Virus record (IMG/VR): IMGVR_UViG_3300025251_001740 | Span: 1 to 39,438 of that record | Strand: one strand, 5' to 3' | DNA length: 39,438 bases | Source: a virus | Taxonomy: Duplodnaviria; Caudoviricetes | Shown: in pieces, positions 1-39,438 of the stretch | How the letters are laid out: each line of letters begins with the position of its first letter | Position numbering within the stretch: position 1 is the stretch's first letter | Translations under genes and position numbers: made by a program | The notes under the pieces: model-generated | Database searches by the model: none | What the model saw: the letters and a program-made list of their open reading frames with translations, nothing else | What the model was told of the DNA's origin: nothing

Positions 1-133
1 GTCTTTGACTACAGGAAGCAACAAAAAGCGTCGTCATTCAGGGGCTATCGTAGAAGGATCCAACTCAATACAAGTATGGCTACGGCTGTAGGTTCCGGTC
101 TACAAATCACAATTAATCGGTTCCAAAATAACA

Positions 134-904
134 TTAAAATAATTCTACGTGAGCATCCCAATCTGAAGTAGAGGGTCTTCTAGGTTCCGACAAGGAAGCC
201 TCACCTCTAACAATCGCAGCACCCCATCCCGATGAGTCCTTACGATTCATGTAGTCAGGATTGAGGGGTCCCATCGTACCCGCATTAGCGTAGTACCACG
301 GCAGCTTTATTTTAGAGGTTCTCGTACATTGTTCAACACCTACAGGTCTATGAGTGTGCCCCCTTACAAATAACCTATGAGCATGACCCCCCACTATCTG
401 TGCCATCTGAAGGGTTTCGAGCTCATCACTATTAACTCCTGCATCAAAGCCGTGGTAGAAATATACCTGCCCAATTTTATAAAGCCCCTGCTTACATTTG
501 GTATAGGGTATCTGCTTCCACTTACGGAATAACTCTCCAAATTCATAGTGCTTGTTCCATGACAGCAAGGAACGTAATCCCCGTGGTGATCGCCTAGGAT
601 CTTTAGCCAAGATATTATCGTCATGGTTGCCATGAATCCAAATCAACTCAGTCTCTGGTGGTAATACACCCATGATGTCCGAGAGGTACTTATGCCCGTG
701 CTCGTACTCATCTTCGAGAGCATGCTCGAACTCCGAAGGGTGCACGGTAACCGCACCTGCATCAAACAAGTCTCCTAAAAATATAAATCGAGAGGGGGGG
801 TTAGCACATATACTAGCCAACATCCAACTCTTTGCATCTTCATTTTCAAAGGGAGTATGAACGCACGATATTGCTGCGAAGGTCGCTTTTCTTATTGGTT
901 CCAT
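134..904 (-). CDS. Calcineurin-like metallophosphoesterase
   Basis: Motifs in canonical order: ISCVH (DxH position, with C), GDLFD, GNHD, YHG, GHTH. Confidence 0.85.
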   Translation of the reverse strand: MEPIRKATFAAISCVHTPFENEDAKSWMLASICANPPSRFIFLGDLFDAGAVTVHPSEFEHALEDEYEHGHKYLSDIMGVLPPETELIWIHGNHDDNILAKDPRRSPRGLRSLLSWNKHYEFGELFRKWKQIPYTKCKQGLYKIGQVYFYHGFDAGVNSDELETLQMAQIVGGHAHRLFVRGHTHRPVGVEQCTRTSKIKLPWYYANAGTMGPLNPDYMNRKDSSGWGAAIVRGEASLSEPRRPSTSDWDAHVELF

Positions 905-3900
905 GCTTTAAATGGGTCAAACCCTTGCTCCTCTATTGGCTTTTCCTGCTCTAGTTTCTTCATGTGATTTCGAATTTCTTCTACAGCTTCTGGTGAAAGT
1001 GTTACGGTTTCGGGTCTTGCTGCTCCTGCTTTTGTTCTTGCTCCCGATGTCATACCAGCCATGGCTTCTTCTGGAGATGCTAAACCCATCTCTCTGTAAC
1101 GTTTTACTAGGGTACTTTGGTACAAACTCTTGTATGCAGCAGGTAGAGAATTTGCTATACGTTCTGTTCTTGCTACTTGTAGGTTACGAATACGTCTTCG
1201 CCATTGATCCTTAGATACCGTTAAAGGTACTCCAAATTTCTTTTTGAATTCTGCTTCAATACCACGAGCCTTTGATACATTCCCTCCAGTTAATAATGCA
1301 TTCATGTAATCACCCGTCATTTTATTAATGATATCTCGTTGACTTAATAAGTACCCGTCAACTTCTCCTGCTCGTGGATGATCTTCTAATTTTAAGCCAA
1401 GACCTCTTGTAATAATTGTGAACGGACTATCGTAACTTATTAGTCTTCCGTCTCCCGAATACACGGGACGATATCCGTCAGGTGTTTGTGTGTCCCAATC
1501 AACATAAGTTCTTTGGAGACTGTTAGCCATATCAGGCAAGTAAGTATCTCCTAGTTTTGGGAGCATTCCCATAGCCCGAACCGCAGAAATACCACCGGGG
1601 AAAACCGCAGGGAGAGAAGACTTTGCTAACTCTAAATCTCCTGTTACTATCTCTATAAAATCCATAGGGAGTTTAACTATAGGAGGAACAAAGCCAGCAT
1701 CCATTACCTCAAAGATAGGTTGAACCCCCACTCCTCTAGATAGATCTGTGCCCAACATCTCTTTACCGAATTCGTAAACTACAGCACCAGTACCCATGAG
1801 CCTTAACATGTCTGCAACAGTATGGTGTACTTGGATATCTGTACCACGGATCCTACGAGTGGGGGATATTCTCTTACCTGTTTGGAGCCAAGAAGTAAAG
1901 GCACGGGTAGGGAAACTTAAAAACTGACGACCCAAGGGGTTACTAAGTGCTTTACCTAAAGGACCCTCACCCATAAAAGCCGTAGGCATATTGATGGGGG
2001 TACCACCAAATTGTGTCTCTTGAACAAAGGTATCTACATCATTACGGAATCGGTAGAATTCTTCTTCGGTACTACTCCATTTACCCGCAGCAGCAGTAGG
2101 TACTTTTCTTCCCGCTTTTTGATACATCCTCTTCATTGTGTGGGCAGCAACATTACGGTTAAGAAGTTCTGCTTTTTCAAAGAGCTTCATCGGAAGACTT
2201 TGGGTTGCATATTTTAACCCGCTCTCTACTCCATAACGTTGGGTCCCTGCATAAGAAGCAATATCAATACTACCGAAAACATCTGGAGACATGCCAAGAG
2301 AATCAACAAACTCAAAGGACTTCTCCATAGCCCTTGCTCTCTCACGATCAGAGATGATTAGTTTTCCAGACTTCATTCTCTGTGCCCCGTAATCCATGAT
2401 CTCTAAGAATGCATCTTTGTAGGCAGGTAGGACATTATCAAGACCACCAAACATCGTGGCGTGTAGTAGAGGTTGCATTAAGTTCAACATTACACTGGAC
2501 ATGTTGACCCCTAAAAATCCTACATACAAACCCTTAGCCAAAGATCCCGAGATGCTTCTAGTTTGAGACATATCCAATAACCCATCAATAAAGTCTTCAC
2601 CGGGTTTACCCCAAGATCTAATAGTTTCTCCCAATCTACTTTCTGCAAAGGTTTCTAGTTGTGCTCGGGTCGTAGCTTGAAGCGATCTCATTGAAGCTTG
2701 TTGAGGATTAAGTCTTCCTGACATGTGAGGTAGTAAGGTATCTCTAAAAAATCCTTTAGCGTGATTGTTCTTAAATGCAACCCAATCATTACCCATGATA
2801 TCTGCTAGGGTAATACCTCCTGCAGGTTGAAGATGTCTTTTGTTTCCAGACATAAGATCATCTAAAGTGTCAGTAAAATACGCTATTTCTTTTCCCTCTA
2901 CCCAATCAGCAGGTGCTCTCCAAGGAGTCTTAGCCTTAAAGATATCACCTAGAGGGACACCCTCACTTGATCTCATTCCTTCAGGTGTTCTTTTAATAGT
3001 ATTATCTAGGGCTCTAAGTTTTCCGTATACTGCTGGGTCGTGCATTAATCTACCTGTACCCATAGGATCTTGTATAAGGTGAGGAAGATATCTAGACCAC
3101 ATCTCCGAAGAGTCTTTTAAGTATCTCTCCGTAGAGTTTATACCATCAAGAGTTAAAAACAAAGATTCAATTCCCATCTCTTCATTCTTACCTATAGCCT
3201 TGATTACTTTATCTTGATCGTGTAGTAACCCCTCTAGGACGGCTCTGTTATGTGTGCTTGGATTAGCAGCAACAGATTGTCGTGAGTGATTAATCAACCA
3301 CTCATAATCTTCGGGATGTAATCTTCTAGAACCAATAGTTCTATTCATAAGTCTACTTGTTTCAGCTAGACTTGAAGTATCTGTGGCACCTCTAAGTACA
3401 TATTCACTACTAAGTGCGTCTGAACCAGCAGACTTAAAAGTGTTTCTTGGAAGATAGTTACCCTCACTAAAGGAAGGTAAAAGGGAACCCTCCAAAAGCC
3501 TCATCAAATTTTCTTTCTTAGTAAAGGTAGACATTCTATACTGATGAACTTCTCTGTTCAAAAGCGTAGCAAGAATATCCGAACCCTTAGCATTAAGCAT
3601 TCCGGGTTGAACCAACTCTTCCATAGAACCTTTCAAGAAAAGATTGGCACCCTCAGTACCATCAAGAGCAGAGATAAGAGTGGTTAATTTTCTCTCGCTC
3701 AACTTAAACTCTCTACCTAAAACCCTCGCCATTTCTTGTTCATCACCCATCAATCGAGTAACTGCTTTGTCTAATACATTTCTTTTAGAGCCAATGATTG
3801 CTTTAATTTCATCATTAGCCAAAGCATTAAACTTGGCTTCATCCATTAGAGGAGGTAACTCTATTGTTTCATGCATGATCTTGATCTCATCAGGATCCAT

Positions 3901-4845
3901 GTATATGTCATGCAGACCTTCCGTTTTTCCTGCCTTCTTTAATGCTTGATTCTTAATATGAAGGGTTTCATATTCCTGATAAGGAATTGCATATCTACCC
4001 GGACCTTTATATTTTACTTCGGCCCCTAAGCCATCAAGGAACTTTTGACCTTTAGTCAAGTCTGCTTCCTTCATAACATAGTAAGTACCCATCTGCAATT
4101 CACTAAGGATTTCTTTGGTAGCTCTTTGCCTACCACTTAATCCAATAGCCACAAGTCTTCTAATGTCGTTAGCCAATCCCTCATGTTCTTTTCGAGGTTT
4201 GTACCTAGGATCAAAGATGCGAGGGGTAAACTTTTTAGGGTGTGCCAATCCCTCACTCCTAGCCATTACTTGAAGTATTTCTTCTAAGTTTCTAGGTGCT
4301 TCTTTAAATCCTAATTTTGTAAGTCTCTCTTTTCTTGCGGGATCTGAATAATACTTAACGAGAAATTCTGCTTCATCTTCATCCGCATACCTCAAAAATT
4401 TTGCTCTTTGAAGGGCATCTGCTTCAGCACCAACCGCCAACTTTGTATTGTCGGATATATGTCTAAAAGTAGAACCTCCCAAGTGATCAAGAAAAGTACC
4501 ATTATTATTAATGTATTTAGCCACATGTCGTCCGGAACCAAACACACTTCGTCCTGCTCTTAAAGCATCAACACCTGCAGGAGAAAACGCGAACCCCAAC
4601 CACACCCACGGGTTAGTGGCAATACCAATCATGGTTCTTAAGGCACGATTGTCTCCCCCATATTCATTTTTAAGTTTTTCTGTTAGGGAGAGTTGCTCTT
4701 GTGGAGTAAGGTTCGCTCTCTTAGAAGGAACCGTTAAATTCCACAGAGAACTTGGAGTTGCCGTACCCTCTAAGAATTGGTGAAGTGCAACCCCCGGTAT
4801 ATCAAAGGTACGAATCGGTTCAAATGGAGATGCTTGATATTCCAT
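892..4845 (-). CDS. Large internal virion/ejection-type protein (putative)
   Basis: 1317-aa helical ORF at the distal end of the structural module, where podoviruses place the large ejection protein; function inferred from position. Confidence 0.55.
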   Translation of the reverse strand: MEYQASPFEPIRTFDIPGVALHQFLEGTATPSSLWNLTVPSKRANLTPQEQLSLTEKLKNEYGGDNRALRTMIGIATNPWVWLGFAFSPAGVDALRAGRSVFGSGRHVAKYINNNGTFLDHLGGSTFRHISDNTKLAVGAEADALQRAKFLRYADEDEAEFLVKYYSDPARKERLTKLGFKEAPRNLEEILQVMARSEGLAHPKKFTPRIFDPRYKPRKEHEGLANDIRRLVAIGLSGRQRATKEILSELQMGTYYVMKEADLTKGQKFLDGLGAEVKYKGPGRYAIPYQEYETLHIKNQALKKAGKTEGLHDIYMDPDEIKIMHETIELPPLMDEAKFNALANDEIKAIIGSKRNVLDKAVTRLMGDEQEMARVLGREFKLSERKLTTLISALDGTEGANLFLKGSMEELVQPGMLNAKGSDILATLLNREVHQYRMSTFTKKENLMRLLEGSLLPSFSEGNYLPRNTFKSAGSDALSSEYVLRGATDTSSLAETSRLMNRTIGSRRLHPEDYEWLINHSRQSVAANPSTHNRAVLEGLLHDQDKVIKAIGKNEEMGIESLFLTLDGINSTERYLKDSSEMWSRYLPHLIQDPMGTGRLMHDPAVYGKLRALDNTIKRTPEGMRSSEGVPLGDIFKAKTPWRAPADWVEGKEIAYFTDTLDDLMSGNKRHLQPAGGITLADIMGNDWVAFKNNHAKGFFRDTLLPHMSGRLNPQQASMRSLQATTRAQLETFAESRLGETIRSWGKPGEDFIDGLLDMSQTRSISGSLAKGLYVGFLGVNMSSVMLNLMQPLLHATMFGGLDNVLPAYKDAFLEIMDYGAQRMKSGKLIISDRERARAMEKSFEFVDSLGMSPDVFGSIDIASYAGTQRYGVESGLKYATQSLPMKLFEKAELLNRNVAAHTMKRMYQKAGRKVPTAAAGKWSSTEEEFYRFRNDVDTFVQETQFGGTPINMPTAFMGEGPLGKALSNPLGRQFLSFPTRAFTSWLQTGKRISPTRRIRGTDIQVHHTVADMLRLMGTGAVVYEFGKEMLGTDLSRGVGVQPIFEVMDAGFVPPIVKLPMDFIEIVTGDLELAKSSLPAVFPGGISAVRAMGMLPKLGDTYLPDMANSLQRTYVDWDTQTPDGYRPVYSGDGRLISYDSPFTIITRGLGLKLEDHPRAGEVDGYLLSQRDIINKMTGDYMNALLTGGNVSKARGIEAEFKKKFGVPLTVSKDQWRRRIRNLQVARTERIANSLPAAYKSLYQSTLVKRYREMGLASPEEAMAGMTSGARTKAGAARPETVTLSPEAVEEIRNHMKKLEQEKPIEEQGFDPFKAWNQ

Positions 4846-4858
4846 CTAATTGATTATA
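4846..4858 (-). promoter_or_regulatory. Putative -10 box TATAAT for a leaderless transcript
   Basis: Minus strand reads TATAAT (4858-4853), caattag, ATG (4845); no Shine-Dalgarno. Confidence 0.55.
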
Positions 4859-4860
4859 TG

Positions 4861-4892
4861 AGAAACCGGACAGGCACGGAACCTGCCCGGTT
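4861..4892 (-). terminator. Putative intrinsic terminator
   Basis: AACCGGGCAGG-UUCCGUG-CCUGUCCGGUU 11-bp stem with one G.U, weak U tail, just after the stop at 4914. Confidence 0.6.
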
Positions 4893-4913
4893 GTATCCTC
4901 GACTCAAAAAGGA

Positions 4914-5336
4914 TTAACGTTGTCGTGTGCGGAGACGAATTTGAATCATAACACCAACGAGATCTGCTGAATCAGCATCACCATCATGTTCAACACCAAT
5001 CCAATTACCTGCAGGAATCAAGTTCGCTGTCTCAGTCATTGTAAAGGCTTGGGGTACACCTGCTGTAGCACCAGGCGTTAGTACAGAACTAATCGCACTA
5101 CCTGCAGAAGCAACACCAGTTGATCCGGTATTTAAAGTTATATCACCTGATGCATCAGTCACATTACATATAAAATGAGCTGCATCTACAATAGTATCTC
5201 GTTCACAGTAAAAAAGGAATTGCCCTTCTGCTGTTACAGCACCGTCATCCCAAACCGCATCTGGGACTGGAATTGATATTGTATGACAGATAAGGTCAGG
5301 ACATTCTTGAATGGGTAGAGGGGCTTCACCAGCCAT
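4914..5336 (-). CDS. Small beta-rich putative virion protein
   Basis: 140-aa Gly/Ala/Thr-rich ORF in operon spacing, followed by a hairpin. Confidence 0.55.
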   Translation of the reverse strand: MAGEAPLPIQECPDLICHTISIPVPDAVWDDGAVTAEGQFLFYCERDTIVDAAHFICNVTDASGDITLNTGSTGVASAGSAISSVLTPGATAGVPQAFTMTETANLIPAGNWIGVEHDGDADSADLVGVMIQIRLRTRQR

Positions 5337-5338
5337 AA

Positions 5339-5887
5339 TTAAACTCCAAGTTCTTGCATCAACTCATCTTGAGCCGATGGAGGTTCTTTGAACTGATCTT
5401 GAGCCATACTCATAGCCAGTTCTTCCATTAAATCTGTACGGGGTTGACCCCCAAAAACTACAGCGTCTTTGGGAAGGCTTCTACCCGCCATGACTTCATT
5501 ATAGAGATGTGGGTCGGCTACAGCAAGTCTCATGGTTGCTTGTTGCATCCTTCTCTGTAAATTTTCATATTCTAATCTAGTTCTAAGGGCCATCTGCTGT
5601 CCACGGTATCTTTCCTTAGAAGCTTGAATAGCATCTGAATAAGGATTCTCTGTGAATCCTTCCATAATAGGATCTACCATGACATCCTTAGTAAACGTCG
5701 TTCCAAAGTATGCAGCCGGACCCGCCATATAAGGGTTAATCTTCATTCCCCTTGCACTCATACCCGTAATTAAACCTTGGGTTTTATCTGCAACAGCAGC
5801 ACCTCCCCTACCAATAGCACGAGAAGCAGGAAAAGCACCCTCCCCTAAATATTTTGCTGCTTTTAAGAACGCACCTGCTAGTGGCAT
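5339..5887 (-). CDS. Hypothetical protein (internal-virion-like)
   Basis: 182 aa; Gly/Ala-rich N-terminus, helical C-terminus; stop/start overlap with the upstream gene at 5887. Confidence 0.6.
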   Translation of the reverse strand: MPLAGAFLKAAKYLGEGAFPASRAIGRGGAAVADKTQGLITGMSARGMKINPYMAGPAAYFGTTFTKDVMVDPIMEGFTENPYSDAIQASKERYRGQQMALRTRLEYENLQRRMQQATMRLAVADPHLYNEVMAGRSLPKDAVVFGGQPRTDLMEELAMSMAQDQFKEPPSAQDELMQELGV

Positions 5888-6882
5888 TAGAAAGTTCCTG
5901 TATTAACTAAATTAGCCAGATGATCCTGAACATCTGGAGGCATAAAAGAGGCTCTTGCTAACCGTGATTGTTTCGTTGCTACTATATTATCTAATTGCTC
6001 AGACATAAAGTTTTGTGCTTGTCCCATACCCTGTTTCTTGTATCTAGCAAAACTTCCCAATCTCTCCATTTCATCTACACCTAATTGCATGCGTGATATA
6101 TCATTAGACACAGCAGACCTTTGCTGCATACCGGGAACAAGCCCACCTTGCATAACAGCAAGAGCATTTCGTTGTTGTTCTGAACGTGCACCAAACCCAC
6201 CCCCTCTTCTCATAATATCATATAGCATCAACCCTAAGAATAAAGTGTTCGCTGCGGGACCAAGGAACCTAGTCCATTTAAGGGCTCCCTTTGCATTCTT
6301 TGCTGCTACTTTAGGATCATATGGAACCAATGTTTTACTAGGATCAACACCCCCAGAAGGAGCACCGGGATAAGTACCAATTGGACGACGAACCTCATTA
6401 GGTTTTCCCTTCTTCTGCCACCACCTCGTCTTCGTTCTTTTTTCTATTGTTGGACTATCCCAATTGGCTCCTCTAGGAATAGTACGTTCACCTCTACCCG
6501 GAGACCACTGACCTTGTCCCGCTACAGTTGCTGCGGGTGCTGCGGTTTGTGCTCCTGCCATAGGTTGAGGACCAATAAAAGGATGAGGACCCAATATTGG
6601 ACCTTGTTGTGGTGGCGGTAAAAAACCCTTCAACCCAACCTGAGGATTTCTAGCTCGTTGAGGAGTTCTTACTCTGTCGCTTCGCTGTCTTCGTTCGAGT
6701 CTTTCTCCGTAAGTACCTGCCTTAGCCATTTGAGCAGCAGCCCATGCTTGTGCTTTTGATTGATGCTTAGCAGTTAATTTTTGAGCCTTATCAAAAAGTC
6801 TTTGTAGAACAGCCTTCTTCTGGTTAGCCTTTACACCATTCTCTTTAGCCCATTGTTGTAATTGAAAATAATCAGGCGGCAT
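5887..6882 (-). CDS. Hypothetical basic, Pro/Gly/Gln-rich protein with hydrophobic helix (internal-virion-like)
   Basis: Start chosen at MPPDYF (6882) after GGGAGGGG; hydrophobic segment ANTLFLGLMLYDIM. Confidence 0.6.
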   Translation of the reverse strand: MPPDYFQLQQWAKENGVKANQKKAVLQRLFDKAQKLTAKHQSKAQAWAAAQMAKAGTYGERLERRQRSDRVRTPQRARNPQVGLKGFLPPPQQGPILGPHPFIGPQPMAGAQTAAPAATVAGQGQWSPGRGERTIPRGANWDSPTIEKRTKTRWWQKKGKPNEVRRPIGTYPGAPSGGVDPSKTLVPYDPKVAAKNAKGALKWTRFLGPAANTLFLGLMLYDIMRRGGGFGARSEQQRNALAVMQGGLVPGMQQRSAVSNDISRMQLGVDEMERLGSFARYKKQGMGQAQNFMSEQLDNIVATKQSRLARASFMPPDVQDHLANLVNTGTF

Positions 6883-8611
6883 TTCGTTCCCCTCCCATTG
6901 CTGACATGCCACCACCAAATAATCCCATAAGGATTAACAGAGGTAGTAACATCTTAAGATTACTAGTAGCTTTAACTCCTGACTGATGAGGACCCCCACT
7001 CATTAGCTTCTGGAATATGTTAGGTGCCTTTTCTATTCCTTTACCTGCTTTCCATGGCATTGACCCTTTAACTGGTTCTGGCATTCCAGCATGTTGAGCA
7101 GTAATCTGTTGTGCTCTTTCTGCAAGAAGTCCTCTTCTGCCCGCTTCTTCTACTGCCATTCCCATTTGACTGGGGTCTGGACGAATCCCGACTGGTGGTC
7201 TAGGAACATTAGGATCATACATTTGTGGTCCTGGTCGTGGTTGTCCGACTCCCTGTGGAATAATAGGCTCTCCCGGGGTTGCTCCCATAGACATTAAAGG
7301 ATGTGGAGCCCGTGGTCTTGTAGTAATAGGACCTTGTCGTTGTCCTTGTGGTGCTCCCGCAGCCCGTAACTCGCCCAGCCTTGTTTCCATGGCTACCTTT
7401 CTCTTAGCGGGTTCTAGTTCTCTTGCTGCTGCAGCTCCTCGTTGAATTTGAGATGCTGTGGGCTTACCTGTTGCAGATCCTTCTGCTAATAGTATTTCTC
7501 CTACATATGCTCCTCTTGCAGATTCCTTTGACATTCTGCCGGAAGTATAGAAACTTACTTCCTTAGTTAGAACGGGGTTACCTGCTTTAGCAACCGCATG
7601 TCCTAGCCAAGTTGATTCTGGTAATCTAAGAATTCTGTTAAGAGATGTTGCCATGCGATCTCTTTTAGCAGTTAAAATCCCTACTTCATCCTGAGCAGAT
7701 TTCCATATCTGCTCCAACGTCTCATTTACTACAGTAGAACTAACTTTCGGAACACTCTTACCTTTTGGTGGAACCATGCCCGGACCGACTCCTGCTGCTG
7801 CTTTTGGTAGTGATGCAAGATACTCTTGACTCCATACAGTATAAAGTTCTTCCGCAGTAGGTATCACCATTCCTGCAAGACCCTTCTCCAAAGCCATGTA
7901 GTCTGCATACATTCCTACTGCCTGACCACCTCTTTTTATATTCGCTGCAGATTCTGTGGTGCCTGGAACTAATCTAATGAGACTCTCTCTAGTAACATCT
8001 CCAACTTGAGGTCTTTTAAACCCCCCGCGTTTGCCTCTTTTTGTGGCGATAGCCTTTAGTGCGGGTCTATCTAAAGGCAACGCTACTGTTTTCGAACGAG
8101 CATATCTTTTTTGTGTTCCTGCAGGTGTGGCTCTACCTCTATATGTAACATCCTTAGTTGTTGGACCCTCAACAATAGATGCAGTAGGATCAACTACAGA
8201 TCTCTGTTGTGATAAAGGTAGAACATCTTGCAGAACCTTTCCTTGGGGACTAAGAGCCGAAACTCGTCCACCCGGCATAATAGATTCGTGACCTGCATAT
8301 TTACCAAACTCAATACCTCTAGAAGCTCCCGGCTGCCAACCACGATACGCATATTCCAAATGTATGATGTCGTCATATAACACACTGATATGTTCAGGAA
8401 GTAGTTTTTGCCCGGATTGTAAGAAAGGGGTTAAATAGTGAGTGAGTCTCATCTCGGCTGCAGCAGCACTTGCTGCACCTGTACCTCCACTAAGATACTT
8501 ACCCATTTGTTTTGAGGTTAGTCTCCTGCTCCTTTTCTTCTTCTTCTTCTCACCTTGAGCAGGTGTTCCTTTAGCAACTTGGATAACTTGTCCGGTTACA
8601 TCACGAGGCAT
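6872..8611 (-). CDS. Hypothetical basic protein with C-terminal hydrophobic segment (internal-virion-like)
   Basis: 579 aa; strong SD AAGGAGGT; KKKKKRSRR patch; C-terminal MLLPLLILMGLFGG. Confidence 0.65.
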   Translation of the reverse strand: MPRDVTGQVIQVAKGTPAQGEKKKKKRSRRLTSKQMGKYLSGGTGAASAAAAEMRLTHYLTPFLQSGQKLLPEHISVLYDDIIHLEYAYRGWQPGASRGIEFGKYAGHESIMPGGRVSALSPQGKVLQDVLPLSQQRSVVDPTASIVEGPTTKDVTYRGRATPAGTQKRYARSKTVALPLDRPALKAIATKRGKRGGFKRPQVGDVTRESLIRLVPGTTESAANIKRGGQAVGMYADYMALEKGLAGMVIPTAEELYTVWSQEYLASLPKAAAGVGPGMVPPKGKSVPKVSSTVVNETLEQIWKSAQDEVGILTAKRDRMATSLNRILRLPESTWLGHAVAKAGNPVLTKEVSFYTSGRMSKESARGAYVGEILLAEGSATGKPTASQIQRGAAAARELEPAKRKVAMETRLGELRAAGAPQGQRQGPITTRPRAPHPLMSMGATPGEPIIPQGVGQPRPGPQMYDPNVPRPPVGIRPDPSQMGMAVEEAGRRGLLAERAQQITAQHAGMPEPVKGSMPWKAGKGIEKAPNIFQKLMSGGPHQSGVKATSNLKMLLPLLILMGLFGGGMSAMGGERNAA

Positions 8612-8927
8612 CTGTTACCTCCTTCATTCTTTTAGCAACCTTTTCACTAGTTAAAGCCCCCACTCCCATATAGGATTTATCTTCGTCGGGCATGTAGGAA
8701 GACCAGATAGCAGCGTTCTCTCGTTGAAGTGCACGCTTCTTCCTGTTCTCCCACAAGAACTTACGAACACTTTTAACTTTTAAATCTTTACCTTTTTCTG
8801 CCAGACAAAATTCATCGTGGGACAAATTAACTAAGACCCCTTCAGAGTGGGGGTCTAATGTAATAACAGCAGACCCATTGTTAGCATGGTCATCAACTAA
8901 TTTACTAGATATCTTTTTCCAATTCAT
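8601..8927 (-). CDS. Hypothetical protein
   Basis: 108 aa; ATGA overlap with the upstream gene and short overlap with the downstream gene. Confidence 0.65.
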   Translation of the reverse strand: MNWKKISSKLVDDHANNGSAVITLDPHSEGVLVNLSHDEFCLAEKGKDLKVKSVRKFLWENRKKRALQRENAAIWSSYMPDEDKSYMGVGALTSEKVAKRMKEVTDAS

Positions 8928-11176
8928 GGTGAAGGTGAAGTCGCAGGACCTCCAAAAAATTCATCCGCTAAAAGTCCTAGTTCGCCTTCCATTTCTGCTT
9001 CTGATGTAGCCGAGTCTTGAGTGTGAAGTAAACTCATATCCCCTTGATCAAAAGCATAATCCAGTTCCGTTTGTTCTGCTGATCGGACAAGTTTTTCTAA
9101 CTCAGCAGTAATATCAACTGCGGATTGTCCTGATTGTTCTAAGAGTGAGGTGTCTAAACCCTCAAGCATTCTTGCTGCAAAAGCTTCAGCCACACCTTCA
9201 GGAGCCCCTGCCATAGTACCACCAACTGCTTTCTTTGCAGCACCCATTATCTTATCTACAATATCATCAGGAATATTCCCCGGTGTCATGCCGGGGTTTT
9301 TAGCAATAAAAGTATTTATCGCTGAATCTAAGAACGAGTCTTGTAAAATATCAGCCCCCCCATAACCACCCCCAATAGCGGTATTCCAAGCACCAGCGAA
9401 TTTCCCCATCATGTCTTGTAACTGAGTTGCAGACTTATTAAATTCTTCAATTGCCTCTTCACTCTCATCGTCAAGTCCAAATCCCCCGTCCTTGGCATTT
9501 TGAATTATTGTTCTAGAAGTCATCGTGGGATCCCCTGCTGCTGAAAACCTAATTTCATTTCCCCAACTATCAGCCATTGCATCTAGAACTTGAAATGCAA
9601 TACCTCCATCACGACTAGCAATTTCGCCCATTTCTTCTCGCATTATTTTCATTGCAGCAGGAGTTTCATTCGCTGCTTGGAACTTCAGAAAGGAATTAAC
9701 AGCAGACAAAACATTATCTCCCATTCCCGGACTAGTAGCATTCCAGTATTGAGCCAATTGTCCCGCATACCTCAAAAAAGATGTTTCACCACTTACTGCC
9801 TTACCTGACATTATCTCCTCTTGCCCAAAAGTATTAAAAGCAACGGGACGGATATAGTCTCCCCCTATATTTCCTGTTATATCTCTTATCGTATCAGGAT
9901 GGAATAAAGGATTCCATGTAGTACCTTCAACCACACCATCAACCCAATTACGAGTAGACATTGAATGACCTTCGGCTTCAATTTGTTCTGGACTCATTCC
10001 CAATCTTTCCATAGCACCTACAAGCCTAGCTTCATTCCAATCTTCTTGAGAAACCCCTTGAAGATTAGCCATACTTTCTTGAAATGCGGCACCACCACCA
10101 AGACCTGCATCATCAATTTGAGTTGTACTAAAACCCATATCCAAAAGTCCACTTCTAACTTGTTCTTCTTCTGCTGATCGCCAACCATTAACTAGGGATA
10201 CTAATTGTTCACCTTTTGCTATTAATCCCCCTTCGCCTTTTCTTGCTCCCCTCGTATCATAACCTTTAAATATTTTCCAAAATTCATCGTAACCCGCTAG
10301 AGATTCCGCTGATGTTCCCGAAGGAACTTGGATTCCACCACCACCAGCAGGTGCTCCAATCATAGCAGTAAGCCAAGGATCAAAATCCTCTATGTCTTGG
10401 AACTTTCGTTGAAACCATGCACCAATTCCTTTACCTTTAGATGTCGTAACACCTTCCATATCCATATTCAAAAGGATGTTGTGCCATGCTTCCGTATTAT
10501 CCATGATAGAGTTACCAAAACCAGCAGTTACATTTAAAGCTGTTTGCCCCACTTGCAAACCTTTTTGTACCCTTTGTTGTAGTATTGCCCACATGTCTTG
10601 AATTGAAGTATCAAGTGTTCCCATGTCTCGTTCAAGAGCCCGTTGTTTTAAAGTTGTATCAAATGCATTATCTGATACATCTTGTAAATAGTCTTTCCTT
10701 AATTGGGCTATCTCCTCTAACCACTGTTGTTTTTGGTCTCTAGTTCCAGCGACTCCAGAGGGGTAACTAGAAGCAAGACTATGTGCTTGATAGTTAAATG
10801 TATTGCTTCGGTTTGCATTATTGTTAACCGATTGCATTCCATACTTCCTTAACAATGCATCCCTCCGAGTCTCATATTTCTTCCACTTAAGGTCATCTGA
10901 TCTTTGTTGATCAATATTCTTTTGTTCAAATGCTCTCTGCTTATCAAATCCTCGCTGTGTCATTTCCTGACCACGAAGAGTAGCAGCGCGTTGTGCTTCC
11001 GCATTACGTTCAGTAGCCTCAAGAGTATTTTGTGCTTGTTGAGCCCGAGCAGCATCAGCAGCAGCAGCGTTTGCAATCTGTTGTGCTTGAAGACCAAGCC
11101 TTGCCTCCTCTGCTTGGTTTGCTGCTGTCAGTCTTTGAGCTTCTAATACTTGTGGATCTACTGCTTCGAATCCCAT
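8924..11176 (-). CDS. Putative DNA-ejection/internal virion protein
   Basis: 750 aa; Ala/Gln-rich coiled-coil N-terminus, acidic helical body; lies after the tail gene; SD AAGGA. Confidence 0.55.
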   Translation of the reverse strand: MGFEAVDPQVLEAQRLTAANQAEEARLGLQAQQIANAAAADAARAQQAQNTLEATERNAEAQRAATLRGQEMTQRGFDKQRAFEQKNIDQQRSDDLKWKKYETRRDALLRKYGMQSVNNNANRSNTFNYQAHSLASSYPSGVAGTRDQKQQWLEEIAQLRKDYLQDVSDNAFDTTLKQRALERDMGTLDTSIQDMWAILQQRVQKGLQVGQTALNVTAGFGNSIMDNTEAWHNILLNMDMEGVTTSKGKGIGAWFQRKFQDIEDFDPWLTAMIGAPAGGGGIQVPSGTSAESLAGYDEFWKIFKGYDTRGARKGEGGLIAKGEQLVSLVNGWRSAEEEQVRSGLLDMGFSTTQIDDAGLGGGAAFQESMANLQGVSQEDWNEARLVGAMERLGMSPEQIEAEGHSMSTRNWVDGVVEGTTWNPLFHPDTIRDITGNIGGDYIRPVAFNTFGQEEIMSGKAVSGETSFLRYAGQLAQYWNATSPGMGDNVLSAVNSFLKFQAANETPAAMKIMREEMGEIASRDGGIAFQVLDAMADSWGNEIRFSAAGDPTMTSRTIIQNAKDGGFGLDDESEEAIEEFNKSATQLQDMMGKFAGAWNTAIGGGYGGADILQDSFLDSAINTFIAKNPGMTPGNIPDDIVDKIMGAAKKAVGGTMAGAPEGVAEAFAARMLEGLDTSLLEQSGQSAVDITAELEKLVRSAEQTELDYAFDQGDMSLLHTQDSATSEAEMEGELGLLADEFFGGPATSPSP

Positions 11177-11186
11177 TTTTTATTCC

Positions 11187-12431
11187 TTATCCGAATTTTC
11201 GGCTTAACCACTCATTTAAACTTGATTTTCTTCCGGAGATATCATAATTACCGCGTACCCTCCACGATCTAATTGCTTGTTCAAGTCTTTGAGGATCTAC
11301 TGAACTCATATCAAAACCCCACCCTCCTTGAGGTTCTCTATATCCTTTCAGGGCTTTTCTATTTTCATTTGCATTTCTTTTTTGTTCGCTTCCAGGAGCT
11401 CTTATTTTAGATAACCTATCGTACCCCGGCATACTTTGATAACCCAAAAGAGTTGAAAGAACAGATGCTGCTTTAACTGCAGGATTATCTGCCATAAGTT
11501 GTGCATATTCTTTCATACCCTCCATCTCAAATATCTCAGCATTCGCAACGGCTACCATTTCCTCTTGTTTTGCTGTGTTCATTTGATCCGCAATCATTTT
11601 TTCCATTGATACTCTTTGACCTTGTGCGTTCATTAATAAATCTGTTGCTGTATTAGATGACTGCATTTGACCTTGAAAAATTGCATCTTCTGAGGCTAGT
11701 TCTACTCCCATAAGATTTGTTTCTAGTCCTGCTTCTTGACCATAAGCACCTGCTGTCATTCGACCCGCTACTTGAAGCGACTCTTGCCATTGTTGTGCTG
11801 AAGATGCAATTGCTCCTTGCAGACTTTCAGAAATTTCTCTTTCGCTTTCATAACCAATTTGATCTATAACACTTTGAGGGGCACCTGATCTTCGTGCTTC
11901 ATCTTGTGCTTGCATAGATCTTGATCGTTCTCTTGCCGTAGTTCCTCTGACAAGACCTGAAATAGAAGCAGTACTATAATCTTTCATTTCTTGTTCTAAC
12001 TCTTCAAATTTAGCCGTAGATGCTTTTTGCATTGTTCTAGCCATCTCCGAACCTTCCCCGACTATGCCCCTAACTCTATCCGCATATTGTTCCCCTCTTT
12101 GTTCGGCTTGACCTGCTCGGTCCTCCATCATCCCAGACCAATCTTCTACCGCTTCCCTATGTTTACCATAGGTCTCCTCTAATCCCCCCATATAAGTATC
12201 CCATCTCTCTTGGGTTCTCTCGGTATGTCCAGCACGTTCTTTATAATAGTCGTCATACCTGCCCATGGATTCTTTCCATTGGTCTTGTGTTTTACCGTAA
12301 TCACTCTTTAAAGCTTCCCAAAGACCTCCCATGGTAGTACCTCCCCCTTCTGACATGAGCTCTTCTAAATCGCTCATATAATCATCTGCGTTAAATCCTT
12401 CAGATTCTTCATCGTAACCTTGCCAAGCCAT
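11187..12431 (-). CDS. Putative DNA-transfer/pilot-like coiled-coil protein
   Basis: 414 aa; E/Q/A/M-rich helical; TAATG coupling to the tail tube gene. Confidence 0.55.
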   Translation of the reverse strand: MAWQGYDEESEGFNADDYMSDLEELMSEGGGTTMGGLWEALKSDYGKTQDQWKESMGRYDDYYKERAGHTERTQERWDTYMGGLEETYGKHREAVEDWSGMMEDRAGQAEQRGEQYADRVRGIVGEGSEMARTMQKASTAKFEELEQEMKDYSTASISGLVRGTTARERSRSMQAQDEARRSGAPQSVIDQIGYESEREISESLQGAIASSAQQWQESLQVAGRMTAGAYGQEAGLETNLMGVELASEDAIFQGQMQSSNTATDLLMNAQGQRVSMEKMIADQMNTAKQEEMVAVANAEIFEMEGMKEYAQLMADNPAVKAASVLSTLLGYQSMPGYDRLSKIRAPGSEQKRNANENRKALKGYREPQGGWGFDMSSVDPQRLEQAIRSWRVRGNYDISGRKSSLNEWLSRKFG

Positions 12432-15400
12432 TAGGTAGACCTTTCAGTTCTTAGAGTGGGGAGTAACTTACCTTCAATAATAACGGAGAGAAGTCTAAAA
12501 TCAAGGTCGGGACAAAATACTTCTACTCCCGGAGAAAGAGCAACCCCTCTAACGCCATATTTCTCAAACGAAACCCAATTTGTAGACTCCCCCGCGTTAA
12601 TAGATTTAACTATAGTACCGCTTAAGTTCTTAGGAATACCATCTGAAACCGCAGTATCAGAATCTCCCTCAAACAAGAGACCTGTATAAACCAGATCGGC
12701 AGTATCTACAGTATCCGTTGTTGGAGCTCCCGATACTTCACTAAAGTAAGTAGACAAGGAATCAATCAATCTAATTACATGAAGTCCTGAAGGAGTAGGA
12801 TTCTGTGGATCTAGAGGATCATTGTATCCAAGAAGAGAACCCGCCCACCTCACATAGATTGGAGAAAGACCTAAACGGTCACCAGCAACAGGTGAAAATC
12901 CACTACTCTTATTTATAACGGTTATAACTAGACCCGAGATACTTCTTATTTGTGCCTTCTCCCCAATTTTCGTCTCATCAGCAGAAGCAATTATATATAT
13001 AAAGGCACCCGCCCACTCTGCGTCGGTATCTACCAATAAAGGTTGCAATCCACCATGATGTGTTGAATCTGTTGATATCGTTACGGTTGAACTAGTAGCA
13101 GAGTCCACCTTGAATCGAGTATCACCAGTGTGGTGTAATAGAGTTATTCTCTTCTCATTATTAAAATCAGAAGACGCTGCACCAGAAATTACAGACTCTC
13201 TTTTAGAATCCATTACCCAGAGACACGCATCGAAATCATCATTAGCAGTACCTGCATCTGGTTGGTTTTGTAAAAAGAATGCTCTCTCCGTAAGATCACT
13301 ATCCTCATCACTTAGATCAGAATACCATTGTCCTGTCTTTACCAAGTCAAACGGCATATCGTGTAATTCAGAAATCATTGAAGTACTAAACCACATTAAT
13401 ACTGCTTCTTTTAATGTAGGATTTAAAATGAAAAGAACAGAACTTTGAGAGTCATAAGCAATACTAAGATCACTAAAGTTAGACGACCAACCATCAATTA
13501 CCCCGTCAAGGGCATGAAGGCTATCAAGTCTTCCTTGAGCATCAATAGACTTTAAACCCTTATCATTAACATAAAAGGTATGGGGGCCAACACTCTTGAC
13601 TGCTTTTTTATCAACAAGACCATAACCCTCATGTATAGGTAACACTTTGAGATAGGAGATAGTTCCTGTTGTCTCTCTCGTAATGTGCATGACTACATTA
13701 TTACCGAACCCTAATACTGCTCCCCCACTCTTCTCGAAGGTTATAACTTGATTGGATATCTTAGAGGGGACATAGTAGTTTTCAGGAGGGAATAACTCGG
13801 GACTGGTTTCTCGTATGGAAGACCAACGGAACTCTCCCAACCCACGGAACTTATCTAAGGGTCTATCTTCATCAGAAACTCCTACGCTACCATCACCCTC
13901 AATATTCGAAGACAATAAGATCCCATCAAACTCTGTAGCCGTGCCAGCCTTAGGCATGTTCTCATCAAAGATGGAACGATCCGTATAAGGATCTTGATAA
14001 ATCAACGCAAGGTCATCTAAGGTAAAGTAATAGAAAGCCCTTACATAATCACCATCTACAATTCCTGTTCCTGTTTGATCTGAAGCAATATAATCATTAA
14101 GAGTTATGATCTGATCTAACTGAACGATAGATGCAGAATAAGCACCCCCCGCATCTTGTACACGAACAGAACGATAAATGTAAGCCCTACTAAACTTAGT
14201 AGCATCGTACACTATCTCGACACCGATATTAGCAGGAGACAACTCAGTAGATCCTGCCATACCTGTTAACTTGATAAAAGTACTATCACTGGTAGACATC
14301 AATGAGTTACCATCTAAGGTATTCTCGTCATGAGTTAGTGTTAGAGTAAAATCATCACGAGTAGCAGTAATCTTCAAGTCATTATTGGTGTTCGCTAAGT
14401 TAATAGCGTCCATTAACTCGTCTGCAAATTCTGCGTCTGTGGATGCTGCTTCAATGTTTACAGTATAGGCGGTACCAGATCCTGAAGTATCCCCTGCAGA
14501 ATCTCCTTCAAAAGTAAAGGTAACAGCAGCATTGATACCGTCGTTAATAACAATAAATTCTGAGTGTAGATCGTCTTTATCGTTAGTGTCCGTTATTAGT
14601 TGAATAGTACCAGTAGCAGCCGTAACAATTTGTTCTTCTTTTACTTGTGCTACTTCAGAAAGACTTGTCTTTCTTCCTGTATCTGGATCTTCCAACACAT
14701 ATGCAACCGCATAGTTACCCGCCTTAAAATCTGTAAGGTCGGTTTGTAATTGAGGAGCAGGACTAGAATCCCAATAAGATCCGATGCCTTCCGAAACAAA
14801 CACATGAACATTTCCGGGTGCACCATTATCAGGAATAGGAAGACTTCCAATAGCCGTATCATCCTCTGGAGATAAAATTTTAGGTTGAAGACCCGGACCT
14901 GTATCCTCTTCAATTACTACTTCATAATCACTTGCTGCGATTCCTGCACCACCTGTGAAGTTGGTTTTAGTAATACATCCTGCATTGGCAAGAGATAAAA
15001 CAATTGTAGTATTACCTGCACTTCCCAGTACTGTCTGAGTAACAGTACATGAAGTATTATCAGTAGGTACCTCTTCAGCCGTATAATCATCTTGTGCATC
15101 AATAACAGTTCGTAAACTAAGTTCGGTAGCATCTGCAGATCCATTCCCTATATCAAATTTATAAGGAAACGAATCACTTTCAAGAGTATCATTAGCCGTA
15201 ATTACATGAGAAGTAGGGGATCCGTCAGCAGGAATAAGAGTTACTGTATCACCTTGAGTTATTTGACTGTCGTTTGCAATCGTTAAGGAAGCCGTTGCAG
15301 CAGCACGAACAACATAGTTTACATAGAAGAGAATAGGTTCTACACCTTTAACCATGGTGTATATATATCTACCAAAAGATACCACTTCCATTGGGTCTGC

Positions 15401-15796
15401 ACTAGCAACCGCCAACTTTATAGTTTCTCCTCTTTGCCAGTTTCCACTGTCATATCCCAGAATCCTAAAATCTATAAAGATGTCTGATAGATGAGTCGCT
15501 AGTGGTCGTACTGCTCTATAAATAAACCCGAAACCATATTGATCGGTTCCTACTCTAAAAGAGATAGGAAAGACATCTGTGATTCTGGACGAAGTAGAAT
15601 GATTGGCTTCACCGTCAAGAGAAGAGAACTCATGTACCTTCTTAAACCCCGGAAAAGGTCTTATCCCTGTCTTAGTAGAACAATCTGCTCCTACCACTTC
15701 ATAAGCAGATTCCTTAGGAACCGAAGTCCTACTACCACTCTTATTTTCTGTTGTTTTTAATAGAGGATAATTCCAGTTTAACTTTCGCTCATTCAT
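12431..15796 (-). CDS. Tail tube/nozzle protein (P22 gp10/T7 gp12-like) with two inserted domains
   Basis: 1121 aa, beta-rich; segments FRWSSIRETSPELFP and EGYGLV...TFYVNDKG resemble podovirus nozzle propellers; precedes ejection-like genes. Confidence 0.6.
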   Translation of the reverse strand: MNERKLNWNYPLLKTTENKSGSRTSVPKESAYEVVGADCSTKTGIRPFPGFKKVHEFSSLDGEANHSTSSRITDVFPISFRVGTDQYGFGFIYRAVRPLATHLSDIFIDFRILGYDSGNWQRGETIKLAVASADPMEVVSFGRYIYTMVKGVEPILFYVNYVVRAAATASLTIANDSQITQGDTVTLIPADGSPTSHVITANDTLESDSFPYKFDIGNGSADATELSLRTVIDAQDDYTAEEVPTDNTSCTVTQTVLGSAGNTTIVLSLANAGCITKTNFTGGAGIAASDYEVVIEEDTGPGLQPKILSPEDDTAIGSLPIPDNGAPGNVHVFVSEGIGSYWDSSPAPQLQTDLTDFKAGNYAVAYVLEDPDTGRKTSLSEVAQVKEEQIVTAATGTIQLITDTNDKDDLHSEFIVINDGINAAVTFTFEGDSAGDTSGSGTAYTVNIEAASTDAEFADELMDAINLANTNNDLKITATRDDFTLTLTHDENTLDGNSLMSTSDSTFIKLTGMAGSTELSPANIGVEIVYDATKFSRAYIYRSVRVQDAGGAYSASIVQLDQIITLNDYIASDQTGTGIVDGDYVRAFYYFTLDDLALIYQDPYTDRSIFDENMPKAGTATEFDGILLSSNIEGDGSVGVSDEDRPLDKFRGLGEFRWSSIRETSPELFPPENYYVPSKISNQVITFEKSGGAVLGFGNNVVMHITRETTGTISYLKVLPIHEGYGLVDKKAVKSVGPHTFYVNDKGLKSIDAQGRLDSLHALDGVIDGWSSNFSDLSIAYDSQSSVLFILNPTLKEAVLMWFSTSMISELHDMPFDLVKTGQWYSDLSDEDSDLTERAFFLQNQPDAGTANDDFDACLWVMDSKRESVISGAASSDFNNEKRITLLHHTGDTRFKVDSATSSTVTISTDSTHHGGLQPLLVDTDAEWAGAFIYIIASADETKIGEKAQIRSISGLVITVINKSSGFSPVAGDRLGLSPIYVRWAGSLLGYNDPLDPQNPTPSGLHVIRLIDSLSTYFSEVSGAPTTDTVDTADLVYTGLLFEGDSDTAVSDGIPKNLSGTIVKSINAGESTNWVSFEKYGVRGVALSPGVEVFCPDLDFRLLSVIIEGKLLPTLRTERST

Positions 15797-16280
15797 GGTT
15801 ACATTCTACTCCAATAGTTCTTTGTGTCGCCCCTACAACCGTAGTATATGCGGGTACATCTTTTGATACAACTGTACCTGCTCCTATCATTGAATAAGCC
15901 CCCACTCTTATCCCCGGCAATATTATCGCACCAGCTCCGATGCTGGCACCTTTTTCTATTATAACCCCTAAAGCCTCCCAATCATCAACTCCTAACTTAT
16001 TACCTTCCTCATCTATAGCTCGGGGATGCTTATCATTTATCAGCATCGCTTGTGGTCCTATGAACACACCCTCTCCCAACTTTGCGGGATAGTAGATAAG
16101 AGCACCGTTTCCGATCTTACTATTGGATCCTATTTCTACATGGTGGTCTATGTAGGCATTGGCTCCTATCGTCACATTATCTCCTATCTTGGATTCCTCT
16201 CTTATGTGTACCCAGTGCCAAATAGAACAACCCTCTCCTGCTTTTGCTCTGTTATCTACTATTGCATGTTTTGAGATCAT
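15789..16280 (-). CDS. Hexapeptide-repeat (left-handed beta-helix) acetyltransferase, sugar N/O-acetyltransferase type
   Basis: Hexapeptide repeats (KIGDNVTIGANAYI, EIGSNSKIGN, SIGAGAIILPGIRVGAYSMIGAGTVV); start MISKH at 16280 by ATGA overlap. Confidence 0.88.
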   Translation of the reverse strand: MISKHAIVDNRAKAGEGCSIWHWVHIREESKIGDNVTIGANAYIDHHVEIGSNSKIGNGALIYYPAKLGEGVFIGPQAMLINDKHPRAIDEEGNKLGVDDWEALGVIIEKGASIGAGAIILPGIRVGAYSMIGAGTVVSKDVPAYTTVVGATQRTIGVECNHE

Positions 16281-16888
16281 TTCCAATTCTCTCTTATTTC
16301 TAAAATTATTATTTCTACTGTATCTACCTGTTTTTTCCAAAGGATATTATTTGAACCTAAAAGACTACTTAGATTTAAAAAGTCAAAACTTGATCCGTTA
16401 TTTATATCTCTATTCGTATTGTCTATGTCGGGGTGGTGAGAAAATAATGCGTATTTGAACCTTGATAAATGCTGATCCAGAAATTTTTCTACATCAGATA
16501 GTTCCTGGTGAAATAGTACATCCTTACAAATTAGAAGATCTGCAGGGGTAAAATTATATTCTAATCCGCAGCACTCTGTAAAGTGAACGGTTCCATCAAA
16601 ATTAGAATGCCTCTCATTATTATCACAAACTAAACTCTTTACTATGTCATATCCAAGGTAGGTTGCACCATGAAGTTCTACAAACCTCATCCAATTAAAG
16701 TCTCCACATCCCACATCAACAATGCTTCTAATCTCCTTTTCCTTTATAAAGTCAGAGATTACCTCCACTAGATTAAACTCTTCTATGGCTCTTAGGGTTG
16801 AACCACGACCACAAGGAGTTTCTTCACCTCCACTACACCACTTATTATTCTCAACGATATTTGTAAATTTATCCTTTAAAGAATTCAT
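16277..16888 (-). CDS. Class I SAM-dependent methyltransferase
   Basis: IVDVGCGD motif I, YLGYDIV, DLLICKDVLFH; start MNSLK at 16888 by ATGA overlap. Confidence 0.85.
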   Translation of the reverse strand: MNSLKDKFTNIVENNKWCSGGEETPCGRGSTLRAIEEFNLVEVISDFIKEKEIRSIVDVGCGDFNWMRFVELHGATYLGYDIVKSLVCDNNERHSNFDGTVHFTECCGLEYNFTPADLLICKDVLFHQELSDVEKFLDQHLSRFKYALFSHHPDIDNTNRDINNGSSFDFLNLSSLLGSNNILWKKQVDTVEIIILEIRENWK

Positions 16889-17532
16889 TTCCAATTTTCC
16901 TGTATCCAATCTAAATCTAAATTGTTGGGCTTTGGTTTACCGTGAAAGTAAACAATTCTAGCATCCCCTAAGTCCCTATCCTTTACGTGTACCTTATAAC
17001 TTACAATCGAGCCCGGCAGTATATTGTCCCACAATCTAGGTCTAATATGTTCCCTTAACCACTTCATCTCCGAAAACTGACCAAACAACTCATATAAAGG
17101 ATCGTTTAAGTGTAGTTCCTTTTGATCTACCCACTTATCCCATACATCTGAATTGTCTACGGCAACAACAGCATTACATATAGAGGGGGGATGAATAGGA
17201 TCAAGTGGTGCTATCAATCCCTTGGCTTCTTCTATCTCTTTAAGGGGTCCTACCATGATGGTATCTAGTCCAACAAGAAGTGCTCTGTCCTGAATAATCT
17301 CGGGTCTGAACATCTCCATCAAGCAGACCCATCCTCTCTCCTCATGCTTAAAAGGATATATCTCTATATCATCCTCGAATCCTTCCTCGAAGTCTGTAAT
17401 AACTACAAGTTGTGGATTCTCGCTCCATCTCTTCAAGTTACGATTTAACCTATTTACCCACTCAGGATTATATTCTGCATCAAAATCTATAAATCCATGT
17501 GGGGGTTTGAATAGGGTACATATATACCTCAT
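16885..17532 (-). CDS. Small GT-A type glycosyltransferase (GT8-like)
   Basis: VVITD, LVGLDTIMVG at the DxD position, CNAVV, C-terminal IVYFHGKPKP. Confidence 0.7.
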   Translation of the reverse strand: MRYICTLFKPPHGFIDFDAEYNPEWVNRLNRNLKRWSENPQLVVITDFEEGFEDDIEIYPFKHEERGWVCLMEMFRPEIIQDRALLVGLDTIMVGPLKEIEEAKGLIAPLDPIHPPSICNAVVAVDNSDVWDKWVDQKELHLNDPLYELFGQFSEMKWLREHIRPRLWDNILPGSIVSYKVHVKDRDLGDARIVYFHGKPKPNNLDLDWIQENWK

Positions 17533-18578
17533 TGTTTATTTGGTATGCTGTACCAACCATGAGTATCTTCTAACTCTGGCACAGTGGCCCTCTGTATTGC
17601 TTCTTCATAGGACATAAAAGGAAATAATTCCAGTTTCGAATCTTCCTTGCAGTTATAGATTTGGAACCCTGATCTATCAAACTCAGGTTTTAACTTTTCA
17701 AGAACCTCCCCAATCCAACGATACATATCATTATTCTTATCTCTAACTATGGGCTCTCTGAGTTCGTCCCAAGCATATGCTCCTTTATTCATATCGTTAG
17801 GCATTTCCCAATCACATCCTAATAAGTAAACTTCTTGGAAGCCTAGATAATAAAGAGTCCTCAAAGCTCCAAACATTGTTACTCGGAATCCGCCTTCAGG
17901 TTCTATACCTTTTACTCCTCCCCCCCAATTAGCAGATTTTTCTGTAAACCAAGTCTCGGGATTAAAGGTTGTATTATTAGATAAGAACCAACAGTTAGGT
18001 GCATCCTGTGCCTTAATACCCATGTCTACAATCTCACCCCCCACTCTATGATTCAATCTGTGCTCTTTACGATGCCACGGGACAATCTTCATGATAGAAG
18101 GATCCATCCATCCTTGATTGTGGAATCTTCCCGGAGTATCGAATCCAATCCAGATATCGGGTTTAACCATGCACCACGAATTATTCATCGCCATACTCAT
18201 GACCCCTCGATTATCAAGGAGAGAGAGATCCAAATCATTAAGAGACGGACCGCTGCACACGAGGAATATCTTTGCACCCTTGTAATGGTTCCACCACGAG
18301 ATCCCTTTAGAATCTTTATCCCAAAGAAGCATATCAGACTTCCTCGGATTCCACTTCTTCTCTTCCATAGGAGGAAGCATAGGAGTGGGGGATTGTAAAC
18401 CCTCCATATGAGTAGCAAGAGCAAGAAGCGTATTGTTCACTTCTTTCATTTGTCTAGACATTTTCATGTCTAATTCGGTTAGTTTAGTTTGAAATGCCTG
18501 AGCCACGGGCATTGACATATCTACTTCTGGTTCTTGATATTCTCTAGGTTTCTTAACTGCAGTTTTTATTGTCGCCAT
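17529..18578 (-). CDS. DUF115/Maf-like putative glycosyltransferase with N-terminal coiled extension
   Basis: IFLVCSGPSL, MAMNNSW...PDIW, YYLGFQEVYLLGCD, QIYNC motifs; SD AAGGAG. Confidence 0.7.
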   Translation of the reverse strand: MATIKTAVKKPREYQEPEVDMSMPVAQAFQTKLTELDMKMSRQMKEVNNTLLALATHMEGLQSPTPMLPPMEEKKWNPRKSDMLLWDKDSKGISWWNHYKGAKIFLVCSGPSLNDLDLSLLDNRGVMSMAMNNSWCMVKPDIWIGFDTPGRFHNQGWMDPSIMKIVPWHRKEHRLNHRVGGEIVDMGIKAQDAPNCWFLSNNTTFNPETWFTEKSANWGGGVKGIEPEGGFRVTMFGALRTLYYLGFQEVYLLGCDWEMPNDMNKGAYAWDELREPIVRDKNNDMYRWIGEVLEKLKPEFDRSGFQIYNCKEDSKLELFPFMSYEEAIQRATVPELEDTHGWYSIPNKQ

Positions 18579-18594
18579 TTTGTCTCCTTAGTTT

Positions 18595-21500
18595 TTAATT
18601 ACCTTCCCAAACCATAGATAACGCCGTAAAAGAATCCCCTTGGGAAGTAATCGTCCAACTATAATAAGTAGGACATGTTACTACACCAACCCATCCCATT
18701 GTACTAGTTTTTCGTTGAGCATAATTTGTAGTTTCATAGTTAAAAGCTATATCGCCACCATGTCCATCTGCTTCGTTACAAGAGATAGGGTCACATTCTA
18801 ATTGTGCGATTCCCTTCCAAGTTTGTCTCCTGTACCATTTGTATTTGGCTATAAAGTTTGCACCCCCATCAATTCTTTCTGGGCCACCTTCAATAGCTTG
18901 CCATATAATATTATTAGCATTTCCTCCTGTAGGAGTCGATGCTACAACACCTAATGCATTAACCGACCCATCAGTTTGAAGATTTATAGCATCAATAAAT
19001 TGCTGAACTCTATTAGTTGTAAAACCCCCACTCATGGTACTATTGTTGAATTTATATTGCCAACATACAGGATTATCTTCATTTTCAAAGACATACGAAA
19101 TAATTATACCTCCTTGGTAAGGACTTCCATCTGTAGCAGGACCCTCAGCCGTAGCGGTTACATATGAAATTCCTCCGGGATAAGCACCTGATATAGCCGA
19201 ACCTACAAGAGCAGGATTAAATGTTAGTTTTATCCCATCAAAGATATCAGACGAATCCTCTGTAAATACATTTTCATAGTAAGGATTAGCACTAGAAAAT
19301 TTTGTTTTAGAACCTCCATCAGAACAACCTTGTAGAGTGGATTCTTCACTATAAGGTCGTGTTGTAACACCACAAGATTCACTAAAGTTACACCTTAGGT
19401 CCTCAAATTCTATTTCACAAGTTATATGAAGTTCACAGAAAGGATTCCACTGGGAGGATTGGAAAGCTGGCTCTACTGTTCCTGTTATAGAGAGATAGTA
19501 TCCCTCCGTACAATCCTCACAACCAGAATCTTCCGCATAGGCAACCCACGGAGCAGTTACAGTTACAGGAAGAGGTTTAACTATAGGATTAGTACAAGGA
19601 GTTAGTTGTTCGATTCCTTCTGTACAACAACCATCTATGGTGTAATCAGTAAGAGTATATACGAATGTTCCCGAACCAGCATGCAATATAGCATTAGAAT
19701 CTATATCGTGGTACCACATTGCAAGATCATCGGGATCAATTGTATCAGGAAATAACGTTTTAAGTCTTGTAGTTAAAGGTTGATCTCCAAAGAACCCAGG
19801 TTCACTGCCTCCGTTCACTTCAACAAAGCCGTCTTCCATCATGATCCCTCCCTCATGCCACTCAGGATCTTGAAGGGGAGTAGTTTTACCGTAGGCACCA
19901 GCATGCCACATATGGGCATAAAAGATGTCTATTGAATTATCATAAATAAGATCCCAAGGAGAAGCCACATGATGCATGAAGAATGGTGTTTTCATTGACC
20001 CTTTAGGTATACCCGCGTGTGGACCATTATCATGATAGGCAGCACCTGTTCCATATCCCAAAGATTCGGGATGAGGATCAGTGGTAGACCAACCATCTGA
20101 AGCAATTAAGTCAACTTCGTTCCATCCGGTTATAGTTAAAATCCCAATATCGACTTCATTATCTGCTAAGAAATCTATAGGAGGAGGCACAGAATACTCT
20201 CCACTCCCTTCTGCCCATACCTTAAAACTTTGACAAAGAACATTTCCATTTAAAACTAAGGGGAAAGGAAAACCTACAAAAGTTTGGACGGAAGGGAATG
20301 TCTCCAGACACCCACTATTAATTGCAGTTACAAACCTTGTACCTTCTCCAAAACAACCTTGGAGTACACAGGACGAATAACAAGAACCACAAGGACCTTG
20401 ATGCCCTAACATCAGACACTTGTTGCCAGATGTTTCAGTAGACCATCTGTTCCCCCAATGACCAACCCAATACAGCGGTTGAGCATACCATCCGTGAGCA
20501 TCCCATATATTATCTCGTGTCGCACAGTGATGATAGTACTCATTGGCACACCAAGGTTCACTATCATAATACGAGTTCCCGCCTACGTCATCGCTAGCAC
20601 AATTTCTGCTGTAATTTACTCCGAGACCATAAAAGAAGCTCAAAAGAGCTTCTGGACAACAAGTTTCAGATTTAATGCAGTTCCCTTCTGGTGGTTCTGG
20701 ACAATCTTGTGTGGAATCAGGATCTAAAGGAGGCAATATGTTACCATCACAAAATCGGTGTGCGCAATTAAGATCTACCGAGAAAAGAGTGTCGTTAGGA
20801 TAATGTTCATGAAGAAGCGTTGCCGAAATAATTCCTGTAGAGGACCAACCCAGTTCATCTTGCCAAACTTGAGGTATAGGCAGTCCCAAAACTTCACCTA
20901 ATTCTGTGACTGTATCTACGGGTTTACAATTCCAATTTTCATTCCGACAACAATTACCATCGTTTTGATAATAATCTATAACTTCTGCGGGCCAACATCT
21001 AGGAGTATTATTTTGTAGACCACAATCCGACATTGGATTCTGCCATACAAGACCCCCATCACTATCACCCATTTCCCAAACACTACCTGGAAACCTTTCT
21101 TCACAAGGTGGAAATGAGCCTCCCCCACCGGGAGGAACCCCAGGACAACCCAAATTTTGACATGATATTTCTTCACACTGAATGAAATTATTTCTTAGAA
21201 AGTCCTCGTCCCAATCGGGAGTGTAATCAAGATCTGAAACTACATAGATACCTGCACTATTAATTTTTTGGATCCCCTTTTGACAGTCATCATCATCTGG
21301 TAGTAATTCTTCATAGTACAATCTAGAGGTTTCACAATCTGTACACCCACAAAATCCACTACCATTTGTAACCTCTGGATCATTAGCGGGATCATAAACT
21401 ATACCCGCTTTGTCGGAACCCAATTGGGCACATTCATCAGCATCAAAATCAGTATAAATATTTTGTGCTAAAACAGGATCTATAGAAAAGGGTTTTATAT

Positions 21501-22667
21501 CAAAGATATCAACTAGATACTTGATTCCTTTGTTTTCAAAATACAAAAAGGCTAACAACGAAAAACCAGAAGTGTTCGTCCAAACAGAAGTAGGAGGAGG
21601 AATAAGAGGATCTGGAAATTTAATCCAAACTTGTGGGTCTACATCGGGATCTGCACCTATACAACAATCACATTTTGATTCGTCTGCAAAGGGAGGACCC
21701 GTTGATCCTGTATCCCCTGTCTCCCCTGTCTCCCCTGTTGAACCTAGTGTTCCCGTGTCTCCCCTTGCTCCTCTCGGACCAGTTGATCCCGTAGATCCTG
21801 TATCTCCTCGTGGACCAGCAGATCCCACAGGTGCAAATTTTCCTCCAATACCCGTCTCTCCGGGGTATCCTTTTGGTCCCGGTCTCCCCATAAAACCTCG
21901 TGGTCCTCTTGGTCCTGTTGATCCTGTGTCTCCAGTTTCACCTGTAGGTCCCGCAGTAGTACCCGAAGAGCTTCCTCCTACAAAATCTATAAGATACTGA
22001 CCTCCATGATCTTGGGCAGGATAATAGTCGATATGAGTTATTACGGTATTTCCTGCTGTACCTGCAGTAAGTTGTGTGAGTTTTACCTTCCAATAAGGAC
22101 CACCCCACTCGTTATCTGTACCCTCAACAACACCTGCATCCTCCACAAAGAAGTCTGCACTAGCAATAGCATTCCAAGCGACTACCATATTTCCGGCAGT
22201 TATTTGATTACCATATAAGGTATTATGATCAGCCTCAAAATCAGCACCAGGACCGCATTCAATTTCGTAATAAGAAGGAGATCCATCAGTAGGAATAATC
22301 TGCCATTTATCTCCACCAAGCATATTGGATTGGGTTATTACTATGTATCCTTCTGCAAGACCATCATCGGGACCATCCTCTCCCGGAATTCCCAGAAGTC
22401 CCGGAGGTCCTTGAGGTCCTACAAGTTCTTCTGCTGGTTCGTCGTCTCCGACATTAACAACAGAGGGAGGCATTTGTTCTTCAATAATATTGAATTGGGC
22501 ATCCGAAAACCACGAGGGTCCTTTTTGATACCTTTGAAAGGGATATCCCCACCTCCCCTGTAATGTGGAGTCCCTCTCCCGTTTCATCTTAAATCCCTCT
22601 TTCATGCTCTCTAACAGAAGAGGGGAAAGTTCATGTGCGTATTCAAGACTATGGAGTATAGAGGAAC

Positions 22668-22671
<4 letters not shown>
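18595..22671 (-). CDS. Collagen-like, Cys-rich tail fibre/receptor-binding protein
   Basis: 1358 aa; two G-X-Y segments near the N-terminus, then a long acidic Cys-rich region; ATGA overlap with the upstream gene. Confidence 0.7.
21691..21951 (-). repeat. Collagen G-X-Y repeat block, Thr-rich
   Basis: [16 protein letters not shown]... translation; 9-bp tandem ctcccctgt units near 21710-21740. Confidence 0.9.
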
Positions 22672-23304
<633 letters not shown>

Positions 23305-23318
<14 letters not shown>

Positions 23319-25938
23319 ACAGACCACCGTACCTGTTTCGGTTGTCTACGGTATCCTTCTCGTATGATTTAGGTACACGATTCTGCATAAAGGTAAAGTA
23401 GTCCATTGCAGTTTTCATCGCAGACTTAAAGTTAATCATCAACATTGCATGTTGTGCTTTTGTAACACGACGAGCACCCACAAGTAAATTCATTGCTGCA
23501 CCTTGAGATACTGCCTCTACTACCGCACCAAAGTGAGCGGGCACAACTTCATAAACCACAGAGGTAGAACCAAAACCAGCGGAATTAACACATACACTTC
23601 TGAAATTAACACGACGAGAAGTTTCAGTATAACCATTAATTATTTTTTCCTCTATAATCCCAATAGAATTAATAATTCTAATAGTGCTTCCAACATAGAT
23701 ATCTCTTCTCCTATCCAAGTCTCCTAACGCATTAGAACTCCACGCATTATTAGTTAGATCAAGACTTAAACCATCAGCAGCAAGTGAACCATCTTCTGCA
23801 TAGTGAGGTTTGACATCGTTTGTAGATATGTACCAAATCTCATATGTTTGTGCTGTTTGGGGGTAGGGTCTAATTGAAAGGCTATTACCTTCAAGACTCC
23901 AATTTGGTCCTCTCGTACTAAACTGATTACGAGGCATTATTTCTTTTGAAATTCTTCCGTCTGCTTCAAGTATTACAATCCTTATGATTTCTCCAATAGA
24001 AGCAGGAAGATCATAGTATTGTTGATTGGCAACAGTAATAAGGTTGTATTTATTTATAATGTAATCACTAGAGGTATTTTGAACTCGAGACATGACCCTG
24101 CTATACTCAGGTACGATACCGTGCCTAAAAATAAAATCGTCAGAGTAATCAAGTTCTTTAGCAATATCGCGAATAATAGTCTTGGTTTTCTCAAGTACCA
24201 TGTGGAGATGGGAATTTGGATTTGGAACTATGTCCAAAGCTCTCTTGTTTCTAATAGAAACCATAGAAGAAGAAAGTGCAGACTTCGCAGATTCCGCAAG
24301 AATAGCAAGATCTGCTTCTTGTACCCCGCCCTTCAATGCCATCAATTCCAATATTGCTTTAGCCACCACTGCACTCATTACAGTGTCTTGCCAAGGAGCA
24401 ACTATCTCATACGCAACTGTTGTCGAACCACCTATAGTTTGAAACGCTTCTGTAACCGAAACTCCTGGGGTAGCAGCACCATGAGACGCAATTGTTCTTT
24501 CAGAGATTGATCCGTTTGATTCGAATACTCTAAGGGTTGCTCCTACATAAGAATTGTCTCTTTTGTCAATTGTTCCAAGTAGTCTGGAGAATAGACCCCC
24601 ACTCGATAAGGTCAGGATTTTACCCGCAGAATCCAAAATTCCATCTTTAGCGTAGTGGGGTAAGAAATTTCCACTTGGTAAATACCAAAGTTGGTAACTT
24701 GAAAGGTCTCCTGTAGCAGGATTAGGACGAATAGAAATTCTGTTTCCTTCTACAGCCCAACCATTACCCTGAGGATCGTTATCATCTCTTTGACGAATCT
24801 CGTCACTAATCACACCTGTTGCAGAAATTTTAGCAAGTCTTAAAACCTTACCTATACAAGGGGGAAGGGCATAGTATTCTTGTTGGTTAACAAATGTAAA
24901 ACTATGACGATTTACTATCTGAGAATCATTACGACTATTTATAGACGAAATAACCTCCGCTAACTTAGGAACGATTGCAGATCTCATGATGTAATCATCA
25001 GACATTTTCTTCTCTACTTGCTCAGGAAGACCCCAACGAATTCTTTGCAGCATTGTATGAAGAACAGAGTCTTCTGGGGATACAGCTTTATTCTGTACTT
25101 TACTTGCAGTTAAAACCATTGAAGTCTGGAGGGATAAAGCAAACTGCTCCTTGAGATATGCCATTTGCTTTTCGGTAATGTTCCTAGCAACACCAAGGTT
25201 CATTGCAGAAGCTATGGCAATCGTTTGCCAAATTTGTCCCATATATTCAGGTACAATTTCGTATCTCAAGGTATCTGCAACAGGAATATCTGTAGTACCA
25301 AATGCCGTACGGACAGTTACCACTCTTGTTGAAACATCATATCCTGATATGACTTGCTCTTGGATTATCGTATTAGCAGCGTTCCATACTCGAAGTACTC
25401 CTCCTATATAAGCACCCTCTCTTCGATCATAATCTCCTACATCAGGAGCAGCATCTAATGTGAATGTTAGTGCTCCCGAGATAAGTGTTCCACCGTCTGC
25501 ACTGTAATGAGGTATAAAGTCACCAGAAGGTGTATACCAAACTTCATATCCTGCAGTATCTGGAGTCCAATCAGGACGGATGTGTAAATCTCTACCGTCG
25601 AGATGCCAACCTGGACCACGAGGGTCTGTTTCGTCTCGCTTTGCTATATCATCTAATACAGTCCCGTCATCATTTAGTTTAGTGATCCTGTGAACGATCC
25701 CTACATTAGGAGGAAGTTCTATACTCGTATTAGTATCTTCAAGGCTATCCAACGAAAATTTACAGAGGATAGGTTCATCTCTCTGTTGATTAATAGCCGT
25801 AATGACATTGACCATCTCCGGCTCAATAATATGCCTTACCAGAAAATCATTTGTATATTTAGCGTCAAGAGTAGGATCGTCCAAATAGGTACGAATCCTC
25901 TCAATTGTAGTCATTAATATTGAACTAGAACTATCCAT
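23305..25938 (-). CDS. Putative head-tail adaptor/ring protein built from three tandem ~285-aa repeats
   Basis: Three copies of LP..(I/V)G, G..W..(D/E)G....IRP, Y..WY, PHY, D(R/K)R...Y(I/V)G, YE(I/V)V; lies between capsid and tail genes. Confidence 0.65.
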
Positions 25939-26476
25939 GAGTAATTATCCTGCCCTTTGAAAAACTATTAAGGTCTTCAGTAAGTTCGCTGTCTCCCTTA
26001 CTATAATGCACCTTCGAATTTTGTAAAGATATCGCTTCCACTTCCATACCCTTTCGTTTGAGATGCCTTACCATCTGATCCTTCCTCTCATATCCCTCTT
26101 GCTTTTCTCTTTGAGAATCACGCTTTTCTGCTTGAGATTTTAGTCTGCGTTCCATAAATTCCTCTTCTTTATCTACAGCACGGCATCTAAGTTTGATTGC
26201 TTCAGTAGGAATCCAACCCCCACGATCTGGGGGTATAGGCATTGTTTCCAGTTCTAAACATATAGGCTTATCGACTTCTGAAGGGGGATATATCCAGTGT
26301 GCTAATACAAAGTTTTCTGTAATAGCATGTCGATATACAAAGAGATCCTCTCTCTCTGTTTCTCTGCGAATATGTTGGATCCAATCCCCATCAGGCATAA
26401 TCTTGTGTTCTCCTCCCAATTGGAGTCCTGTATTAATTGCTTCTTCATACGGATTGTAAAGTATCTCTATATCCAT
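25931..26476 (-). CDS. Hypothetical protein downstream of capsid
   Basis: Start placed at MDIEIL (26476) because the longer frame runs through a terminator hairpin; 8-nt overlap with the next gene. Confidence 0.65.
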   Translation of the reverse strand: MDIEILYNPYEEAINTGLQLGGEHKIMPDGDWIQHIRRETEREDLFVYRHAITENFVLAHWIYPPSEVDKPICLELETMPIPPDRGGWIPTEAIKLRCRAVDKEEEFMERRLKSQAEKRDSQREKQEGYERKDQMVRHLKRKGMEVEAISLQNSKVHYSKGDSELTEDLNSFSKGRIITHG

Positions 26477-26491
26477 TCCACAAGTATACCA
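26477..26491 (-). promoter_or_regulatory. Putative extended -10 promoter (TGgTATACT) for a leaderless transcript
   Basis: Minus strand reads TG-G-TATACT (26491-26483), tgtgga, ATG (26476). Confidence 0.5.
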
Positions 26492-26528
26492 AAAGAAAGA
26501 GGGTCCACCATACTCGGCAGACCCTCTT
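26491..26528 (-). terminator. Intrinsic terminator after major capsid gene
   Basis: AAGAGGGUCUGCC-GAGUAU-GGUGGACCCUCUU 13-bp stem (two G.U) followed by UCUUUU. Confidence 0.8.
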
Positions 26529-26555
26529 CCCAACACAGGAGGATATATTTACGGA

Positions 26556-28169
26556 TTAGTTGTCGCTGTAAAGCTTGTCTTGCGTCACACCAGACAATTT
26601 AATGCCTGCAGGTTGGTCAGGAACCAACTGCATCCTCATTTGACCAGGCATTTGAACACCTTCGGTTACAAGTGTATTGTTACCTTGGGAGTCATAGATC
26701 GGAAGTTTATTCGAACCCGTACCGGTGAGTGCACCAGCAATGAATTCAAACGGAACACCCGTTCCTGCTTGAGAAAAACTACTTGCTCCAGCAATTGAAG
26801 GCGGCACATAACGTTTCCAGTTATTTCCACCTTTTCGGATTCCGTATACGGTATTGTCTTCAACATAAGTTGAAGTGTAGCCAGTATATGTTCGTCCATC
26901 AAAGGAGAATTTGAAGCCTTCATTTGAACCTTCACTAGTCACGCTTGAGAGCTTACCAGTTCGGTCAATGATTTCACGACCAATTTTCGTTGACTCGTAG
27001 TTCAACCAAACACCATCAGAGGCGATCAAGCAGTCAATATATTGACCGTACTTGTTTTTGGCTGCGTGGAATCGACGCAAATATTGACGGAGTTTGTGTT
27101 CAGTAAGAACACCAACACTGCCTTTAGTGAAACTTTTAAACTCTGGATGAACCGTGAGATCGATTTGGTTATTCGTATCACGATCATCACCCAATAGGTA
27201 CTTATCGTTGTCACCTGACGCACCTGATTTTAGCCAACTGTTTACGCCAGCAAAACCAGTGAATGCACTAGTAGCATCTGACGAATCTGTCATGCTTGTA
27301 TCACTACCAGCATATACAACTAACATATCATTAGCTATATTAGCCCCAACCCAAGCATCGGGATCAACTGTGGAGAAGAGTGTAACCGTTCCCTTAAGTT
27401 CATCTACACTTGAGATAAATGTAGGTACTCGCGTGGAGGCTACTCCCGAAGCTCCACCATCAGATTGGTCAGCATCAGTAGACGTAGTATCATTAGCGCG
27501 TTTTGCGAATGATGCAGTGTAAACATCAACTCGTTGACCAACATAGTATCGGTCTACAGCACCGTTTCCGGGTGTAAATGTAACTTCTCTACCACCAGTT
27601 GCAACAACACTTGCTACTTTACTTGTAATTGTACTTATTTGGTAACTGTCGTTTTGACTTAAGTACCAATAGTTACATAGAGTGTGAGCTATATTACGAC
27701 CAAAACCTTCCAACTTAGGAGCAATAACTTCACCAATAAATGATGGAGTTGCTTCTGCTTGCATTTCACCAAGAGTGAACATGATGTTAGACATCATGGA
27801 ACGCATACCAATACCGAGACGGAATGGCATTGCGTTTGGACCATCTAGTGGTGAGGGCCAAGTTTGTGAAAGATTTTGCGTATATAGACGTGCACCGTAT
27901 TGATCGGTGTCGTCACCATAAAGAGAGACATCCCCTTTCGGTTTACCTTGTTCAAGAACACCAGCCATAGAACCCATATAAACCTTTAAGATTTTTAGGT
28001 CACGTCCGAGTGCATCAGTAGGGCCAACCCCTTGGCTTGTGGAAATAAGATCTTGCCAAATAGGGTCTAAACCGGGGAGGAAAATCTCAATATTTTTATT
28101 AATGACTTCTTCAATTCGTTCCTCGTGGAGATCAAACATGGCTCCAGTAGGAGAAAATTTTGCAGGCAT
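26556..28169 (-). CDS. Major capsid protein (putative)
   Basis: 537 aa after portal and scaffold; SD AAAGGA; followed by a strong terminator. Confidence 0.75.
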   Translation of the reverse strand: MPAKFSPTGAMFDLHEERIEEVINKNIEIFLPGLDPIWQDLISTSQGVGPTDALGRDLKILKVYMGSMAGVLEQGKPKGDVSLYGDDTDQYGARLYTQNLSQTWPSPLDGPNAMPFRLGIGMRSMMSNIMFTLGEMQAEATPSFIGEVIAPKLEGFGRNIAHTLCNYWYLSQNDSYQISTITSKVASVVATGGREVTFTPGNGAVDRYYVGQRVDVYTASFAKRANDTTSTDADQSDGGASGVASTRVPTFISSVDELKGTVTLFSTVDPDAWVGANIANDMLVVYAGSDTSMTDSSDATSAFTGFAGVNSWLKSGASGDNDKYLLGDDRDTNNQIDLTVHPEFKSFTKGSVGVLTEHKLRQYLRRFHAAKNKYGQYIDCLIASDGVWLNYESTKIGREIIDRTGKLSSVTSEGSNEGFKFSFDGRTYTGYTSTYVEDNTVYGIRKGGNNWKRYVPPSIAGASSFSQAGTGVPFEFIAGALTGTGSNKLPIYDSQGNNTLVTEGVQMPGQMRMQLVPDQPAGIKLSGVTQDKLYSDN

Positions 28170-28189
28170 CTTGAGATTCCTTTACTTTT

Positions 28190-29110
28190 CTAAGCTTTCG
28201 ATTTTCCTCCAGAGGCACCCTCTCGGGCTCCCCTAAGTAATGTGTCGAGTGTCCAATCATGAGACTTCACAGAAAGCGCGCCCATGTCATCACCCTTTTC
28301 AAACTCAGGAGGATCAACTGGAGGTTTATTAAACAAACTATCACTATCTGTTGCTGTTTCCGGTGAACGCTGGATTTTATCCGGATCACCGATTACCGAA
28401 CGAAATTTATCATACACAAATTTGGTGGCTTTACCAGCCTCTTCATCAAACCAATTTGCATTAAAGGTTTCTCCTGAGGCCCTCCTTTTCTTGAGGTTAT
28501 CCATCATAGCGGATTCTACCTCTTTCATAAGGATTTGTTGTCTACTATTATCCCCTTCCTCAGAAAGAGACATTAGTTTTTTCATGTCAGTATCTTCATG
28601 AAATACTCTTCTTAAAGAGTTATCAAGATCTTTCTTCATCATCTCTGCACCCAACCGAGATTGCTTTTGTTCTATGTCTGCTATTCTTTGGTTGTCTTGT
28701 TCTTGCATCATTGCTTGTTCCTGATTATATGGTTCAGCCGGAATATTTGTTTCAGGGGCATATTGTTCTTGAGGAACGTTCTCATAATCTACTGCCTCCT
28801 GTGTTGCTTCTTTTGTCCAATTAACATACTCATCAATATCTGAGGGACTGTACCCTTCTTGAGTCATGAGAAACCTTACTGATTGTTCTCTTTGCTCTTC
28901 CGTGGATCCATGAGGACTAATTAATTGTCTTGCATTTTCATTGTACTCTCTAAGCCTTGCTGCTTCATCCCTAGTATTAATTAAATCTCTAACCGAAATC
29001 TCTTGACCATCAACCTTAACGGTTGAATCAAGATCTAAACTTGGTGGAGTGGGGGTCTCAGTAGCTTCTACTTGAGGTGTTTCTGGTGTTTCTTGTATTT
29101 CTTCGGGCAT
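28190..29110 (-). CDS. Capsid scaffolding protein (putative)
   Basis: Acidic, helical, E/P/T-rich N-terminus with VKVDGQEISVRDL; between portal and capsid. Confidence 0.7.
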   Translation of the reverse strand: MPEEIQETPETPQVEATETPTPPSLDLDSTVKVDGQEISVRDLINTRDEAARLREYNENARQLISPHGSTEEQREQSVRFLMTQEGYSPSDIDEYVNWTKEATQEAVDYENVPQEQYAPETNIPAEPYNQEQAMMQEQDNQRIADIEQKQSRLGAEMMKKDLDNSLRRVFHEDTDMKKLMSLSEEGDNSRQQILMKEVESAMMDNLKKRRASGETFNANWFDEEAGKATKFVYDKFRSVIGDPDKIQRSPETATDSDSLFNKPPVDPPEFEKGDDMGALSVKSHDWTLDTLLRGAREGASGGKSKA

Positions 29111-31120
29111 TTAAATTGCTCCTTGTTGTGGGAACGGCATTGGACCACCTTGACCCATACCCTCCATTGGTTGTTGCATCTCGGCTGCTTCCATTAGCGA
29201 AGGAACACCCTCCGGCATAACAGCTCCTGTAGACTGTATCATAAATTCTTTAAGTTTGATGAATTCGTTTTGAACTTCTGTACTTGCCACAGACATTATA
29301 GGGCTCGACATAAATGCAACCAAGACACGAAGTTGGAACTCTGGTGCAGCATTATGTGGGGTTAAAATAATTTGACCCGGATCTTGCCCGTCTCCGTAAA
29401 GAACTAAACAATTACGAACGATCATGTCATAAGCAGATTTTTCTTCTTCAATCCAAACCGCAAAGTCTAAACTCTCTTTAAGGATTAAAAGTTTAAAGGA
29501 ATCAGGATCTGATATTCCTGCTTTTAACATTTCAAGTGCTTCTTGCTTTCTAGCCACCATTGAACGGGGACTAGTTTCTTTAACAGTAACAGATACATTT
29601 TTAAGGGAAGGAAGAGGATTCGTTCCTTGGAATTGGATTTGACTATTCTCTGCATCGATTATGGCTCCTGCCATTTCGAGGTTTATACTGGTAATGGGGA
29701 TACTAATAGGTTTGTCTATTAGTTCTCTAACAGATCCCGCTAAGACTGCTCTATAACATCCTCGGAATGCTTGCTCTATACCTCTACTTGGATTAGTCAT
29801 AGTCTTACTAATTTGTTCATCCAAGAACGACAAACCCGCAGCGGAATCCACACGACCTTTTTCTCTAATAAGATCATGAACAGGATTCAATTTTTCCATC
29901 AGATCTTTAGCAAATGCAGCCGTCTTACCCGGAATGTCTCCCGAGTTGTGGGGTGTAATACTGAAAGGTCTAAATGTTTCAACTACTGGGTCTGGTTCAA
30001 AAGGTAGAACTCTAAGACCTTTTCCTACATCTCGTAACATAGCTCTATCATTAAATTGCCCTTGGGGCATTACAAGAACACCATACTTATCTGTATCTCT
30101 TACATTATTAAAGAGAGACTTAAGCAATGTCTCCATCTCACGACCTAGACTAAAGAGAAGATCAAATAGACCTGCACCATGAAAAGTTCCGTTTTCTATA
30201 AATCTTGCAAACCCTATGGGGCAATAAACTTCCATCTCATCGAATTCTTCGTCGTGCAATATGTGTTCTCCACTAGAGACTACATACCTTGTAACCGTGT
30301 CCCCCACTCCAAAGAGCCACAGTTCTCTAATTTTAACTACTGCGGTTTGTCCTCGCTTGGCTGCACTTCCGGGATTCTGTGTTCCTCTTTCACCGTCCCA
30401 ATACTTAACATCTTTGGATGAAGCATCTGTTCCTCCCGATGCACCAGATGCGTCTACCTCACCAATTTGTTGCTCCCACCACTCCATCTTATCTAGACTT
30501 CGGTTTAACTTCTTATCAAACATGTCTTCAAGAAATTGTAGAGGAACAGTTCGTTGTCTCATCATACCTCTAGCTTTAGTGTAATCTGTACCCAGAGAAG
30601 GGAAGGGATATAGTTCTCTAGGATGGATAACTTCAAGATCAGCGGTTAATCCAATAGTAGAAGAATTTATAATATGTCCCGCCATTCCACAAGAACCTAG
30701 AGAAGTAAAGATGTGTGCAAATTGAGTTTTAACTTTGTCTAAATGATCGTCTGGTACTACGTGATCCATAATAATCTGACCTATAGATCTCTCTCGAACA
30801 CTATTGAGGGAGATACCCTTACGGAAAACTTTAGGTCTTAGATCTAAAGCTGCTAATCTACCAGAAACCTTATCAATTGCTGATAACATCTCTTGAGATT
30901 GAAACTCCATGTTCCCGTCTTCATCTAAGTAGTGGGGGGATAACGCCCCACTATCAGGATCAAATACGTCAAATCGCCTAGCCCCATTTAGATAATGCCA
31001 AGCAAGCAACCACATAATACGACGATAAGATAAACGCGAATCTTCTCGGTCTGCATGTTCGTCAATTACTCTTGCTAGGTCTCTCGGATTTTTCGGTAGT
31101 TTTACCGTGTCTAGTGCCAC
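29111..31120 (-). CDS. Portal protein (putative, P22-like size)
   Basis: 669 aa after the terminase, helical, with Q/P/M/G-rich C-terminal tail. Confidence 0.75.
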   Translation of the reverse strand: MALDTVKLPKNPRDLARVIDEHADREDSRLSYRRIMWLLAWHYLNGARRFDVFDPDSGALSPHYLDEDGNMEFQSQEMLSAIDKVSGRLAALDLRPKVFRKGISLNSVRERSIGQIIMDHVVPDDHLDKVKTQFAHIFTSLGSCGMAGHIINSSTIGLTADLEVIHPRELYPFPSLGTDYTKARGMMRQRTVPLQFLEDMFDKKLNRSLDKMEWWEQQIGEVDASGASGGTDASSKDVKYWDGERGTQNPGSAAKRGQTAVVKIRELWLFGVGDTVTRYVVSSGEHILHDEEFDEMEVYCPIGFARFIENGTFHGAGLFDLLFSLGREMETLLKSLFNNVRDTDKYGVLVMPQGQFNDRAMLRDVGKGLRVLPFEPDPVVETFRPFSITPHNSGDIPGKTAAFAKDLMEKLNPVHDLIREKGRVDSAAGLSFLDEQISKTMTNPSRGIEQAFRGCYRAVLAGSVRELIDKPISIPITSINLEMAGAIIDAENSQIQFQGTNPLPSLKNVSVTVKETSPRSMVARKQEALEMLKAGISDPDSFKLLILKESLDFAVWIEEEKSAYDMIVRNCLVLYGDGQDPGQIILTPHNAAPEFQLRVLVAFMSSPIMSVASTEVQNEFIKLKEFMIQSTGAVMPEGVPSLMEAAEMQQPMEGMGQGGPMPFPQQGAI

Positions 31121-31379
31121 GTTCTTTAGCCTTTATTTTTTCTGCTGCAATTCCCCTTGGGATAAACCCCGGAGGCATCTCTGTTCCTATTGTAGTCTCT
31201 TTTAGATTTGATATTTCTGGTATCACCTCAGTATGTGAATTTTCGGGTGTAAATTGATATTGTGGATCCCCATCACGAGGTCCAGTACCATAGTAACATC
31301 TCATTAGTTTATCGAAAAATGCTAAGGGAACAACAACCGAATTCTTATGTTCATATTCTTGATGGGTTTCCGGAATCAT
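31062..31379 (-). CDS. Hypothetical protein between terminase and portal
   Basis: 105 aa; SD AGGAG; fills the gap and overlaps both neighbours. Confidence 0.6.
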   Translation of the reverse strand: MIPETHQEYEHKNSVVVPLAFFDKLMRCYYGTGPRDGDPQYQFTPENSHTEVIPEISNLKETTIGTEMPPGFIPRGIAAEKIKAKERGTRHGKTTEKSERPSKSN

Positions 31380-33288
31380 TATCTACGCTCCTATCTAAAA
31401 TGTCTTGTATATCAGCAACAGATGTTTTATTAAAATCAATTCCATAAGCCAAAGGGGTTCCTCTCTCCTCATCTACAACTTCTCCCTCTTTTAACCTTTC
31501 CAGGGGTGTTTTATTGGGATGGTCAACATTAATAATTCTTGATAATCTTCCTTTTATAACGAATTGAGACATACATACACAATCGAGTTCATCATCGTGC
31601 TGTAGACCCCCATCCCGTGCATCAGGATTAAACTGTTCTATTTGATCTTTTAGCCTACGAAATGAGGATTCATTTTTCCACAACGGTATTTTTATCTTAT
31701 CATGCTCGAACCGCAGCGAGAGTGACGCTATCTTAGTAGTTTTTTCTATCATCCCCGGATTGAGTTTCTTGATTCCGGGAAGATGGGAGATGCCCATCAT
31801 GTCCCTCGCACGGGTTTTAACTAGAGAATCCAACGTATTATAGAGCCCCAATCCCTGTTTAATGGCTTCGGGGTGGATAGTGGGTGTTCTCCAATAATCC
31901 GCAAGTTGCATGGTTTGCTTTACCAATTCGTCCTCACGACATTGAGCACTCCATATATCTAATACAAATAATTCATTCTCAGAGTTAATTCCCATAACAC
32001 ATGCAACCTTAAAGTCTGAATCTGCTGTGGCTGTATATGAAGTATCTACTGTCATAAACAACCTATTCAATCTTAAGAATTCACACATCCTCTTCCTCAC
32101 TATATTGTCCCCCGAGAACCAACATATAAGGGTATTACTAGAGTAAGGATCTTCTTGCAGCATGTTATCCACGTTTTCGTACCACCACCCATGTCTCTCC
32201 TTGGAGAGTGGGGGAAAGTATGTACCTTCCCCCTCACCAGGTCTCGCCATATATTCTGCAAGGAAATTAGGAGTACCGATGATCTCTCGAATCTCTTCGA
32301 GGGACACTCTATCTTTTAACCTAGGATCTGCATTTTTAATTTTTCGTGTGGCGGGCCACATGTCGGGCCAACAAGAAACAACTGTTCCATCCTCTTCTTC
32401 GTATGCTGCTCGAACGATCATTCGTGACCACAAATTGAAACGAGGATCTGATGCTACCTGTTCACCCAATTTGTTTTTTTCTGTTTGCAGCGCGTGCCAT
32501 GCATAGTGACGACGAGATACGAATGTTGCTAACCAATCGACACCACATCCCGAACGCATGACCATGGGAAGAACCACCTTAAACAAGAGGTCATCCATGT
32601 ATTGACGAATAAGGTTCATGGAGGTTGATGCCTTTGGGTCATACTCGGGGTCGTCAAGTACATATCTTCGAGGACGACCACCCCGTTGTCTGGACTCTGC
32701 TGAGATAGCTCGAATCCAACTACCATTTCTTAGTTGCATCATCTCGGTTCCGAATGGTGCTTCACCTCTTTTTGGAACTAATCTGTTGTCTGGGAACTCG
32801 GGATTCCAATCATCCTGAATTCTTTGGTTATGTTGGAACTGATCCTTGAGTGCTTGACCCGTACCTCGTGCATTATCATTCGTAGATGTTGCGTAAAGGA
32901 TTGAATACATGGGACGGGTTATCATTCTCAACAAACAAGCCTTTCGAACAAGATAAGACTTAGCAGAACCTCGTGGTGCAATGCAAATGTTACGGGGCGA
33001 GGAAGCCCACTGTTTTAATATGTCATAATGAAACACGGGAGTTTCTAGAGGATCATCATCATAAAAGAGAGGATTAAAATCTATAGCCTCGTCTGCGTGT
33101 AGATAGTAAAGATCGAAGAATCTTAAACCTGCAGCAAATGCTTCTGATATCTCCTTTGAAGATTTATCTTTTGTTGTCCACAATCGACAAGCATTTATCC
33201 TTGCCTTCCTTTGTCCTTCAACCGATAGTTCTGGATAATCGGAAGGTAAAGGATAAAAAGGATTATTATCTTGTGTGATCCATGTCAT
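31351..33288 (-). CDS. terL: Terminase large subunit
   Basis: Walker A APRGSAKS; RGGRPRRYVLDDPE Walker B; nuclease motifs MTVDTS...SDF and HDDELD. Confidence 0.92.
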   Translation of the reverse strand: MTWITQDNNPFYPLPSDYPELSVEGQRKARINACRLWTTKDKSSKEISEAFAAGLRFFDLYYLHADEAIDFNPLFYDDDPLETPVFHYDILKQWASSPRNICIAPRGSAKSYLVRKACLLRMITRPMYSILYATSTNDNARGTGQALKDQFQHNQRIQDDWNPEFPDNRLVPKRGEAPFGTEMMQLRNGSWIRAISAESRQRGGRPRRYVLDDPEYDPKASTSMNLIRQYMDDLLFKVVLPMVMRSGCGVDWLATFVSRRHYAWHALQTEKNKLGEQVASDPRFNLWSRMIVRAAYEEEDGTVVSCWPDMWPATRKIKNADPRLKDRVSLEEIREIIGTPNFLAEYMARPGEGEGTYFPPLSKERHGWWYENVDNMLQEDPYSSNTLICWFSGDNIVRKRMCEFLRLNRLFMTVDTSYTATADSDFKVACVMGINSENELFVLDIWSAQCREDELVKQTMQLADYWRTPTIHPEAIKQGLGLYNTLDSLVKTRARDMMGISHLPGIKKLNPGMIEKTTKIASLSLRFEHDKIKIPLWKNESSFRRLKDQIEQFNPDARDGGLQHDDELDCVCMSQFVIKGRLSRIINVDHPNKTPLERLKEGEVVDEERGTPLAYGIDFNKTSVADIQDILDRSVDNDSGNPSRI

Positions 33289-33740
33289 TAAGAATCCTTA
33301 TCTGTTGACATCTTAATGAACGCAAGAGAAGCCCCCACTCTAGATAGGGAGACCGCTAGTAATTGTATGTCTGTACCACAATAAGATTCCCGTTCTAGTT
33401 CTTGAAGTACAGGAACGAGATATTCATGTAGTTGTTTCTTCTTGTTGAAAAGGCACCCAAAGACTTCCGTGTATAAGTTTTCAAAACCCCCCGACCACTT
33501 TTCTACATCATAGATTCCCAAGTCCCGAATGGCTGGTGCTGATACTTGGATCATTTCCATCATTGTCATCATCTGAAGAAGGTAGACTGCATTTGATGCT
33601 GTTGGACTTAGAGGTATTTTTTTTTCTGCCTTTTCTACCTTTTCTACCTTTTTTACTGCCTTCTTTTTTGTCTTCTTTTTCGCCACCGTGGGCCGGGAGG
33701 ATTTCGTGTTTTCTTTCGACTTGATCTTGGATTTGGCCAT
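33288..33740 (-). CDS. Hypothetical protein with Lys-rich N-terminus
   Basis: 150 aa; SD TAGGAG; TAATG coupling to terL. Confidence 0.65.
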   Translation of the reverse strand: MAKSKIKSKENTKSSRPTVAKKKTKKKAVKKVEKVEKAEKKIPLSPTASNAVYLLQMMTMMEMIQVSAPAIRDLGIYDVEKWSGGFENLYTEVFGCLFNKKKQLHEYLVPVLQELERESYCGTDIQLLAVSLSRVGASLAFIKMSTDKDS

Positions 33741-34080
33741 TTTGACTCCTAAGGTTAGTTAACAGTGTTGAAGATGACATTGTACGACTTACGTTCGTAT
33801 CTGGCAATGTCTCTGTTTGTTTAACTGTTCCTATCATGCCGTTTGATAGTACCAGCTCTTTCAATAAACTCCTGAAGTGACGCAACGCTGGGAGACTAAC
33901 TTTAGGATCGGGATCTCTCGTGTGTTGAATCACCATAGTGATTTCCTCCATGATATCAAAGTTTGATGCTTTGATAGCCGAAGCAGCACCATCTAATCCA
34001 TAAAAAGAAGTTACTACTTCTTCGGAACTAACTTTCTGTATCTTCCCCAGTGTCGGGTTCTTCGTCAAATTCTTCTTCAT
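33508..34080 (-). CDS. Hypothetical protein, terminase small subunit candidate
   Basis: 190 aa upstream of terL; helical core (TRDPDPKVSLPALRHF) with disordered basic tail; TerS call is positional only. Confidence 0.45.
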   Translation of the reverse strand: MKKNLTKNPTLGKIQKVSSEEVVTSFYGLDGAASAIKASNFDIMEEITMVIQHTRDPDPKVSLPALRHFRSLLKELVLSNGMIGTVKQTETLPDTNVSRTMSSSTLLTNLRSQNGQIQDQVERKHEILPAHGGEKEDKKEGSKKGRKGRKGRKKNTSKSNSIKCSLPSSDDDNDGNDPSISTSHSGLGNL

Positions 34081-34594
34081 ATAAGTCCAGTATACTCTTT
34101 GATTGTAGTGTTACATCATTAAACACACGAATTGATCTCTTGGTGTACTCGTTTTGAAACTCTACTGCCATTTCTCCTATGCCAGCTCTAGCCATTCTCT
34201 CGGCTGCAATTCGAGCAGCAGACTTAGTTTCCGTTGTTAAAGAAAGTCCCCCTAATGCTTTACACGCAAGTAACTCACATAGAAGAGGTTCGAGATTCTT
34301 TGTTACATAATCAACCGCTAACTTAGAAGGTCTCTTCTTTCCGTTTGCTATAGAGAGACAACCCGACACATAAAAGTCTGGTTCCCCCACTCTAGTGATT
34401 GCTTTAAGTGCAAGTTGGAACGAGTTCATCTCAACAAAGGAAGTCTTGCCTATTTCTATGATTGGAACTTGAAGAGCCCTACAAAAAGCTCTGAAGGCTT
34501 TCTTGGTAATATCAGGACCCATCTCCTTGATGTACCACTCCTCAGATAATAGTTTTATCCCTGACCCAAACCCTATGTAAAACTGTTCACTCAT
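34028..34594 (-). CDS. Hypothetical protein with acidic C-terminal tail
   Basis: 188 aa; ATGA overlap with the upstream gene. Confidence 0.65.
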   Translation of the reverse strand: MSEQFYIGFGSGIKLLSEEWYIKEMGPDITKKAFRAFCRALQVPIIEIGKTSFVEMNSFQLALKAITRVGEPDFYVSGCLSIANGKKRPSKLAVDYVTKNLEPLLCELLACKALGGLSLTTETKSAARIAAERMARAGIGEMAVEFQNEYTKRSIRVFNDVTLQSKSILDLYEEEFDEEPDTGEDTES

Positions 34595-36915
34595 CTTGCG
34601 AATGTAGGACCGTAGCCCCCTCCCGATACACCAAAGGTTGAGGTTCTGGAATATTCTTCAGGAGTAAGTTGACGACCACCTATTGCTTGTGATGCTGCAA
34701 TAAACGGATCTCCAATAAGTACTTGAGCCACATCTTTAACTCCTCCTGCAAGATGTTTAGGTAAATAAGGATTCACTCCACCAAGTAGGGTATCAAGGTT
34801 ATAGTTTTCTACTCCCCCGACCATAGCACTAGCCGCACCTCCGAAAGCACCTCCCAAGTCTGCACCTTCCCAAGCTTCTTTATTTATCGCATCACTCCAG
34901 TCCCAAGCGTTATCTTTATGGGAACCTAAAAGCATTGCTAAGGATGCTAACGCCCCACCTTTTACGGCTCCCGGATTAGCATTGATTGCTTGTCTTATTG
35001 CTTTAACATCAGGAGTCCTAACAAATCCTCTTCTTGTTCCACCCCTCGGTTTTACTTCTTGTGCAGACAATATAGTACGATAGCGATCAGCACTGTCTTT
35101 CCCTACTTGAATTTGGAAGGTTCGTTTCCCGTCTTTGCTTTTTATAGTGACAGAACCTTCGTAATTGTGAGGTAAGTTCCTAAGTTCCATTTGCTTCTTA
35201 GCCGCAGTTCTTATGTCCTCATTTGAATTAAACCCTAACTCTTTTCGAAGATCTTCCAACCGAGCCATATCGTATCCAGTAGCGGGTGTATTAAGAATCC
35301 TCTTTTCCCCTATTACTTCTGGTGGTGCCATAGTAGGAGGTTTACCTGTATCTGCTTGTGTTCCAGAAATTTTAAGGTCGGGCTGTTCTGCTCGTGCTTT
35401 CTTTCGTGCTTCTTCTCCACCCATACCTTCCCGCATTATTTTCTTTCGTTTCTCTGCTTCAGGATCCCAATCAGGAGGAGGTTCATTAGTGATTCCTTTT
35501 ATGTTTCCCCGTAAAGATTCTGCTTCTTTGAACATTGACTCCATCAACTTATACATTTCCATTCTTTGTTCGGGAGTCATAGAGGGTCGAGATTTACTGG
35601 CTGGACCAAATGCTTTTTCTAGTTCTGCTCTATAATCTATTGGTTTGATAATGCTTTTTCTTTTAATATTTTCTTCGTGTCTTCGCTGTTGTGCAATTTG
35701 CTCAGGAGTAAACTCAGGAACAGGAGCGTCTCCACCCGAAACTGATATAGGTCCTCCATACCCAACAGGACGAGGCACTCCCTTTTCCATTACTACAGGT
35801 CCTGGTTTACCTTTTGGACTTCCGAATTTTTTCCTCATCCTATTGATATATGCTCCTGCTCCTCCTCCTAAAAGCATCTCTTGCCAAGGTATTTCCGCTG
35901 TTTGCATAGAATCACCCATTAACCCTGCCTCCTGCCAAGGGAATCTTCTATCGGGGTTCTGAGTTCCCCTTTGCATCTCTTCCCTTTTCCTTTGCCAATT
36001 ATATTTTGGTTCCTCAATCCCTCTTCCACCACCACCATCTCTTATTGCATCGTCTCTAAGGAAATCCTCAGGTGACTGTCCCATAGGAATATTTAGATTT
36101 TGAGCACCCAGTTGTTCTAATAAATTATTCCGAATCTGAGTTTGTTCTCGCATTTTCCTCTCCATATCTGTCCAGATATCATCATGTTCGGGTAAAGGAC
36201 TTTGTGTTTCTGTGAATGCACCACTACCTTCGGGATAGTCTGGATGGGGTGCAAATTGACGAGCCCCATAATCCTCACTTGTTTTATCTCTCGGTAGAGG
36301 GTCTTGTCCTGCAGGTGATAAGAAGTTGTTACTTAACCAATGACGAAGATCATCCTCGGTCTGCACGTTACCAAGTCGATCAAAGTCTATATTGCTTTGT
36401 GGCTTAGGATTGCGGGGGTTGCTGTCTTGCACCATTGCCATTGCTTGGTTATCTGCTGCTTGTTCCCCTTGAGCATATCTTGCTGATGCAGCTTGTACTT
36501 GTGATGCATAAGTTTGAGGAGTCACCTGTAACATGTTCATTGTATTTGTGGTAGACTGTGCTGTAGTGGTAGGTGTCGAAGTCGGAACCGTAATCGCTTT
36601 TGGTTTGTAACTTGAAGGGTCTGCGGGGTGTGCCCCCGGATGTGCCTCGCTCCATCGTTTCATAAAATCGTCAAACCACGCATTCCACTGAGGTCCCCTA
36701 CCGGGTTGATTCAAACCTCGATTGTATCTCTTAGGTCCACCCGCCCAGTACTTCGCAGCAAAAGCATCCTCGGCACTCGAAACATCGATATGCGTTCGAT
36801 TTCGTTCTTCCATGCCAATACCTAATTCAGGTGCTCCTTCTTTGGTGGGATCTTTTCGGGCCCCAAATTGGAGAGCATCTTTCAGGTTTTGGTCATAGGC
36901 AGGTACGTCACCCAT
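34591..36915 (-). CDS. Large low-complexity hypothetical protein
   Basis: Long open frame; ATG at 36915 (MGDVPAY) avoids overlap with the divergent helicase. Confidence 0.65.
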   Translation of the reverse strand: MGDVPAYDQNLKDALQFGARKDPTKEGAPELGIGMEERNRTHIDVSSAEDAFAAKYWAGGPKRYNRGLNQPGRGPQWNAWFDDFMKRWSEAHPGAHPADPSSYKPKAITVPTSTPTTTAQSTTNTMNMLQVTPQTYASQVQAASARYAQGEQAADNQAMAMVQDSNPRNPKPQSNIDFDRLGNVQTEDDLRHWLSNNFLSPAGQDPLPRDKTSEDYGARQFAPHPDYPEGSGAFTETQSPLPEHDDIWTDMERKMREQTQIRNNLLEQLGAQNLNIPMGQSPEDFLRDDAIRDGGGGRGIEEPKYNWQRKREEMQRGTQNPDRRFPWQEAGLMGDSMQTAEIPWQEMLLGGGAGAYINRMRKKFGSPKGKPGPVVMEKGVPRPVGYGGPISVSGGDAPVPEFTPEQIAQQRRHEENIKRKSIIKPIDYRAELEKAFGPASKSRPSMTPEQRMEMYKLMESMFKEAESLRGNIKGITNEPPPDWDPEAEKRKKIMREGMGGEEARKKARAEQPDLKISGTQADTGKPPTMAPPEVIGEKRILNTPATGYDMARLEDLRKELGFNSNEDIRTAAKKQMELRNLPHNYEGSVTIKSKDGKRTFQIQVGKDSADRYRTILSAQEVKPRGGTRRGFVRTPDVKAIRQAINANPGAVKGGALASLAMLLGSHKDNAWDWSDAINKEAWEGADLGGAFGGAASAMVGGVENYNLDTLLGGVNPYLPKHLAGGVKDVAQVLIGDPFIAASQAIGGRQLTPEEYSRTSTFGVSGGGYGPTFAR

Positions 36916-36933
36916 AATGTAAAGGATACAGTA

Positions 36934-38337
36934 ATGTCTGTTGGAACTCAAGACAGACCACTAACTTCTGCAGAGCCCATGAAAATTGCAGATGCACTGT
37001 TGAGAGGAGTATTTAGAACTCCCTCTGGAAAGTGTGGTCTATGGGCATTTAGAGGAGACTTCTACCAATGGTACGGGGACCGTTGGGAGCGAAGAGAAAT
37101 AGAATGGTTGGAAGATCTTTGTTGGAAAGAACTAGAAGATTCGTACTATCAAGAGATAGGTAATGATGGGTTACCTCGGGTCAGAAGGATCGCACCCAAC
37201 AAGCAGAAGATCGACAACATCGTTAGGGGGCTGGCTGCTAGAATTAGGATCCCCCACTCTAACATCCCTATATGGTTGAATGATCCCAGTAGAGATGCGG
37301 GTAGTGTGATCGCGTTTCAGGATGTATTGGTGGATGCGAAGACGGGAGACATCGTGGAGAGAACCGAGGATTGGTTTGATCCGGTAGTTATTCCCGTGGA
37401 TTACAATCCTGCTGCCGAATGTCCTCGTTGGATGAAGTGCCTGGAAGAGTGGGGTAACAATGATCCAGAGTGGAGTATGTTGTTGATGAGATGGATGGGG
37501 TACTGCCTCATGAATCATAGAAGACATGCTAGGTGGTTACTCATGTATGGGAAGGTCAGGAGTGGTAAGGGTACTATTGGTAAAGTGTTACAGTCCCTGT
37601 TGGGGCGCGATGCGTTTATGAATAGTAGTTTAGACGATTTGTCTAATGATTTTGGGTTGGATGGATTGGAGCATTCTAGGGTTCTTTGTATCAGTGAGGT
37701 TAGTGAGCTGGATGGAAGAGAAGGAGAAAAAGCCACAAGAGTACTGAAAAACATAATTGGACAAGACCCCGTTACCGTGAATGTCAAATACAAGAGACAG
37801 ATGAGAAACATGATAATCAATGCAGCACCTATAGTGCAGGCTAATGAGATACCCTCGTTACCTAATAAGGGTAGAGGTCTTAGTAGTAAGATGCTGGTGC
37901 TTCCTTTTGATGTGAGTTTCGAAGGTCATGAGGACCCGTATCTGATTGACAAGTTGTTGGGGGAGTTAGAGGGGATCGCTGCGTGGGCTGTGCAGGGTGC
38001 TATTGACTTGGAAGCCGAAGAAAACAAGTTCCCGTTGCCTAGTAGAGCAAGTGATACGATACAGATGTACCACCTGCAGAACAATCCGTTTGATTACTTC
38101 TTGGAAGAGAGGTTCATAAGGAGAGAGAGTGGGTTCGTGGCTACAGACCTATTGTGGCTACAATGGAATAATTGGTTGAAAACGAACTCGATAAAGAATC
38201 TTCACGTCGCAAGGAATCAATTGTCGATAAAAATAGAAACGCAAAGTAGTTGGGAAGTGAATAGACATCGACCACACGGGGGAAAGAGGGGCTTAAAAGG
38301 TTTGAGCCTCCGTAAAAGTTTCGAGGACTTGTGTTAA
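36934..38337 (+). CDS. D5/P4-family SF3 helicase (primase-helicase C-terminal type)
   Basis: Walker A GKVRSGKGT, Walker B VLCISE, LKNIIGQD...NVKYK, IVQAN; YNPAAECPRW segment; SD AAAGGA before ATG 36934. Confidence 0.88.
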   Translation: MSVGTQDRPLTSAEPMKIADALLRGVFRTPSGKCGLWAFRGDFYQWYGDRWERREIEWLEDLCWKELEDSYYQEIGNDGLPRVRRIAPNKQKIDNIVRGLAARIRIPHSNIPIWLNDPSRDAGSVIAFQDVLVDAKTGDIVERTEDWFDPVVIPVDYNPAAECPRWMKCLEEWGNNDPEWSMLLMRWMGYCLMNHRRHARWLLMYGKVRSGKGTIGKVLQSLLGRDAFMNSSLDDLSNDFGLDGLEHSRVLCISEVSELDGREGEKATRVLKNIIGQDPVTVNVKYKRQMRNMIINAAPIVQANEIPSLPNKGRGLSSKMLVLPFDVSFEGHEDPYLIDKLLGELEGIAAWAVQGAIDLEAEENKFPLPSRASDTIQMYHLQNNPFDYFLEERFIRRESGFVATDLLWLQWNNWLKTNSIKNLHVARNQLSIKIETQSSWEVNRHRPHGGKRGLKGLSLRKSFEDLC

Positions 38338-38355
38338 ACACAGAAAGGACTGATA

Positions 38356-38649
38356 ATGGAATATGAAAAGATCTTTGAGGTTGTTGGTTGCCCCGCATAC
38401 AGTGAAGACGAAGAGGGCACAATTAGGATATGGGTTGCACTTACTATGAGTAAAGACAACAAAAGTCCGAGGGAGGCCGATCCCAAGATGCTGTGGGCTC
38501 TATTAAGGACCAAGTATAGGGACGGGGATGAAATGGTAGATGAGGATGGTCTTATTTGGGATGTATGGAGAAAAGAGGGAGGGTATGTTTTGTACTGTAT
38601 TGAGACTAAAGAGATAATTGATATCCCGATTCCTGAAGAATTGAAGTGA
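38356..38649 (+). CDS. Small acidic hypothetical protein
   Basis: 97 aa; SD AAAGGA; directly follows the helicase. Confidence 0.65.
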   Translation: MEYEKIFEVVGCPAYSEDEEGTIRIWVALTMSKDNKSPREADPKMLWALLRTKYRDGDEMVDEDGLIWDVWRKEGGYVLYCIETKEIIDIPIPEELK

Positions 38650-38671
38650 ACCAGTAGTGAACCGGATGACC

Positions 38672-38894
38672 GATCCGGGTCAATCCTCGTTTTTAGACTG
38701 GAATCGGGGTTTGATCCGGGTGTGCCACATGTACCGGGTATTTCTGTACTCTTTATATATATTACTATACGCGCAATAGTTAGAAAATACCCGGATCACC
38801 TGGATCAAGAGCCAAAATCGAGCTTCTAGGTACCTAGAGTGGGGATTATTGAACCACGCCATGCGGTACATACCCGGATCGCAACTGGATCACC
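38672..38894. other. Putative replication origin (inverted iterons around an AT-rich core)
   Basis: GATCCGGGT at 38672 and 38713; ACCCGGATC at 38789 and 38872; variants at 38798 and 38884; AT-rich core around 38751-38769. Confidence 0.6.
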
Positions 38895-39057
38895 CGCGTT
38901 TTTGAGCTAAAAATTCCTAGAGAGGACTGCCCTTTCGTCTACAATCAACAGAAAAACACAGGGGGCGACGGGGGGTGACGTTCTGTACACAGATGGGTCT
39001 GCCATGTTTACCGTGGCACGACGCGATGTTTTCCTGTTGCCTGCGACACTTTTACAA

Positions 39058-39301
39058 TTTTACCCCCATGATCAGACACCGCAGTTAGAGTATGACGACC
39101 CGACTAACTCATCTCCCCCTTTGTCGCAGGTCACCGCTCTCCCGCAAGACGTATCGGAACACAAACCGATGTCGGGACGGCAACGGCAGACCCACATTCA
39201 TTTGCGGGCTACGAGCGGCAACCTGCGACAACGGAGGCGGTGAAGATGAGTCAGTCGGCTCGTCAAACTATAATCGCGGTCTCAGAACATGGGAGGTAAA
39301 A
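39058..39301. repeat. Long imperfect inverted repeat (~90-100-nt arms); candidate structured RNA or ssDNA element
   Basis: 39058-39147 aligns to the reverse complement of 39202-39301 at about 76 positions by manual alignment. Confidence 0.9.
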
Positions 39302-39303
39302 CC

Positions 39304-39438
39304 ATGAAAAACGAGAACCCTTCAGAAAGCACGGCTGTTGCTAAGCCCGTAGTAGATATGAATCAACTAGCACTGAAAGCAGTAGTTGAAACCACTTCGA
39401 AGAAAGGTAACCCGACACTGGAAAATGCGAAACAGTTC
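39304..39438 (+). CDS. Hypothetical protein, truncated by window end
   Basis: SD GGGAGG then ATG; 45 open codons MKNENPSESTAVAKPVVDM...; TATAAT at 39269-39274. Confidence 0.6.
   Translation, partial: MKNENPSESTAVAKPVVDMNQLALKAVVETTSKKGNPTLENAKQF

Follow-up and report, generated by a model that had tools for sequence, protein, structure and literature searches.

A long imperfect hairpin beside a predicted phage origin is one of a recurring, strand-biased set of first-gene mirrors

INTRODUCTION

What does a long, rod-like inverted repeat do beside the predicted origin of a tailed phage, where one of its arms contains the leader of the first early gene, and on which strand does it act? The question arose from an earlier note on the window, by which we mean the whole 39,438-nt virus record analysed here (completeness estimate 71%), in which a hairpin of about 245 nt was offered either as a new structured RNA or as a single-strand signal working with an SF3 helicase and iterons. 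The rod is real, and it proves to be one short example of a gene-mirror structure that recurs, with a strand bias, next to a predicted origin of phage replication. The two readings fared differently: the single-strand signal gains support from the strand bias of the relatives' rods and from the origin layout, and the plus-strand RNA alternatives lose ground.

GENOME SETTING AND PREDICTED ORIGIN

The minus strand of the window encodes terminase, collagen-like tail fibres and an SU10 adaptor. A second record (G002) overlaps its right end at 99.6% and extends 16 kb further, through small early ORFs and then uracil-DNA glycosylase, PolA, a PD-(D/E)XK nuclease and a Sak4-like protein. The sequencing runs containing the window stretch are labelled marine or aquatic; a search for the host of the phage returned none. 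Beside the collagen-like tail fibre genes, positions 15789-18578 hold a hexapeptide acetyltransferase, a methyltransferase, a glycosyltransferase and a sialyltransferase-like gene, sugar enzymes that suggest virion glycosylation. The features at the right end of the window are as follows.

36934..38337, plus strand: SF3 (D5/P4-type) helicase, the predicted origin-loading initiator-helicase (D5_N E 2e-8, DUF5906 E 5e-11)
38356..38649, plus strand: 97-aa ORF between helicase and iterons, with similar ORFs after the helicase in close relatives
38657..38890, no strand assigned: predicted origin with opposed short repeats, at 38675, 38716 and 38734 one way and at 38789 and 38872 the other way
38912..38975, no strand assigned: conserved cis element, present family-wide (A-tract/CCTAGA box, fixed spacer of ~45 nt, two G runs)
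39050..39147, minus strand: mirror arm, non-coding, in which the leader of the first early gene is copied as a degenerate reverse complement, from the alignment of the arms
39148..39201, no strand assigned: apex of 54 nt with a small hairpin at 39148-39173 (-6.1 kcal/mol), from the folds
39202..39311, plus strand: gene arm, leader and first codons (TATAAT 39269-39274, SD GGGAGG 39291-39296, ATG 39304)
39304..39438, plus strand: first early ORF, truncated by the contig end (156 aa in L003 8371-8841)

The PHROG matches of the SF3 helicase cover only the helicase part of primase-helicases, and neither Pfam nor PHROG detects a primase domain in it; its orthologue in the complete genome G005 has a weak C-terminal Pox_D5 match (E 0.008). 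Prim-Pol (PF09250) and Toprim_2 (PF13155) have no match in the window record (G000), G002, G004 or G005; for other types of primase, the search consisted of Pfam scans of the larger ORFs. The 97-aa ORF that follows has no Pfam or PHROG match. In L004 (7652-8434) and L011 (7706-8470), an inserted minus-strand ORF of 254-260 aa separates the helicase region from the iterons; it presumably encodes a family 2 glycosyltransferase, judging from a motif recognised by eye.

The opposed repeat sets, found with motif patterns picked from the window and its relatives, occur in all 13 close loci examined (the window and 12 relatives), and in the window they enclose an AT-rich block at about 38750-38789. 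The most AT-rich 40-mer lies at or between the repeat sets in 12 of these 13 loci, L021 being the one that differs. This arrangement recalls the origins of SaPIs, in which opposed short repeats surround an AT-rich block downstream of an SF3 helicase gene, and at which SaPI-type SF3 Reps load with a preference for the leading strand (PMC9371898). The likeness is one of layout: at least two repeats stand on each side of the AT block, the two sets pointing in opposite directions, downstream of an SF3 rep gene. Unlike the SaPI arrangement, the phage has a small ORF between helicase and repeats and no primase gene found upstream of or fused to the helicase, and the accessible text mentions no hairpin of the present kind (PMC9371898).

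The conserved element beyond the repeats has recognisable equivalents in most related loci, through the family's range of 37% to 66% GC. From its place just ahead of the early genes, it may serve packaging or mark a terminus.

THE ROD AND THE GENE THAT IT MIRRORS

The pairing claimed for the arms, at about 76 positions, is borne out: in the plus-strand fold, 39058-39147 and 39202-39301 pair at 76 Watson-Crick and two G.U positions around the 54-nt apex, whose own small hairpin is likewise present. The pairing can be extended to 39050-39147 and 39202-39311, which takes in the ATG. Folded as RNA, 39050-39310 reaches a minimum free energy of -127.6 kcal/mol on the plus strand (z -12.2) and -150.7 kcal/mol on the minus strand (z -12.7), so that the comparison with shuffles on both strands that the earlier note had suggested comes out at z around -12, with none of 200 shuffles as good. 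Predicted DNA folds of 39058-39301 give -71.2 kcal/mol for the plus strand (z -10.4) and -80.0 kcal/mol for the minus strand (z -15.0). No other 260-nt segment of the window folds as well, the runner-up reaching -86 against -113.

Could so regular a structure be an artefact of assembly or amplification? That had been thought unlikely, and it is now rejected: each of four runs yields one contig across the full rod, contigs of four further runs cover it with no joint or variant inside, among the matches listed, and the identical 244 nt are present in three other records (L019, L028, L096). A MITE finds no support either: the rod is present in a single copy, with no second one in G000, and the arms of different rods are unrelated. 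That the rod belongs to no recognised family also stands. Rfam gives no match at gathering score anywhere in the window or at the rods of L003 and L011, the nearest being a generic long-hairpin match to MIR447 (33.8 bits against a cut-off of 200); phage DNA records hold no match to the rod; and blastn finds none at E 1 in 72,556 plasmid records.

The two arms of the window rod align with 84 matches, 14 substitutions and six gap events, all six of which put extra bases in the gene arm. The TATAAT and the GGGAGG described for the right arm are both there, the latter ahead of the ATG at 39304. The protein of the first early ORF has two distant homologues at 34-36% identity; its model reaches a pLDDT of 42.5 and has no fold match. 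Identity as an SSB is unsupported for the first genes that carry rods: they have no Pfam or PHROG match at E 0.001, the models (pLDDT 44 and 42.5) give a best Z of 3.1 and no Foldseek hit, and the Atlas and PDB sequences offer nothing usable. Only the first gene of L043 has weak OB/SSB matches (E 0.002 and 0.012). The first-gene slot is hypervariable, with no pairwise match at E 0.002 among the five rod-bearing genes, and the first ORF after the conserved element (in L020, L026, L073, L043 and others) encodes many unrelated small proteins, several of them with an acidic tail and a final F. Further into the early region, L003 (~9190-9250) and L006 (~8500-8560) have in common a 63-nt intergenic motif at 84% identity, which forms a small hairpin with a paired change and whose 3' part resembles window 39248-39269, directly ahead of the TATAAT.

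RECURRENCE IN RELATIVES

From 85 helicase-anchored loci (69 and 16), 41 distinct ones were kept after removal of duplicates, of loci with no recognisable element and of those with less than 450 nt after the element. A long inverted repeat follows right after the element in five: L019 (the window's phage), L097, L085/L109, L105 and L107. These rods span 247-818 nt and score 102-321, against at most 40.5 in their own shuffles and 61 for the next locus, and they occur in five of the 13 close loci and in none of the 28 distant ones. In every one, the mirror begins 68-134 nt past the CCTAGA box, the gene arm comprises a leader of 58-102 nt followed by 8-325 nt of the coding region, and the left arm, which is non-coding, matches its reverse complement with gaps; the mirror of L107 covers a whole 105-codon ORF.

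What recurs is the arrangement. The arms of different rods are unrelated, with cross-scores of 16-42 against 102-312 with their own partner, and the rods are thus not an ncRNA family conserved in sequence: the five share none, which also leaves nothing on which to count ordinary covariation. The window hairpin has no diverged homologue that could be found, nor any sequence homologue outside the window's phage, and searches with the first-gene families returned the same phage only, or nothing. How closely a mirror follows its gene can be gauged from L108, which ends ahead of its gene, within its mirror. That mirror scores 78 against the L107 gene (shuffle maximum 46) and 46 against the L107 mirror, and the L107 mirror scores 312 against its own gene; each mirror therefore stays close to its own gene, whether by tracking or by repeated duplication. 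A fresh perfect copy at the rod position is absent from all 41 loci.

L025 stops at the start of the L105 mirror (L105 2849) and L108 within a mirror, and assemblies may therefore break at rods and undercount them. The cultured pelagiphages HTVC023P and HTVC010P have no mirror (in a scan up to the last 92 nt of HTVC010P). A weaker, imperfect repeat of 161 nt in the distant locus L061 may be an early or decayed mirror. Other structured elements dot these early regions. L003 has a second hairpin of 119 nt (10059-10177) before a SLOG-family gene, with short words common to it and the first rod; its apex differs from L010/X5 at 10119-10122, and its plus fold is slightly better. L006 carries a manA RNA motif at 9965-10157 (RF01745, 73.8 bits). 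Five rod-free relatives (L100, L102, L006, L009, L026) repeat a cassette in early intergenic regions ahead of early genes, consisting of a branched hairpin, a short conserved spacer, a T-tract and then an SD. The leaders of one distant subgroup (L037, L041, L043, L046, L061) are strongly structured, with z of about -4 to -7.

STRAND BIAS AND MISMATCH PATTERN

On which strand does the rod fold? Pooled over the five rods, transition mismatches produce 38 wobbles on the minus (template) strand and six on the plus strand; three other alignment settings give 64:24, 33:7 and 39:13. Chance alignments in the 36 non-rod loci lean toward minus too (166:105, or 0.61). The pooled 38:6 has p 9e-7 against 0.5 and p 2.5e-4 against the 0.61 null, with p 0.003-0.03 against that null for the other settings, and simulations of strand-symmetric decay have a mean of 0.51, with none of 400 reaching 0.86. 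Of the 38 minus wobbles, 22 come from L107; the other four rods together give 16:5 (p 0.027 against 0.5, p 0.12 against 0.61), and among them L109 goes in the opposite direction, 2:3. For the window, the earlier note had counted five of six transition mismatches in favour of the minus strand. The minus excess is there, at a count that varies with the alignment (4:1, or 7:2 with ragged ends) and is not significant alone (p 0.38), and it is the pooled relatives that support the hint. A cruciform in supercoiled duplex DNA, which predicts no strand bias, is disfavoured by the same pooled count. Folding energies tell a similar story: all five rod leaders fold better on the minus strand after shuffle correction, as RNA and as DNA, a preference absent from non-rod leaders (9/27 as RNA, 12/27 as DNA). 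A family-wide C/A skew after the element, which would hint at lasting single-strandedness, is absent from the non-rod loci, where C exceeds G in 16 of 34 and A exceeds T in 18 of 34.

Which arm changes is also apparent. Substitutions in the pooled rods are spread flat over the codon positions of the gene (28/29/35), and in 87 of 100 gap events the extra bases stand on the gene side and the mirror is the shorter arm; therefore the non-coding arm is the one that changes. Gap events number 100 against 135 substitutions, and the longest perfect runs are 9-12 bp over the five rods. In L107, a longest run of 9 in 306 pairs is shorter than chance (P 0.001; 0/400 simulations), as are the runs of L109 (P 0.008); even spacing of the breaks is not significant in the window (P 0.17), L097 or L105.

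Do the mismatches reveal the chemistry of the folded strand? Read on the minus strand, the 76 isolated mismatches comprise 20 G.A, 19 G.T, 11 T.T, nine C.T and seven G.G, together with the rarer A.A (seven), A.C (two) and C.C (one). In a model of mismatch choice over these 76, DNA-minus energies improve on the null by a likelihood ratio (LR) of 11.4 and RNA-minus energies by 3.1. Both plus-strand energy models have a negative slope (LR 13.5-13.6), meaning that stabilising mismatches are avoided there, and of 21 isolated G.U pairs only two are on the plus strand. The mismatches thus tend to favour DNA and speak against a structure of the plus strand. A model of base preference in the mirror with four parameters, in which C is avoided, does as well (lnL -77.0 against -77.2 for the DNA energy model), so that either selection or biased mutation or repair could lie behind the mismatch pattern.

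PROMOTER CONTENT

A -10 hexamer matching at five or six of six positions lies in the paired leader of four of the five rods (P 0.007), accompanied by poor -35 boxes, L097 having none, and in three rods the mirror loses it. Opposite the TATAAT of the window stands TCTAAC, which differs at the second and sixth positions, and the window mirror offers nearby only a hexamer that matches at four of six. The second and sixth positions of the -10 box are the bases most needed for opening by sigma-70; these mismatches would therefore leave the leftward copy in the mirror silent in duplex DNA and the fold partly pre-melted. Canonical -35/-10 boxes are not rebuilt in the fold, the best -35 in the window gene arm matching at three of six. 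Upstream of the rod, 38918-38945 is a weak promoter match at chance level.

COMPARISON WITH KNOWN SYSTEMS

Masai and Arai reportedly worked on the single-strand promoters Frpo and ssi in 1997. Quasipalindromes corrected by template switching and the T7 M-hairpin, all of them imperfect inverted repeats near a replication or processing site, also invite comparison; the phage rods differ in their much greater length, their strand bias and their link to the first early gene.

Frpo and ssi are single-strand promoters of the leading regions of conjugative plasmids, and their descriptions (PMC9849209, PMC11541004) present a long imperfect stem-loop of the template strand in front of the first-expressed genes, with a proposed dual use of the transcript as mRNA and primer RNA. 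Both traits have a counterpart here, and a stable template-strand stem-loop upstream of a gene is found in prediction, at -80.0 for minus against -71.2 kcal/mol for plus. The differences are equally clear. The window rod resides in a tailed dsDNA phage (terminase, tail genes) with no conjugation and has no blastn match in plasmids; the phage rods do not rebuild canonical -35/-10 boxes, their sequence is not conserved between instances, and their second arm mirrors the gene leader, up to a whole ORF in relatives. On the fold-back reading the rod would work like Frpo without being a member, because it lacks rebuilt canonical boxes, similarity in sequence and a conjugative element around it. The single-strand origins (sso) of rolling-circle plasmids, phages and ICEBs1 depend on RNA polymerase and, as described in PMC4595007, consist of folded ssDNA, specific in orientation, that is proposed to draw in host RNA polymerase and so start priming, as the rod might. 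Unlike them, the phage rod lies on the leading-strand template next to a predicted iteron origin of theta type that has an SF3 helicase, and is one long rod over a gene start, where an sso in that description consists of several short stem-loops (PMC4595007). No rolling-circle nicking Rep appears among the 30 window, 12 G002 and 28 G005 ORFs scanned. A literature search, with subscription papers mostly outside its scope, returned no description of a gene mirror in a tailed phage.

A FOLD-BACK OF THE TEMPLATE STRAND AND ITS RIVALS

Five observations, then, have to be explained: that there is a rod, where it stands, that it returns in relatives with unrelated sequence, that the pooled rods are biased to one strand and that the layout resembles an origin. 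The best explanation, which we hold tentatively and short of calling it probable, is that the minus strand folds when the origin opens, giving RNA polymerase a duplex promoter for an RNA that is both first-gene mRNA and primer. The SF3 helicase would load at the iterons and move 3' to 5', such that the rightward hexamer would travel on the minus strand, the leading-strand template, and leave it bare: the mirror first, then the apex, then the template of the gene. The bared strand would fold on itself and offer a duplex promoter to host RNA polymerase, which would start at the -10 box, mismatched in the fold at positions 2 and 6. The transcript would serve as mRNA and as primer for PolA in rightward DNA synthesis, and where it covers coding sequence the mirror would take the place of the non-template strand and displace the mRNA. 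The many mismatches and bulges would protect the repeat from cutting or deletion and would also hinder the mRNA strand from closing over the ribosome-binding site that it carries. The main difficulty is that 36 of the 41 loci (eight of the 13 close ones) lack a rod and that non-rod leaders have no strand preference; the family must thus have other means of priming and of first-gene expression. Against a fold-back speaks the economy of the design: a primer needs tens of bases, for which a whole-gene duplex is excessive. In addition, ssDNA behind a helicase is normally short-lived and SSB-coated.

The strand bias alone does not single out DNA. A leftward minus-strand RNA across gene start and mirror would show the identical 38:6 and might fold to a bulged rod (RNA minimum -150.7 kcal/mol on minus), which would be either a masked antisense regulator or the leader of a transcript running leftward. 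The first-gene mRNA, a perfect complement of such an RNA, would invade at the bulges, and the bulged bases in the antisense arm (87 of 100 gap events) could seed the strand exchange, while a capped helix length would limit cutting by RNase III. We consider this unlikely, given that RNA-minus energies do poorly at predicting which mismatches occur (LR 1.1-3.1, where DNA-minus reaches 8.7-11.4), that isolated G.A mismatches (20) are as frequent as G.U (19), and that minus-strand promoter matches in L003 7700-10400 stay at chance level, with no terminator found and no Rfam match. About as improbable, in our estimate, is a mirror with no job, which template switching on the origin side would repeatedly make as an inverted copy and which copy-correction would keep similar to the gene; strand-biased mutation or repair, with selection against an mRNA hairpin, would then shape the mismatches. 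Patchy occurrence (5/13 close and 0/28 distant loci), lengths that vary from 247 to 818 nt and the fit of the base-preference model all sit well with such a by-product, and deletion bias explains the direction of the gaps. It accounts less well for breaks more evenly spaced than under neutral decay in L107 and L109, for gap events about two thirds as many as substitutions (100 against 135) and for the lack of a fresh perfect copy in 41 loci, and strand-biased correction would itself still require folding of the template strand.

Alternatively, the linear genome may end at or near the conserved element, and the minus 3' end, bared by replication or by nuclease resection, would fold back, which would protect the end, prime repair and keep the first gene readable. 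The T7 M-hairpin and the end hairpins of parvoviruses offer a comparison. The polarity fits, the minus strand's 3' end pointing left; an element with fixed family-wide spacing precedes the early block; the phage encodes a PD-(D/E)XK nuclease and a Sak4-like annealing protein; and several long contigs stop less than 900 nt from the helicase. Those stops are scattered and converge on no single base, however, contigs of the runs analysed pass uninterrupted through the region and the upstream repeats are laid out as an origin, all of which makes a genome end here quite improbable. Least credible of all, and in our view very improbable, is a mirror that acts in plus-strand read-through mRNA by covering the ribosome-binding site, which would keep the first gene silent until RNase III or an internal promoter intervened. 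The SD and ATG do lie inside the stem, the plus-strand minimum is still -127.6 kcal/mol, and the weak match at 38918-38945, at chance level, would be the upstream promoter. Plus-strand G.U pairs are avoided, though (6/44 pooled, 2/21 isolated), and the plus-strand energy models slope negative; the mismatch spectrum already makes such a hairpin unlikely, and the plus-strand readings of the earlier note, a translational control hairpin or an RNase III substrate, are disfavoured by the same scarcity of mRNA-strand wobbles.

IMPLICATIONS

Single-strand promoters have been described for conjugative plasmids and rolling-circle elements, and none was found for tailed dsDNA phages in the available text of the literature searched. 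If the template-strand fold-back holds, a phage in which no primase was detected would have a means of priming at its iteron origin and of coupling its first gene to the firing of that origin, and a non-coding sequence would follow a fast-changing gene through structure alone. A bolder and more doubtful version is that tailed dsDNA phages have repeatedly evolved a non-coding mirror that tracks the first gene, is adjusted through its mismatches for pairing on the template strand only and turns the whole gene into a transcribable duplex while the DNA is single-stranded; were it true, the opening of the origin would itself switch on first-gene expression and priming. Even if the mirror were a by-product, its strand bias would mark the exposed DNA strand in an uncultured phage. 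The family offers leader-only and whole-gene mirrors beside rod-free relatives.
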